A stretch of 59,770 bases of DNA, the filler included, from Myxococcota bacterium (GTDB lineage: Bacteria > Myxococcota > Myxococcia > Myxococcales > Myxococcaceae), in assembly GCA_049322255.1 (NCBI GenBank). It is 5 parts of 5 records of this genome, joined end to end, with 100 filler letters (N's around TTAATTAATTAA, not from the genome) between each part and the next. Parts side by side here need not be neighbours in the genome. Positions count along the whole stretch, not along the records: positions 1 to 12,411 come from JBMORE010000120.1; 4 more parts are not named here. One strand, 5' to 3'. The notes beneath the pieces were generated by a model. That model had not been told where the DNA came from and ran no database searches. It worked only from the letters and a program-made list of their open reading frames with translations. The position numbers and the translations under genes are program-made. Every line of letters starts with the position of its first letter. Within the stretch, counting starts at the first letter, position 1. Positions 1 to 59,770 of this stretch are shown piece by piece.

Positions 1-24
1 CATGCCCAAGACTCTACGCCTTCT

Positions 25-1215
25 CTACAGGGCGCGCTCGTACAGCCGGTACGTCTTGTACCTACGTGCCCCCATCGATTCGATGGCTCGGTTGATGAGC
101 TCGGCGTCCTCGGCGGTCCAGCCCAACTCGCCGCCGCTGTAGCCCAGCTCGCGCGCCGCCCGCATGGTGTCGAGGTAGAGCAGCGCGTCGATGCCCCGCT
201 TGCGGAAGCCCGGCTTGATGCCCAGAAGGAGGACCCGTAAGCGATCAATGCTCCGCGCCGCCCACAGCATGCGCGCCAGCCCGACGGGGAAGCCGAACTG
301 GGTGAGCCGACCGTTGGCCGCCTTGAGGGCGATGTTCGAGTCGGGGAGGGTGAGGGAGAAGGCGACTGGCTCGCCCTTCACCTCGGCGATGAGACAGAGC
401 TCGGGACGAATCTGCACCAGCGGGCGCAGCCGTGCGGCGATGGCGTCGAACTCCTCTTCGGTCATCGGCACGAAGCCCCAGCTGCGCTCGAGCATCGCGT
501 TGTAGATGCTCTTGATGCGGCGGATCTCCTCGGGGAGGTTCTTCATGTCCAGCGGGCGCACGCGCACGCCGTCTTGCTCGCGCACCTTCTCGGCGACGCG
601 CACCACCTTCTCCGGGGGCGCCACCGACGTCGACAGCTCGTACGCGTACAAGTCTTTCGCCTTGCGAAAGCCGTTCGCGGTGAAGAGCCGGTCGTAGTAG
701 GGAGGGTTGTACGGCATCATCATCGCCGGCGCGTGCGTAAAGCCCTCCACCAACACGCCCACGTCGTGGTTGAAGGACAAGTTTACTGGGCCGAGCAGCT
801 GCTTCATTCCCCGGCGCTTCACCCACTCGGCCGCCGCATCGAAGAGCGCCGCTGCCACGCCAGGGTCGTCGACCGCATCGAACATGCCGACGAAGCCTGT
901 CTCGGTGTTGTGGAACTGGTTGTACAGGGGGTCGTTGACGGCGGCGATGCGCCCGACCACCTGTCCTGCGCGCCTGGCCAAGAACAGCTCGAGCTCCACC
1001 CGGGCGAGGAAGGGGTTTTTGCCGCGATCCAAGAAGTCGCGCCGCTCGGCGATGATCGGCGGTACGTATTGGGGATCGCTTGAGAGCAGGTCGAGCTGAA
1101 ACTGGACGAAGGCATCGCGGTCGCGCCCGGTGCGCACCGGCTCGACCACCACGTCGATCGCAGCCACCGGTGGCGGGAGCGGAGGGACGACCGAGACCTG
1201 GGCAACGCTGCTCAT
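25..1215 (-). CDS. GNAT-fold N-acyltransferase, bacterial ceramide synthase (bCerS/YghO-like) paralog 2
   Basis: Start MSSVAQ at ATG 1215 overlaps the upstream stop (ATGA). Motifs VPP..ERRDFLD..KNP, VVGRIAA, GP, YNPPYY, WGFVP, GIKPGFRKRGID (acyl-CoA loop) and YKTYRLYE. Clear paralog of 2237-3415; lies in the operon with Spt. Confidence 0.75.
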   Translation of the reverse strand: MSSVAQVSVVPPLPPPVAAIDVVVEPVRTGRDRDAFVQFQLDLLSSDPQYVPPIIAERRDFLDRGKNPFLARVELELFLARRAGQVVGRIAAVNDPLYNQFHNTETGFVGMFDAVDDPGVAAALFDAAAEWVKRRGMKQLLGPVNLSFNHDVGVLVEGFTHAPAMMMPYNPPYYDRLFTANGFRKAKDLYAYELSTSVAPPEKVVRVAEKVREQDGVRVRPLDMKNLPEEIRRIKSIYNAMLERSWGFVPMTEEEFDAIAARLRPLVQIRPELCLIAEVKGEPVAFSLTLPDSNIALKAANGRLTQFGFPVGLARMLWAARSIDRLRVLLLGIKPGFRKRGIDALLYLDTMRAARELGYSGGELGWTAEDAELINRAIESMGARRYKTYRLYERAL

Positions 1216-2219
1216 CGAACGATCCCCTCCTGGCGGTACCAGGCAATGGTGTGGGCCATGCCACTCTGGAGCGTGTAGGCAGGGTCGAAGGCGATTTCGC
1301 TGCGGGCACGCTCGTTGGTGCAGGTCCACGCCTGCTCGCGCATCTCGCGCGCCTTGTCGAGGTTCATGATCGACACCCCCCCGCGCACGCGGGCGATCAC
1401 CTCTGAGGCCAGCCCCACCGCGTAAGTCGCGGCGTTGGGCAGCGGAATGGTGCGAGACCTTTCACGCCCCATCGACCGCGCCAGCGTGTCGCAGAACTCC
1501 GACCACGAGTACTCCTTGCCATCGCTGACGAAGTACACCCCAGCGGTCGAATCAGTGGGCACGAGGGTCTTCCCTTTCTCGCCGGCAGCGATCAGCGCGT
1601 CGCACAGATCTTCGACGTGGACCACCGAGTACGCCTTGGGCCCGAACGAAGGCTTCACGAAGATGCCGAGCTTGGCCATCGGTAGAAAAGAGGGAATGTT
1701 GTCGCGGTCTCCCGGCCCGTAGACGATCGGTGGCCGCAAGATGACCGCGGGGATGCGATCGGCGAACTGGCGCACCACCATCTCAGCGCCGAGCTTGCTC
1801 CGCCCGTAGCTCGACACCGGAGCGGGAGCATCAACCTCGCTGCGCGGACGGCCGACGATGGTCGGTCCCGCCGCCGCCAGCGAGCTGCAGTACACCAGCC
1901 GCACGGGCTTCTTCTGCTCGGCGATCGCCTGGCAGACAAACCGCGTGCCCTCGACGTTGCCGCGATGGAAGTCCTCCGGGGTTCGAGCCTTGAGCACTCC
2001 GGCGACGTGCTGCACGCAGTCGATCTCCTCCACCGCCTCCCGCAGGCCTTCGCCGGTGTGCAAGTCGCCGATGGCGAAGCGCAGACCCGGGATCTGCTCC
2101 AACGCCTTGCGGTTCGACGTCCGCCGCACCATCGCGGTCACGGTGTGCCCGCGCGCGACCAGGCGTTTGACCAAATTGCCGCCGACGAAGCCACTGGCTC
2201 CGGTGACCAAGACGTGCAT
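1212..2219 (-). CDS. Extended SDR / NAD(P)-dependent epimerase-dehydratase family; putative ceramide (3-oxo) reductase CerR-like
   Basis: MHVLVTGASGFVG Rossmann motif, SSLAAAGP, catalytic YGRSK, RPPIVYGPGD. Start ATG 2219 after a GGAGG SD. The specific function is inferred from its position between two bCerS-like genes and Spt. Confidence 0.7.
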   Translation of the reverse strand: MHVLVTGASGFVGGNLVKRLVARGHTVTAMVRRTSNRKALEQIPGLRFAIGDLHTGEGLREAVEEIDCVQHVAGVLKARTPEDFHRGNVEGTRFVCQAIAEQKKPVRLVYCSSLAAAGPTIVGRPRSEVDAPAPVSSYGRSKLGAEMVVRQFADRIPAVILRPPIVYGPGDRDNIPSFLPMAKLGIFVKPSFGPKAYSVVHVEDLCDALIAAGEKGKTLVPTDSTAGVYFVSDGKEYSWSEFCDTLARSMGRERSRTIPLPNAATYAVGLASEVIARVRGGVSIMNLDKAREMREQAWTCTNERARSEIAFDPAYTLQSGMAHTIAWYRQEGIVR

Positions 2220-2236
2220 GCCTTCGACCTCCTGCC

Positions 2237-3415
2237 TTACAGCGCCTTCTCGTAGAGCCGGTAGGTCTTGTACCTGCGGCCCCCCATCGACTCGATCGCC
2301 CGATTCACCAGGTGGTTGTCCTCGAGGGTCCAGGAGATCTCTCCGCCCGTGTACCCGAGCTCGCGCGCGGTCTTCAACGTGTCGAGGTACAAAATGGCGT
2401 CGATTCCACGTTTCCGAAACCCTTCCTTGATCCCTAAGGTGATGAGCCGCAGCCGTTTGATTTTCCGTGCCGCGAGCAAGAGCTTGAAAAGACCGATCGG
2501 CAACCCGAAGTGGGTGAGCCGACCGCCGGCAGCCTTGAGGGCGCAGTTGGCATCGGGGAGGGTCATGGAGAACGCCACCGGCTCGCCCTGCACCTCGGCG
2601 AGCAGGAGGAGCTTGGGCACCACCAGCTGCTTCATCTCCTTGGCCATGTGATCGAACTCGCGTTCGGTCATCGGCACGAAGCCCCAGTTCTTCTCCCAGG
2701 CGGCGTTGTAGATGTCTTTGATGCGCCGGACCTCGGCCTCGAAGTTCTTCATGTTCACCGGCCGCACCACCACGCCCTCGCGCTGGCGCATCTTTTCGGC
2801 GATACGCGCCACCTTCTCCGGAGGCGGCACCGAAGAGGAGAGCTCCCACGCCCACAAGTCCTTGGCCTTGGTGAACCCGCATGCCTCGTAGAGCCCAGGG
2901 TAGTAGCGCGGGTTGTAGGCCATCATCACCACCGGGGGAGCGTCGAACCCCTCGACCAACACCGAGCACTCGTAGTTGGTGGAGAAGCCGACCGGGCCCC
3001 ACAGGCGCGTGAAGCCCTGCGAGCGACACCAGGTGGCGGCGGCGTCGAAGAGGGCGCGGGCCACGCCGACGTCGTCGACGCACTCGAACATCCCGAAGCC
3101 GCCCAGCTGGGCCTGGTGGAATTCGTTGTACCGGGGGTCGTTGACGGCGGCGATGCGCCCCACCACCTGGCCGTTCCTTCGCGCCAAGAACAGCTCCACT
3201 TTGCCGAACTCGAACCAGGGGTTCTTCTTCGGGTCGAGGAAGTCTCTGCGCTCCATCACCAGGGGCGGCACCCAGTTGGGGTCGCTCCGGTAGAGGGAGT
3301 AGGGGAAGAGCACGAACGCATCGCGGTCGGCCGCCGACTGCACCGGGGTGACGGTGACGTCGGGGGCAAGCGCTGGCGACTCGGCGGGGGTCAGTTTCTT
3401 GGCGGGAGCGCCCAT
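2237..3415 (-). CDS. GNAT-fold N-acyltransferase, bacterial ceramide synthase (bCerS/YghO-like) paralog 1
   Basis: Start MGAPAK at ATG 3415, 5 nt after the Spt stop. Motifs LYRSDPNWVPPL, GRIAA, FGMFEC, YNPRYY, NWGFVP, GIKEGFRKRGID, EISWTLEDN and YKTYRLY. Confidence 0.78.
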   Translation of the reverse strand: MGAPAKKLTPAESPALAPDVTVTPVQSAADRDAFVLFPYSLYRSDPNWVPPLVMERRDFLDPKKNPWFEFGKVELFLARRNGQVVGRIAAVNDPRYNEFHQAQLGGFGMFECVDDVGVARALFDAAATWCRSQGFTRLWGPVGFSTNYECSVLVEGFDAPPVVMMAYNPRYYPGLYEACGFTKAKDLWAWELSSSVPPPEKVARIAEKMRQREGVVVRPVNMKNFEAEVRRIKDIYNAAWEKNWGFVPMTEREFDHMAKEMKQLVVPKLLLLAEVQGEPVAFSMTLPDANCALKAAGGRLTHFGLPIGLFKLLLAARKIKRLRLITLGIKEGFRKRGIDAILYLDTLKTARELGYTGGEISWTLEDNHLVNRAIESMGGRRYKTYRLYEKAL

Positions 3416-3420
3416 GTCCG

Positions 3421-4956
3421 TTACGCCTCCGGTTGCTTGCCGTTCTTCATGAAGAAGTTGGCGCCCTTCTCGAGAATCAACCCGGGAATCTCGGTGCGCT
3501 TTTCCCACAGACGAAGAGGCGCCGTGGACAGGCGCTTCAAATCTTCGGGCTGGAGGTTGGCCGCGCGCCAGGTGAGCGTCTCCACGGCGTCGAAGAGCTT
3601 GTTGGCGAGGTCCTTGGAGCTGAGCTTGGCGATGCTCTCCAAAGAGAGCCCACGGTCGGCGAGCAGCCCCGCCGAGGCCGCGGCCCAACGCTGCGAGGCC
3701 TGGTTGGAGATGACGTAGCTGCCCGGGCGGGCGATCTTCACCGGGGTGTACGAGGTCGGTCGGGTGGCGGGGATGATGTTCATCTTCCGCCCCAGCTTCT
3801 CGAAGGTCTCGAGCACCCGATCGAGCTGGTCGTCGGTGTGGGTGGCCATGTAGCTGGTGCGAAGGAGCGCGTGCCCCGGCTCCACCGCCGGCGGGATGAC
3901 CGGGTTGGCGAACACGCCGGCCTCGAAGAGCGCCTTCCAGAAGCGGAAGCACTTCACCTGGTCGCCCACCAGCACCGGCACCACCGGGGTCACCGAGACG
4001 CCGGTGTCGAAACCCATCGCCCGAAAGCCGTTGTGCATCTTCTCGGCGATGTCGAGCAGCCGGGCGCGGCGCTGCGGCTCGGCCTCGATGATCTCCAGCG
4101 CCTTGAGCGCCGAGGCCACTTGCGCCGGGGTCATCGACGCCGAGAACACCACCGAGCGCGCCTTGTGCTTGATGAAGTTGATGACGTCGAAGGGGCCACT
4201 GATGACTCCACCCAGCGAGGCGAAGCTCTTGGAGAAGGTGCCCATCACCAGTTGGGTCTGGGCCTCGAGGCCGAAGTACTCGGCGGTGCCGCGGCCGTGC
4301 TCGCCCAAGACGCCCATCGCGTGGGCGTCATCGGTCATCACCCGCGCGTTGTACTTCTGCGCCAGCTCGACGATCTTGGGCAGGTTGCACAGGTCGCCCT
4401 CCATCGAGAAGACGCCGTCGGTGACGATGATCTTCCCCGCCTCGGGGTCGGCGGCGGCCAGCAGCTTCTCCAGATGCTCCATGTCCTGGTGGCGGTAGCG
4501 CTTCTCCTCGCCGAAGGAGAGGCGCACCCCGTCGACCAGCGAGGCGTGGTTCTGCCGGTCGGAAAAGACGATGTCGTGGCGGCCCAAGAGCGCCGAGAGC
4601 GTCGCCAGGTTGGTCTGGAAGCCGGTGGAGACCACCAGCGCCGCCTCACGGTTCAAGAACTTGGCGAGCTTCGCCTCCAGCTCGTCGTGCATGGCCAAGG
4701 TGCCGTTGAGCAAGCGCGAGCCGGAGCAGGTGGAGCCGAAGCGCTTGATGGCGTTGATCGCCGCTTCCTTCACCCGCGGGTCGCCCGCCAGGCCCAGATA
4801 GTTGTTCGAGCCGACCATCACCACCCGGCGGCCCTCGATGTCGACCTCCGTCGAGCCGTGGGAGGCCTCGATGGGGCGGAAGTAAGGATAGAGGCCGGTG
4901 GCCTTGGCGATGCGGTAGTCCTTCCAGGAGCTGCACTTGTCGAACACGTCTGCCAT
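3421..4956 (-). CDS. spt: Serine palmitoyltransferase (AOS family, PLP-dependent class I/II) with ~115-aa C-terminal extension
   Basis: Start MADVFDKC at ATG 4956 with an AAGGGAGG SD. Motifs GLYPYF, GSNNYLGL, GSRLLNGT, NHASLVDG, DGVFSMEGD, DDAHAMG, PLP-lysine GTFSKS and PPAV. GTFSKS, GSRLLNGT and the neighbourhood fit Spt better than BioF/Kbl. Confidence 0.85.
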   Translation of the reverse strand: MADVFDKCSSWKDYRIAKATGLYPYFRPIEASHGSTEVDIEGRRVVMVGSNNYLGLAGDPRVKEAAINAIKRFGSTCSGSRLLNGTLAMHDELEAKLAKFLNREAALVVSTGFQTNLATLSALLGRHDIVFSDRQNHASLVDGVRLSFGEEKRYRHQDMEHLEKLLAAADPEAGKIIVTDGVFSMEGDLCNLPKIVELAQKYNARVMTDDAHAMGVLGEHGRGTAEYFGLEAQTQLVMGTFSKSFASLGGVISGPFDVINFIKHKARSVVFSASMTPAQVASALKALEIIEAEPQRRARLLDIAEKMHNGFRAMGFDTGVSVTPVVPVLVGDQVKCFRFWKALFEAGVFANPVIPPAVEPGHALLRTSYMATHTDDQLDRVLETFEKLGRKMNIIPATRPTSYTPVKIARPGSYVISNQASQRWAAASAGLLADRGLSLESIAKLSSKDLANKLFDAVETLTWRAANLQPEDLKRLSTAPLRLWEKRTEIPGLILEKGANFFMKNGKQPEA

Positions 4957-4985
4957 ACGAGTGGGCCCTCCCTTGGGCGGGCGCT

Positions 4986-5015
4986 CTTGTAGAGATTGGT
5001 AAGGGAGAAAGTCAA
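4986..5015 (-). promoter_or_regulatory. Possible sigma70-type promoter of the spt operon
   Basis: Minus strand TTGACT-N18-TACAAG, about 30 nt upstream of the spt ATG; the -10 box is imperfect. Confidence 0.35.
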
Positions 5016-5071
5016 GCCAGGGGCCGACCCGGAATGTGACGACTTCGTGAATGATGTTGAACACTTAAGAG

Positions 5072-5120
5072 TGAGCTAAATTTTGCTCAGTTGTAGGTGT
5101 GTCGAGCCATTTTTGGCTCA
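5072..5120. promoter_or_regulatory. Two tandem 18-bp palindromic sites, putative transcription-factor operators
   Basis: TGAGCTAAATTTTGCTCA (5072-5089) and CGAGCCATTTTTGGCTCA (5103-5120), 31 bp apart, in the AT-rich divergent intergenic region. Confidence 0.6.
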
Positions 5121-5193
5121 TGTTATTCCCTGCCGCCGTCCCCTTTCCGCCCTGGGCAGACGTCGCCATCTTTGGCGCGAGCTTGGGAGAGCC

Positions 5194-6168
5194 ATGCCGA
5201 GGGAAACGGGGTTGCCGTTGCGGCTTACGGACGTGGTGGTGATGTCGATGGGGGCGCTGGCGGTGGCCTGTCTCCTCGTCGTCGCACGCTGGACGCCAGG
5301 GGCGATGGCCTCGATCTTCGCCTTCAGCCTCATCGCCGCTGGCCCGCTGGTGTTCCGAGCGCTCGCCCGACGGTTTCCGAAGCACGGCGTGTTCGACCTC
5401 ATCGCCTCCTTCTGGCTGCTCCCGGCGGCGGTGGTCGGGCACACCTTCGTCGGTCCGCTCGCCGACGCCGTGCACCCGGCGCTGTTCGATCGCCACTTGG
5501 CGTACGCCGACGCGAGGCTCTTCGGGGTGCAGCCGGCGGTCTGGTTGGAGGCGCGCGTGCCTCCGGGCCTCGTCGAGGTCCTGCTCGTTTGCTACTACAC
5601 CTACTTTCTGTGGCCGTTGTTGCTCGGGCTCGTTCTCTACTTTGGCCAAAAGGACAGGCGCCTCTTCGAGCAGTACGTGCTGGCGCTCGCCTTGGGGTAC
5701 TCGGCCAACTTCGTTCTTTACGCGCTGGTTCCGGCGGTGGGGCCGCGCTTCTTTCTCGCCGGCGAATTCAATGAGCCCCTGCGCGGCCTATGGCTGACCC
5801 CCTGGCTGGACTCCGTGATGCGGCTGCCCAGGTTCACGCGCGATTGCTTCCCTTCGGGCCATACGGCGACCACCCTCACCGTGCTCTTTTTTGCCTATCG
5901 GCGCGCCCGCCGCTTCTTTTGGGTGATGTTTCCTTTTGCGGTGGGGCTCATCGGCGCCACGGTGGTCGGCCGCTTTCATTATGCGGTAGACCTGCTCGCC
6001 GCGCTGCCCCTCGTCTTGTGGGCCGTCACCACCGCCGTCGTCCTTTCCCGCGTCCGGCCCAAAGGGGTGCTCGTCACCCCGTCGCCTCGGCTGGCAACCC
6101 TGTGGCGGGAAGGGATTGTTGTCGCTCGACGGTTCGGTGACTTGACGCCGCGTCGGCCGGGCGCCTAG
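5194..6168 (+). CDS. PAP2-superfamily integral membrane enzyme, Aur1/inositol-phosphorylceramide-synthase-like (PAP2_3)
   Basis: Multiple TM segments; YxxYF, P.VGPRF, RDCFPSGHTA and HYAVDLL motifs. ATG 5194 follows GGGAGA. Divergent from spt. Confidence 0.75.
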   Translation: MPRETGLPLRLTDVVVMSMGALAVACLLVVARWTPGAMASIFAFSLIAAGPLVFRALARRFPKHGVFDLIASFWLLPAAVVGHTFVGPLADAVHPALFDRHLAYADARLFGVQPAVWLEARVPPGLVEVLLVCYYTYFLWPLLLGLVLYFGQKDRRLFEQYVLALALGYSANFVLYALVPAVGPRFFLAGEFNEPLRGLWLTPWLDSVMRLPRFTRDCFPSGHTATTLTVLFFAYRRARRFFWVMFPFAVGLIGATVVGRFHYAVDLLAALPLVLWAVTTAVVLSRVRPKGVLVTPSPRLATLWREGIVVARRFGDLTPRRPGA

Positions 6169-6171
6169 GTT
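6142..6171 (+). promoter_or_regulatory. Putative sigma70-type promoter of rpsA
   Basis: TTGACG-N18-TAGGTT about 120 nt upstream of rpsA, overlapping the PAP2 stop. Confidence 0.45.
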
Positions 6172-6294
6172 GCGCGCCTTTCGCGGCCCTTTGGGTGGGG
6201 CTGCGAGCGAGCTCGACAGCGTCAATCCCCGCGCCAAGGCTCAAATTTCACTTGGGGAGCAGTCGTTGTTTTTTCTCTAAGGACCAACCACCAC

Positions 6295-8007
6295 ATGCAG
6301 CAGAACGTGAACCAGGAAGTCGGGATGGAGGCGGAGGAAGACTTCGCTTCGATGTTTGAGGCTTCGCTCAAGGAGCGGGGCGGCGATGGGCTCCTCAAGG
6401 AAGGGGAGATCATCAAGGGCACCGTGGTTCAGGTGACCAAGGACTACGCCGTCGTCGACATCGGCTACAAGTCAGAGGGGCAGATCCCGATCACCGAGTT
6501 CACCAGCGCGCGTGGAGAGATCACCGTCAAGGCCGGGGACAGCATCGACGTGCTCCTCGAGAGCCGGGAGAACGACACCGGCATGGTCGTCCTCTCCAAG
6601 GAGAAGGCCGACAAGATGCGCATCTGGGACGAGATCAGCGCGGCCTGCGAGCGCGACGAGATCGTCAAGGGCACCATCGTCGGTCGCGTCAAGGGCGGCC
6701 TCTCGGTGGACATTGGAGTGAAGGCGTTTCTCCCTGGTTCGCAGGTGGACATCCGCCCGGTGCGCAACCTCGACCAGTACATCGCCAAAGAGTTCGAGTT
6801 CAAAGTCATCAAGTTCAACAAGAAGCGCGGCAACATCGTGCTCTCCCGCCGCGTTCTCCTAGAGAAGCAGCGCGAGGAGATGAAGAAGGAGACCTTGAAG
6901 AACCTGCGCGAAGGCGCGGTGCTCAAGGGCGTGGTCAAGAACCTCACCGACTACGGCGCCTTCATCGACTTGGGCGGCATCGACGGGCTTTTGCACATCA
7001 CCGACATGAGCTGGGGCCGCATCGGCCACCCCTCCGAGATGTTCAACGTAGGCGACGAGCTACGCGTGGTGGTGCTCAAGTTCGACTCCACGGCTGAGCG
7101 CGTCTCCTTGGGGCTCAAGCAGATTCAAGAAGACCCCTGGCACCGCGCCGACGAGAAGTACCCGGTCGGCACCCGGGTCAAGGGCAAGGTGGTCAGCCTC
7201 ACCGACTACGGCGCCTTCATCGAGATCGAGCAGGGCGTCGAGGGGCTGGTGCACGTCTCCGAAATGTCGTGGACCAAGCGCGTCAAGCACCCCTCCAAGG
7301 TGCTCGAGGTGGGCAAGGAGGTCGAGGCGGTGGTGCTCGACATCGACCCCAAGGCCAAGCGCATCGCCCTGGGGATGAAGCAGATCGAGCAGAACCCCTG
7401 GACCCTGCTCGAGGACAAGTACCCCATCGGCTCGGTCATCAAGGGCCAGGTGCGCAACGTCACCGACTTCGGCGTCTTCGTCGGCGTCGAGGAGGGCGTC
7501 GACGGCCTGGTGCACGTCTCGGACATCAGCTGGACCCAGCGGGTCAAGCACCCGGGGGAGATCTACAAGAAGGGCGACGAGGTGGAGGCGGTGGTGCTCA
7601 ACATCGACGTCGAGAACGAGCGCTTCTCCTTGGGCATCAAGCAGCTGCAACAAGACCCCTGGGAGACCATCTCCGAGCGCACCCCGGTGGGTAGCCGCGC
7701 CAAGGGCAAGGTCACCAAGGTCACCGACTTCGGCGCGTTCGTGGAGATCGAGCCGGGCATCGAGGGCCTGGTGCACGTCTCCGAGATCAAGGAGGAGCGG
7801 GTGGAGAACCCCCGCGACGTCCTCAACGAGGGTCAGGAGGTCGAGGTGAAGATCATCGACATCAACACCACTGACCGCAAAGTGGCCCTCTCGATGAAGG
7901 CGTTGCTCCACGAGGGGGAGGACGACTACCGCGAGTACTTGCGCAAGCAGGCAGAAGGGTCGAAGGCCCGCCTGGGCGACGTGATGGGCAACAAGCTCAA
8001 GAAGTAG
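6295..8007 (+). CDS. rpsA: 30S ribosomal protein S1
   Basis: Six S1 repeats (TDYGAF/TDFGVF...GLLH/GLVH.S/T), GYKSEG, AFLPGSQVD. Confidence 0.98.
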   Translation: MQQNVNQEVGMEAEEDFASMFEASLKERGGDGLLKEGEIIKGTVVQVTKDYAVVDIGYKSEGQIPITEFTSARGEITVKAGDSIDVLLESRENDTGMVVLSKEKADKMRIWDEISAACERDEIVKGTIVGRVKGGLSVDIGVKAFLPGSQVDIRPVRNLDQYIAKEFEFKVIKFNKKRGNIVLSRRVLLEKQREEMKKETLKNLREGAVLKGVVKNLTDYGAFIDLGGIDGLLHITDMSWGRIGHPSEMFNVGDELRVVVLKFDSTAERVSLGLKQIQEDPWHRADEKYPVGTRVKGKVVSLTDYGAFIEIEQGVEGLVHVSEMSWTKRVKHPSKVLEVGKEVEAVVLDIDPKAKRIALGMKQIEQNPWTLLEDKYPIGSVIKGQVRNVTDFGVFVGVEEGVDGLVHVSDISWTQRVKHPGEIYKKGDEVEAVVLNIDVENERFSLGIKQLQQDPWETISERTPVGSRAKGKVTKVTDFGAFVEIEPGIEGLVHVSEIKEERVENPRDVLNEGQEVEVKIIDINTTDRKVALSMKALLHEGEDDYREYLRKQAEGSKARLGDVMGNKLKK

Positions 8008-8030
8008 ACGCCGTCGATAGAAGCTTTTGA

Positions 8031-8070
8031 AGCGGGCAGGTGGGAAAGCTCCCTCCTGCCCGTTTTCTTT
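8031..8070 (+). terminator. Rho-independent terminator after rpsA
   Basis: CGGGCAGG...CCTGCCCG stem followed by TTTTCTTT. Confidence 0.75.
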
Positions 8071-8154
8071 GGGCGGGCGAGCAGCCTTGACCCTCCACCT
8101 GTTTGCCGGGATAAGGCGGGCTCGATTGGTTAGGGCTTGTCGAAGGAGGCCGCC

Positions 8155-9336
8155 GTGGCGCGAGAAGTCGTCATCGTAGGAGCAGCGCGCACCCCCGTCG
8201 GTGCATTTTTGGGAGCGCTGTCGGCGTTGAGCGCTCCACAGCTCGGAGCAGCGGCGATCAAGGCCGCGCTCGAGCGCGCCGGCGTCGCTCCCAAAACGGT
8301 CGACGAGGTGCTGATGGGTTGCGTGCTCCAGGCGGGCATCGGACAGGCGCCCGCGCGGCAGGCGGCCATCTTCGCCGGGCTGCCCGACAGCGTGCCTTGC
8401 GTGACGGTGAACAAGGTGTGTGGCTCGGGGCTCAAGTCGATCATCCAGGGTGCACAGGCGATCGCCCTGGGCGACGCCGACGTCGTCGTCGCCGGGGGCA
8501 TGGAGTCGATGAGCAACGCCCCCTACCTCTCTCACGCGCTCCGCGGTGGGGCGCGCATGGGCCACACCGAATTCAAAGACGCGATGGTCCACGACGGGCT
8601 GTGGGACGTCTACGGTCAGGTGCACATGGGCAGCTGCGCCGAAAAGTGCGCCGCCGAGTACAAAATCTCCCGTTCCGCGCAAGACGAGTACGCCGTCGAA
8701 TCGACCCGGCGGGCGCAGAAGGCGGTGGCCGAGGGAGCGTTCAAGGCAGAGATCGCCGCCGTCAGCGTGCCCCAGAAGAAGGGCGACCCGCTGGTGGTGA
8801 CCGAAGACGAAGGGCCCAAGAGCGCCAAACCCGACAAGCTTCCTTCCCTCAAGCCGGTGTTTCAAAAGGACGGCACGGTGACCGCGGGAAATTCCTCGTC
8901 GATCAACGACGGCGCGGCGGCGGTGGTGCTGATGAGCGCTGAGCGCGCGAAGGCGGAAGGCAAGGCGGTGCTGGGCCGGGTGGTCGGGTACGCCGGCGCT
9001 GCGCGCAAACCCTCCGAGTTCACCGTGGCACCCGCCGACGCGATCAACAACCTGATGGCGAAGACCCAACTGAAGACCTCGGACGTCGACCTGTGGGAGA
9101 TCAACGAAGCCTTCGCGGTGGTGGCGATCGCCAACAACCGCCTGCTCGAGCTCGACCCGGCGAAGGTGAACGTGCGCGGCGGCGCGGTGGGCGGGCTGGG
9201 GCACCCGATCGGCTCTTCGGGCGCGCGCCTGTTGGTGACGCTGCTCCACACCATGAAGGACCTGGGCAAGAAGCGCGGAGTGGTTTCGCTGTGCATCGGC
9301 GGCGGCGAAGGCATTGCCCTCTTGGTCGAGCGCTGA
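8155..9336 (+). CDS. atoB: Acetyl-CoA C-acetyltransferase (thiolase)
   Basis: GTG start after an AAGGAGG SD; NKVCGSG (active Cys), [26 protein letters not shown]. Confidence 0.93.
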
Positions 9337-9340
9337 TTCA

Positions 9341-9373
9341 CCCCTCTCCCCGTGGGAGAGGGTAAGGGTGAGG
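9341..9373 (+). repeat. 33-bp REP-like intergenic palindromic repeat, copy 1
   Basis: CCCCTCTCCCCGTGGGAGAGGGTAAGGGTGAGG with hairpin CCCTCTCCC/GGGAGAGGG; identical copy at 41956-41988. Confidence 0.85.
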
Positions 9374-9383
9374 GACCAAATTC

Positions 9384-10082
9384 ATGAACAAATTAGTCCC
9401 GACGATAGACGAAGCGATTCGCGACATCACAGACGGCGCCGTCATCATGAGCGGCGGCTTCGGGCTGTGCGGCAACCCCGAGCACCTCATCGCCGCCCTC
9501 CACCGAAAAGGGGTGAAGAACCTCACCCTCATCTCCAACAACTGCGGCACCACCGAGCTCGGCCTGGGCATTCTGCTCAAGTCACGCCAGGTGAAGAAGA
9601 TGGTGTCCAGCTACGTGGGAGAGAACAAGGAGTTCGAACGCCAGTTCCTCGCGGGCGAGCTGGAGGTCGAGCTCAACCCTCAAGGGACGCTGGCGGAGCG
9701 CATTCGCGCCGGCGGGTGCGGGCTCGGCGGCTTCTTCACCCCCACCGGTGTCGGCACCCAAGTAGCCCAAGGGAAGGAGACCCGGGTCATCGACGGCCGC
9801 GAGTACGTGCTCGAGCGACCACTCGAGGCCGACTTCGCCCTCGTGCGCGCTTGGAAGGGCGACCGCTGGGGAAACCTCGTCTTCCGCAAGACGGCGCGCA
9901 ACTTCTCACCGCTGATGTGCATGGCGGCGAAGGTGACCATCGCCGAGGTGGAGCACCTGGTGGAGGTGGGCGAGCTCGACCCCGACCAGGTGCACGTGCC
10001 GTCGATCTTCGTCAAGCGGGTGGTGAAGGGCGGCAAGTACGAGAAGTGGATCGAGAAACGCACCGTGCGGCCAAGGAGCTAA
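9384..10082 (+). CDS. scoA: 3-oxoacid CoA-transferase subunit A
   Basis: [42 protein letters not shown]. Confidence 0.95.
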
Positions 10083-10087
10083 AGCGC

Positions 10088-10744
10088 ATGCCCCTGACTC
10101 GAGAGCAGATCGCCCAGCGCGTCGCCCAAGACTTGCGCGACGGCTACTACGTCAACCTAGGCATCGGCATGCCCACCCTGGTGGCCAACTACATTCCCCA
10201 GGGCGCGGAGGTGCTCTTGCACTCCGAGAACGGGCTTTTGGGCATCGGCCCCTGGCCGGCGGAGGGCGAGGAGGACCCAGACCTCATCAACGCCGGCAAG
10301 GAGACGGTCACCGCCATCGCCGGTGCGGCGTACTTCGATTCGGCGCAATCCTTCGCGATGATCCGGGGTGGCCACGTGGACATGGCGGTGCTCGGCGCGA
10401 TGGAGGTCTCGGCTCAGGGTGACCTCGCCAACTGGATGATTCCGGGGAAGATGGTGAAGGGCATGGGCGGCGCGATGGACCTCGCGGTGGGCGCCAAGCG
10501 CGTCTACGTGATGATGGAGCACGCCACCAAGGACGGGAAACCGAAGATCTTGAATCAGTGCGCGCTTCCGCTCACCGGCAAGAAGTGCGTGCACCACATC
10601 GTTTCCGACTTGGCGGTCATCGACGTGACGCCCGAGGGGCTGTTGCTTCGCGAGGTCGCGCCGGGGGTGAGCCCCGCCGAGGTGCAAACGCTCACCCAGC
10701 CCAAGCTACGCGTCAGCCCGGAGCTCAGGGAGATGCGCTTTTAG
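10088..10744 (+). CDS. scoB: 3-oxoacid CoA-transferase subunit B
   Basis: [13 protein letters not shown] (catalytic Glu), [20 protein letters not shown]. Confidence 0.95.
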
Positions 10745-10802
10745 AAGAACGGTGTCATAGTCCCGGCCCGTCTTTGGCTCGACGCGGAGGCTGTCGGAAC
10801 CC

Positions 10803-11189
10803 ATGGCAGAGAAGTTGGACAAGTATAAGAAGGCGCGCCGCGCCGATCGCCTCCAGCACGAGCTTCTGGTCGCCTACCGCACCGTCGACGGCTTCATCAC
10901 CGATTGGGCGGTGAACATCTCGCGCGGGGGCCTCTTCATCAACACGCGCAACCCGCTCGCGGTGGGCACCACCGTGCGCCTCATCATCTCCCTGCCCGAC
11001 ACCGCCTTCCCCTTCGACCTCTCCGGCCGCGTCACCCGCGTCAGCGAGTACGACAACCCCGCCAACCAGGTGCCTGGAATGGGCATCGAGTTCATCGACG
11101 TTGACGAAGAGAAGCGCGCCCGGATCGAGCGGTTCGTCGAGCGACTCCGCAAGGAGCTGCCCGAGCCGGGCCCCTTGCCGAAGAAGTAG
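10803..11189 (+). CDS. PilZ-domain protein (myxobacterial TIGR02266 type)
   Basis: RRADR (RxxxR), NISRGGLFI and GMGIEF. Confidence 0.85.
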   Translation: MAEKLDKYKKARRADRLQHELLVAYRTVDGFITDWAVNISRGGLFINTRNPLAVGTTVRLIISLPDTAFPFDLSGRVTRVSEYDNPANQVPGMGIEFIDVDEEKRARIERFVERLRKELPEPGPLPKK

Positions 11190-11192
11190 CGT

Positions 11193-12411
11193 TTGCCCGA
11201 GGCCGAGCTGCGAATCGAGAGACTCTCCATGCTGGGGGAGGGCGTTGCCCACCTCGATGGGCGCACGGTCTTCGTCGAGGGCGCTCTGCCCGGCGAGCGG
11301 GTGTGCGCCGAGGTTTCGGAGCACGGCAAGGTTCTGCGCGGAGAGCTGTTGGACATTCTCGAGCAGAGCCCGGCCCGCCGCGCCCCTGCCTGCCCGCTCG
11401 CTGCTTCTTGCGGGGGGTGCGACTGGCTGCACGCGGACGAGCGACTCCAGCGTGAGGCGAAGGAGGAGATCGTCCTCTCGGCGCTGGAGCACCTGGCGGG
11501 CATCTCGCGTCAGAGGGTCGAACGTTTGCCGACGGTGGTGTCACCGCGCTCGATGGCTTACCGGCGGCGGGCGGTGCTGCACGTGCAAGGCAAGACACTC
11601 GGCTTCTTCGGGAAGAAGAGCCACGCCCACGTCGACGTGCCTGCCTGCCCCGCCTTGACCGAGCCGCTTTCGATGCTCCCGGGCAGGCTGGGACCGTTGG
11701 TGGCGGCGATGGCCAAAGACTTGGAGTCGGTGACGTTGATCGCGGAAGGAACGCAGGTGAGCCTGGCGTTGCACCTGTCGGGGCCCGTGAAGGCGCGGCA
11801 CCTCGAGCTGACCGAGAGCGCGGTGCGGGCGTTGAAGCTGTCGGGTGCAGTCCTGGTGCCCAAGACTGCCTCGCCGCGGCTGGTGAAAAGCCCGGTGCTG
11901 AGGTCGACTTCGCCCCTTTCGCCAAAGGTGCCGATGTACTCGCGGCCCGATGCCTTCGTGCAGGCGAACGCCGAGGCGAACGTGGCGCTGGTGACCTCGG
12001 CCGTCGTCGCGCTCGGTGCCAAGGAGCACGACCGGGTGCTCGAGCTGTACTGCGGCCAGGGAAATTTCACCTTCGCCATCGCCGGCACGGCCGCCTCGGT
12101 GCTGGCGGTGGAGTCGTCGGGCGTTTCGCTGGAGCTGGCGCGGCGAAGCGCACAGGAGGGGAGGGTGGACAACGTTCGTTTCGTGCAAGGGGAGGCGGCG
12201 AAGGTGGTGAAGGGGCTTTTCGCGGAAGGGGCGCGCTTCGACCTCTTGCTTGCCGACCCACCGCGCGCCGGAGCGCCGGGCCTCTCCCACTGGGCGCGGA
12301 TGCTCGGAGCGCGTCGGGTCGTCTACGTGGCGTGCGATCCGGCGGCGCTCGCCCGCGACGCCCGCGAGCTTCGGGTCGCGGGCTTTCGGCCCCACACGCT
12401 CCAAATCGTCG
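11193..12411 (+). CDS. TRAM-domain RNA (uracil-5)-methyltransferase, RlmD/TrmA family (3' end cut by contig end)
   Basis: GALPGE, CPLAASCGGC Fe-S motif, FVQAN, ELYCGQGNF, DPPRAG, YVACDP; runs into the linker. Confidence 0.88.
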
Positions 12412-12511
12412 NNNNNNNNNNNNNNNNNNNNNNNNNNNNNNNNNNNNNNNNNNNNTTAATTAATTAANNNNNNNNNNNNNNNNNNNNNNNNNNNNNNNNN
12501 NNNNNNNNNNN
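12412..12511. other. Artificial contig linker
   Basis: N44-TTAATTAATTAA-N44 (stops in all six frames). Confidence 0.99.
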
Positions 12512-12664
12512 ATCCGCGCTCTTGCCTTGGAACGCTATCGACAGCCGCGTCGCGCACCGCTCCGCCTTCTCCGCGTCCATCGCGTTTTGCGCCCAGGCCG
12601 CTCCCGAGGCCATCACCGCCGCCGCCGTCAGAAGCTTCGTCGTGGTCTGAATCCGGGTCATCAT
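12512..12664 (-). CDS. N-terminus of a secreted hypothetical protein (partial)
   Basis: MMTRIQTTTKLLTAAAVMASGAAWA signal peptide, GGGGAAGG SD; runs into the linker. Confidence 0.55.
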
Positions 12665-13081
12665 GATCCACCTTCCCCTTTCAGAAGCCAGTCGCTTCGT
12701 CAGGTGGCTCATGAGCAACCCATGTGCCCAAAGCGCGACCCGCCACTTTTCCAGTGCGGTTGCGCGCGCCGTCACACTCGAGCGGAGATCAGCGCACATG
12801 CGGAAGGTGTCGTTTCAGCCCCTTAGCCAATGAAAAGGGGGTTTACCCAACCTGTGCACTGGAGCAGGCAGCTACCACTTCGATTGCTACCCGCAGATGT
12901 CAGTCGGCGCGGCGGCGCTGCTCGGCTTCGATCATGGGAAGTGGGTGAAGGCAGCTGCCTACTTTCCTCGCCGAAGAAAGACGCCTCTTGCCTACACAGA
13001 CCTCACTGACGGAGCGGAATCTTGGGTCTTTAGGGCGAGCAAGATGCCGGAACATTGGTTGCACCCCAGCCAAGGCACGCC

Positions 13082-14215
13082 ATGCTTCGTTTTCGCCGGG
13101 GTCTTGCAGCTCTCGTTGCCGTTGCCGCGTGTGGCTCGCCCACGGTTCCTCAGGCCGGGGATGCGACCGGCGGTGACGGTGGCGACGAGCTCGATGCAGG
13201 CGTTGACGCCGGAATGGGTGGAGGCTCCGGCCAGGGCGAGTGCCAGGGGCAGATCGTCGACGGCGGAACGGGGTGGGTGCCACTCATCGACATGGTCGGC
13301 TGCACCTACCGGGGTTTTGCAGGAGGGCTTTATCCAAACGGATCGAGCTCGATGCCGTCTTCACACCTCGCCGAGGGTGTCTCGCGCGCGAAGGCCATCG
13401 TTCCTTTGGATGTAGACGGCGGCGCCAGCACATCGGGGAAATACGTGTTGCTGTCGATCGGCATGTCGAACACGACGCAGGAGTTCTGCTCGCGCAGCTC
13501 CAACCTGCCGTGCAACCCCTGGACGTTCATGGGGCAGGCCGCAGCTGACACGGCGGTGAACGCCACGACGCTGGCCATCGTGAACGGTGCGCAAGGCGGG
13601 AAAGCGGCGGCGTTTTGGGACTCGCCGACCGACCCCGACTACGACCGTGTTCGAGACACCAAGCTGACTCCCCAGGGACTGACCGAGAAGCAGGTCGTCG
13701 CGGTGTGGATAAAGGTCGCCAACCCCTCTCCGACGAACGCGCTCCCCTCTGCCCAAGCCGACGCCTACACCTTGGTGCGCCAGGTGGGAGACATCTTGCG
13801 CGCAGCCAAGGTCCGCTACCCCAATCTTCGGCTCGCCTACCTATCGAATCGAATCTTTGCGGGTTACGCCGTCTCCCAACTCAACCCGGAGCCCTACGCC
13901 TACGAATCGGGGCTGGCGATGAAGTGGGTCGTCGAAGCTCAGATCAACCAAATGGCCGGAGGCACCGCCGATGCCCGCGCCGGAAATCTGAGCTACGCCA
14001 CGGTGGCCCCCTGGGTCGCCTGGGGCCCTTACTTGTGGGCCGACGGGCCAACGCCGAACAGTCAGGGGCTGTTCTTCACGCACGCGGATCTCGAGCTCGA
14101 TGGCACGCACCCTTCTTCATCTGGCGAGAACAAGGTGGCCGCGTTGCTGCTGAGCTTCTTCAAGAGCTCGCCGACGACGAAGTGCTGGTTCGTCACACAA
14201 GGCAGCTGCCCTTAG
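13082..14215 (+). CDS. Lipoprotein with probable SGNH/GDSL-like hydrolase domain
   Basis: Lipobox VAAC, DAG/DGG linker, SIGMSN (block I-like), NGAQGG (block II-like) and DGTHPS (DxxH block V). Confidence 0.65.
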   Translation: MLRFRRGLAALVAVAACGSPTVPQAGDATGGDGGDELDAGVDAGMGGGSGQGECQGQIVDGGTGWVPLIDMVGCTYRGFAGGLYPNGSSSMPSSHLAEGVSRAKAIVPLDVDGGASTSGKYVLLSIGMSNTTQEFCSRSSNLPCNPWTFMGQAAADTAVNATTLAIVNGAQGGKAAAFWDSPTDPDYDRVRDTKLTPQGLTEKQVVAVWIKVANPSPTNALPSAQADAYTLVRQVGDILRAAKVRYPNLRLAYLSNRIFAGYAVSQLNPEPYAYESGLAMKWVVEAQINQMAGGTADARAGNLSYATVAPWVAWGPYLWADGPTPNSQGLFFTHADLELDGTHPSSSGENKVAALLLSFFKSSPTTKCWFVTQGSCP

Positions 14216-14229
14216 CGAAAGGAGCCTCG

Positions 14230-15741
14230 ATGCGCCGTCGAGCTTTGAGCCACTGGATGCCGGCAGGGGTCGGCTTGCTTGCAGTCGCCGCCACGAGCTG
14301 CCATTGCGGAGGCACCCTCCGCCGCGTCGATGCGGCCGTCACCGTGGAGCCAACGGAGCTCGACTTCGGCACGCTCCGAGTGGGTGCGGTGAAGCGCTTG
14401 GCGCTCACTGTGCGCAACGAGGGCGTGGTGACGGTGCGCCTGCAAGAGCCGTTCATCTCCGAAGACGTGCGGGGCGCCTTCACCGTCGGAACGGTACCGG
14501 GCTCATTGCTTCCCGGAACCAACGTGACGATAGACGTCACCTACTTCGCGCCCACCGAGGAGGGCGCGGACACGGCGTTTCTCACCGTTGCCAGCGATGG
14601 CGACCCGGCCGAGCACCGCATACTGCTTCGCGGCCAGGCCGTGGCTGCGTGCCCCAAAGGCCTCCTGGAGTGCGCGGGCCAGTGTGTCGACCCTCTTTCC
14701 GATGTTGCGCACTGCGGGGGCTGTGACCGCGCCTGCGTCGCTACCCAAACCTGCCTCGATGGTCGATGCCGCTGCCAACCGATGGGCTGCGGAGACCTGG
14801 GCAAGCAGTGTGGCTCCTGGCCCGATGGTTGTGGGGGGACCGTGGAATGCGGCGGCTGCGTTGCCCCGCGAGCCTGCGCTGCTTCGGGCCAGTGCGAGGG
14901 TGGCAACGTCGGTCGACTGTTCATGACGAATTTTTTGGACAGCGTCGTTCGAGTCTCGGTGGACCAGGGGGTGACCTGGACGACGGTGGGTCGATACAGC
15001 AACCGTGGGCCCAGCTTCGGCACGATGGTGATGGACCCCACCGGTCGCTTGTACGTCGCCGAGTCGAGCGCGACTGCGGGGAACGTCTACCGCTCGGAGG
15101 ACAACGGGGCCAGTTGGAGCCTGGCGGCCTCGGTGCCGAACGCCCCCGGTGCAACAGTCATCGCGTCGGATCCTCGCGGCTGTCTCTACCTGACCGGCTC
15201 GGGCGGCGACGTGTTTACTTCGGCCGACCACGGGAGCTCCTGGAGGCAGGTTGGGAACTGGGGCCAGTCTGGTTTCAAGGTTGCCATGAGCAGCGATGCG
15301 TCGGGGCGGCTGTTCTTGGCCGAAGCTGCGTGGGGAGGAGGCAGGGTCTTCTTGTCCACGGACCAGGGCAGAACGTGGTCACTCCAGGGGGCGGTGGCCA
15401 AGACGGGAAACAACGCGGCGACCATCGCCAGCCTTTCTGGAGCTCGCCTCGTCGGTCTGCAGGGAGGCCTCCCGGCGCACATCTTTGTCAGCACGGACAC
15501 GGGGATGAGCTGGTCGCAGATCGGCTCGATTCCCGACAGCATTCAACGGATGACGGCCACCGCCACCGACGAGCTCTACACCGTTTCCAACAACTCCAGC
15601 GTACTTCGGGTGTTCCGCTCCGGCGACCACGGCGTCAGCTGGACGCAGCAGTCGGCCTTCTCCAATGGAACGGCCGGTGGGGGATGGGCGGATATTGCGG
15701 CAGACTACCCCTTCGCTCCGCTCGCCGAGCCATGCAGATGA
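14230..15741 (+). CDS. Secreted/lipoprotein: ASH/choice-of-anchor-D Ig-like domain + Cys-rich repeats + Asp-box (BNR) beta-propeller
   Basis: Signal ending ATSCHC; VEPTELDFG...LTVRNEG; CVDPLSDVAHCGGC and CGSWPDGCGGTVECG; six SxDxGxxW boxes. Confidence 0.75.
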   Translation: MRRRALSHWMPAGVGLLAVAATSCHCGGTLRRVDAAVTVEPTELDFGTLRVGAVKRLALTVRNEGVVTVRLQEPFISEDVRGAFTVGTVPGSLLPGTNVTIDVTYFAPTEEGADTAFLTVASDGDPAEHRILLRGQAVAACPKGLLECAGQCVDPLSDVAHCGGCDRACVATQTCLDGRCRCQPMGCGDLGKQCGSWPDGCGGTVECGGCVAPRACAASGQCEGGNVGRLFMTNFLDSVVRVSVDQGVTWTTVGRYSNRGPSFGTMVMDPTGRLYVAESSATAGNVYRSEDNGASWSLAASVPNAPGATVIASDPRGCLYLTGSGGDVFTSADHGSSWRQVGNWGQSGFKVAMSSDASGRLFLAEAAWGGGRVFLSTDQGRTWSLQGAVAKTGNNAATIASLSGARLVGLQGGLPAHIFVSTDTGMSWSQIGSIPDSIQRMTATATDELYTVSNNSSVLRVFRSGDHGVSWTQQSAFSNGTAGGGWADIAADYPFAPLAEPCR

Positions 15742-15818
15742 GCTCGCTGGTGAAGTGAGCCCGTCGTCCATCGCGCCTTGGGCTTTCGGTCGGCCAGGAA
15801 GACGGGCATGGTCTTACG

Positions 15819-17369
15819 GTGACCTTCCTTGGGGAAGTAGACGAAGAGGCCTTGGCGCTTCCGCGCGAGAGTGCCGAACGGCGGCGCAGCGGGGCCTACT
15901 TCACCCCCGCCCCCCTGGTGCGAACGGTGCTCGAGCACGCGGCGCACCACGTCCCGGCCCACGAGCGCCTGGCGGTGGTCGACCCAGCGTGCGGCGCCGG
16001 CGCTTTCCTCGCCGCGGCGAAGCAGCGTTTTCCCCAAGCGTCGCTCCACGGGCTGGAGCTGTCCCCCACCAGCGCCGCCACTTGCCGAGAACGGGTGGGC
16101 TTCGCCGACGTCGACGTGGGCGACGCTTTACGCGGGGGTTTGGACGCGCTCCTTTCGCGCATTCCCCAAGGAGCGTTCGAGCTGTGGGTGGGAAACCCGC
16201 CGTACAACGGAACCTCGCCGGTGCTCGCGGACAAACAGGCGTACGCGCGGCTTCTGCCTTCCGACTTCTCGCCTCCTCGCGGAACCAGCCTGCGCGATGA
16301 CTTCGCGTTTTTTCTCCTCCTCGCCGCGCTCCGGCTGCAAAGCCGACGCGGGGTGCTGGCCTTCATCACCAGCGCCACTTTGCTCGATGCCTTCCTCTAT
16401 GCGCCGATGCGAGAAGCGTTGCTGCGAAAGCTCCACTTGCGGGAGGTGATCGATCTGGGCGCGGGCGCCTTCGCGAATACCAAGGTGAAAACCTGCATCA
16501 CCGTGTGGACTTCGCCAGGCCCAACGCGAGGAACGGTGCGATACCAGGGGCGCGGCTTTGCGGACTCGTTCACACCCGCAGGCCCTGAATACCTGCTGCG
16601 CCCCACCAGCACCCAGGCGCAGGCGCTCGACGACCACTGGCGCGCCACGGGAGAGCCGCTGTCGCAGCTGGTTCCGGTGAGCTTCCCCGGCCTGAAGACC
16701 CGCTTCGACGAGCTGTTGGTGGATGAAGACCCCCAGCGTCTCCTGGCACGAATCGGCGCTTTTCTCGCCGCACGGCCAAAAGAGCTGGCGCGCTTCGCCC
16801 AGGCGCACCGAATTCCCGACCGCCATTGGGAAAAGTTGCGCACGCTCCATGCGCAGGCTCCGCGAAAGGAAAGCGCCGAGGCCGAGCGGGTGCGCCCCTT
16901 TTTCCGCTATGCGGGCGCTCGCCACCGAGGCACCCTTCCTCCCGAAGCGCGGGCGTACTGCTACCTCGACCGCCGCCTCATTCCTCGCGGAGACCATCGG
17001 CTGCGCGGCGCGTACGACCCGCACGCCGGTACGGTGAAGCTGGTGTTCAACACCCGCGAGCTTCCCTTGGCGGCGGCGCTCCTCGAGGAAGCAGGCTGTG
17101 TCCACGACCATCGGCACGCCCGCTTCGCCCCGCTGCTCGTCCCGGAGCGAATTCTCACCGAGGGGCTGGGGGTGACCCGCCGGGGAAACGACTTCGGCCC
17201 TTTGGTGCCCAACCTCTCCCCGCGGGCGCGAGGGCTCGGCGAGCCGCTGGAGGTTTTCCGCGCGCTGGTCCGCTTCATCAACTCGGCCCAGGTGCAAGAG
17301 GTGTGGGCGCCCGCCTTCGGGGCGTCGAGAGAGCTGCCGGTCCCGCTCGACGCCCTCATGCTGAAATGA
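15819..17369 (+). CDS. N6-adenine DNA methyltransferase (gamma class, TaqI/Eco57I-like), apparently orphan
   Basis: GAYFTP (motif X), DPACGAGAFL (motif I), GNPPY (motif IV), long C-terminal putative target-recognition region. Confidence 0.8.
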   Translation: MTFLGEVDEEALALPRESAERRRSGAYFTPAPLVRTVLEHAAHHVPAHERLAVVDPACGAGAFLAAAKQRFPQASLHGLELSPTSAATCRERVGFADVDVGDALRGGLDALLSRIPQGAFELWVGNPPYNGTSPVLADKQAYARLLPSDFSPPRGTSLRDDFAFFLLLAALRLQSRRGVLAFITSATLLDAFLYAPMREALLRKLHLREVIDLGAGAFANTKVKTCITVWTSPGPTRGTVRYQGRGFADSFTPAGPEYLLRPTSTQAQALDDHWRATGEPLSQLVPVSFPGLKTRFDELLVDEDPQRLLARIGAFLAARPKELARFAQAHRIPDRHWEKLRTLHAQAPRKESAEAERVRPFFRYAGARHRGTLPPEARAYCYLDRRLIPRGDHRLRGAYDPHAGTVKLVFNTRELPLAAALLEEAGCVHDHRHARFAPLLVPERILTEGLGVTRRGNDFGPLVPNLSPRARGLGEPLEVFRALVRFINSAQVQEVWAPAFGASRELPVPLDALMLK

Positions 17370-17376
17370 CCAGTGG

Positions 17377-17976
17377 CTACTTCTTCATGCCGTTGGGCGC
17401 CGGGGGCTCCGCTCCGCCCACGCCCGGCTCAGCCATGTCGCCCCAGCCGGCCTCCACCATCGACTTCCATTTCCACTGGCCGTTGCGCTTGACGAGCAGG
17501 CCCTGACCTCGCCCGCTGTACTTCTGTTTTCCCATGGTGACGGTGAAGTCGTCGACGTAGGTCACCAGCGAGTCCGAAAGGACGGTGATGTCCCTCTTGT
17601 GGGTCGTCTTCACGTCCTTGGGCATGTCTTCGTAGAAGGGCTTCATCATCGTCGTGTACTCCTCGCGGCTGTGCTCTTTCGCCATGGGCACGCCCTTCGA
17701 GTTGTCGGTCACCATGTAGACGGGGAAGTCGATGCGGGAGAGCATCGCCTCGAAGTCGCCCTTCTTCATCAGCTCTTCCTCCTGCCTGAGGAACTCGGAG
17801 ATCTCCTTCTTCGTCTTGCCTTCGTTGCTGGGTTTGCGCGTCCACGGCCCCATCTTGCTCATGTCCGTCATGCCTCCGGCCTGAGGCACGCCTGGCTTTT
17901 TCTCCATGCTGCCCTGCGCGTACGCGAACCCGCTTGCCAGCACCACCACGGCCACTGCGATCGATGAACACTGCAT
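17377..17976 (-). CDS. Secreted NTF2/SnoaL-fold (DUF4440-like) protein
   Basis: Signal peptide ...ASGFAYA, GGAGGA SD, C-terminal LLVKRNGQWK strand typical of NTF2-like folds. Confidence 0.6.
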   Translation of the reverse strand: MQCSSIAVAVVVLASGFAYAQGSMEKKPGVPQAGGMTDMSKMGPWTRKPSNEGKTKKEISEFLRQEEELMKKGDFEAMLSRIDFPVYMVTDNSKGVPMAKEHSREEYTTMMKPFYEDMPKDVKTTHKRDITVLSDSLVTYVDDFTVTMGKQKYSGRGQGLLVKRNGQWKWKSMVEAGWGDMAEPGVGGAEPPAPNGMKK

Positions 17977-18096
17977 GTTTTCCTCCCGTTTGGGTTTTGG
18001 GTGCATGCGGCGTAGGCGAGCCATGGGGCGCTCGCAAAGCGCGCCGGGGCCGGAGCTCTCTAAAGCGAACGAATTCCCGTCGCGGTGCGTTGGTTT

Positions 18097-20385
18097 TTAG
18101 ATGTAACCGAAGCGGCGGCGGAGCATCCACTCCACGCCGAGCAACGCCACGAGCACCACCAGGTAGTACCAGCGGTCCCACAGGGGCTGGTCCTTGCTGC
18201 GCCCGACCTCGACCACGGGGGGATCTAAAAGCGGCGCGTCGGAAAGCCGCGCCGAGGAAAGGCGAAACGCCTTTCCGCCTGTGAGTCGGGCGATGTCTTC
18301 GAGCAGGTCGGGCCGCACCGAAGCGTCGGAGAGCTCGGGGCCCACCGCGCGCACCGCCACCGCGTCCTCTCCCGCGCCCAAGATCTGCTCTCCCTTCTTG
18401 GCCGTCCCCAGAAGCTTGTACGCGCCAGGTTCGGGCGGAGAAAACTCGAGCCGCACCACGCCATCGGAAGCCGTCGTTCCCTCTTGCGTCGCCACCACCT
18501 TCTGCTGCTGCACCGAGAAGAGGTCGACCTTCACTCGAGCCTGCGCCGCGGGTTGATAGTCGGCCAGCCGCGCAGCGACGATGACCCCCACCTTCTTGCC
18601 CGGCTCCACCGAGCCTGGGTCGGCAGTCACCGTCAGGGTGGTGAGGTCGGGGTCGCGCACCAGCCAGCGCAGGGCGTTGCTCCAGAAGCGGTCGTAATGG
18701 CGCGACGGCGAGCCATGGGCGTGAGAAACGAACGCCCAATACCAGCTGGCGTCGGTCATCAGCGCCATCGAGCGTCCGCGCCCGTAGTCCCACAGCGCGA
18801 GCAACGGAGCGCTCTTGCCGTCCACGTTGGCATGCGGGTGGTCGAGCAACACCGTGGCGCCGTTCTTGGCGCGTACCAGGTTCGCCCCGGGAATCGCCGG
18901 GAGCTCGCTCCAAGCCGCGGCGGTGCCCATGCCCGCCCCGAAGAGCGCGGTGACCGGGTGACGCAACCCTTCAGGGGTGAGGCGAGCCTTGACCTCCGAG
19001 AGGTCTGCCGGGATGCCCGCGTTTTCCACCGGTAGCGCCGCCGAGAGGACGGGGAACTGCACCCTCCCCTCGCCGAAGGCATGGTCGCCGCCGATCATCG
19101 CGAACGCCCCGCCGTTGTACACGTAGCGTTCGAGGTTGCTCTCGTACGTTCCACCTAGCGAGAGCGAGGGGGCGGTGTAGCCGAAGTTCTGGAAGATCAC
19201 GACGTCGAAGGTGTCGAGCTTCTTGTCGAAGATTTCGTCCATGGGGAAGGGAATGAGCGACAGCTCGTGGTCTGGGTAGCCCTTGTGATCCCAATCGGTC
19301 CTCAAGATGTAGAAGCTGATGAGGTCGATGTTGGCGTCTTGCTTGAGCAGGCCGCGCAAGAAGCGCTCGTCCCACGAGGGCCGTCCCACCACCAAAAGCA
19401 CCCGCACCCGGTCGCGTATGACTTTCAAGGTGAACGACCGGGAGTTGTTCTCCGCCACCGCCTCTTCGGGAAACACCGGCAAGGACACCGTGTACACGAA
19501 GCGGCCGGTCTGATCGGGGGTGAAGACGAAGGACACTGTCTTCAGCTCGTCGTCGCCGTTGGGCGTCATCACCTTGGTGGCCACCGTCTTTCCTTCCCGG
19601 CCCAGCACCACCCCCACGCTCTGCCCTTTGAAGCCGCGCGCGCGCACTTCCACCTCGACCTCGATCGAGTTGCGCACGAAGGCGAAGTCGTCGACCTTCA
19701 CCGTTTCGATGGCCAGGTCCTGAAGCGCTTCCTTGCCCGCGAGGAAGGTGGACACCGGCACCTCCAGCTCTTCCAGCGCGCGTTGGGCGCGCCCCACCGC
19801 CCCACCGGAAAGCTCGACGTTGTCCGCGCCATCGGTGAACAGGAGCACACCCGAAAGCTTCTTGGTCGCCGCCCCTTGCTCCCCTGCCTTGAGCGCGCGC
19901 AAGGCCGAGAGCAAATCGGTGCGGCCTCCACGGGCGGCCTCTCGGCGCAGCGTTTCTTGCGACAGCGGAGACAGCTCGGAGTCGAAGCCAAAAAGCTCGA
20001 CGGTGAAGCGCTCGCGTAAAGCGTCGAGCTGTGCAGCGCTGGCATCGAGCAGCTGGGCCACGGCTTCCGAGCGCGGCCGACCGCCCGGCTCGACTGGAAA
20101 GCCCATCGACGATGAGCGGTCGACCAGTATCGCCACCCGATTCTTCACCCGGGCCACTTGGAGCATGCGCAGGCCCGGCTCGAGCAAAAAGAAGGCCGCG
20201 CACAGCCCGGCGAGCGCGCGCAAGGCCCACAGCGCCAGCCGCTTGGTACGGGCGGGTTCCTTGAGCACGCCGTAGGCCGCCAGCAGCACGCCCGCCACCA
20301 CCGCGGTGGCCACCAGAGCGAGCGCCCACGCGGGCAGCGGCGAGAGGCTCACCAGCCTCCAGGCGTTGTAGGGCTTGTCGTTCAG
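18097..20385 (-). CDS. Membrane protein with vWA-like, Ig-like and class I GATase-like domains (DUF4159-associated)
   Basis: N-terminal TM pair, LVDRSSSM (MIDAS-like), TDL, LFTDG, GRPSWDERFLR, GRGR and a C-terminal EWMLRRR TM anchor. Start uncertain: CTG 20385 or GTG 20352. Confidence 0.7.
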   Translation of the reverse strand: MNDKPYNAWRLVSLSPLPAWALALVATAVVAGVLLAAYGVLKEPARTKRLALWALRALAGLCAAFFLLEPGLRMLQVARVKNRVAILVDRSSSMGFPVEPGGRPRSEAVAQLLDASAAQLDALRERFTVELFGFDSELSPLSQETLRREAARGGRTDLLSALRALKAGEQGAATKKLSGVLLFTDGADNVELSGGAVGRAQRALEELEVPVSTFLAGKEALQDLAIETVKVDDFAFVRNSIEVEVEVRARGFKGQSVGVVLGREGKTVATKVMTPNGDDELKTVSFVFTPDQTGRFVYTVSLPVFPEEAVAENNSRSFTLKVIRDRVRVLLVVGRPSWDERFLRGLLKQDANIDLISFYILRTDWDHKGYPDHELSLIPFPMDEIFDKKLDTFDVVIFQNFGYTAPSLSLGGTYESNLERYVYNGGAFAMIGGDHAFGEGRVQFPVLSAALPVENAGIPADLSEVKARLTPEGLRHPVTALFGAGMGTAAAWSELPAIPGANLVRAKNGATVLLDHPHANVDGKSAPLLALWDYGRGRSMALMTDASWYWAFVSHAHGSPSRHYDRFWSNALRWLVRDPDLTTLTVTADPGSVEPGKKVGVIVAARLADYQPAAQARVKVDLFSVQQQKVVATQEGTTASDGVVRLEFSPPEPGAYKLLGTAKKGEQILGAGEDAVAVRAVGPELSDASVRPDLLEDIARLTGGKAFRLSSARLSDAPLLDPPVVEVGRSKDQPLWDRWYYLVVLVALLGVEWMLRRRFGYI

Positions 20386-20388
20386 CCG

Positions 20389-21132
20389 CTACCTCCGCTT
20401 CTTCATGATGAGGTCCAGGTGCACCGCGTCGTCTTTGTAGTCGAGGCAGAGGGCGTACATGCACACGTTGATGCCCATGCGGAACGCGTACTCACGCTGG
20501 CTCTCGCCGCCGGGAGAGCACTCGAGCTCGTAGTCGCCGCCCTCGTCGCGGTTCCAGGCGCCGGCGAGGTCGTTTTGGGAGTACATCACCGCGGCCCGCT
20601 TCCCCAGCTTCACCGCCTCCAGATAGGGCTTGTGCAGCAGCCGCCCGGGCGCCGAGTCGAGCAGGAAGAAGCTCTTGAAGACCACGTGCTCCATCGGCAG
20701 CGGAGCGAGCCTTCCTTGCGGCAGCACTCGGGCAAGCTCGCGGCGGAAGCTCTTGTCGAAGCCGGTACCGTCCGAGCCGTCGTTGGCGTCGGCGAAAAGA
20801 AACCCGCCGAAGGTCAAATAGCGACGCAGGTTCTCCACCTCGCCGGCGGAGAACGGTGGAAACTCGCCGTCGCCGCCCAAATAGAGGAAGGGAAACTGGA
20901 AGAGCTGCGGGCTGGAGAGGGCGAAGGCGCGTGCGGCGAGGCTCGCCTCCACCGAGGTGCGGCGCTGTAGCTCCACCGCCAGCCGCCGCAGGCCCGACAC
21001 CCGGGCGTCCCACCGGCCGCCGTGCTGAGCGACCGCAGGGGTGAACTTGTCGGTCTCACCGAAGGCGAACGCACGAGGAGCGAAGGGCAGCGCCCCCAGC
21101 GCTCCCAGGAGCGTCCGGCGTGTCATCGGCAT
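20389..21132 (-). CDS. DUF4159 domain protein with Tat signal
   Basis: TRRTLLG twin-arginine motif, FPFLY, LRRYLTFGGFLFAD, NDLAGAW, GINVCMYAL..DYK.D. Confidence 0.8.
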   Translation of the reverse strand: MPMTRRTLLGALGALPFAPRAFAFGETDKFTPAVAQHGGRWDARVSGLRRLAVELQRRTSVEASLAARAFALSSPQLFQFPFLYLGGDGEFPPFSAGEVENLRRYLTFGGFLFADANDGSDGTGFDKSFRRELARVLPQGRLAPLPMEHVVFKSFFLLDSAPGRLLHKPYLEAVKLGKRAAVMYSQNDLAGAWNRDEGGDYELECSPGGESQREYAFRMGINVCMYALCLDYKDDAVHLDLIMKKRR

Positions 21133-21187
21133 GGCCGCCTATATACCGTCGACGGGGTGGGCAATTCCCCGTTATATGGCGACCTCG

Positions 21188-21535
21188 ATGGGAAAGAACG
21201 CACAGCGGCACAAAGACAACCAGCGCGACGGTGGGCACGCTCACCCTCCAGCGTCGTTATTGCGCGCGGCGTTCGAGGCGTACGAGGCAGGCGACGTGGT
21301 GCAGGCGCGCCGCGCAGCCAAGCGCGCGCTGGCCGACTTCTCACCCGCCGACAAGAACGCGGCCAAGGAGCTAGGAAAGAAACTCTTCGCCGATTCGAAG
21401 GTCCCGACCGAGCCGCGTGAGCTCGCCGAAGAGTTGCTACGCCGCACCGAGATTCATTGGAAGCCTTACGTCTTCGCCGGCGTCGCTTTGGCCATCATCC
21501 TCTTGATGATTGTCCTGGCGGCCTTGCGCGCCTGA
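21188..21535 (+). CDS. Small hypothetical protein with C-terminal TM helix
   Basis: Coding-like composition, helical region AFEAYEAGD and a hydrophobic C-terminus; start uncertain (21176 or 21188). Confidence 0.6.
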   Translation: MGKNAQRHKDNQRDGGHAHPPASLLRAAFEAYEAGDVVQARRAAKRALADFSPADKNAAKELGKKLFADSKVPTEPRELAEELLRRTEIHWKPYVFAGVALAIILLMIVLAALRA

Positions 21536-21546
21536 CGTTTTCGACC

Positions 21547-22269
21547 TTGGACCTCACCCGGGCCCTCCACGCCTACCGCACGCTCGATCCCATCGGCTGG
21601 GTGAGCGCCTACCAGGTGCTCCCCCCCTGGGCGGGACTCTTGATGATGGGGGTTGCAGTCGCGTTGCTCCTCGCTGGCGGAGGCAAGCTGTTTCGGGTGG
21701 TGGCAGGTCCCATCGGCGCGCTGGCGGGGCTGCTGTGGGCAGCGCCCATCGCCTCGCGGCTGGGGGCAGTCGGCAGTCCGAACACGTTCTCCGTGGCTGC
21801 GGCGGTGGCACTGGGAGTGCTGGGCTCGGCGGTGCCCGCGAGCGCGGTGTTCTTCACCTTCGGCGTTCCCGGCGGGTTGCTCGCTGGCGAGCTGGCTGGC
21901 CCCGACGACTGGCTCCTGGGGTTTCTGCCCGGCTTTTTCGTGGTGGGCGCATTCGCCGCCATGTTCACCAGGTACATCGGCACGGTGGCAGCGTCGGCAG
22001 TCGGAGCGTGGCTGTTCGTGCTCGGCACCCTGTCCGCCGTGCACGGGCTCGGCGGTCTTGCCGCCCTGGCCGTCCACCAGCCGTACGGCGTGTTGGGAGC
22101 AGCGCTCATCCTCGCGGTGGCCGGTTCGGTCTATCAGCTGGTGGTCAAGCCCACGCCCGAGGAAGTGGAAAGAATCAAGGCCGAAAAGGCCCGCCAAAAG
22201 CTCGCCAAGGAGCAAAAGAAGGCGGTGGAGAAACGCTGGGCGAGCTACTCGGAGAAGCGGAAGAAGTAG
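21547..22269 (+). CDS. Polytopic membrane protein (DUF4203-like)
   Basis: Six to seven Gly-rich TM segments and a basic C-tail; TTG start inferred. Confidence 0.6.
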   Translation: MDLTRALHAYRTLDPIGWVSAYQVLPPWAGLLMMGVAVALLLAGGGKLFRVVAGPIGALAGLLWAAPIASRLGAVGSPNTFSVAAAVALGVLGSAVPASAVFFTFGVPGGLLAGELAGPDDWLLGFLPGFFVVGAFAAMFTRYIGTVAASAVGAWLFVLGTLSAVHGLGGLAALAVHQPYGVLGAALILAVAGSVYQLVVKPTPEEVERIKAEKARQKLAKEQKKAVEKRWASYSEKRKK

Positions 22270-22320
22270 GCGGCTACCCTTCACCGCTCCTTGGAACCGT
22301 GATAGGCCGCGCACCGTTCG

Positions 22321-23106
22321 ATGGGTCAGCCCAAGCGAAAAGAGAAGCTCGCAGAGCCCCCTGCCCCCGAAGAAGTGAAAGCCGACGGCGGCGAAGCGGG
22401 TGTCGAGCGGTGGCAAAAGCCCAAACCGCTTTCACCCAAGGGTTGGGCGGTGCTCGCAATGGTGGTGCTGGCGGTGAATCTGCCGCTCATCCACTACTAC
22501 CTCTTCCGCGGCGAGATGGAAGCGACCGTCTCGCTGCCGTACAGCGACGATTTCTCCAACCCGGCCACAGTGAGGAACAACTACTGGAGCACCGGCGGCT
22601 ACTGGCGGGTGGTCAACGGCGAGCTGCTCTCCCCGGGAGTGAAAAACAACCCCTTGTGGCTCAAGGCCAAGCTGCCCCAGAACGTGGCGGTGGAATTCGA
22701 CGTGCGCTCGATGTCGCCCGAGGGGGACGTCAAGGTCGAAATCTTCGGAGATGGCTCTGACCATGCCTCGGGCTACGTGCTCATTCACGGCGGGTGGAAC
22801 AATTCGCTGTCCATCATCGCGCGCCTCGACGAGCACGGAGTTCCGCTGTCCCGGCTCAAAACGGGCGAGCTGAAGAAGGGCACGCGCATGCGCGTCGAAG
22901 CCAGCCCCTACCGGGTGGAGCTCGGCCGCAAGTACCGCTGGCGCATCGAGCGACGCGGCTCCTTGCTCACCTGGCACATCGACGGGCAGAAGTTCATGGA
23001 ATTCGACGACCCCTTCCCGCTCGCGGGCAAAGGCCACGACCGCTTCGGCTTTTCCTCGTGGGAAGCGCAGCTGTACTTCGACAACTTCAAGGTCGAGCCG
23101 CTCTAG
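22321..23106 (+). CDS. Membrane-anchored ConA-like lectin/glucanase-fold hypothetical protein
   Basis: One N-terminal TM, YSDDFS start of domain, WHIDGQK and LYFDNFKV beta-sandwich signatures. Confidence 0.6.
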   Translation: MGQPKRKEKLAEPPAPEEVKADGGEAGVERWQKPKPLSPKGWAVLAMVVLAVNLPLIHYYLFRGEMEATVSLPYSDDFSNPATVRNNYWSTGGYWRVVNGELLSPGVKNNPLWLKAKLPQNVAVEFDVRSMSPEGDVKVEIFGDGSDHASGYVLIHGGWNNSLSIIARLDEHGVPLSRLKTGELKKGTRMRVEASPYRVELGRKYRWRIERRGSLLTWHIDGQKFMEFDDPFPLAGKGHDRFGFSSWEAQLYFDNFKVEPL

Positions 23107-23333
23107 CCTTCGGTCTCCAACATCTTGAGCTCGGCCACCGTGTGGTCGTACTTCGGAAGACCGTGTCCCGAAGTGGGTAGAACGATGCGCTCGCGGGCAG
23201 CAGCCTTCTCGGTCAGCGCCTCGCGCAACGAACGCTCGGCGAATTCGCTCAACGTCATGCCCAGCTCAGCCGCTCGCTTCTGGGCCTGCCGAACGACCTC
23301 GTTCCTGAGCACCAACGTTATTTTTATAAGCAC
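23103..23333 (-). CDS. Ribbon-helix-helix / VapB-like antitoxin, orphan
   Basis: GTG start 7 nt after GGAGG; KITLVL..EVVRQAQKRAAELGMTLSEFAERSLREAL; no toxin downstream. Confidence 0.6.
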   Translation of the reverse strand: MLIKITLVLRNEVVRQAQKRAAELGMTLSEFAERSLREALTEKAAARERIVLPTSGHGLPKYDHTVAELKMLETEG

Positions 23334-23352
23334 GGCCGTACCTCCGGAGACC

Positions 23353-23475
23353 GCAATCCTCGGTGAAGCGCGGGTGACTGTCCGGAGCGTACGCCTGGCC
23401 GCCGACCCGAAAGAGCTCAACGCCCGAAGCGTCGAGCTCCGCCAACAGATCTATCAAGTCAGAGGGGAGGTCCAT
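23353..23475 (-). pseudogene. Truncated nucleotidyltransferase remnant
   Basis: MDLPSDLIDLLAELDASGVELFRVGGQAYAPDSHPRFTED aligns by eye with the N-terminus of 43523-43996 (MKINSDFSDLLSALNEAEARYLIVGAYAVAWYAEPRFTKD), then similarity stops. Confidence 0.65.
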
Positions 23476-23532
23476 CGGGGTGCGCCATCGAAGCGCTGAG
23501 TCTCCCCGGAAGGCATCACGCCTGACACCTTT

Positions 23533-24576
23533 CTATGCCTTCGGCGCGGCGACCAAATCGAAGTCGGGAATCTTCGCCCGCATGTACGCGCGCATCCTTT
23601 CGATGAGCGCCGCCTCGATCTGCCTGGCGCGCTCGCGGCTGACGCCATAGTGGTCGCCGATGTCTTGCAGGGTGAGCGGCTCGTCGGCGGTGAGGCGCTG
23701 CTCGAAGATGTAGCGCTCCTTCTCCGAGAGACTCTTGGCGAACTCGGCGAGGTTCTCGCGGAAGATGGCCTTGAGCTCCTCGTTGCCCAGCCGCTCGTCG
23801 GCGGGTGTGGCCGCGGAAGGAAGCATGCGGTCCACCCGCGGGGTCTTCGTCTCGTCGCCCAGCGGAGCGTCGATGGACACCTCGTCGTTGCCCAGCCGCT
23901 GGTCCATCTCCACCACGTCCTGCTCGGTGACGTTGAGGCGCTCGGCGAGCAACTTCGGCGTGACCTCGAAGCCCTGGGCGAGCAGCCGCTCCTGCTCCTG
24001 GCGCAACTTGAAGAAGAGCTTTCGCTGGGCCTCGGTGGTGCCCAGCTTCACCATCTTCCAGTTGTCCATGATGTAGCGGAGGATGTACGCCCGAATCCAC
24101 CAGGCGGCGTAGCTGGAGAGCTTCACCCCTCGGTACGGGTCGAACTTCTTCACCGCCTGCATCAAGCCGATGTTGCCTTCCTGAATGAGGTCGAGCAGCG
24201 AGAAGGGGTTGCGGTGGTACTCGTGCGCGAGCTTGACCACCAGGCGTAAGTTGGCTGCCACCAGCCGGTACGCCGCCGAGACGTCGCCGGTCTTCACGTA
24301 GCGCACCGCCAGCGCGTGCTCCTCTTCGCGTGAGAGCAACGGGTGCCGGGTCACCTCGCTCATGTATGCCTGGAGCGGATCCTTGCGAGCGATGGAGACG
24401 CCCGTCGACGGCGCCAATGCGACTGTCTCTTCGGGGGTGACCTCCTCTTCGAGCTCCTCGGGCGTGGGCTCGCGCTCCTCCTCGGGCGCTTCCTCGGTGG
24501 CCGCGACCGGTACCGCCTCCTTCTTCGGCGGCTTGGCCTTCGCGCCCTTGCCCGTCTTCTTCCTTGCCGGCGACAT
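23533..24576 (-). CDS. rpoH: RNA polymerase sigma factor, sigma-32 (RpoH) family
   Basis: LVAANLRLVVK, DLIQEGNIGLMQAVKKFDP, RpoH box QRKLFFKLR, region 4 TLQDIGDHYGVSRERARQIE. Myxobacteria carry several paralogs, so orthology is not certain. Confidence 0.88.
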   Translation of the reverse strand: MSPARKKTGKGAKAKPPKKEAVPVAATEEAPEEEREPTPEELEEEVTPEETVALAPSTGVSIARKDPLQAYMSEVTRHPLLSREEEHALAVRYVKTGDVSAAYRLVAANLRLVVKLAHEYHRNPFSLLDLIQEGNIGLMQAVKKFDPYRGVKLSSYAAWWIRAYILRYIMDNWKMVKLGTTEAQRKLFFKLRQEQERLLAQGFEVTPKLLAERLNVTEQDVVEMDQRLGNDEVSIDAPLGDETKTPRVDRMLPSAATPADERLGNEELKAIFRENLAEFAKSLSEKERYIFEQRLTADEPLTLQDIGDHYGVSRERARQIEAALIERMRAYMRAKIPDFDLVAAPKA

Positions 24577-24696
24577 CGTGGGAATTCTCTAACCCAAACT
24601 TCGTGCGCCTGCGACGGCGCCGAAGCGTTCTCCTTGGGATTTGTTGCCAGCACGATCCTCCGGGGATATGCCCCTTGGATGGAATCACTGGGGACC

Positions 24697-24862
24697 ATGA
24701 GCGAAGCAACCACCGAGCCCGACACCCGTCCACAGGAGTACCTCGCCGACGTCGGGTTCGACGACCTAGGCATGTCTCCCGAGCTGCGCCGGGCGGTGGC
24801 CGAGCGGGGGTACCAGCACCCGACCCCCGTACAGGCCAAGGCCTTCCGCCCGGTGGTCGAAG
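24697..24862 (+). CDS. DEAD/DEAH-box RNA helicase, N-terminus only
   Basis: Q motif FDDLGM...GYQHPTPVQ; runs into the linker. Confidence 0.8.
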
Positions 24863-24962
24863 NNNNNNNNNNNNNNNNNNNNNNNNNNNNNNNNNNNNNN
24901 NNNNNNTTAATTAATTAANNNNNNNNNNNNNNNNNNNNNNNNNNNNNNNNNNNNNNNNNNNN
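24863..24962. other. Artificial contig linker
   Basis: N44-TTAATTAATTAA-N44. Confidence 0.99.
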
Positions 24963-24973
24963 GCGTCACGGCG

Positions 24974-25351
24974 CTACTGTGAACAGCGCCACTCGCCGGC
25001 GCCGCCGTCGACCTCGACACAAGAAAGCAGCGCGGTTGTCCAGCAGCCTTCTGTGGTCATAACACCCGATCCCGGGTACCAGCATTCCAAGCCAGCCGAG
25101 CTACAAGACGTCGGCGGGGAGCATCGCGCTCGTGCGTCCTGCCAAGACGCAGCGCATCCGCTTGGATTGGGGCCGCCGTCGAATGGACAGGGTTGGCCAG
25201 CATCCACGCACGCACCACCGTCGCAATCGCCAGCAGAGCCGCAGCTTCCGCCATCGCAACTCCCGTCAGGCCCTCCGTCGTTGCTGGAAGGAAGACCGGA
25301 ACAGCCAGATACGACCGCCAAGGCCAGGACAACGAGAACACTGCGCCGCAT
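24974..25351 (-). CDS. Small Cys-rich lipoprotein
   Basis: MRRSVLVVLALAVVSGC lipobox, repeated DGG/DAG and many Cys residues. Confidence 0.65.
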   Translation of the reverse strand: MRRSVLVVLALAVVSGCSGLPSSNDGGPDGSCDGGSCGSAGDCDGGACVDAGQPCPFDGGPNPSGCAASWQDARARCSPPTSCSSAGLECWYPGSGVMTTEGCWTTALLSCVEVDGGAGEWRCSQ

Positions 25352-25480
25352 TTTTCCTCCAATGCGCATCAGCCATCGCTCGATGGTTCCAGGCCCCTTC
25401 GCCGGCTGCCTAGCACACGACCGATGCCAAGTCCGTCGTGTCTCTTGATTTTCCGGGCCTCATCTCCCTAGGAAGAATCT

Positions 25481-25732
25481 ATGGCGCTGAACATCAAACA
25501 TCCCGAAGCTGACCGCCTGGCCCGTGAGCTGGCGGAACGAACCGGGGAGACCATCACAGACGCGGTGGTCACAGCCCTTCGCGAGCGGCTGAGCCGCGAA
25601 AAGGCCAAGGGAGGAGTCCGGCTGAAGGATGAAATCATGACCATCAGTCGGCGGGCCGCGTCCTTGCCGCGCCGAACGGGGCGAAGCGCCGATGAGATCC
25701 TCGGGTACGACGACCGCGGGCTGCCTCGCTGA
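25481..25732 (+). CDS. vapB: VapB antitoxin (Rv0623-like)
   Basis: [33 protein letters not shown]...GYDDRGLP. Confidence 0.85.
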
Positions 25733-25959
25733 CGGTCCTCGATACCTCCGCTGTCATCGCGATTCTCTTCGGTGAGCCGGAAGCCGAACTTTTCGCCGAG
25801 GCGATCGAGAGTGACCACACCCGCCTCATCTCTGCGGCTTCGGTGCTCGAGGCCAGCATCGTCGCCGAAAGCGAGCTCGGCGAAGCGCTCCTCTTCAAGG
25901 GAAATGATTTCTCCCAGACGGACGTGCGGATCTTCACGAACGTGGGAGAAGCTTCTTGA
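25732..25959 (+). pseudogene. vapC: vapC PIN toxin pseudogene (start ACG, internal in-frame deletion)
   Basis: Reads [18 protein letters not shown]...ISAASVLEASIVAES|ELGEALLFKGNDFSQTDV. Only 75 codons; the central LNFGD-type segment is missing and TGACG replaces the usual TGATG coupling. Confidence 0.8.
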
Positions 25960-28900
25960 AACGCCCGGGGCGCCACTGGCCCAACAGCTGCTTGGCGCGG
26001 TGCGAGCTCGTCTCCTGTGCGTGCAGCTCGAGCAGCGAGCGCAGCGTGCGCTCGTCGTCTCCCTCGAGCGGGTGAAGCTGGACGTTTGGGTGCACCTTGT
26101 CGGCGAGCGTGGGCTCATCGACGAGGTAGACGACCCCACCCGTCATTCCCGACCCGATCACCGGCCCGGCCGGGCCGAGCACGACGCCCACGCCGCCGGT
26201 CATGTACTCGAAGGCGTACTTGCCAGCGCCCTCGACCACGATCGTCGCGCCGGAGTTACGTACGCCCAGACGCTGTCCAGCGCGGCCTTCGACGTGGAGC
26301 CGCCCTCCGGTGGCGCCATAGGCCGCCGCGTTGCCCACCAAGGAAAGCTCGCCACGCTCCGGCGGCGGAACGCTGCGGGGCGCACGGATGATGATCGCTC
26401 CCCCGCTCATCACCTCCCCCACGGTGTCGTTGGCAAAGCCGGTGAGCTCGATGCGCATGCCGTCGACGGCGGCGAAGCCCAGGCCCTGCCCCGCATAGCC
26501 GGTCAGCTCGAGCAAGAGGCCTCCGGCAGGCACGGGAAAGTCTCCCCGCGCGATTTGGCCCGCCAAGGTCGCCCCCACCGCGCGATCGGTGTTTGCCACC
26601 TCGTAGCGCAGCGCGGGGCACGCTCGTGCTTCCTCGCAAATACGGGCGTTGAGCGCGCTGGTCGGGTCCACCCGGAGACGCGCCGAGCGCGAAGGTGAAC
26701 CCGCGCCTCCGGTGGAGTCGGCGAGCAACTCGGAGAGGTCGACCTTCGCCGCTCGTCGGGCACTTTCGAGTGGCCTTTTCTCCAAGAGGTCGACCCGGCC
26801 CACCAATTCGCGCGGGTGCAAAAGGCCCATCGCCGCCAGGTGCGCCCGCACATCTCCCGCCAGCGCCAACAGGTAGCGCTTCACCGCCTCGCGGGCGTCG
26901 TGAAAGCGCGCCGTCTCTTCGTCGGGCAAGAGCGGGTCTTTCGCCCTCCCCTTCTTCTCGGTCATCAGCCTCCGGGCGACCAGATCGCTCTGGGTGGTGA
27001 TGCCGGCCGGGCACATTCCATTGGCGCAGCCGTGGCAGAAGATGCACTGCTCGGCGATCATCAACGTGGTTCCCAGCGACACCTCGTCGGCGCCCAGCGC
27101 GAGCGCCGCCACCACGTCGAACCCCGTCTTGAGGCCACCGTCTGCCCGCAGCCGAACCCGATCGCGCACTCCGTTCACCAGCAAGGCCTGGTGCGCCTCC
27201 GACAGCGCCCGCTCCAGAGGCAGACCCGCGTGCTCGATCGACGACGAAGCAGCGGCGCCGGTCCCTCCCTCCATGCCCGAGATGTCGATGAGGTCCGCGC
27301 CCGCCTTGGCGATGCCCACCGCGATGGTGCCGATGTCGGTCACGCCTGGAATCTTCACCGACACCCGGGCCCGCGGATTCACCTGCTTCAAGTTGAACAC
27401 CAGCTGGGCGAGGTCCTCGATGGAATAGATGTCGTGGTGCGGCGGCGGCGAGATGAGCGCCACCCCTGGCTGGGTGCGGCGAATGCGCGCGATTTCCTCG
27501 GTCACCTTCGCCGCGGGGAGCATTCCTCCCTCGCCGGGCTTGGCGCCTTGGCCGATCTTGATCGACAGCTCGTCGGCGTGAACCAGGTACCGCGCATCGA
27601 CCCCGAAGCGCCCCGACGCCACCTGCCGAATCCGCGAGCGGGCGCAGGCGAGCGGGCCGCCCATATCGCGCGCCATCTCCTCTCCGCCTTCGCCGCAGTT
27701 GGACGCCGCTCCCAGGTCGTTGAACGCAGCCGCGATCGCTTGGTGCGCGGTGCGGTGCAGCGCCCCCAGCGACATCGCCGCCCCGCGGAAGCAGGCGGAG
27801 ACGATCTCCTCTTGGGTCGCCACCTCGTCCAGATTCGCCGGCGCCTTCGCCACGCGCGCCTGGAGCAAGTCGCGCAGGTATACCGGCGGTGTGGAGGCCA
27901 AAAGCGCAAGGAAGCGCCCGTACGCGGCCGGGTCGTGTCCGCGGGCCACGGTTTGCAGCTCCTGCCAGACCTCTTTGCGGTAGACGCCGACGTCGAGCTC
28001 GCGCTGTGCCACGCGCCCCAGCTTTTTACGCGCCCGCACGTCCTCGTAGAGATCTTCGAGCCCCAACCCACCCAGCCGCGAAGTGATGCCCGGCAGGTAA
28101 TGGTCGACCAAGTCCTCCGACAGCCCCACCGCCTCGAAGAGACGCGACCCGCGGTAGCCGTCCACGGAGCAAATGCCCATCTTGGACATCACCCGCTGGA
28201 GCGTCTCCTCCAGCCCAGCGACCAAGTTCTCCAGCGAGCCATGGGGGAGACCGACCTGGTAGTAGAGGTATGGGTAGAGCGCGGTGGCTCCGTTGCCGAT
28301 GAGCACCGCGGCGTCGTGCCCTTCTTGGATCTCGCCCGACTCGACCACGATGCTCGCCCGCCGGCGCCGGCCCTCCTCGACCAGCACGTTGTGCAGCGCG
28401 CTGGTGACCAGCACCATCGGCAGGGGCAAGCGCACCGGCCCAGTCTCCTCGAGCGCGGCCCGATCGGAGAGCAAAAGCACCGTCGCCTCACCCGCCTTCA
28501 CCGCCGCCACCCCCGCGCGGCACACCTCGGCAATTCGCCGGGCGATTGCCTTGGCGCCGGTGGTGGAGCCGTTGCCCGGATCCTCGAAGGTACAGTCGAG
28601 TACCAACGTGCGGGGCCGTTCAGGAGAAGTTTCCTCGCGCAACTGGGCGACCTGCGACTCGGTGAGAATCGGCGAGGCCAGCGTCAGCTGCGCGCGCGGC
28701 TCGTACACCGGCTTGTTCTCGTAGACGGCCGGGGAGGCGCCCAAGTACACGGTGAGGTCGAACGCACCCTCCTCGCGGATGGGGTCGATCGGCGGGTTGG
28801 TCACCACCGCGACGATCTGCTTGAAGAATTTGGTGACCGGCGGCCGCTGCGCGCTGAACACCGCGAGCGGGCGATCATTGCCCATGGAAGTGATGAGTTC

Positions 28901-30328
28901 CTTGCCGGCGGCGGCGAGGTGCTGCACCGTGCGCACGCGGCCAAGACTCCACCCGAACAGATTGAGCGCCGCGTCGTCCGGCTTGGAGGGCTGGGGTGGC
29001 TGGGCAGGCTCGCGCCGCTCCAGCGGACGCAGCTGCGCCTCGGAGAGATCGGCGAAATTGATGGGCGTGTTCGCCACCACGTGTGCAAGCAGCTCTTCGG
29101 GTAGGAGCACCTGGCGCGACGACAGGTCGACCGCGATCGCCTCTCCCGGGTCGAGTTGCCCGCTCTTTTCGACGTCCTCGAAAGGGACGGGTATCGAGCC
29201 GATCTCCGAGCTGATGAGCAGCTTGCCCGAGCGCGTACGCAACCAGCGCAGCGGCCGAAGTCCCATGCGATCCAGCGCGCCCACCAGCCATTGACCATCC
29301 ATCGCCACCACTGCCGCCGGGCCCTCCCAGGCGCCCAAGCCACCCAGCGCGCGCTGCACGCCTTGGAAGAAACGCTGCGCCCGTGGATCGAGCCGCGGCA
29401 GATCGCGCCAGGCCATGGGCATGAAGCGCAGGAGCGTTTCGGGCAGCGACACCCCGTGGGAGACGAAGAACTCCACCACCCGGTCCATGTCCGCCGAGTC
29501 GCTCCCCTGCTGCATCAGCACCGGCGACACCCCCAGCTCGGCCTCTAAGTTCTGCACCGCGTTGCGGTTGGCCTTGATGGTGTTGATCTCCCCGTTGTGG
29601 CCCAGCACCCGGAAGACCTGCGCCAGGTACCAGTTGGAGAAGGTGTTGGTGGAGTAGCGCCGGTGGAAAACCGCGGCGTCGGTGCGCAGGTCGGGGTGCG
29701 CGAGGTCTTTGTAGAAGCGCGCGAGCTGCTCGCCGGTGGCCATCGCCTTGTAAACCAGCGTCGAGGGCGAGAACGACGCCACGTACAGCTCCCGCACCTT
29801 TTGCTCCAACGCCGCCTTCACCCGGAAGAACACCAGCGGCAGATCCTCCGGCGGCACCATGCCCTCGCCCACCAGCACCTGCCACACCTCGCGCATGCTC
29901 TCTCGCGCCGTACGCCCCAGCACCTCTGGCTCGGTGGGCACCTTGCGCCACCCCAGGGGCATCAGCCCGAAGCGCCGCAGAATGGCGTCGATCTCCCCCC
30001 GCCAGTGCGGCAGGTTCGCCGACTGACCTGCGGGAAAGAACAGCACCCCCACGCTCAGGCGGTGCCCTTCGGGCAACCTCTTGCCTGGCGCGATGAAGCG
30101 GGAGAAGAACGCGCCATCGAGCGAGAGCAACAGCCCCGCGCCGTCGCCCGTGTCCTCGAGCTGACCACCGCGGTGCTCCATGCACCTCAACCCGCGCAGG
30201 GCCAGCTCGAGCAGCTGCCGCGTCGGCCGGCCATGCAGCTCGACGACCGCCCCCACCCCGCAGCCGCCGCGTCCGGGATGGCTCCTGTACCGGTCGACCA
30301 ACCGCTGTGAAGCGCGGGCCCCAGGCAT
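25934..30328 (-). CDS. gltB: Glutamate synthase large subunit
   Basis: CGVG Ntn start, MEHRGG, GDGAG, HRRYSTNT, HNGEINT, VTNPPID, QVASGRFGV, IKIGQGAKPGEGG, ISPPPHHDIYSIEDLAQL, GXGXG domain with RNSGA and EYMTGG. Confidence 0.95.
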   Translation of the reverse strand: MPGARASQRLVDRYRSHPGRGGCGVGAVVELHGRPTRQLLELALRGLRCMEHRGGQLEDTGDGAGLLLSLDGAFFSRFIAPGKRLPEGHRLSVGVLFFPAGQSANLPHWRGEIDAILRRFGLMPLGWRKVPTEPEVLGRTARESMREVWQVLVGEGMVPPEDLPLVFFRVKAALEQKVRELYVASFSPSTLVYKAMATGEQLARFYKDLAHPDLRTDAAVFHRRYSTNTFSNWYLAQVFRVLGHNGEINTIKANRNAVQNLEAELGVSPVLMQQGSDSADMDRVVEFFVSHGVSLPETLLRFMPMAWRDLPRLDPRAQRFFQGVQRALGGLGAWEGPAAVVAMDGQWLVGALDRMGLRPLRWLRTRSGKLLISSEIGSIPVPFEDVEKSGQLDPGEAIAVDLSSRQVLLPEELLAHVVANTPINFADLSEAQLRPLERREPAQPPQPSKPDDAALNLFGWSLGRVRTVQHLAAAGKELITSMGNDRPLAVFSAQRPPVTKFFKQIVAVVTNPPIDPIREEGAFDLTVYLGASPAVYENKPVYEPRAQLTLASPILTESQVAQLREETSPERPRTLVLDCTFEDPGNGSTTGAKAIARRIAEVCRAGVAAVKAGEATVLLLSDRAALEETGPVRLPLPMVLVTSALHNVLVEEGRRRRASIVVESGEIQEGHDAAVLIGNGATALYPYLYYQVGLPHGSLENLVAGLEETLQRVMSKMGICSVDGYRGSRLFEAVGLSEDLVDHYLPGITSRLGGLGLEDLYEDVRARKKLGRVAQRELDVGVYRKEVWQELQTVARGHDPAAYGRFLALLASTPPVYLRDLLQARVAKAPANLDEVATQEEIVSACFRGAAMSLGALHRTAHQAIAAAFNDLGAASNCGEGGEEMARDMGGPLACARSRIRQVASGRFGVDARYLVHADELSIKIGQGAKPGEGGMLPAAKVTEEIARIRRTQPGVALISPPPHHDIYSIEDLAQLVFNLKQVNPRARVSVKIPGVTDIGTIAVGIAKAGADLIDISGMEGGTGAAASSSIEHAGLPLERALSEAHQALLVNGVRDRVRLRADGGLKTGFDVVAALALGADEVSLGTTLMIAEQCIFCHGCANGMCPAGITTQSDLVARRLMTEKKGRAKDPLLPDEETARFHDAREAVKRYLLALAGDVRAHLAAMGLLHPRELVGRVDLLEKRPLESARRAAKVDLSELLADSTGGAGSPSRSARLRVDPTSALNARICEEARACPALRYEVANTDRAVGATLAGQIARGDFPVPAGGLLLELTGYAGQGLGFAAVDGMRIELTGFANDTVGEVMSGGAIIIRAPRSVPPPERGELSLVGNAAAYGATGGRLHVEGRAGQRLGVRNSGATIVVEGAGKYAFEYMTGGVGVVLGPAGPVIGSGMTGGVVYLVDEPTLADKVHPNVQLHPLEGDDERTLRSLLELHAQETSSHRAKQLLGQWRPGRFKKLLPRS

Positions 30329-30427
30329 CGAGTAGGGTTTTCGAGCATTCGACGCAAGGCGTCAATGAACACCGGGACGCTCGCCCGCTTTCAAGGCTGG
30401 CGGGGGGTTGGTTACACTTTCGCTCTC

Positions 30428-30916
30428 GTGACCGTCACCACCCATAGAGGGGGGGCGCAGCCAGCCTCGAGCGCTCCGTTTCGGGTGCGGGCGGCCCGGC
30501 GAGGCGACGCCGAGGCGATTCGCCAGCTCTTGGCCGAGCTGGGCTTTCCCGACGCAGCCGACGCGCAGACGGTGCACTGGATCATCAGCCACCCGGAGAT
30601 GGAGATCTACGTCGCCTGCGACAGCCACGACAAACCGATCGGCATGCTCTCTCTTTCCCACCGCCCTCAGCTGCGCATGAAGGGGCGCATCGCCACCATC
30701 GACGAGCTGGTGGTGACTTCCGCCTGGCGAAAGAAGGGCGTGGGCAAGGAGCTCTTACGCCACGCGCTGCAGCGCGCCAAAGTGCTCTCGGTGAAGCGGG
30801 TCGAGCTGGTGAACAAGAGCGGCCGCGCCGACAGCGCCCAGGGCTTCTACCAAGCCTGCGGCCTTTCCGAGGCGGACGCGGTGGTTTTTCGGGTGCCCGA
30901 GCTCGAGCGCAAATGA
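30428..30916 (+). CDS. GNAT family N-acetyltransferase
   Basis: IDELVV..AWRKKGVGKELL, AQGFYQACG; start uncertain. Confidence 0.85.
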   Translation: MTVTTHRGGAQPASSAPFRVRAARRGDAEAIRQLLAELGFPDAADAQTVHWIISHPEMEIYVACDSHDKPIGMLSLSHRPQLRMKGRIATIDELVVTSAWRKKGVGKELLRHALQRAKVLSVKRVELVNKSGRADSAQGFYQACGLSEADAVVFRVPELERK

Positions 30917-30923
30917 CACTTAT

Positions 30924-31268
30924 TTAAGGCGAGCCCTTCTTCAGTGAGGCGGCCACCGCATCGAGACGGGCGCGCATCTGGGGCAGCACGTTCTTGAACC
31001 GCACGCCGATGGCGTCGCCGCGCACCCAGGCGACCACCCCTTCGAGCTCGAAGGAGTCGTCTCCCACGGTCACCGACAGGTGCAAGCCGGCTCCGACTTC
31101 GTGCGGCTTGTGCGTGCGCAGGCACAGCCCCCCCGCAGAGAAGTTGAGGGAAAAAGCGTGGAAGGCCTTCGCGGCCTGCGCCGAGCTTCCGAAGCGTACC
31201 TCTACCCGCGCGGGGACCCGTTCGTGCTGACGGCGCTCGGTGCTCGGGCTCGGTGGCTTTTCGCTCAT
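30924..31268 (-). CDS. PilZ-domain protein
   Basis: ERRQHERV (RxxxR), NFSAGGL and IGVRF. Confidence 0.85.
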   Translation of the reverse strand: MSEKPPSPSTERRQHERVPARVEVRFGSSAQAAKAFHAFSLNFSAGGLCLRTHKPHEVGAGLHLSVTVGDDSFELEGVVAWVRGDAIGVRFKNVLPQMRARLDAVAASLKKGSP

Positions 31269-31289
31269 GCGGCAACGCCAATCTAGCCG

Positions 31290-33701
31290 CTACTGCACCC
31301 GCACCGTGAATTTCCCGCTGCTCTGCCCGGCGCCGTCCACCCACACGAAGTAGGAGCCCGGGGTGAGGCTCTGGAGCGTCAGGGTGGCGGTGCCGCCGAA
31401 CTGGGTGGCCGCCGCGCAGCCCTTCTGGGCCGAGGCCGCCGACGACTCGCAGAGTGCCGCCCCGGGCCCGCGCACGTACACCAGAGGACGAAGGAGCGTG
31501 CCCTCATTGGCGTCGGGCACCACGGTGACTGTCACCGTCTGCACGGTGGCAACGTCCAAGCGGTAGACGACATCGCCCCCCTCTTCACCCTTGGCACCGT
31601 ACGAGCCGCCACCGCACGGGGCCGTGCTGTCGTTGCTCGCGGCCCGGGTGTCGCCGGTGAGAGGGGCGTTCGGCACCAGCACGGGCAAAAGCGCCGCCTG
31701 GCAACTGTCGTTGAGAGGCGGGCTGAGCGGGGGCCCCAGCGCGGCCCGCAAGCCGAAAGGTCCCTGAGTGGCAAAGTCGCCCTCCACCCACACGTAGTAG
31801 GTGCCTGGGTCGAGCGCAGGCGCGTTGTACACCGCGCGATCGGGGTACAGCTCGTCGCCCCAGGTGCAGAAGACGGCGTCCGAGGAGAGGCTGCCTTCGC
31901 ACTTGCCCGGCTTGCGCAAGGAGAGCACCGGCCGAAGCGGCGAGCCCGCCGAGGCCTTCAAATCGAGCGCGAGCGACTGCCGGGAGGGCACGTTGATTTC
32001 GTAGACCACGTCGGGCGAGGTGGCGCCCAGCGGTTCCTCACAGCTGGCCACGTCGTCGGTGGCTCCGGCGGTGGTGCCGTTCACCGTCACCGGACCGGTG
32101 CTGGCGGCGAGGGCTTGCGGGCTGGCGCAGGTGTCGTTGGCCGGAGGAGGCACCGGGGTCTGCAAGTCCACCGTGAGGGTGAAAGGGCCCTTGGAGCCGC
32201 CGTAGCCGTCGACCCAGACGAAGTGCTCGCCAGCGGGAAGATTGGGCGCGGTGACCGTGGTCGGCCCACCCACCATCGCCGCGACGTTGCAGGCGACCTG
32301 GTCTTGCGCAAGCTCGCTGTCGCACTGGCCCTGACGGCGCAGATACACCACCGGAAGCAGCGAGGAGCCGGAGGCGGGCGCCACCCGCGCCACCACCTGC
32401 CGCGGGCCCGGCAACACCACCCGGTAGACCAGGTCTGCCCCCGAGCCCCCGCACCCGGCGGTGTCGTGCACCGCGTTGCTGTTGTCCCCCTGTACGGTGA
32501 TGGGCCCGTACCCGGAGGCGGGCACCACCAGCGTCTCGGCGCCGGCGCACGTGTCGTTGAGCGGCACCGGCAGCGGGTCGGTCACCGTCAGTGTGAGCGA
32601 GAACGGCCCGTGGCTCGGCGCGAGCGACGTGCCCGCGGCGCCATCGACCACCAGGTAGTAGTTGCCCGGCTCCACCTTGGGAACGTCGATGACCAACGGC
32701 GCGGTGGGAGTGGTCGCTCCGGCCCGCACGCAGGAAAGCTGCTGCGAAAGCGCATCCGACTCGCAAGGGGAGCGCCGCAGGTACATCACCGGGAAGTAGG
32801 CGCTGCTGCCCGAGGTGAGCTCCGCGGTGAAGCGCGAAGGCTGTGCGATGGTTACCTCGTAGACCACATCCCGACTGGTGGACCCGCCACAGCTCCCTCC
32901 CAAGTCGTTCTCCCACTCCGAAGTGTCGCCCTCGAGGGTCGAGTTTCCGCGGAAGGGGAGAATGGACCTGGGGCTGCCGCAGCTGTCGCCGGTGGGAGGC
33001 ACCTCGGCGGTCACCGTGAGCTCGAAGGGCCCTGCCCCGTCGCCGTCGCCGTCGACCCAGAGGAAATAAGTGCCCGCCGAAAGCTCAGCGGAGAGCCGGG
33101 TGACGTTGGAGGTCAAGGGGGGATAGGCGCACGGCCCCTCGGAGAGTGCGCTGCACGTGCTGCCGATGGCCAGCACGGGAAGCAGCCCACTGTTGGGCGC
33201 GGGGGTGGCCACCGCCACCACCCTCCGTCTGCCGGGCAGAGTGAAGGTGTACACCAGGTCGGGCGCGCTCGAACCCGGCAGCGCGCACGCCGCCCGCATG
33301 TCGTTCACCGCGCGCGAGGTGTCTGTGCGGACGGTGACCGGCCCCTCCGACAGCTCGAGCAGCGACGCCGACTGGCACGAGTCGGCGAGTGGCTCACATT
33401 CAGGAACCGGGCTTTGCACGTGGCACACGCCGCTTTGGCAATCGTCATCGGCGAGGCACTGTACGCAGACGCCAGCGGAGCAGCGGGGTGCATCGGCTCC
33501 GCAGTCCTCGTCGCGCTGGCAGCTGGTGGCGCCCGCGTCGGCCGGCACCGGCTCGCAGGCTCCGCTGCGCGTGTTGCACGACGTCCCCGCCGGACAGCGG
33601 CCCTCGTTGCACCCCGAGGCTTCGCTCAAGGAGGAGGAAGAAGCACAGGACGCGAGCAGGGCCGCGACCGCTATGGCCAACCCACGAAAAGACAACGACA
33701 C
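31290..33701 (-). CDS. Large Cys-rich lipoprotein with five tandem ~130-aa beta-sandwich (PPC-like) repeats
   Basis: GTG start and lipobox LASC; Cys-rich N-region; repeats (N/A/G)D(S/T)C...GD(T/N)...D(L/V)VY...Y(F/Y)(L/V)(W/V)V(D/E)G five times. Confidence 0.75.
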   Translation of the reverse strand: MSLSFRGLAIAVAALLASCASSSSLSEASGCNEGRCPAGTSCNTRSGACEPVPADAGATSCQRDEDCGADAPRCSAGVCVQCLADDDCQSGVCHVQSPVPECEPLADSCQSASLLELSEGPVTVRTDTSRAVNDMRAACALPGSSAPDLVYTFTLPGRRRVVAVATPAPNSGLLPVLAIGSTCSALSEGPCAYPPLTSNVTRLSAELSAGTYFLWVDGDGDGAGPFELTVTAEVPPTGDSCGSPRSILPFRGNSTLEGDTSEWENDLGGSCGGSTSRDVVYEVTIAQPSRFTAELTSGSSAYFPVMYLRRSPCESDALSQQLSCVRAGATTPTAPLVIDVPKVEPGNYYLVVDGAAGTSLAPSHGPFSLTLTVTDPLPVPLNDTCAGAETLVVPASGYGPITVQGDNSNAVHDTAGCGGSGADLVYRVVLPGPRQVVARVAPASGSSLLPVVYLRRQGQCDSELAQDQVACNVAAMVGGPTTVTAPNLPAGEHFVWVDGYGGSKGPFTLTVDLQTPVPPPANDTCASPQALAASTGPVTVNGTTAGATDDVASCEEPLGATSPDVVYEINVPSRQSLALDLKASAGSPLRPVLSLRKPGKCEGSLSSDAVFCTWGDELYPDRAVYNAPALDPGTYYVWVEGDFATQGPFGLRAALGPPLSPPLNDSCQAALLPVLVPNAPLTGDTRAASNDSTAPCGGGSYGAKGEEGGDVVYRLDVATVQTVTVTVVPDANEGTLLRPLVYVRGPGAALCESSAASAQKGCAAATQFGGTATLTLQSLTPGSYFVWVDGAGQSSGKFTVRVQ

Positions 33702-33834
33702 GAATCGACCTCGGACTCGAGGCGGCCCCAAAAGCACCGCCACCATACCGCAGAATGGTGCGCAGGGCTTATTCGCGGGCACCTACATTTGTAAAGCACC
33801 GCAGTGACGAGGTCGTCTACGCTTGGAGGTCCTC

Positions 33835-34665
33835 ATGAACGCCAGCCTCCGCCTCTTTTTCGCGTGTGCGCTCTTGTGCGCTTGCTCCAACAACCCTCCC
33901 GTGGGGCAAACCGACGGCGGCGACGCCGGAAGCCCCCCTGCGAACGAGGACGCAGGAAGCGACGCGGGCAGCCGCCCCGATGACCAGTGCAGCCTCTCCA
34001 TGCAGGCCTGTGACGCTGGCCAGAGCTGTCTTCTGACTGCGCTCGAAGACGGTGGACAGGCGACCCGCTGCGCCGGCGGTGCGTGTGACCTCGTTCTCCA
34101 GAACTGCCCCGTGGGCGAGAAGTGTACCTACGTGAGCGACGCAGGAGGCTTCGAGCGCGGCTGCGCTCCCGAGGGCACCGCGGACGAAGGCAGCCCCTGC
34201 ACCGGCACCCCGAGCTCGAACACCTGCCGGGCTGGCTTGGTGTGCGCCCTGCGCGAGCTACCCGATGGCGGGGTGGACACCGCGTGCGCGCGCTTCTGCA
34301 ACACCACCGCCCAGTGCACCTCGCCCAAGCTCTGCAACGTGGTGCTCACCTTGGCCGGCACCGCCGAACGGCCGACGCTGTGCGGCGACCCTCCCCCCAG
34401 CTGCGACCTGTTCGCCCAGGACTGCCAGCGCCTCAATGACGCCTGCTACCCCAGCGGCAGCGTGGCGGCTTGCTTCCCTGAAGGCACCCTGGGCGACGGC
34501 GAGGCCTGCGTGTACTCGAACGACTGCGTGAAGGGCAGCGCCTGCACTGGCGGCGGCAATGGCTTCACCTGCCGCCCACTGTGCGGCACCGGGGGCGCTC
34601 CGGCGTGCGCCAGCGGCACCTGCGTCTCTCTCCTCGGCTTTGCGGACGTGGGCGTTTGCCGCTGA
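33835..34665 (+). CDS. Cys-rich lipoprotein
   Basis: GGAGG SD, MNASLRLFFACALLCAC lipobox, DGG/DAG linker, two CDL..Q.C...EG..C..C repeats. Confidence 0.75.
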   Translation: MNASLRLFFACALLCACSNNPPVGQTDGGDAGSPPANEDAGSDAGSRPDDQCSLSMQACDAGQSCLLTALEDGGQATRCAGGACDLVLQNCPVGEKCTYVSDAGGFERGCAPEGTADEGSPCTGTPSSNTCRAGLVCALRELPDGGVDTACARFCNTTAQCTSPKLCNVVLTLAGTAERPTLCGDPPPSCDLFAQDCQRLNDACYPSGSVAACFPEGTLGDGEACVYSNDCVKGSACTGGGNGFTCRPLCGTGGAPACASGTCVSLLGFADVGVCR

Positions 34666-35720
34666 TGCGCGCGAAAGATTTGAAGGCCATGGAGTGGGTG
34701 GGCGATGCCCGCGAAGGGCGCTTGCGGCTGCTCGACCAGCGGCTGTTGCCCCAAACAGAGAAGTGGCTCGAGCTTGCCTCCGCCGAGGAAGTGGCCCGCT
34801 CGATTCGGGACATGGTGGTGCGCGGGGCGCCGGCCATCGGCATCACCGCGGCGTACGGGATGGTGCTCGCCGCGCAGCAGGCCACCCGGCGGGGTTACCC
34901 CTCGCACGCGGCGCAGGAGGCGGTGCTCGATGCCGCCGATGCGCTGGCCCGCACCCGCCCCACGGCGGTCAACCTCTTCTGGGCGCTCGACCGCTGCCGG
35001 GCTGCCGCAAGAAAAGATGGAGCCGAGCCCGACCACCTGTTGGCCCTGGCCCGCCGCCTACACGACGAAGACGCGCAAGGCAACCGGCGCATCGGTGAGC
35101 TGGGCGCGGCCCACCTCGAAGACGGGATGAGCGTGCTCACCCACTGCAACGCCGGAGCGCTCGCCACCGGCGGCTACGGCACCGCGCTGGCTCCCCTGTT
35201 CACCGCTCACGAGCGCGGGGTGCGCCTGCACGTCTACGTCGACGAGACCCGCCCCCGGCTACAGGGGGCGCGGCTGACCGCCTGGGAGCTTTCCCAGGTG
35301 GGAGTGCCCTTCACCCTCATCTGCGACAACATGGCCGCCTCGCTGATGGCGCGGGGCAAGATTCAGCTGTGCCTCACCGGCGCCGACCGCATCGCCGCCA
35401 ATGGCGACACCGCGAACAAGATCGGCACCTACTCGGTGGCGGTGAACGCCGCGCACCACCGCATTCCCTTTCACGTCGCCGCGCCCGCCTCCACCTTCGA
35501 CCTGTCCACCGCCGACGGTACGGGCATCGCCATCGAGGAGCGCGCCGGCGACGAAGTCACCCAATGGGGTGCTGAGCGCACCTGCCCTGTGGGGGCCCGG
35601 GTGTTCAACCCGGCCTTCGACGTCACTCCGGCCGGGCTCATCCGCTCCATCATCACCGAGCGGGGGGAGATCAGCCCGGTCACCGCGCAAGAAATCATCC
35701 GCGCCCTCGCCGAGCCTTGA
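34665..35720 (+). CDS. mtnA: S-methyl-5-thioribose-1-phosphate isomerase
   Basis: LLDQRLLP, MVVRGAPAIG, RPTAVNL, THCNAGALAT, DETRP, GADRIAANGDTANKIGT, NPAFDVTP. Confidence 0.95.
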   Translation: MRAKDLKAMEWVGDAREGRLRLLDQRLLPQTEKWLELASAEEVARSIRDMVVRGAPAIGITAAYGMVLAAQQATRRGYPSHAAQEAVLDAADALARTRPTAVNLFWALDRCRAAARKDGAEPDHLLALARRLHDEDAQGNRRIGELGAAHLEDGMSVLTHCNAGALATGGYGTALAPLFTAHERGVRLHVYVDETRPRLQGARLTAWELSQVGVPFTLICDNMAASLMARGKIQLCLTGADRIAANGDTANKIGTYSVAVNAAHHRIPFHVAAPASTFDLSTADGTGIAIEERAGDEVTQWGAERTCPVGARVFNPAFDVTPAGLIRSIITERGEISPVTAQEIIRALAEP

Positions 35721-35723
35721 AGC

Positions 35724-36623
35724 TCACGCCTCCACGGTGAAGTGCGCCCGTTCGCGCTCGGCGGCGATCTCCGCCTCTGCTTGTTTTTCGTCACGGCTGA
35801 GCCAGTACACCATGTCGTCCGCCTCCCACTGGTAAGGCTTCCCGTCGAGCCTCACCCGCCCTTGGGCCACCGCGGTGGTGGCCTTCAAAAGCGACAGGTG
35901 CTTCAAATCGCGCATCAGCGCTTCGAAGCGGCCCTGCCGCGCGGGGTCGACGAAGCGCGCCCGGTACCTGCCGGCGTAGGCGATGTGGAACCAGGCGGGC
36001 CGAAAGGCGACGCCGTCGAGCACCAGCCGGCGCGCCATCAAGCCCAAGAGCTCCGCCGTCTCGCGCGCCAACCCCAGCCCGGGCACCTCCTGGCCCGGCA
36101 GCTGCGGGCGTTTGTCAGAAAAACGGGCGCGGGGGTTGCGCAAGGACAGCCAGTTGACGAAGAGCACCGTCGAGCCGGCGAGCTGCTTTTTCTCCAGCAC
36201 CGCCTCCATCAGCACCTGGTCTTTTCCGTCGGAAAACCCCATCACCCGCACACGCCCGCCCCCGCTGACCTCGTCCAACTCCACGTGCAGCCGGTCGTAG
36301 CCGAGCCGGTGCAGGTGCGGGAGGATTCCGTAGCGGTAGAAGGCGAACTCCAGCCCCTCGGAAGTGTAGAAGCCCAAGAGGCGCGGCCGAGCCTTGGAGC
36401 GCACCCCCAGCGCCTCGGCGACATCCTCCTCGGTGAGCAAGGGCTCGCTGCCCAGGCTCTCCGGCGAAAGCCCTTGGGCGATGTGCGAAAACCGCGCGCG
36501 CAACGGGTCGTACGAGCGAGGAATGGCCAGACGTGTTCGCGCCGCCAAGGCCAACGCGGTGCCGGCGAGCACCCGCCAGGCGCCGCGGGTGTAGCCGCCT
36601 CCCGGCAACCAGACGCTGGCCCG
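35724..36623 (-). CDS. C-terminal part of a probable histone-deacetylase-family protein with extra C-terminal domain (partial)
   Basis: Opens at the contig edge with SVWLPGGGY (HDAC catalytic-Tyr motif), followed by a ~270-aa domain containing LPGQEVPGLGL. Confidence 0.55.
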   Translation of the reverse strand, partial: RASVWLPGGGYTRGAWRVLAGTALALAARTRLAIPRSYDPLRARFSHIAQGLSPESLGSEPLLTEEDVAEALGVRSKARPRLLGFYTSEGLEFAFYRYGILPHLHRLGYDRLHVELDEVSGGGRVRVMGFSDGKDQVLMEAVLEKKQLAGSTVLFVNWLSLRNPRARFSDKRPQLPGQEVPGLGLARETAELLGLMARRLVLDGVAFRPAWFHIAYAGRYRARFVDPARQGRFEALMRDLKHLSLLKATTAVAQGRVRLDGKPYQWEADDMVYWLSRDEKQAEAEIAAERERAHFTVEA

Positions 36624-36723
36624 NNNNNNNNNNNNNNNNNNNNNNNNNNNNNNNNNNNNNNNNNNNNTTAATTAATTAANNNNNNNNNNNNNNNNNNNNN
36701 NNNNNNNNNNNNNNNNNNNNNNN
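36624..36723. other. Artificial contig linker
   Basis: N44-TTAATTAATTAA-N44. Confidence 0.99.
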
Positions 36724-36790
36724 CCCAGCGGGCTCCCCGTCGAGAGACGGGAGCTGGAAATCGGGCAACTGTCTCATCATCTGCCTCGCG

Positions 36791-37303
36791 CTAGATGGCC
36801 GGATGGGCCTCGAGCTCGTACTCGGCGGCCAGCGGTACCTTCTCGGCGATGAACGACGCGACCTTGGGACGCTCGAGCCGCTCGAAGTCGTCGTACCTCA
36901 TCTCGATGGTCTCCTCGTGTGAGCCAGCGCGGAAGACGACGGCTTCGTCGCTGGCGAGGGTGCCGTCGACGATGACAGGCAAGCCGTAGAGCGCGCCAAA
37001 AGGTGGCTCGGCGCCCAGCTCGCAGTCAGGGAACAGCTCAGCGAACTCCGCCTCGGTGCACAGACGCACCTGCTTGGCTCCCAGCGCCTCGGCGAGCCGG
37101 CGTTCGTCGATTCGCTCGGCCGCCGGCAACACGGTGATGCGTTTTTGCCCATCAGCCTCGACGATGATCGATTTGGCGACCCGGTAACCCGTGACGTGAA
37201 TGGACGCGGCGACTTCTTGGGCGGTGATGGCCCGCGGGTGCCAGCGCCGGGTGAAAGGCACCTTGTTGCGCTTGAGGTAGTCGACGATGCGGTTGGAAAT
37301 CAT
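36791..37303 (-). CDS. YbaK/ProX-family aminoacyl-tRNA deacylase
   Basis: VAKSII, FPDCELGAEPPFG (GxxxP), FRAGSH. Confidence 0.85.
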   Translation of the reverse strand: MISNRIVDYLKRNKVPFTRRWHPRAITAQEVAASIHVTGYRVAKSIIVEADGQKRITVLPAAERIDERRLAEALGAKQVRLCTEAEFAELFPDCELGAEPPFGALYGLPVIVDGTLASDEAVVFRAGSHEETIEMRYDDFERLERPKVASFIAEKVPLAAEYELEAHPAI

Positions 37304-37316
37304 GGGCGCTCCTCCT

Positions 37317-38360
37317 TTACAAGAGGGTGAGCATCTCGATGAGCATGCGCTCGAGCTGTAGCCGCGGGCTGCCGTTGCGTGAGGTCACCGCGTTGTGCGC
37401 CTGGTCGGCCAGCCATAGCCGCCGGTGGAGCGCCGCTTCGCCGGCCTTCTGGGCGCCGGAGCGGGCGAGCTCCAAAAGGTCGCGGTTGGCGATGTCCTGG
37501 GCCCCCGACCGGACGGCCGCGAGATCGCGCAGCCACAGCGCGAGCACGCGCAGCGCATCTTCGGCCTCGTCGCGAGAGCCACCGAAGTCCTCCGCGAAAC
37601 GCAACCAGCCGCGCGCGTCCGCAGGCTGGAGGGCTTCGAAGCGCTCGATGACCTCTCTTCGCCGGGCCAGGCCGGCCACGTCGAGCGCCAGCGCGCGAGA
37701 CAGACTCCCTGCGGACATCAACGCCACCAGCGCCGCGGTGGCGTCGTCCACTTGGCGCGCCTCCTTCACCCGCTCGGTGAGCAAGCGGACCGGCAGAGGC
37801 CCGAAGTGCACCTTGCTGGTACGGCTGCGAATGGTGGGGAGCAGCTTGTCGGGCGCCGAAGCGACGAGGAGCAGCACGGTGTCGGCAGGCGGCTCCTCGA
37901 GCGTCTTTAGGAACGCGTTCTGCGCCTGGGTGTTCATCGCCTGCGCCTCGACGAGAACGGCCACCTTCTTGGGCGATTCGAGAGCGCGCAGCGCCAGGCG
38001 CTCTTGCAGCGCGCGCACCTGCTCGACGCGAATGTCGCGCGAGGGCGTGTGGTCGAAGTCGGAGCGCCCCGCAAACCCACGCCCCACCAGCTCGCTCTCG
38101 GGCATCACCCAGGTGACATCGGGGTGGTTACGGTGCTCGACCCTCCGGCAGGTGTCGCAGGTGCCGCAGGCGTCGGGGCCTTGGGAACCGGCGCGCTTTG
38201 CGCCGCAGAGCAGCGCCTGCGCGAAGCCCACCGCCGCCAGCTCCTTGCCGACGCCGTCCGGGCCGCCGAAGAGGTAGGCGTGGTGGACCGAACCGCCGCG
38301 GAGCGCAGCGCGCAGGGTGTCCATCGCGCGTGGCTGGCCGAGCACCGCAGACAAAGGCAT
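37317..38360 (-). CDS. holB: DNA polymerase III subunit delta'
   Basis: HAYLFGGPDGVGK, ACGTCDTC, NHPD, AQNAFLKTLEEPP, LLPTIRSR. Confidence 0.93.
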   Translation of the reverse strand: MPLSAVLGQPRAMDTLRAALRGGSVHHAYLFGGPDGVGKELAAVGFAQALLCGAKRAGSQGPDACGTCDTCRRVEHRNHPDVTWVMPESELVGRGFAGRSDFDHTPSRDIRVEQVRALQERLALRALESPKKVAVLVEAQAMNTQAQNAFLKTLEEPPADTVLLLVASAPDKLLPTIRSRTSKVHFGPLPVRLLTERVKEARQVDDATAALVALMSAGSLSRALALDVAGLARRREVIERFEALQPADARGWLRFAEDFGGSRDEAEDALRVLALWLRDLAAVRSGAQDIANRDLLELARSGAQKAGEAALHRRLWLADQAHNAVTSRNGSPRLQLERMLIEMLTLL

Positions 38361-38391
38361 GTGCTCCTCCTACGCGGCGTAGACGCGAACC

Positions 38392-39276
38392 TCAAGAGGC
38401 TTGGAGGCCGCACCTTCGGCCCACGCGGCAGGCTGGGCGCAGCAGACACCGCGCGCAGTTCTCCTTGATCGGTGTCGAAGGACAGATGCCGCTCATGCCG
38501 TAGTGGCAAAGGGCAAAGTCGTAACGAACCGGATCATCGGCGTCCAAGTAGCGAAGGCGCGCCGTGATTTCCTCCGCCGTTCGCCAGGAGAGGTCTTTGC
38601 GCGCGGTGAGGCCGAGGAGCCGAGCGATGCGCCCAACGTGCGTGTCCAAGGGTATGAGGAGGACAGAGGGCGGCACGCTCTTCCAGATGCCGAAATCCAC
38701 CGCATCGGGCCCGCGCACCATCCAGCGTAAGAAGAGGTTGAGCCGCTTGGCTGCGCCTGCCTTGAGCGGGGACGGCAACAGGTGCCCAAGCCCCCGCTCA
38801 CGGCCCAGCGCGCGGTGAATTTCCCTTCTCGGCGCCGCAGAACGAAGTCCGGCAGTGAACCCGCAGAGAGCGTCGAACAGCATTGCGCCCGAGAAGTTTT
38901 CCAGGAAGAGCGCCTCGAGGCTTCCGTGGGAACGCAGCACCGCGCCCATGCCCAGCAACAAGACCGCGAGATCCGCAGCCACGTTGAAGCGGTAGACGAA
39001 GCCCTCGAGGAGGCGGGCAGCTTCGCCGACGTCGATCTCCGCCAGGTAGCGCGCGGGCGATGGGCCCATCGACGCGAGCAGACCTTCGACCTTCGGCTTG
39101 AAGAGGTCGGCCCGCCCGTAGGCCAGCGACGCCGAGAGGAGCGCAACCACCTCGATGTCTCGAGGGTCCTCGAATCGGTGGGGCAGCTCGACCGGGTCGA
39201 ACACCCGGCGGGCTCGATACGGCGTGGCCGCCAAAAACGCCTCCAACAGCGGCCTGAGCGCGTCGAGCCTTCGCAT
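38392..39276 (-). CDS. TIGR02757/DUF2400 family protein (HhH-GPD-like) with C-terminal Cys cluster
   Basis: DPVE, LAYG, KRLNLFLRWMVR, DFGIW, IPLDTH, DPVRYDFAL, C-X8-C-X2-C-X5-C. Confidence 0.85.
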   Translation of the reverse strand: MRRLDALRPLLEAFLAATPYRARRVFDPVELPHRFEDPRDIEVVALLSASLAYGRADLFKPKVEGLLASMGPSPARYLAEIDVGEAARLLEGFVYRFNVAADLAVLLLGMGAVLRSHGSLEALFLENFSGAMLFDALCGFTAGLRSAAPRREIHRALGRERGLGHLLPSPLKAGAAKRLNLFLRWMVRGPDAVDFGIWKSVPPSVLLIPLDTHVGRIARLLGLTARKDLSWRTAEEITARLRYLDADDPVRYDFALCHYGMSGICPSTPIKENCARCLLRPACRVGRRCGLQAS

Positions 39277-39307
39277 CGTTCGAAATCCTAAACGGGTGGT
39301 GGCAGCT

Positions 39308-39832
39308 CTAACGCGTCAGCTCACGCACCAGGTGACCGAGCTCGGGGAGGATGAGCGCCTCCATCGCCAGCTTGACCGCCCGCGGCGAGCCCGGGAGCGC
39401 GAAGACGATCATCCCCTTCACCGCCCCCGCGCAGGCACGCGACATCATCGCCGGGCTGCCGATTTGCTGGTACGAGAGGAAACGAAAGAGCTCGCCGAAA
39501 CCCGGGAGGTCTTTTTCGAACAGCGGGGTGAGCGCCTCCACCGTGGTGTCGCGCTTGCCCACGCCGGTGCCCCCATTGAAGACGATGGCCTGCGCCCCTG
39601 CGGCCGCCGCATCGCCGAGCGCGGTGTGTACCTGCGCCGGCTCGTCTTGAATCAGCCGATGCCCGGCCACCACGTGGCCTGCCGACTCCAACGCGCGCAC
39701 GATCGCCTGCCCGCTCTCATCGGCAGCCGCGTCGCGACTGTCGGAGCAGGTGACGACGAACGCCTTCACCGACACCGGCGCATGGCGCTTGTGCTCCTTC
39801 GCCGGGTCATGACCTGGGTGGTGGTCCATCAC
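39308..39832 (-). CDS. moaB: Molybdenum cofactor biosynthesis protein MoaB/MogA
   Basis: TCSDSR, DESG, GGTG...RDTT.EA, PGFGELFR, SRA, LPGSP. Confidence 0.9.
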   Translation of the reverse strand: MMDHHPGHDPAKEHKRHAPVSVKAFVVTCSDSRDAAADESGQAIVRALESAGHVVAGHRLIQDEPAQVHTALGDAAAAGAQAIVFNGGTGVGKRDTTVEALTPLFEKDLPGFGELFRFLSYQQIGSPAMMSRACAGAVKGMIVFALPGSPRAVKLAMEALILPELGHLVRELTR

Positions 39833-39838
39833 GATCCT

Positions 39839-40165
39839 TCAAGACAGCGCGGGGAAACCTTCGAGGAAAAGAACGCCCTCCTCCACCGAGACTTTGAACG
39901 CCGGCTGGTCGTCGCACACGCTGGGCGAGGTCACGTTCTTCCCGGTGTCCAAGTCGAAGCCCACCTCGTGGCAGGGGCACACCACCATGTTCTTCTCCAG
40001 CCGGCCGCCGGAGAGAAGGCACCCGGCGTGGTTGCACCAGTCGTCGAGCGCCTTGTAGCGGCCGGAAAGCTTCGCCACCACCACGTTGCGCTTGCCGATG
40101 GCAAAGCCGCGCATCTCCCCCTCGTGAAAGTCGGCCGGGCCCAGCTTGATTCGAAGCGTGCTCAT
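39839..40165 (-). CDS. Rieske [2Fe-2S] ferredoxin
   Basis: CNH...CPCH ligands, FDLDTG. Confidence 0.88.
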   Translation of the reverse strand: MSTLRIKLGPADFHEGEMRGFAIGKRNVVVAKLSGRYKALDDWCNHAGCLLSGGRLEKNMVVCPCHEVGFDLDTGKNVTSPSVCDDQPAFKVSVEEGVLFLEGFPALS

Positions 40166-40202
40166 CTCCTTCAGGTCACGTTACTATTTTCCTCCAAAGG
40201 CG

Positions 40203-41951
40203 ATGGTGCTCAACGACAAGGCGGCGGTGGCCCGAGTACTGCGCGAGGTCGCCCTCTACCTACAGCTCAAGGGAGAGAGCGCTTTCAAGAGCCGCGCCTA
40301 CGAGAACGGGGCCGACCGCATCACCGGCCTCTCCAAGGACTTGGGCGAGCTGGTGGCACAAAAGAGGCTGCAAGAGCTGCCCGGCATCGGCGAAGCGCTC
40401 GCCGAGCGGATCACCGAGCTGGTGACCACGGGGAAGCTCGCCTACTACGAGAAGCTCAAGGCCGAGTTCCCGCCGCACATCCTCGAGCTGCTCAAGGTCG
40501 AGGCGGTGGGGCCGAAAAAGGCGCTCGCGCTCTACCAAGCGCTGGGCGTGGGAGACCTCGAGTCGCTCGAGGCAGCCTGCAAGGAGGGGAAGGTCCGTGC
40601 GCTCAAGGGCTTCGGCCCCAAGAGCGAGGAGAAGATTCTCGCTGGGCTGACCCTCTACCGGCGCACCTCGGCCGACGGCCGGCGGCTCTTGCACGCCGTG
40701 CTTCCCTTGGCCGAGGAGCTCTTGGCTCAAGTGAAAGAGGCCCCGGGGGTGGTGCGCGCCAGCCTGGGCGGCAGCGTGCGCCGCTTCTGCGAAACGGTGG
40801 CCGACGTCGACCTCATCGCCTCGGCGCCCGACCCCGCCCCCGTTTTCGCCGCGTTCACCCGGCACCCCCAGGTCGCCCAGGTGATTGGCCAGGGCGGCTC
40901 CAAGTGCTCGGTGCGCCTCCTCGACGACTTGCAGGTCGATGTGCGGGTGCTCCCCGACGAGGACTTCGCCACCGCGCTCCACCATTTCACCGGCTCGAAG
41001 GCCCACCACATTCGCCTGCGGCACCTGGCGCAGGAGAAGGGCTTCACCCTCTCCGAGTGGGGCGCGCACCACGTACGCGCCGACGGCACTCCGGGCGCGA
41101 AAGTACCGGTGCGCGACGAGGCGGAGCTCTATCGCCTCTTGGGAATGCAATACGTGCCCCCCGAGCTGCGCGAAGACTGGGGCGAAGTAGAGGCGGCGCT
41201 CGAGGGGCGGTTGCCCGACGACCTCGTCACCCTCTCCGACGTTGCCGGCAACGTGCACAGCCACTCCACCTGGTCCGACGGCAAGGGCTCGCTCGAGGAC
41301 ATGGCCCGCGCGGCCAAGGCGCTGGGGCTTTCCTACCTCACCGTCACCGAGCACAGCCAGACGGCGGCGTACGCCGGCGGCCTCAAAAAGGACGCGCTCT
41401 TTCGTCAGTGGGACGAAATCGACGAGCTCAACCAAAAGGTGAAGGGAATCACCCTGCTCAAGGGCATCGAGAGCGACATCCTCGAGGACGGGGCGCTCGA
41501 CTACCCCGACGCCCTGCTCGAAAGGCTGGACCTGGTGATCGGCTCCATTCACCAGCGGTACGGGCTCGACGAGGAGAAGATGACCCGCCGGGTGCTGGCG
41601 GCCTTCGACAACCCTCACCTGCACATCTGGGGGCACCCCACCGGGAGGCTCATCCACCGGCGCGAGCCGGTGCCGTTGCGCATGGAAGAAGTCCTCGACA
41701 AGGCGGCGGAGAAGGGGGTGGCGATCGAGGTGAACGGCAGCCCCGAGCGGCTCGACCTCAAGGCCGAGCACGTGCGAATGGCGCTCGCGCGCGGAGTGAA
41801 GCTGGTGGTGAGCACCGACGCCCACAGCGTCGAGGAGCTCGCCGTCCACTTGCCCTACGCCGTGGGCACCGCGCGAAAAGGCTGGGCTCGCAAGCAAGAC
41901 GTGCTGAACACCCTGCCCGCGGCCGCCTTCCTGTCCGCGCTTCGTCGCTAA
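40203..41951 (+). CDS. polX: DNA polymerase/3'-5' exonuclease PolX (PolX + PHP)
   Basis: HhH motifs LPGIG and GFGPK, GSVRR..ETVADVD, QVDVR, FTGSKAH, PPELRED; PHP HSH.TWSDG, GHPTGR, TDAH. Confidence 0.93.
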   Translation: MVLNDKAAVARVLREVALYLQLKGESAFKSRAYENGADRITGLSKDLGELVAQKRLQELPGIGEALAERITELVTTGKLAYYEKLKAEFPPHILELLKVEAVGPKKALALYQALGVGDLESLEAACKEGKVRALKGFGPKSEEKILAGLTLYRRTSADGRRLLHAVLPLAEELLAQVKEAPGVVRASLGGSVRRFCETVADVDLIASAPDPAPVFAAFTRHPQVAQVIGQGGSKCSVRLLDDLQVDVRVLPDEDFATALHHFTGSKAHHIRLRHLAQEKGFTLSEWGAHHVRADGTPGAKVPVRDEAELYRLLGMQYVPPELREDWGEVEAALEGRLPDDLVTLSDVAGNVHSHSTWSDGKGSLEDMARAAKALGLSYLTVTEHSQTAAYAGGLKKDALFRQWDEIDELNQKVKGITLLKGIESDILEDGALDYPDALLERLDLVIGSIHQRYGLDEEKMTRRVLAAFDNPHLHIWGHPTGRLIHRREPVPLRMEEVLDKAAEKGVAIEVNGSPERLDLKAEHVRMALARGVKLVVSTDAHSVEELAVHLPYAVGTARKGWARKQDVLNTLPAAAFLSALRR

Positions 41952-41955
41952 AACT

Positions 41956-41988
41956 CCCCTCTCCCCGTGGGAGAGGGTAAGGGTGAGG
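41956..41988 (+). repeat. 33-bp REP-like intergenic palindromic repeat, copy 2
   Basis: Identical to 9341-9373. Confidence 0.85.
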
Positions 41989-41994
41989 AGAAAA

Positions 41995-42612
41995 ATGCTC
42001 CCCCGCCTCTGCCTCACACTCTTCCTCGTACCCAGTCTGGCCTTCGCTAGCCCTACGCGAGCCGCGCTGCGCAAAGCGTTCGAAGTCGCTTCGCCCTCGG
42101 TGCTCGAAGTGGTCGGGCCCCGCCGCTCGGGAGCGGGGGTGGTCGTCTCCGCCGACGGTCATGTGGTGACCTCGGTCGACTACGTCAGCCTCGAGGAGGC
42201 GCAGGTGCGGCTTTCGGACAAGACGCTTTCGGCCAAGGTGGTGGCCGCGGACGGGCGGCTCAAGGTGGCGGTGGTGAAGCTCGCCCCGGAAGACGCGCCC
42301 TACCGAGCAACAGCGGTTCGGCTTTCGGAGACAGCGCGGGCAGGCGAGCTCTTGGTCGCGGTGACACGAAAGAAAGGGAACTCGCCGGCGCCCACGGTGA
42401 CGCAGGTGACCCGTGCCGCCGACGAAAAGACCCCCTTCATCGAAGCCGCGCACCTGTTCCCCCCCGGCAGCCCGCTCTTCGACGGCAAAGGGCGCCTGGT
42501 CGCGGTGGCGGTGGGAAGACGCGGCAAGCGTACGCACGCCCTGCCGGTGACGGCGATCAAGACCCTGCTCGAGGCTGCGGCCCGACTGCCCTCGGCGAAG
42601 GCACGGCCGTGA
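41995..42612 (+). CDS. Secreted trypsin-like (HtrA-fold) protein lacking catalytic His/Ser
   Basis: Signal peptide ...PSLAFA, SGAGVVV..DGHVVT, AKVVAAD...VAVVK and PPGSPLFD.KG.LVAV (GNSGGPL equivalent). Confidence 0.7.
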   Translation: MLPRLCLTLFLVPSLAFASPTRAALRKAFEVASPSVLEVVGPRRSGAGVVVSADGHVVTSVDYVSLEEAQVRLSDKTLSAKVVAADGRLKVAVVKLAPEDAPYRATAVRLSETARAGELLVAVTRKKGNSPAPTVTQVTRAADEKTPFIEAAHLFPPGSPLFDGKGRLVAVAVGRRGKRTHALPVTAIKTLLEAAARLPSAKARP

Positions 42613-43322
42613 CCACCACCCAAACGCGTCCGCTCTCGGCAGTGCAGGAGGTCTTCCTCCTCTGGGGCGTGTGCTTCGCGGGAATCGTGCTCACCTACGT
42701 CACCTTCTCTCCTTACGCCAAGCTGGTGGCGACGGTAGGGTTTCTCTACTTGCCGCTGTGGGGAATGCGCCGACGCGGAGAGGACTACCGCGACTACGGG
42801 GTGACTTTTCGTCACTGGCGAGAGGACTTGAAGTGGGTGGCGGTGGTGAGCGCGGTGGTGGTGCCCGGGTACCTGGCCGTCTTCGTCGCGTACGCAGCGT
42901 TGCTCCCCAAGCTTCCCGCGGAGCTGTCCAGACTGATCGCTCCGTACGCTCAGCCCGCGCACTTCGAGCTTCGGCTGCCCGACCGCTTCGGGGAGTGGGT
43001 GATCGACCAGCTCTTCGTGGTCGCGCTGCCCGAGGAGTTTTTCTACCGCGGCTACCTACAGCAGCGCCTGCGCGATGCCTGGCCGCAAGGCAAGGTGCTC
43101 TTCGGGGTGCGCTGGGGGCGGGCGTTCTGGCTCACCCAGGTGCTCTTCGCGCTGGGACACCTGGCGATTTTCCAGGTGTGGCGGTTAGGGGTTTTCTTCC
43201 CCGCAATCCTCTTCGGGTGGATGCGGGAGAAGACCGGCTCGGTGATGGGAGCGGCGCTCTTCCACGCGGCGTGCAACCTGCTCGTGCTGGTGCTCGAGGC
43301 GAGCTTCTTCGGCAGGACGTAG
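42609..43322 (+). CDS. mrtX: CPBP (type II CAAX) intramembrane glutamic endopeptidase, probable myxosortase
   Basis: EEFFYRG, FALGH and FHAACN motifs; multi-TM; GTGA-coupled to the trypsin-like gene. The mrtX assignment rests on recalled myxobacterial synteny and was not searched. Confidence 0.7.
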   Translation: MTTTQTRPLSAVQEVFLLWGVCFAGIVLTYVTFSPYAKLVATVGFLYLPLWGMRRRGEDYRDYGVTFRHWREDLKWVAVVSAVVVPGYLAVFVAYAALLPKLPAELSRLIAPYAQPAHFELRLPDRFGEWVIDQLFVVALPEEFFYRGYLQQRLRDAWPQGKVLFGVRWGRAFWLTQVLFALGHLAIFQVWRLGVFFPAILFGWMREKTGSVMGAALFHAACNLLVLVLEASFFGRT

Positions 43323-43374
43323 GAGTTTCCTCGGTGACCTTGCCTACGGCCTTTCGAAGCGCATAATCAGAAAC

Positions 43375-43575
43375 ATGTCTCCCAAACCCATGCTCCGGAA
43401 AGCCCGGCTGGGCGACGACGACGGCAGCTTCGACTTCGAGTTCTGGAGCCAATTCACTCCAGAAGAGCGAATCGAAGCCGTGTGGCAAGCCACCCTCGAC
43501 TGGGTGGCGATGAAAGGTCTCGATGAAGATCAACTCCGACTTCAGCGATCTGTTGTCGGCCTTAAACGAGGCTGA
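43375..43575 (+). CDS. Small hypothetical protein, partner of the nucleotidyltransferase
   Basis: 66 aa, DFEFWSQFTPEERIEAVW...RLQRSV; overlaps the next gene. Confidence 0.65.
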   Translation: MSPKPMLRKARLGDDDGSFDFEFWSQFTPEERIEAVWQATLDWVAMKGLDEDQLRLQRSVVGLKRG

Positions 43576-43996
43576 AGCGCGTTATCTGATCGTTGGGGCC
43601 TACGCGGTCGCCTGGTATGCCGAGCCGCGGTTCACCAAAGACTTGGACATTTGGGTCGAGCCCTCTCCCGACAATGCTCAGCGGGTGCTGCAGGCGCTCC
43701 AAGGGTTCGGCGCCCCACTGCAGGATCTGACGGCCGACGATCTCTCCACTCCCGGAATGGTTTTCCAGATGGGTGTTCCCCCCAACCGGATCGATCTGCT
43801 CACCGAGCCCTCAGGCGGTATTTCATTCGAAGATGCGTGGGCACACCGCGTCGAGGGTCACCACGGCGAGGTGCGCATGTGGGTCATCGGGCTCGATGAG
43901 CTCCTGCGAAACAAACGCTCCGTCGCGCGCCCGCAAGACTTGAGAGACGTGCGCGCCCTCGAGCGCGTCGCCGCGAAGAGCACGCCGCGCCGCTGA
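43523..43996 (+). CDS. Minimal nucleotidyltransferase (DUF6036-like)
   Basis: LIVGAYAV, PRFTKDLD (DxD), RIDLL, L..NK...RPQD..D. Confidence 0.8.
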   Translation: MKINSDFSDLLSALNEAEARYLIVGAYAVAWYAEPRFTKDLDIWVEPSPDNAQRVLQALQGFGAPLQDLTADDLSTPGMVFQMGVPPNRIDLLTEPSGGISFEDAWAHRVEGHHGEVRMWVIGLDELLRNKRSVARPQDLRDVRALERVAAKSTPRR

Positions 43997-44021
43997 CCGG
44001 CAGCGCTGGCCTTCTTCCACC

Positions 44022-44852
44022 TCAAACGGGCAGCGTCTGCACCGACAGCTGCCGGTCTACCGCAAGCGCCGTCCCGCTGGGAAGCTCGAACCACCCGCCG
44101 TTGGGCTTGGCCAGGTGCGAGGCGACGCATACCGCGCGCAGCCGGCGGTGCGCCGAAACTTTGGGCTGGCCGTCGGGTGAGCCAGGCTCGATGCCGCAAC
44201 GCACGCAGCCGTCGATGCCCTCGAGGAGCGCGTAGTACAGCGGCGCCTCTCCGCACCGGGTGGCCAAGAGCATGCGCCCGTTGGTGGCGACGAAGTTGAG
44301 CACCGACTTGCCGCTCGCCCCACTCTCCGCTGCCAACCCCTCGAGCATGCGGGTGGTCTTGCCCAAAAGCTGCGCGGCGATCGCCGTCTCGAGGTGGTGG
44401 TCGTCCGAACGCCCGGCGTCGCGCAACAGCTTGAGGAAGAGGGCGAAGGCCGCCTCGCTGCCGGTGTCCCCGCGAATCTGCCGGCGCAAGAAGTCGGGCA
44501 ACGCCGCAAGCAGCCGCTCGCGCATCGCCGCAAAGCCACTCACCGCACCTTGGTGCGCGAACAACCAGCGGCGAAAGCGGAACGGCTGGGTGTTCTCCTC
44601 CAACGACAACCCCAAGGGCAGCGACTGCGCGTGGAAGAGCACCGCCTCCGACTCCACCCCCGCCCACAATTCATCGAGCGGCTCGACGGCGGCGCGCCCC
44701 CCGTAGCGCTGCAAGAGCACCTCCTCCTGGGCGTAGGAGCCCAGCCCCACGGCGTTGCCTCCTGGCGGCGGCGCGACCAGCGCCTGCACCTTGGCCAGCG
44801 CGCAGCGCATGAGGTTGGGGTCGGAAATGAACACGGCAACGACGCTTCCCAC
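44022..44852 (-). CDS. Class II glutamine amidotransferase-like (EgtC/YafJ) protein lacking the N-terminal Cys
   Basis: GLGSY, ENTQPF, WLFAHQG, G.TGSE, LNFVATNG, VASH; GTG start 6 nt after GAGGAG. Confidence 0.75.
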   Translation of the reverse strand: MGSVVAVFISDPNLMRCALAKVQALVAPPPGGNAVGLGSYAQEEVLLQRYGGRAAVEPLDELWAGVESEAVLFHAQSLPLGLSLEENTQPFRFRRWLFAHQGAVSGFAAMRERLLAALPDFLRRQIRGDTGSEAAFALFLKLLRDAGRSDDHHLETAIAAQLLGKTTRMLEGLAAESGASGKSVLNFVATNGRMLLATRCGEAPLYYALLEGIDGCVRCGIEPGSPDGQPKVSAHRRLRAVCVASHLAKPNGGWFELPSGTALAVDRQLSVQTLPV

Positions 44853-44982
44853 GAGCTTCTCCTCGAACAAACGCCTCTTCGGCGTCCATCATGATTGGGT
44901 TTCAGCGGTTCAACCAGGCCCCCTCCTTCGCATTCCCGGCTCTAACCCGTTGAAACATCAGGACTTTTGTCGCAACAATCGT

Positions 44983-45012
44983 TTGACAGGAGGCAAGGCC
45001 GAAACCTAAGAT
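44983..45012 (+). promoter_or_regulatory. Putative sigma70-type promoter of the Hsp70 operon
   Basis: TTGACA-N18-TAAGAT, 26 nt upstream of ATG 45039. Confidence 0.55.
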
Positions 45013-45038
45013 GCGCCCGCCTTTTTCTCGGAGACCGA

Positions 45039-46640
45039 ATGGCGGACGACATCGCGATCGGCATCGATCTCGGTACCTCCTACTCCTGCGTGGCGGTGGT
45101 GCAAAACGGCGAGCCGCTCGTCCTTCCCAACGAGTGGGGTGAGCCGGTGCACGCCAGCTGTGTGTCCTTCCAAGAGGACGGAACGGTGCTGGTGGGCAAC
45201 AACGCGAAGAAGAACATCATCACCAACGCCGAGAACACCGTGTATTCGGCCAAACGCCTCATCGGGCGCTTCTATTTTTCGGACGAGGTGAAGAAGGCCC
45301 AGGCGGTGATGCCGTACCAGATCGTCGAAGGGGCGAACAACTCGGTGCGCATTCAGATTCGCGAGCGCACGTTCGCCCTGCCGGAGATCTCGGCGCTGGT
45401 CCTCAAGGAGATGAAAGCCATCGCCGAGGGCTACCTGGGACGTCCGGTGAGCAAGGCGGTGATCACCGTGCCCGCCTACTTCAACGACAACCAGCGCCAG
45501 GCCACCAAGGACGCGGGGCGCATCGCCGGGCTCGACGTCTTGCGCATGTTGAACGAGCCGACGGCGGCGGCGCTGGCGTACGGCTTCGGCCGCGACGTCA
45601 GCCAGAAGATCGTGGTCTACGACCTGGGCGGAGGCACCTTCGACGTCTCGATTCTCGAGATCGGCAAAGACGTCTTGGAGGTGCTCGCCACCGCCGGCGA
45701 CACCTACCTCGGCGGCGACGACTTCGACGATCGCATCATGACTTGGCTGGCAGAAGACTTTCTTTCCCGCACCGGGCTCGATCTGCGCCAGAACAAGTTC
45801 TGTCTGCAGATGCTCAAGGACGCGGCGGAGAAGGCGAAGATCGATGTCGGCCAGACCGGGGTCGCCGACATTTTGTGCGCGGGCATCTGCCAAGACGCCG
45901 AGGGCCGCGTGCTGGACGTGAAGGCGCAACTCACCACCGAGCAGTTCAACAAGATGGTGATGGAATTGGTACAGCGCACCTTCAAGGTGTGCGACGAGGC
46001 CCTGCAGAGCGCGCGCATCACCGCCGCCGACGTCGACGCAGTCATTCTCGTCGGTGGGCCCACGCGGCTGCCCATCGTTCGCAACTCGGTCAAGCACTAC
46101 TTTCAAAAAGAGCCGCTCGAGGGCATCAACCCCGATCAGGTGGTGGCGATGGGGGCGGCGTTACAAGCCAACACCCTGCTCGACAGCGTCACCGAAACCG
46201 TTCTCGTCGACGTCACCCCGCTCTCGCTCCGGTTGGGCACGGTGGGCGGCTACACCGAGAAGATCATCGACAAGAACACCCCGGTGCCGATCGACAAGGC
46301 AAAGACCTTCACCACCAGCCGCGACGGCCAAGAGAAGGTGAAGATCCGCGTCTACCAGGGTGAGTCGAACAAGGCCGACGAGTGCGAGCTGTTGGGCGAG
46401 TTCGAGTTCTCGGGCTTCCGCATCGGCTACCGGGGGGACGTGAAGATCGAGGTCACCTTCGAGATCAACACCGACGGCATCGTGAACGTGTCGGCGGCGG
46501 ATTTGGAAACGGGGCAGAAGACCTCGACCACCATCAGCCTGTCTTCCGGGCTGTCCGAGTCGGACATTCAGCACTCGATCGAAGCCAATCGCAACATCCG
46601 GCTCGCCGGGCACGACCTGCCGGCAGCTGTGGAAAGCTGA
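45039..46640 (+). CDS. Hsp70/DnaK-family chaperone paralog lacking the helical lid
   Basis: [52 protein letters not shown], linker [10 protein letters not shown]; 533 aa, ends shortly after SBD-beta. Confidence 0.92.
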
Positions 46641-46655
46641 GCTGAAAAAGGGAAC

Positions 46656-47477
46656 ATGTCGAGCGCTTCCGACAACGGAGCGGGAAAGCCGCCCGGCCCG
46701 CCCAAACCACCGGGCGCCCCCAAGCCGCCCCCCGTTCCGCGCATCGCCCCAGCCGCTCCCGCTGTCCGGCCAGCTTCGCCGCCGTCGATTGCTCCGGTGG
46801 CGCGCCCGGCGGCTCCCACGCTGATTCCCTCGATAGCCCCGGTCGTTCCTTCGGTGGCCCCGGTCGTACTGCCGGCGGCCCCTCCTGTCCCAAAAGACCT
46901 CGCGTCCCTCGCTCCTACCCAGGCCGCCGCCCTGGCGCAGCTCGCAGCCGTCCTCGACGAGATGGATTACTTCCAGCTCCTCAAGGTTTCTCACGAAGCG
47001 TCACCGGCGGAGATCAAGAAGGCCTTCTACCGGGAGAGCCGCAACTACCACCCCGACCGTTACTACCACCTCACCGACAAGGCCTCGAAGGAGCGGGTGA
47101 ACGACATCTACAAGCGCATGACCGAGGCCTATTACGTGCTGCGCGACGACACCAAGAGGCGAAAATACGCCGCCGATGTCACCGGGCCCGAGCGGGCGCA
47201 GAAGCTGCGCTTCAACGAGGCGAGCGAGGTGGAGACCAAGGCACTGGCGAAGAAGGAGCAGGAGGAGCAGATCGGCACCCACCCCAAGGGCCGCGCCTTC
47301 TACGCCACCGCGATGCAGGACATGGAGGCGCAACGCTGGTCCTCCGCCGAGCGCAATTTGAAGACGGCGCTCACCTATGAGCCTTCGAACGCGCGCTACA
47401 AGGAGAAGATGGAGGAGGTGCGGCAAAAGCTGCACGAGGAGTTCAAGAAGTCGGGTGACCAGTTCAAGATCCGGTGA
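46656..47477 (+). CDS. J-domain (DnaJ class C) protein with Pro/Ala-rich N-terminus and TPR-like C-terminus
   Basis: DYFQLLKV...EIKKAFY...YHPDR...EAYYVL; C-terminal helical hairpin ALTYEPSNARY. Confidence 0.88.
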   Translation: MSSASDNGAGKPPGPPKPPGAPKPPPVPRIAPAAPAVRPASPPSIAPVARPAAPTLIPSIAPVVPSVAPVVLPAAPPVPKDLASLAPTQAAALAQLAAVLDEMDYFQLLKVSHEASPAEIKKAFYRESRNYHPDRYYHLTDKASKERVNDIYKRMTEAYYVLRDDTKRRKYAADVTGPERAQKLRFNEASEVETKALAKKEQEEQIGTHPKGRAFYATAMQDMEAQRWSSAERNLKTALTYEPSNARYKEKMEEVRQKLHEEFKKSGDQFKIR

Positions 47478-48214
47478 CGTTCGATCTGGTCATCCTCGGG
47501 CTGGTGGTGCTCTTCGCCTTCATCGGCGCCTACACCGGAGCGGCCAAGCAGCTCGCCCAGCTGGCAGGCATGGTCGCCGCGTACGCCTCCGCGCGGCCGT
47601 TGGGCACCGTCCTGGCTCCGCATGCCTCCGAGCTCTTGGGAGGCCCGCGCGTCGTCGGGCAGGTGGCGGCGACCCTGTTGTGCTTCATCGTCGTCCTCGC
47701 GGTGGTGCGGGTGCTGCTCGCCGCGCTCTTGAAGCGGCTGTGGGCAGGCAAGAGCTCCCAGGAAGACCAGGTCGACCGCCCCTTGGGCTTCGCCTTGGGA
47801 GGGGTCAAGGTGGCGGTGCTTGCCTACGTCGTCATCTGCGCCCTCTCCTTCGTCGAGCAGCACGTGGTGGTGGCGGGAAAGAAGATCGGCTTCTCCCCCA
47901 AGGACTCGCTGGCCTTCGCTCTCGCCCGACGCTTCAACCTCTTCGAGCTCACCCAGTTCTCAGCGGTGAAAGACCTGGCGCAGGTGGCGAAGATGGCCAC
48001 CGACCCCGAGCAGGCCTCCAAGGTACGCAGCGACCCCGCCTTCCAAGCGCTGCGCAAGGATCCACGGTTTCAGAGGGCCCTCGAAGACGCGACGGTGGCC
48101 AAGGCGATCGAGAGCGGCGACTACCGCGCGCTCTTGGAGAGCAACGCCATCTTGCAGCTCATCCAGGACCCGGCAATCGTCGAAAAGCTCACCGCCGCAG
48201 CGGAACGCCCCTGA
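47474..48214 (+). CDS. cvpA: CvpA family membrane protein
   Basis: FDLVIL....GAYTG, four TM segments, DRPLGFALG; GTGA-coupled to the J protein. Confidence 0.8.
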   Translation: MTFDLVILGLVVLFAFIGAYTGAAKQLAQLAGMVAAYASARPLGTVLAPHASELLGGPRVVGQVAATLLCFIVVLAVVRVLLAALLKRLWAGKSSQEDQVDRPLGFALGGVKVAVLAYVVICALSFVEQHVVVAGKKIGFSPKDSLAFALARRFNLFELTQFSAVKDLAQVAKMATDPEQASKVRSDPAFQALRKDPRFQRALEDATVAKAIESGDYRALLESNAILQLIQDPAIVEKLTAAAERP

Positions 48215-48257
48215 CGCTATCCCGCTCGACGTCTGTACGGTTTGGTACGCTGGTGGG

Positions 48258-48366
48258 GTGAACGCGCTATCGAAGACTCTCGAAGAGCAGCTGTTCGCCG
48301 TCGCGTCGTCCCTCCCGGGGATGAGGCTTTTTTTGCTTTTCGGTTCACGAGCGCGGGGCGCGGCGA
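48258..48366 (+). CDS. MNT-type nucleotidyltransferase (antitoxin-like), N-terminus only
   Basis: Not in the ORF track. GTG AAC GCG... translates to VNALSKTLEEQLFAVASSLPGMRLFLLFGSRARG, with the GS-x-ARG motif; cut by the linker. Confidence 0.65.
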
Positions 48367-48466
48367 NNNNNNNNNNNNNNNNNNNNNNNNNNNNNNNNNN
48401 NNNNNNNNNNTTAATTAATTAANNNNNNNNNNNNNNNNNNNNNNNNNNNNNNNNNNNNNNNNNNNN
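48367..48466. other. Artificial contig linker
   Basis: N44-TTAATTAATTAA-N44. Confidence 0.99.
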
Positions 48467-48476
48467 GCCGTGTTCC

Positions 48477-50872
48477 TTAGGGATTTGCGCCCCGGAGGCT
48501 GCCCCCCAAGCGGCGATTCACCTCGGCGACGATGCGCGCGTGGGCCTCGTTCACCTCGGCATCGGTCAACGTCCGGTCACTCGCCTGGTACTTGAGCGCA
48601 TAGGCGAGGTTCTTCTTCCCTTCGGGGATCGGCTTTCCCGTGTACACGTCGAACAAGTGCGCGTCTTCCACCAGCGGCGCGCCTACCTCGACGATCACCT
48701 GCCGCACCTCGTCGTGCTGAAGCTCGAGCGGAACGACGACGGCAACGTCTCGGAAAACAGCGGGGAAGCGCCCGAGCGGCTGGTACGTCGGAGTGAGCGC
48801 CGCCGCCTCGATGAGCGCTCCCAAGTCGAGCTCGAACAAGACGAGCCCCGCGGGCACGTCGAGCCGCTTGGCCACCCGCGGGTGAAGCTCGCCCAGGGAG
48901 CCGACGCGCTTGCCCTTCACCTGTACCGACGCTCCCGCCCGAGGGTGCAGGTGCGCAAGCTCGATCGCTTCGTAGCGCGCCTCGCCCAGATGCAGCGCCT
49001 CCAGCACGGCCTCCACCGCGCCCTTGGCGTCGTAGAAATCGACCGGGGCGTCCTTCTGCGTCCACCTGCGCCCCACTCTTCCGCCCCACAGCACCCCGGC
49101 GACTTGGAGCACCTCGTGCGCCGGAGGGCGGTCATCCACCGCGCCCTTCGCGTCGGGCAGGTAGATGCGGCCGACTTCGTACAAGCGGCCGGCGTCGACT
49201 TGGTGGCGCAGGTTTCGCGAGACGTTCTGCAAAAGCCCCGCGAACATCGAGGTGCGCATCACCGACTGCTCCACCGAGAGCGGATTGACCAGCGCGATGG
49301 GCGGTGGCGCGCCCAGGGCGGACAGCTCCTTGGGCGAAACGAAGGAGTAGTTGACCACCTCGTCGAATCCCGCTCCCGCCAGCGCGATCCGAACGCGGCG
49401 CTCGACCTCCATGCGCGGCGACTCCGCAGGCAGAGCCTTGGGTGCGCGCGGCATCACTGTGGGAATGCTCTCGTACCCGCGCACGCGGGCGATCTCCTCG
49501 ACGAGGTCCTCCTCGCGCTCGACGTCCATGCGAAAAAAAGGAACCTCCCAGGCGTCGTTCGTGCGCGAAAACCCCAGCGCCTCGAGGATGCGCGTCTCCT
49601 CCTCGGGCTTGATTTCCGTGCCTAGCACCGCGCTCGATCGTCCCGGCCGCAGTGTCACCTTCCGCCTCGGCTTGGGCGAGGGGTACACGTCGACGCGGCC
49701 AAAGAGGACTGTCCCCTTCCCCAACTCGGAAATCAGCGCGGCGGCGCGATCGAGCACCTCGGGCACCGCTTCGATGTCGCAGCCACGCTCGAAGCGATGC
49801 GACGACTCGGAGTGCAGCCCGTGGCGCTTCGAGGTCCGGCGGACGGTCGCTGGTTGGAAGTGCGCACACTCGAGCAACACCCGCTGGGTACGGAAGGACA
49901 CCTCGCTGTCAGCCCCTCCCATCACCCCCGCGAGCACCTGGGGCTTGTCGCGGTCGCAGACGAGCAGGTCGTCGGTCTCGAGCGCACGTTCCTTGCCGTC
50001 GAGGGTGGTCAGCTTCTCCTTCGGCTTGGCGCGTCGCACGACGATTTCGGCACCGGCCACCTGGTCGAGGTCGAAGGCGTGCAGCGGCTGCCCGTACTCG
50101 AGGAGCACGTAGTTGGTGACGTCGACCACGTTGTTGATCGACCGCACACCACACGCCTCGAGCCGTGACGCCAACCAGGCGGGCGATGGCCCAATCGTCA
50201 CACCCTCGATCACCCGTGCGGCATAGCGAGGACACCGCTCGGGGTCCTCGATGCGGATTTTCACCTTGTCCGCCGCGCGCTCCTTCACCTCCGCGAGCCT
50301 CGCCACCGGTTTCTGGAGCGGCTTTTCGCTGAGCACCGCCACCTCCCGCGCGATGCCCAGATGAGAGAGCGCGTCGGGCCGGTTGGGGGTGACGTTCACC
50401 TCGAGCACCACGTCGTCTCTGCCGAGGACCTTGGCGATCGGCGCCCCCACCGGGGCCCCTGGATCCAGAATGACCAGGCCCGCGGCGTCTTGCGACAGGC
50501 CCAGCTCACGCGCCGAGCAGAGCATGCCGAAGCTCTCCACCCCGCGCAGCGAGGAGGCCGTGATGTGGGTGCCATTGGGCAGCGTCGTCCCGGCGGTGGC
50601 CAAGGGCACCTTGTCGCCCACCTGGTAGTTCTTTGCCCCGCAGACGATCTGCAAGGGAGCAGCTTCGCCGACGTCGACCTTCGTCACGCTCAGCTTGTCG
50701 GCGTTGGGGTGCTTCTCCGAGGAAAGAATCTTCGCCACCACCACGCCCCGGAGCGCATCGCCCAGACGCTCGACTCCCTCGACCTCGAGCCCGGCCATGG
50801 TCAGGCGGTGCACCAACTCCTCGAGGGGAGGGAGCTGCACGTACTCGGAGAGCCAGTTGAGAGAGACTTTCA

Positions 50873-50873
<1 letters not shown>
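48477..50873 (-). CDS. pheT: Phenylalanine--tRNA ligase beta subunit
   Basis: MKVSLNWL, HPNADKL, IVCGAKN, TPNRPD.LS, NNVVDVTNYV, DLVEEIARV.GY, FDVYTG; TGATG-coupled to pheS. Confidence 0.97.
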
Positions 50874-51928
<1,055 letters not shown>

Positions 51929-52276
51929 CTAGGCCGCCTTCGCGATGCTCGCAATGGCGCTAAAGCCCGACGGGTCGGATACCGCCAACTCGGCGAGGAT
52001 CTTCCGGTCGAGCGCAATCTTCGCCTTGTTCAGCTTGGCGATGAGCTTCGAGTACGACAGGCCGGCGGCCCGGGCCGCGGCGTTGATGCGGACAATCCAC
52101 AGCGAGCGGAAGTCGCGCTTCTTCCTCATCCGGTCGCGGCTGGCGTAGTCGAGCGCGCGCTCCACCGCCTGGTTGGCGCGCTTGTAACAATTCTTGCGAC
52201 GGCCCCGGTAGCCCTTGGCGAGCTTGAGAACCCGGTTGCGGCGGCGACGAGCCTTGAAACCCTTCTTGACGCGCAT
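51929..52276 (-). CDS. rplT: 50S ribosomal protein L20
   Basis: [42 protein letters not shown]. Confidence 0.97.
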
Positions 52277-52294
52277 CGTACGACTCCGACTTCG

Positions 52295-52504
52295 TTAGTT
52301 GGCCCCGTAGGGGAAGAGCTCTTTGATCACCTTCTTCGCATCCATCTGTTGGAGGTGACCGGTTCCCCGGTTGCGGCGCTTGCTCGCCGGGGTCTTCGAG
52401 AAGGTGAGCAGGTGCTTGGCGAACGCCTTGCCGTGCTTCACCGCGCCGGACTTCTTGACGTGCAGGCGCTTCTTGGCGCCGCTCTTGGTCTTCAACTTCG
52501 GCAT
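52295..52504 (-). CDS. rpmI: 50S ribosomal protein L35
   Basis: MPKLKTKSGAKKR...KHLL; located between infC and rplT. Confidence 0.95.
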   Translation of the reverse strand: MPKLKTKSGAKKRLHVKKSGAVKHGKAFAKHLLTFSKTPASKRRNRGTGHLQQMDAKKVIKELFPYGAN

Positions 52505-52575
52505 GAGAAACGTTCCTTCCCCGAAAGGACGGGGCCCAAAAGGGGGCGCACCTTGTCCCACTGCGCCGCCGGTTG

Positions 52576-53247
<672 letters not shown>

Positions 53248-53286
53248 GAGGCTTTCCTCCGGTGAAGGGTTCGAAGGCGGCGGACT

Positions 53287-55215
53287 CTACGGCCAGGCGG
53301 CCTCGGCGGACAAGAGCTTGATGAAGCTTTCCAGAGGCATCGTCTTCAAGTCTTCACCGCCGTAGCGCCGGGGCGCCACCGCCTGGGCGTCGACTTCTTT
53401 GTCGCCGATGACCAGGGTGAAGGGCACCTTGTGCAGCTGGGCCTCGCGAATCTTCGCGTTCAACGTCATGCCGCGCTCGTCGAGCTCGACCCGAAAGCCG
53501 CGCGCCAAAAGCTCCTCCTGCACCTTCCTCGCATAGGACAGCTGCCGATCGGCGACGGTGACGAGGGTTGCCTGCACCGGAGCGAGCCACACCGGGAACG
53601 CGCCGGCGTAGTGCTCGGTGAGAATGGCGATGAACCGTTCGAACGAGCCGAAGATCGCGCGGTGGAGCACCACGGGGCGATGCTCCTGGTTGTCCTCGCC
53701 GACGTAAGTGAGGTCGAACCGCTCGGGGGCGAGGTAGTCGAGCTGAATGGTGCTCACCGTCCACTTGCGGCCGATGGAGTCGGTGACGTCGAAGTCGACC
53801 TTCGGGCCGTAGAACGCGCCATCGCCCTCGTTGACGGTGTACGGCATGCCGGTCGCCTCGAGCGCGGCCTTGAGCGCTTCTTCCGCGCGGTCCCACATCG
53901 CGTCGTCGCCCAGCCGCTCCTGGGGGCGGGTGGCGAACTTGGCGGTGGGCGTAAGCCCAAAGGCGGCATGGACTTTTTTGAACAGCTCGACGAAGCGCTT
54001 CACCTCGGCGCCGACATCGCTCTGAGGGCAGTAGATGTGCCCATCGTCCTGGGCGAACTGCCGCACCCGAGTCAGCCCCGAGAGCGAGCCCGACGCCTCG
54101 TTGCGGTGGAGCACGTCCTGGCTGTGCAGGCGCAAGGGCAGCTCTCGGTACGAGCGTTTCTTCATCCCGAAGAGGATGTGGTGCGAGGGGCAGTTCATCG
54201 GCTTCAAAGATGAGTCGTGCTCCTTCGTCTCGTTGTCGAGCACGAGGAACATGTTCTCCTTGTACTTGCCCCAGTGGCCGCTCTTTTCCCAGAGCGCCTT
54301 GTTGAACATCAGCGGCGTCTTCACCTCCACATACCCGTTGGAAAGGAGCAGCCGCCGCATGTACTGCGAGAGCGTCTGGTAGAGGGTCGTGCCTTTGGGG
54401 GTCCAGAAGGCCGCGCCAGGCGCCACCGGGTCGAAGTGGAAGAGGTCGAGCTCTTTGCCCAGGCGGCGGTGGTCGCGCTTCTTCGCCTCCTCCTGCCGGT
54501 GCAGCCACTCGGCGAGCGCCTTCTTGTCGAAGAAGGCGGTGCCGTAGATGCGCTGGAGCATGGGGTTCTTGTGGTCTCCGCGCCAGTAGGCGCCGCTCGA
54601 GGAGAGCAGCTTGATGACGCCCACCTTCCCGGTCGACGGGCCGTGGGGGCCCAGGCAGAAGTCGACCCAGTCACCGTGGCTGTAGAGGGTGAGGGTTTTG
54701 GCGCCCTTGGCCACGATGTCGTTGATGATCTCCACCTTGAAGGACTCGCCCTTACCCTGGAAGAGGCGAATCGCCTCGTCAGCCGAGACTTCTTGACGCT
54801 CGAACACCAGGTCCTTGGCGACGATGCGGTTGGCCTCCTCTTCGATCGCTTGCAGGTCCTCGGGGGTGAAGGGCTTGTCGCGGAAGAAGTCGTAATAGAA
54901 GCCGTCTTCGATCGTCGGGCCGATGGTGACCTGGGTGCCGGGGAAGAGTCGCTGCACCGCGTCGGCGACGATGTGCGCCGCATCGTGGCGGGCCACCTCG
55001 AGGCCTTCGGGGGACTTGGTGGTGAAAATCTGAAGGCGGGCGTCGGCTTCGAGCGTTCGCGACAGGTCGACCTCCTGCCCGTCGAGCTTGGCGAACACCG
55101 CCGCCTTCGCCAGCCCCGCTCCGATGTGCTCGCGCACGAAGTCGCCCACGCGCATGCCCTTGGGCGCTGCCTTGGTGCTCCCGTCAGGGAGCGTCACCTT
55201 CACTTGCTCCGACAT
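53287..55215 (-). CDS. thrS: Threonine--tRNA ligase
   Basis: TGS domain, [50 protein letters not shown]. Confidence 0.98.
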
Positions 55216-55297
55216 CGTCTCCTCGAATCGAAAACAGCGAGGGCGGCCGGCCCAAGTGACCGCGCCGCCCGCCGATGGAATGCCCGGTTGGTTGTGA

Positions 55298-55369
<72 letters not shown>

Positions 55370-55382
55370 AAGAAACGCGGGC

Positions 55383-55412
55383 GAGATAACAGTCACGGAT
55401 CGAGGGTGTCAA
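55383..55412 (-). promoter_or_regulatory. Putative promoter of tRNA-Val/thrS
   Basis: TTGACA-N18-TATCTC with TG extension, 13 nt upstream of the tRNA. Confidence 0.5.
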
Positions 55413-56098
55413 GGACGGCTCAGCTCGGCTTTGATCTGGTCCATCACCGCGTCGAACATCGCCGGGGTCAGCCTGCCCGTCTGGGTGTTCTGCTGGCTGA
55501 CGTGGTAGCAGCCGACGAGGGAGGGAGCGCCCGAAAGCCGCGCGACGGCTCCGTGGCCGAACTTGGGCAGCGGTCGAGGCAGCGCCACGCTGCACCGCCG
55601 GAAGTACTCCAAGCTCGCGCTCCAGGCGATGCCACCGAGGGCGAGGAGGACCCGCGGCGACAGCAGCCCCAGCTCGCGGTCGAGGAAGGGAGCGCAGCGG
55701 CGAAGCTCTTCTTTCGTCGGCAGATTGTCAGGCGGAGCACAGCGCACTGGTGCGACGATGAACGCGTCGAGGAGCAAAAGTCCGTCCTCTCGGTGCACGC
55801 TATGGGGCTGACTGGCAAACCCGGCGCGAAACAAGCCGGCGTAGAGAAACTCCCCCGAGCGGTCCCCGGTGAACATGCGCCCGGTGCGGTTGGCGCCGTG
55901 CGCGCCCGGCGCCAGACCGACGATCGCCAACCGCGCGCCTCGATCTCCAAAGCCCGGCAGCGGCCTGCCCCAATACTTCTGCTCCCGGTACGCGCGTCGC
56001 TTCGTCTTCGCCACTTTTTCCCGCCACGCCACCAAGCGGGGGCAGGCGCGGCAGGTGACGATCTCCTCCTCCAACGACTTCCACTTCTTTGCGCTCAC
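55409..56098 (-). CDS. udgB: Uracil-DNA glycosylase family 5 (UdgB-like, Fe-S)
   Basis: CRACPRL, YWGRPLPGFGD, GLAPGAHGANRTGR.FTGDRSG, RCAPPDN.P, YHVSQQN. Confidence 0.9.
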   Translation of the reverse strand: MSAKKWKSLEEEIVTCRACPRLVAWREKVAKTKRRAYREQKYWGRPLPGFGDRGARLAIVGLAPGAHGANRTGRMFTGDRSGEFLYAGLFRAGFASQPHSVHREDGLLLLDAFIVAPVRCAPPDNLPTKEELRRCAPFLDRELGLLSPRVLLALGGIAWSASLEYFRRCSVALPRPLPKFGHGAVARLSGAPSLVGCYHVSQQNTQTGRLTPAMFDAVMDQIKAELSRP

Positions 56099-56853
56099 GG
56101 TGACGTTGCCGACAGGCGGGTCAAGAGCTTGGCGGCGGCGAAGGCGGCTTGCTCGTCGCTACCCACGTGAAGCTCGAGCTCCGCCGCCGGGTGCAAGGCG
56201 TACAGCCGGCGCAGGCCCTCGTCGCTCATGTCAGGAGTCCACCGCACCCGGGGGGCGGCCCCGCAGGGAGTCGTATCCAACCTTTCGACCCCCATCTCCA
56301 TCCACAGCCCCGGGCGGAAAGCAGCCTCGCAGCCGCCGTCGTGCCCCAACAGCCCCCCGAGCCGCGCGAGCTTCTTTCCAGGCAGGTGGCGAAAGATGGC
56401 GAACGCCAGCAAGTCGACGTCGGCGGCCCCCGGCCGCCACTCGATGTGAACGGGGCGCGAGGCGGCGAGGCGTGCGGCGTCCGGCAGCGGTCCTTCGACG
56501 ACCACCGCCACACGGCGCGGGCCCAGGCGAAAGAGGCCCTCCCCTTCCAGATCTGCTTGGGCGAGCCACAGCCCCGCCCGGGGAACGCGTGCCCACTGCC
56601 GCGCCTGCGCGGACGACACCGGAGGTCGCACGCGCACGTAGACGTCGGCGAAGCGCGCCAACGCGGCGATGGTGGAGTCGCGCGGGGTGTTCGAGCGGGT
56701 GTCCAGCCACAGCACCACGGAGGGTCTTGCCAACGCCCGCAAGGTGTCGGCCGCGAGCTCTTCGTGGGCGTAGACGTGCACCCGAAGCCCGGGCAACACC
56801 AGCGGCACCTGTGCGGGGGCCTGCGCCAGCGCCAAAGTCAGCACCAGAGCCAT
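56095..56853 (-). CDS. Hypothetical protein
   Basis: Translationally coupled on both sides (TGATG upstream, GTGA downstream); short hydrophobic N-terminus; no motif recognised. Confidence 0.6.
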   Translation of the reverse strand: MALVLTLALAQAPAQVPLVLPGLRVHVYAHEELAADTLRALARPSVVLWLDTRSNTPRDSTIAALARFADVYVRVRPPVSSAQARQWARVPRAGLWLAQADLEGEGLFRLGPRRVAVVVEGPLPDAARLAASRPVHIEWRPGAADVDLLAFAIFRHLPGKKLARLGGLLGHDGGCEAAFRPGLWMEMGVERLDTTPCGAAPRVRWTPDMSDEGLRRLYALHPAAELELHVGSDEQAAFAAAKLLTRLSATSP

Positions 56854-58049
56854 CAACGGGGAAGCTCGCCCGTGTAGAGGGACGTGCGCCGATAGCGCTG
56901 CACCACGACGGTCAACACCACCTTGAGGATCGCCGCCGTCGGCACCGCCAGGAGCACGCCCGCGAAACCAAACAGCTCTCCGAAGGCCAACACCGCGATG
57001 ATCACCGCCACCGGGGGCAGACCCACTTTCTCTCCCACCACCCGCGGGGTGATGACCAGCCCCTCGGCTGCTTGAGCGAGCACGAAGGTGAGGACAATCA
57101 CCACCAGCTGCCAGGGCCCCTGCCAAGAGAGCACCAGCCCCACCAGGGCGAGCACCACCCCGATGCCGGTGCCAAGGTAGGGCACCATGTTGCCGAAGCC
57201 GGCAATGACGCCAATGACGATCGCCATGTCGATGCGGGCGATCGACAACCCGGTGGAGTACAGCACCGAGAGAATCGCCCCCACCGTGAGCTGCCCGCGC
57301 AAAAACGCCGAGAGCACCTCGTCGACCTCGGCGAAGCGTTTGGACAAAAGCCCCACCGCGCGGCGCGGCAACAACCCCTGGGCCAGCTCCATGAGGCGCG
57401 GGTAGTCCATGAGGAAGAAAAAGCCCAAGACCGGCACCACCAAAAGCCCGAGGATCGTCACCACCACCCGCGCTGTGTTCTTGGCGAAGTTGGCCGCAAG
57501 CTTCGCCACCGTCGGCCCGGCGTTTTTCAAGAGGTCCGCCGCTTCGTTGCCCAGCTCGGCGGCGCGCTGACGAAGCAGCTCGGGCACTGACACGCCGAAG
57601 CGCGACTCGACCCACGGGAAGAGCTGGGTGCCCGCGCGCTGGAAGAAGTCGGGCAGCTTGCGTGCCTCCTCGCGGAACACCGGGATGAGGTAGAGCACGA
57701 AGCCCGCGAGCGCCAACGCGAGGGCGGCGAACACCAGAGCGGTGGCCACGGGGCGGGACATCTTCTTTTGCGCCAGCCAGGTGACCACCGGGTTGAGCCC
57801 GTAGGCGATGCCCAACGCCAAGAGCACCGGTACCGCCACTCCGCTGAAGAGGGAGAGCACCAGGAACATCAGCCCCAGGATCAAGAGCATGCCCACCGAC
57901 CAGACGAAGTCGATGCGGCGCGCCTCGGGCTCCAAAAGTCCCTCGGCAGAGGGCTTGGACGGCACCACCTGCAATGGCGCGGGCGCGGGCTCGACCGCGG
58001 GTAGAGCAGCTACGCTCGCGGCTGCCTTTCCTTTTTTTCGTCTGCCGAT
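56853..58049 (-). CDS. AI-2E (PerM/TqsA) family transporter
   Basis: AYGLNPVV, FFFLMD, LSAFLRGQL, NMVPYLG, EG.VITPRVVGEKVGLPP, GVLLAVP; start uncertain. Confidence 0.9.
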   Translation of the reverse strand: MGRRKKGKAAASVAALPAVEPAPAPLQVVPSKPSAEGLLEPEARRIDFVWSVGMLLILGLMFLVLSLFSGVAVPVLLALGIAYGLNPVVTWLAQKKMSRPVATALVFAALALALAGFVLYLIPVFREEARKLPDFFQRAGTQLFPWVESRFGVSVPELLRQRAAELGNEAADLLKNAGPTVAKLAANFAKNTARVVVTILGLLVVPVLGFFFLMDYPRLMELAQGLLPRRAVGLLSKRFAEVDEVLSAFLRGQLTVGAILSVLYSTGLSIARIDMAIVIGVIAGFGNMVPYLGTGIGVVLALVGLVLSWQGPWQLVVIVLTFVLAQAAEGLVITPRVVGEKVGLPPVAVIIAVLAFGELFGFAGVLLAVPTAAILKVVLTVVVQRYRRTSLYTGELPR

Positions 58050-58612
58050 GACTCTCTCCTGGGTGGAACGAACCAGAGATACCCGAAGCGGGCGAAGTAC
58101 TGCACCGTGCTCACTCCTACGCACAACCCCGCGATGAACCCGACCACCGCCACATACGCGTCGAGCAGCGGCGAGCTCGCCTCGAGGCTGGCCAACGCTA
58201 GGACGACCAGGCAGGTGGAGGCAAAGGTGGCGTACTTGCTGATGCGAGTGGGCGCGGTGGGAATCTCCCGGTTCTTCCAGCGCACCATCAAGGCGCCGAT
58301 GCCCATCAGCCCGTCGCGAAAGGCCACCAGCCCGAGGAGCCACAGGGGAATTCGTCCGAAGTAGGTCAGCGCCGCGAGGGCGGCGAACACCAAGAGCTTG
58401 TCGGCGATGGGGTCGAGCAGGGCGCCGAGCTTGCTTTGCTGGTGAAGCAGCCGGGCGAGCAAGCCGTCGATCGCGTCCGACGCCATCGCCACGGCGAACG
58501 TGGCCAGGGCCCACCACGCATGATGGGTGAACAAGAGCGCCACGAACACCGGTGCGAGCACCAACCGGAACAGGGAGATCGCGTTGGGTACGGTGAGCCA
58601 GGGGGTGCTCAC
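58010..58612 (-). CDS. CDP-alcohol phosphatidyltransferase (PgsA/Cls-like)
   Basis: TVPNAISLFR, DAIDGLLAR...LGALLDPIADK signature; GTG start coupled to the FecR gene. Confidence 0.9.
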   Translation of the reverse strand: MSTPWLTVPNAISLFRLVLAPVFVALLFTHHAWWALATFAVAMASDAIDGLLARLLHQQSKLGALLDPIADKLLVFAALAALTYFGRIPLWLLGLVAFRDGLMGIGALMVRWKNREIPTAPTRISKYATFASTCLVVLALASLEASSPLLDAYVAVVGFIAGLCVGVSTVQYFARFGYLWFVPPRRESSADEKKERQPRA

Positions 58613-59349
58613 TGGTTTGAGTCGACCCACTTGCTGAAGGCGTCTTCTTTCGCCGCCTGCTCGTACTCGGACAGCTCCCACAGGTCGACGCCCACCGCGA
58701 TCTGGCGGTTATGTTGCAACTCGGCCACCAGCGTCTCCCATTGGTCTTTGGAGATCTCCTGGAACGGGGGAGGAACCTCTCGGCGCGGGCCCTTGGGCGT
58801 GGCCGCCGGTTTCTTTTTGCCCGACGAGCGCGCCACCTTTGACGAGGGCCTCACCGCCACCTGCCCCTCCGACACCCTCACGATGGTCGCCGCCACCTTG
58901 CGGCCGGAGGCGGCGTTCACCATCGTCTGGGCGTCGATGCGGAAGATGGTGCCTCGCACCCCCGCCACTGCCTTCTCGGTGGAAACCTCGAACTTCCCTC
59001 CCCCGAGCGCACGCTTCACCTTGGTCCACAACTTCCCTGCCCCCAGGTGGCCCCAGAAGCCTTTTCGTTCCAGGCCCGCGAACTCCGCCTCGCGGATCTC
59101 CAGCTTGGCTCCCTCGCCGAGGATGATCACGCTCTCGTCGTTGAGGGCGAGCTTTAGCTTGCCGGTCTTGGAAACCTCCAGGGTGTCTTTGAGCTCGATG
59201 TCCGCACCGACAACGAGCGGCGCCGGCTTGCCGCCGCTGGGGGTGCGGGTGGCGGTCCCTTCGAGGGCCACCACCTTGCCGACGGCGGCGAAGCCCAGCG
59301 CCGGCCACAGCGCAGCGAACGCAACCAGGGTGGCGTGGCGCAGCGTCAT
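58609..59349 (-). CDS. Secreted FecR-domain protein
   Basis: Signal peptide, VGKVVALEG, FEVSTEKAVAGVRGT.F, V.EGQVAV. Confidence 0.8.
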   Translation of the reverse strand: MTLRHATLVAFAALWPALGFAAVGKVVALEGTATRTPSGGKPAPLVVGADIELKDTLEVSKTGKLKLALNDESVIILGEGAKLEIREAEFAGLERKGFWGHLGAGKLWTKVKRALGGGKFEVSTEKAVAGVRGTIFRIDAQTMVNAASGRKVAATIVRVSEGQVAVRPSSKVARSSGKKKPAATPKGPRREVPPPFQEISKDQWETLVAELQHNRQIAVGVDLWELSEYEQAAKEDAFSKWVDSNQ

Positions 59350-59687
59350 GGGGAGCCTCCTTCGGCGGGCTTGGGGCGCAAGGTGATGCGCAATGCCGCC
59401 CGCGTTCCGTCGGGCGCGTAGTAGGTCAGATACGGCCAGTACCCCGGCTTCTTGACCTCGATCTCATGCAAGCCCTCGCCGACCTCAAGCCCGCGCGCAT
59501 AGTCGGTGCAAATGCCCTGAGGCACTCCATCCACCACCACCTCGGCATCGGACGGCTGACAGGAAAACACCAGTTGCCCCTCGCGTGGCTGGGAACGCGC
59601 CAGCAGCACCTCGGCCCGCTCCACCGCCTGGCTGCGCGTTGCGCATCCGCCCAACGAGACCACCAGCCCCATCACCGTCCACCTCAC
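59346..59687 (-). CDS. PEGA-domain lipoprotein
   Basis: Lipobox LGGC, PSDAEVVVDG, G.HEIEVKKPGY. Confidence 0.8.
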   Translation of the reverse strand: MRWTVMGLVVSLGGCATRSQAVERAEVLLARSQPREGQLVFSCQPSDAEVVVDGVPQGICTDYARGLEVGEGLHEIEVKKPGYWPYLTYYAPDGTRAALRITLRPKPAEGGSP

Positions 59688-59770
59688 TTGGCGACTTGGA
59701 CTTCGACGGTGTTGGCGGAGACGCCGGTGACTTGCAGCTTCTTCTTCTTGAACCGCGCGGTGCTCAGGAC
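59684..59770 (-). CDS. C-terminal fragment of an unidentified protein
   Basis: VLSTARFKKKKLQVTGVSANTVEVQVAK*, stop coupled (GTGA) to the PEGA gene. Confidence 0.5.
   Translation of the reverse strand, partial: VLSTARFKKKKLQVTGVSANTVEVQVAK

Follow-up and report, generated by a model that had tools for sequence, protein, structure and literature searches.

In Caulobacter crescentus, the ceramide genes comprise Spt (CC_1162), bCerS, also termed CerS (CC_1154), CerR (CC_1164), AcpR (CC_1163) and AasR (CC_1165) (PMC9386255, PMC11324152, PMC11087976), and CerR is a periplasmic, membrane-associated protein in this bacterium (PMC11087976). Escherichia coli BL21 carries a related cluster, ECD_02850-02854, and the roles of the E. 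coli bCerS and CerR homologues are only predicted (PMC9386255); the E. coli protein YghO is 44% identical to CC_1154 (PMC9386255 supplement). In Bacteroides thetaiotaomicron, BT_1522, an Aur1 homologue encoded in an inositol-lipid cluster, is the phosphoinositol-dihydroceramide synthase (PMC9246714). Myxococcus xanthus is listed among the carriers of the Bacteroidetes-type SPT (PMC9386255), and ceramide phosphoinositol has been cited for this species (PMC9246714). Sets of spt, bCerS and cerR from the Myxococcota may already be tabulated in the supplements of earlier surveys.

The locus described here belongs to an uncultured myxobacterium and shares the three core enzyme families with Caulobacter and E. 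coli BL21. It lies in a window, the whole stretch of DNA that was analyzed (59,770 nt, filler included), in which positions 1-12411 are the sole part that forms one contig with the locus. The ORF coordinates confirm the arrangement given in the preliminary description, namely four tightly packed minus-strand genes with a divergent PAP2_3 membrane gene: gaps of 5 nt (3416-3420) between spt and bCerS1 and of 17 nt (2220-2236) between bCerS1 and cerR, and an ATGA overlap of cerR and bCerS2 at 1212-1215. The domain families (Aminotran_1_2, GNAT, Epimerase/3Beta_HSD and PAP2_3 in Pfam) likewise match the AOS-family PLP enzyme, the two paralogous GNAT proteins, the SDR and the PAP2 protein that had been named there, and the GC content at third codon positions is 0.85-0.94 across all five genes. 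The intergenic region between the divergent spt and PAP2 genes (4957-5193, 237 nt) has a lower GC content of 56% and is presumed to be a candidate bidirectional promoter region; because no sigma-70 consensus was found within 4900-6400, a promoter here is something that we only infer. The stop codon of bCerS2 is 24 nt from the window start. A second contig shares 127 nt with the locus-side contig end, and beyond this overlap it encodes a 193-aa protein and a class I aldolase; one contig obtained from a DNA run, possibly the source, crosses this junction, but with fewer than 31 letters on one side it is no independent bridge. The locus differs from that of Caulobacter in its Bacteroidota/delta-type Spt with a C-terminal tail, its two bCerS genes and its Aur1-like PAP2 gene, and it does not contain AcpR or AasR, the best AasR-like match (27%) being located on another contig.

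M. xanthus AM003 carries the same gene order, with spt (77% identical, tail included), bCerS (68%), cerR (55%) and an opposite-strand PAP2 gene (51%), and an aldolase lies downstream as it does here. The M. xanthus arrangement is PAP2-MMPL / spt-bCerS-cerR / MlaC-TolC, with one bCerS at the locus, and the species also has MIPS (myo-inositol-1-phosphate synthase). In contrast, the present genome has the additional bCerS2, its MMPL, MlaC and TolC homologues are distant (23-29%) and located elsewhere, and no MIPS was found in it. Because the pathway is published and the same locus occurs in M. xanthus, the preliminary description of an under-described system was an overstatement. The synteny survey of 79 loci placed an spt-type gene immediately upstream of bCerS1 in 65 of the 68 loci with room for it (two of these 65 copies being of the lysine-less Spt type), which bears out the conserved spt-bCerS linkage. 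The four-gene order was found again in 24 of the 79 loci and the exact five-gene layout in four, and of the 55 loci long enough to show it, 41 have a PAP2 gene on the other strand, upstream, whereas cerR was absent beside bCerS1 in 30 of 72. Since the spt-bCerS1 linkage and the gene order recur across these loci, the arrangement is not due to chance. An Acidobacteriota locus is arranged as SDR-PAP2-GNAT-Spt on one strand, and in the other phylum surveyed the PAP2 orthologue adjoins bCerS in only 3 of the 22 genomes having both (G161 left out).

The two GNAT proteins, bCerS1 (2237-3415, minus strand, 392 aa) and bCerS2 (25-1215, minus strand, 396 aa), are 64% identical, and both belong to the YghO/bCerS family of tandem-GNAT acyltransferases: bCerS1 is 34% identical to E. 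coli BL21 YghO over 378 aa (E 4e-80), and bCerS2 is 34% identical over about 380 aa (E 1e-75). The bCerS and CerR proteins were thus compared with E. coli homologues of predicted role rather than with the Caulobacter enzymes. The fold was checked for bCerS1, whose model is a tandem GNAT fold (pLDDT 91), and a bCerS profile retrieved from the PDB sequences only weak GNAT matches and no direct relative. The genome gave one further GNAT match, which was set aside as an assembly overlap. YghO homology, reciprocal matches, trees and synteny together uphold the bCerS assignment of both copies. The extended SDR (1212-2219, minus strand, 335 aa), which has an N-terminal Rossmann motif and an intact YxxxK, and ECD_02852, the CerR homologue of E. 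coli, are reciprocal best hits (30% identity): ECD_02852 scored 113 bits against it and 64 against the next protein of the present genome, and the reverse query of the E. coli chromosome gave E 1e-24, with the next match at 2e-12. This result and the linkage to spt and bCerS sustain the proposal that the gene is cerR. Whereas CerR is periplasmic in Caulobacter, the present protein has no signal-like hydrophobic segment at its N-terminus; however, the E. coli homologue likewise begins with the Rossmann strand, and the sequence cannot decide the location of the SDR.

Aur1-type enzymes are defined by a His-His-Asp set and by the absence of the K-x6-RP (C1) phosphatase motif. The divergent gene (5194-6168, plus strand, 324 aa) encodes a candidate membrane phosphotransferase of the PAP2_3 family (46.7 bits, cut-off 27) with seven hydrophobic segments and catalytic H223, H262 and D266; these motif residues are invariant in 27 of 27 aligned rows, and the C1 motif occurs in none of the 27. 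The start ATG at 5194 was preferred to the TTG at 5083 on the basis of its RBS and of the GC3 of 0.54 in the extension. A profile of the protein gave no match among PDB sequences up to E 1, and the ESM Atlas returned PAP2_3 clusters only. The protein is set beside yeast Aur1 and BT_1522 by family and motif, and we believe that it probably works like Aur1, without filing it as an inositol-phosphoceramide (IPC) synthase. Its orthologue was not found in five genomes with an intact spt (G010, G014, G018, G024 and G030).

Many homologues of the PLP enzyme (3421-4956, minus strand, 511 aa) carry the database name 8-amino-7-oxononanoate synthase, and NCBIfam has no model matching either GNAT, which supports the expectation that routine annotation misses the pathway. 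At first glance, the name would suit a BioF or Kbl surrounded by unrelated housekeeping genes. However, separate Kbl (667 bits) and BioF (451 bits) genes, both over cut-off, sit on other contigs of the genome, a tree placing the enzyme with BioF/Kbl-type rows is rejected (p-AU 0.0005), and the linkage with bCerS is conserved; this reading is effectively refuted and scarcely deserves belief. Homology, trees and synteny support the original assignment as Spt, closer to Spt than to BioF, Kbl or ALAS. The best PDB sequence match is Sphingobacterium multivorum SPT (409 bits, next 307, Kbl/BioF about 200-250), residues H137, D209, H212, K243 and R366 of the AOS set (PLP lysine and catalytic His, Asp and Arg) are all present and aligned with that enzyme, and the top Foldseek matches of the model are its structures 8guh and 3a2b. 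The best NCBIfam model is SerpalmtaseCFB (NF047600) at 512 bits, ahead of models at 407 and 388. Because 512 bits is less than the cut-off of 640, we file the enzyme as a delta-type Spt relative and not as an NF047600 member; the M. xanthus copy is also below it (508). This shortfall, together with the matches to cysteate-C-acyltransferases (230-239 bits) and the fact that the substrate of an oxoamine synthase is unreadable from sequence, would be compatible with a product other than ceramide, such as a 1-deoxy, cysteate or other N-acyl aminoketone lipid made without serine. We regard such a product as quite improbable, given the TM score of 0.93 and 49% structural-alignment identity to S. multivorum SPT and the 77% identity to the copy of a reported ceramide producer.

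The label "Aur1/IPC-synthase-like" holds in its first half, by motif and topology, and is not supported here in its second. A true IPC synthase, using imported inositol or an unrecognized inositol route, would fit the Aur1-type residues, the precedent of BT_1522, and M. xanthus, which has both MIPS and reported ceramide phosphoinositol. However, neither MIPS family (PF01658, PF07994) had a match in the 99.6%-complete genome, in which the controls matched, and MIPS occurs in 5 of 15 genomes with a PAP2 orthologue versus 15 of 31 overall, counts on which a tracking of MIPS by PAP2 presence was rejected; we therefore hold an IPC synthase to be unlikely. Because no inositol-phosphate synthase was found, the enzyme more likely transfers a head group derived from PE or PG than inositol, and its donor probably differs from that of yeast Aur1 and BT_1522. 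The genome has three CDP-alcohol phosphatidyltransferase genes, two of which read as PgsA- and PssA-like. A comparable choice concerns bCerS2. Judged from its sequence, this protein is an ancient paralogue of the Myxococcaceae, and its dN/dS of 0.04-0.24 indicates purifying selection: it falls within a 40-row clade (SH-aLRT 100), and grouping with the bCerS1 of its own genome is rejected (p-AU 3e-56). It has lost W240, N243, S361 and L364 (bCerS1 numbering), of which W, N and L are invariant among the other rows (93 of 93) and S nearly so (90 of 93), a count that leaves out the frameshifted bCerS2 of L105 and the distant L030 and L031; W240, N243, L364 and N367, which do not vary among single-copy members of the family, are kept in bCerS1 and not in bCerS2, and the locus copy has Ala at the position of Asn367, invariant in bCerS1. 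These losses, and the usual co-occurrence of the two genes, which extends to the PKS locus, could suggest a non-catalytic or weakly active partner of bCerS1, whether in a heterodimer or as a regulator. Such a role seems improbable to us, because G005 (a single contig) and G016 have bCerS2 but no bCerS1 orthologue, and because bCerS2 retains an intact CoA-binding segment and its own fixed residue, G365 (39 of 39). Most likely, bCerS2 is a further, active acyltransferase whose substrate range has shifted, to another acyl chain or a reduced or salvaged base; the changed residues point to the substrate pocket of a family for which the searched copy of the PDB contains no solved structure.

The Spt itself has a C-terminal extension of about 115 residues (398-511; 3421-3765, minus strand), which the S. 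multivorum enzyme (about 399 aa) lacks. No Pfam domain matched past residue 384, and the ESM Atlas gave no usable match; the model has an ordered arm (398-430), low-confidence helices (447-504) and a conserved motif around 455-467. Matches to the tail profile are limited to Spt-type or pseudo-Spt proteins and fragments, and the tail is found in 116 of 121 genomes of the family and in 26 of 121 genomes of the phylum, all within the same order (Myxococcales). In eukaryotes, the LCB1/SPTLC1 subunit of SPT lacks the PLP lysine. A sister clade here has a pseudo-Spt that likewise lacks this lysine, as well as the catalytic histidines, and keeps the tail; the Spt of the present locus is intact, and the tail as a mark of an LCB1/LCB2-like heterodimer was rejected for this genome, which has no degenerate Spt paralogue. 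Because 115 of 116 genomes have one tail match each, the pseudo-Spt replaces the active Spt rather than accompanying it, and it is therefore not part of an LCB1/LCB2-type pair. In 36 of 37 pseudo-Spt genomes there is a PKS-oxoamine-synthase fusion, which adjoins the bCerS genes in the loci read. A clade uniting the pseudo-Spt with the PKS oxoamine domains is not rejected (AU p 0.17), but the best tree (support 95/98) and the gene order favor descent of the pseudo-Spt from Spt. The tail probably serves docking or regulation rather than catalysis.

We consider it highly probable that this locus represents the known Spt-bCerS-CerR ceramide pathway with a head-group enzyme, a diverged bCerS2 and an Spt tail; the preliminary description was right about the three core enzymes and overlooked the divergence of bCerS2 and the tail. 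The sequence analyses establish the genes, their families and orthology, the intact catalytic motifs, the synteny and the selection, while the activities, the order of the steps, the head group and the roles of the second acyltransferase and of the Spt extension are predictions. In this scheme, Spt would join serine to a long acyl thioester, the base would receive its N-acyl chain from bCerS1, and reduction at the 3-keto position would fall to the SDR. The PAP2 enzyme would then take a phospho-head group off a glycerophospholipid, probably PE or PG rather than PI, and transfer it to ceramide, and the products would be dihydroceramide-type lipids. The organism thus likely makes sphingolipids by the known route. 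This call adds little, as the route to ceramide in bacteria is already established and the Myxococcota are known producers; the more unusual features, of which we found no account in the literature searched, are the tail of Spt and the divergence of bCerS2. Moreover, the locus names testable genes in the genetically tractable M. xanthus: a candidate head-group transferase and a deletable, unannotated Spt tail. MMPL, MlaC and TolC are candidate exporters in that species, where the transporters are described as still unidentified by PMC11087976. More tentatively, and with more doubt than confidence, we propose that the Spt of the Myxococcales may have two functions, the tail organizing or regulating ceramide synthesis or export, a role of enough weight that an entire sister clade would have retained a dead Spt when a fatty-acyl ligase-ACP-PKS-oxoamine-synthase assembly line took over sphingoid-base synthesis and fed the same bCerS1 and bCerS2, the latter with a new acyltransferase specificity (a different chain, O-acylation or salvage of prey bases). 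If true, bacteria would have a pseudo-SPT, and membrane sphingolipids could be reached by a polyketide route. The switch to a dead Spt and a PKS in the sister clade is also a warning that counts of spt genes misjudge which bacteria make sphingolipids.

The sphingolipid locus on the first contig is real, and the preliminary description read it correctly: spt (3421-4956), bCerS1 (2237-3415), cerR (1212-2219) and bCerS2 (25-1215), all on the minus strand, are tightly packed (gaps of 5 nt and 17 nt, then an overlap of ATGA), and a PAP2 gene (5194-6168, plus strand) lies divergently. The host genome (4.85 Mb, 66% GC) is given as 99.6% complete, and positions 1-12411 are the only part of the window from the same contig as the locus. 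The remainder of that contig (6295-12411) holds, by eye, housekeeping-type genes, presumably those for ribosomal protein S1, thiolase, CoA-transferase subunits, a PilZ-like protein and an RNA methyltransferase. The joins at 12412-12511, 24863-24962, 36624-36723 and 48367-48466 are paired N-runs flanking a 12-base spacer, and gene neighbourhoods across them are not real.

The PLP enzyme (511 aa) had been described as Spt, and the phylogeny agrees: a joint clade with BioF/Kbl-type rows was rejected (p-AU 0.0005, 32-row tree). Its top sequence match was Sphingobacterium multivorum SPT (409 bits; next 307, Kbl 253, BioF about 200-213), the structure of which was also the best match for the predicted model (TM 0.93), and all catalytic positions are present. 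The top NCBIfam model, SerpalmtaseCFB, scored 512 bits, below its cut-off of 640 (508 for the M. xanthus copy), and the same genome encodes a separate Kbl and BioF, each above its NCBIfam cut-off. For bCerS and CerR, E. coli BL21 cluster proteins served as references in place of the Caulobacter enzymes. According to the supplement of PMC9386255, BL21 YghO is 44% identical to CC_1154 and the epimerase 34% to CC_1164; the roles of both in E. coli are predicted only. The two GNAT proteins are each 34% identical to YghO across their full length and are its sole matches in the genome, reciprocal best-hit searches pair the SDR with the E. coli CerR homologue, and the bCerS1 model is a confident tandem GNAT. 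These identities support the GNATs as putative bCerS and the SDR as a putative CerR. The named records nearest bCerS1 (80-84% identity) are Myxococcaceae/Myxococcales genomes, which puts the host probably in Myxococcaceae.

From the genes, homology, motifs, synteny and selection, which were observed, we infer the enzymatic steps. Spt would convert serine and acyl-CoA to 3-ketosphinganine, acyl-CoA being the proposed substrate because the locus has no AcpR/AasR. bCerS1 would perform N-acylation, CerR would reduce the product either before or after acylation, PAP2 would transfer the head group, and bCerS2 would yield extra lipid species. Acylation first, with a periplasmic CerR, is argued in PMC11087976; no signal-like segment was found in the window SDR.

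Conservation was assessed in 79 loci from named genomes, which are kin and not independent. Among loci with room, bCerS1 is directly preceded by spt in 65/68, cerR is immediately 3′ of bCerS1 in 42/72, bCerS2 is present in 30/72, PAP2 lies upstream on the opposite strand in 41/55, and MMPL and MlaC genes occur in 32/55 and 42/72, respectively. The four-gene order recurs in 24/79 loci and the five-gene layout in 4/79; Myxococcus xanthus AM003 has PAP2-MMPL / spt-bCerS-cerR / MlaC-TolC. In most cultured Myxococcaceae, MMPL-family transporter, MlaC-like and TolC-like genes stand beside the ceramide genes (e.g., 3561-5957 and 10281-12198 of the AM003 locus, L080) and are candidates for ceramide export; in the host genome such triads are only distant, on other contigs (L119, L120). 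On the other host contig, which overlaps window 1-127, a 193-aa ORF (L034:15233-15814) with a signal-like start and no Pfam match begins about 21 nt past the bCerS2 stop and is followed by a class I aldolase gene (L034:14214-15356). In relatives, too, the two genes are found downstream of the locus, and they may share its transcript.

All 40 bCerS2 rows, every one from Myxococcaceae, form one clade (SH-aLRT 100, 135-row tree), and a sister relationship of the two window copies was rejected (p-AU 3e-56); therefore, the duplication is old. At least two bCerS matches (not copy numbers) occur in 67/121 family genomes, and the cultured named genera Myxococcus, Corallococcus, Archangium and Cystobacter have one bCerS at the locus. 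W240, N243 and L364 are invariant in 93/93 bCerS1 and outgroup rows, whereas in 39 bCerS2 rows W240 is mostly L/M, N243 is mixed, L364 is T/A, and the S361 position is G in 39/39. In the model, the changed residues follow helix 222-239 and, within the second GNAT domain, lie on strand 357-364; in GNATs generally, such regions line the acceptor and acyl sites. The dN/dS values, from eight pairs by the GC-biased Nei-Gojobori method, were 0.04-0.24 for bCerS2 and 0.03-0.20 for bCerS1. We infer from these sequences that bCerS2 is an active enzyme of shifted specificity, with caution because the window copy has Ala at the Asn367 position. One 95% complete genome (G016) carries PAP2-cerR-bCerS2 on a single contig (L026) without spt or bCerS1; the two oxoamine synthases that it encodes are Kbl and BioF, neither Spt nor a PKS fusion was found in it, and sphingoid base salvage is possible. 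In another (G005), bCerS2 adjoins a PKS locus without a bCerS1 orthologue.

PAP2 has seven hydrophobic segments, H223, H262 and D266 are invariant in 27/27 rows, and no K-x6-RP motif was found in it. His/His/Asp without K-x6-RP is the pattern of Aur1/SMS-type transferases rather than lipid phosphatases. The earlier Aur1/IPC-synthase-like label thus holds for the residues and segments but is not supported as to an inositol donor: MIPS was not found in the 99.6% complete host genome and was found in just 5/15 genomes with a PAP2 orthologue (M. xanthus has it), so PE or PG is the likely donor. The genome encodes three CDP-alcohol transferases. PAP2 is accessory, since no orthologue turned up in five genomes whose spt is intact. 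Outside Myxococcota, an Acidobacteriota locus (L109) has SDR-PAP2-GNAT-Spt in a row; among 150 genomes of that phylum (G161 left out), bCerS was found in 22/39 with a PAP2 match vs 21/111 without, and PAP2 adjoins bCerS in only three.

Spt residues 398-511 have no Pfam match; in the model, 398-430 are ordered and helices 447-504 have pLDDT of about 45. A profile of this tail matched in 116/121 family genomes and in 26/121 phylum genomes, all inside the order. Catalysis probably does not need the tail, since Spt from two genomes beyond the order is 61% identical without a tail match. Searching 1.84 billion representatives gave 41 matches. Thirteen long ones were aligned or scanned, and 12 of these proved to be degenerate oxoamine synthases that have neither the PLP lysine nor the catalytic histidines but keep the tail core motif. 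Degenerate orthologues with the tail lie at L121:7601-8941, L122:7905-9236, L123:7460-8695, L124:8314-9552 and L125:7565-8794. These derive from Spt in the best tree (support 95/98), and the alternative joining them with PKS oxoamine domains was not rejected (p 0.17). L121 and L123 remain beside MlaC-TolC-aldolase, L121 beside MMPL too. Four loci (L025, L060, L145, L146) represent an earlier stage of decay, at about 59% identity with the lysine already lost; the L025 and L060 copies still precede bCerS genes.

Of the family genomes, 37 match the tail profile weakly, and 36 of these have a PKS-fused oxoamine synthase at least 66% identical to that of G009; catalytic residues were read directly in only four of the 37. 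Four further genomes have such a fusion (two with lysine-less Spt, two without a tail match), and six with a strong tail match have only a 48-58% relative. The co-occurrence of degenerate Spt and the PKS fusion is essentially one evolutionary event, and the tailed pseudo-Spt may yet be a redundant gene in slow decay. The fusion (KS-AT-KR-DH-AOS, catalytic motifs intact) is a single module adjoining an acyl-AMP ligase and ACP at L131-L135 (G013, G009, G004, G005, G011), with a desaturase in some, divergent from the bCerS pair; in four loci read, the pair or bCerS2 lies next to it. A CMAS-family methyltransferase follows it in L132, and in another family (L136, G025) it is beside an SDR. The ligase-ACP-PKS-AOS set may build a sphingoid-like base by a polyketide route. 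The host genome has neither a dead Spt copy nor the fusion; on its contig C140 (L035), a multi-domain protein with AMP-binding, ACP and acyltransferase parts precedes an SDR, and the two resemble the myxobacterial ether-lipid pair elbD/elbE.

In mostly non-subscription literature on Myxococcus/myxobacterial sphingolipids, bCerS-CerR and oxoamine synthase-polyketide systems, no paper was found on the duplicated bCerS, the Spt tail, a bacterial pseudo-Spt or the PKS locus. We consider the locus a mostly known pathway whose novelty lies in the second bCerS and the Spt tail, and the dead-Spt/PKS switch in its relatives a lead worth following.
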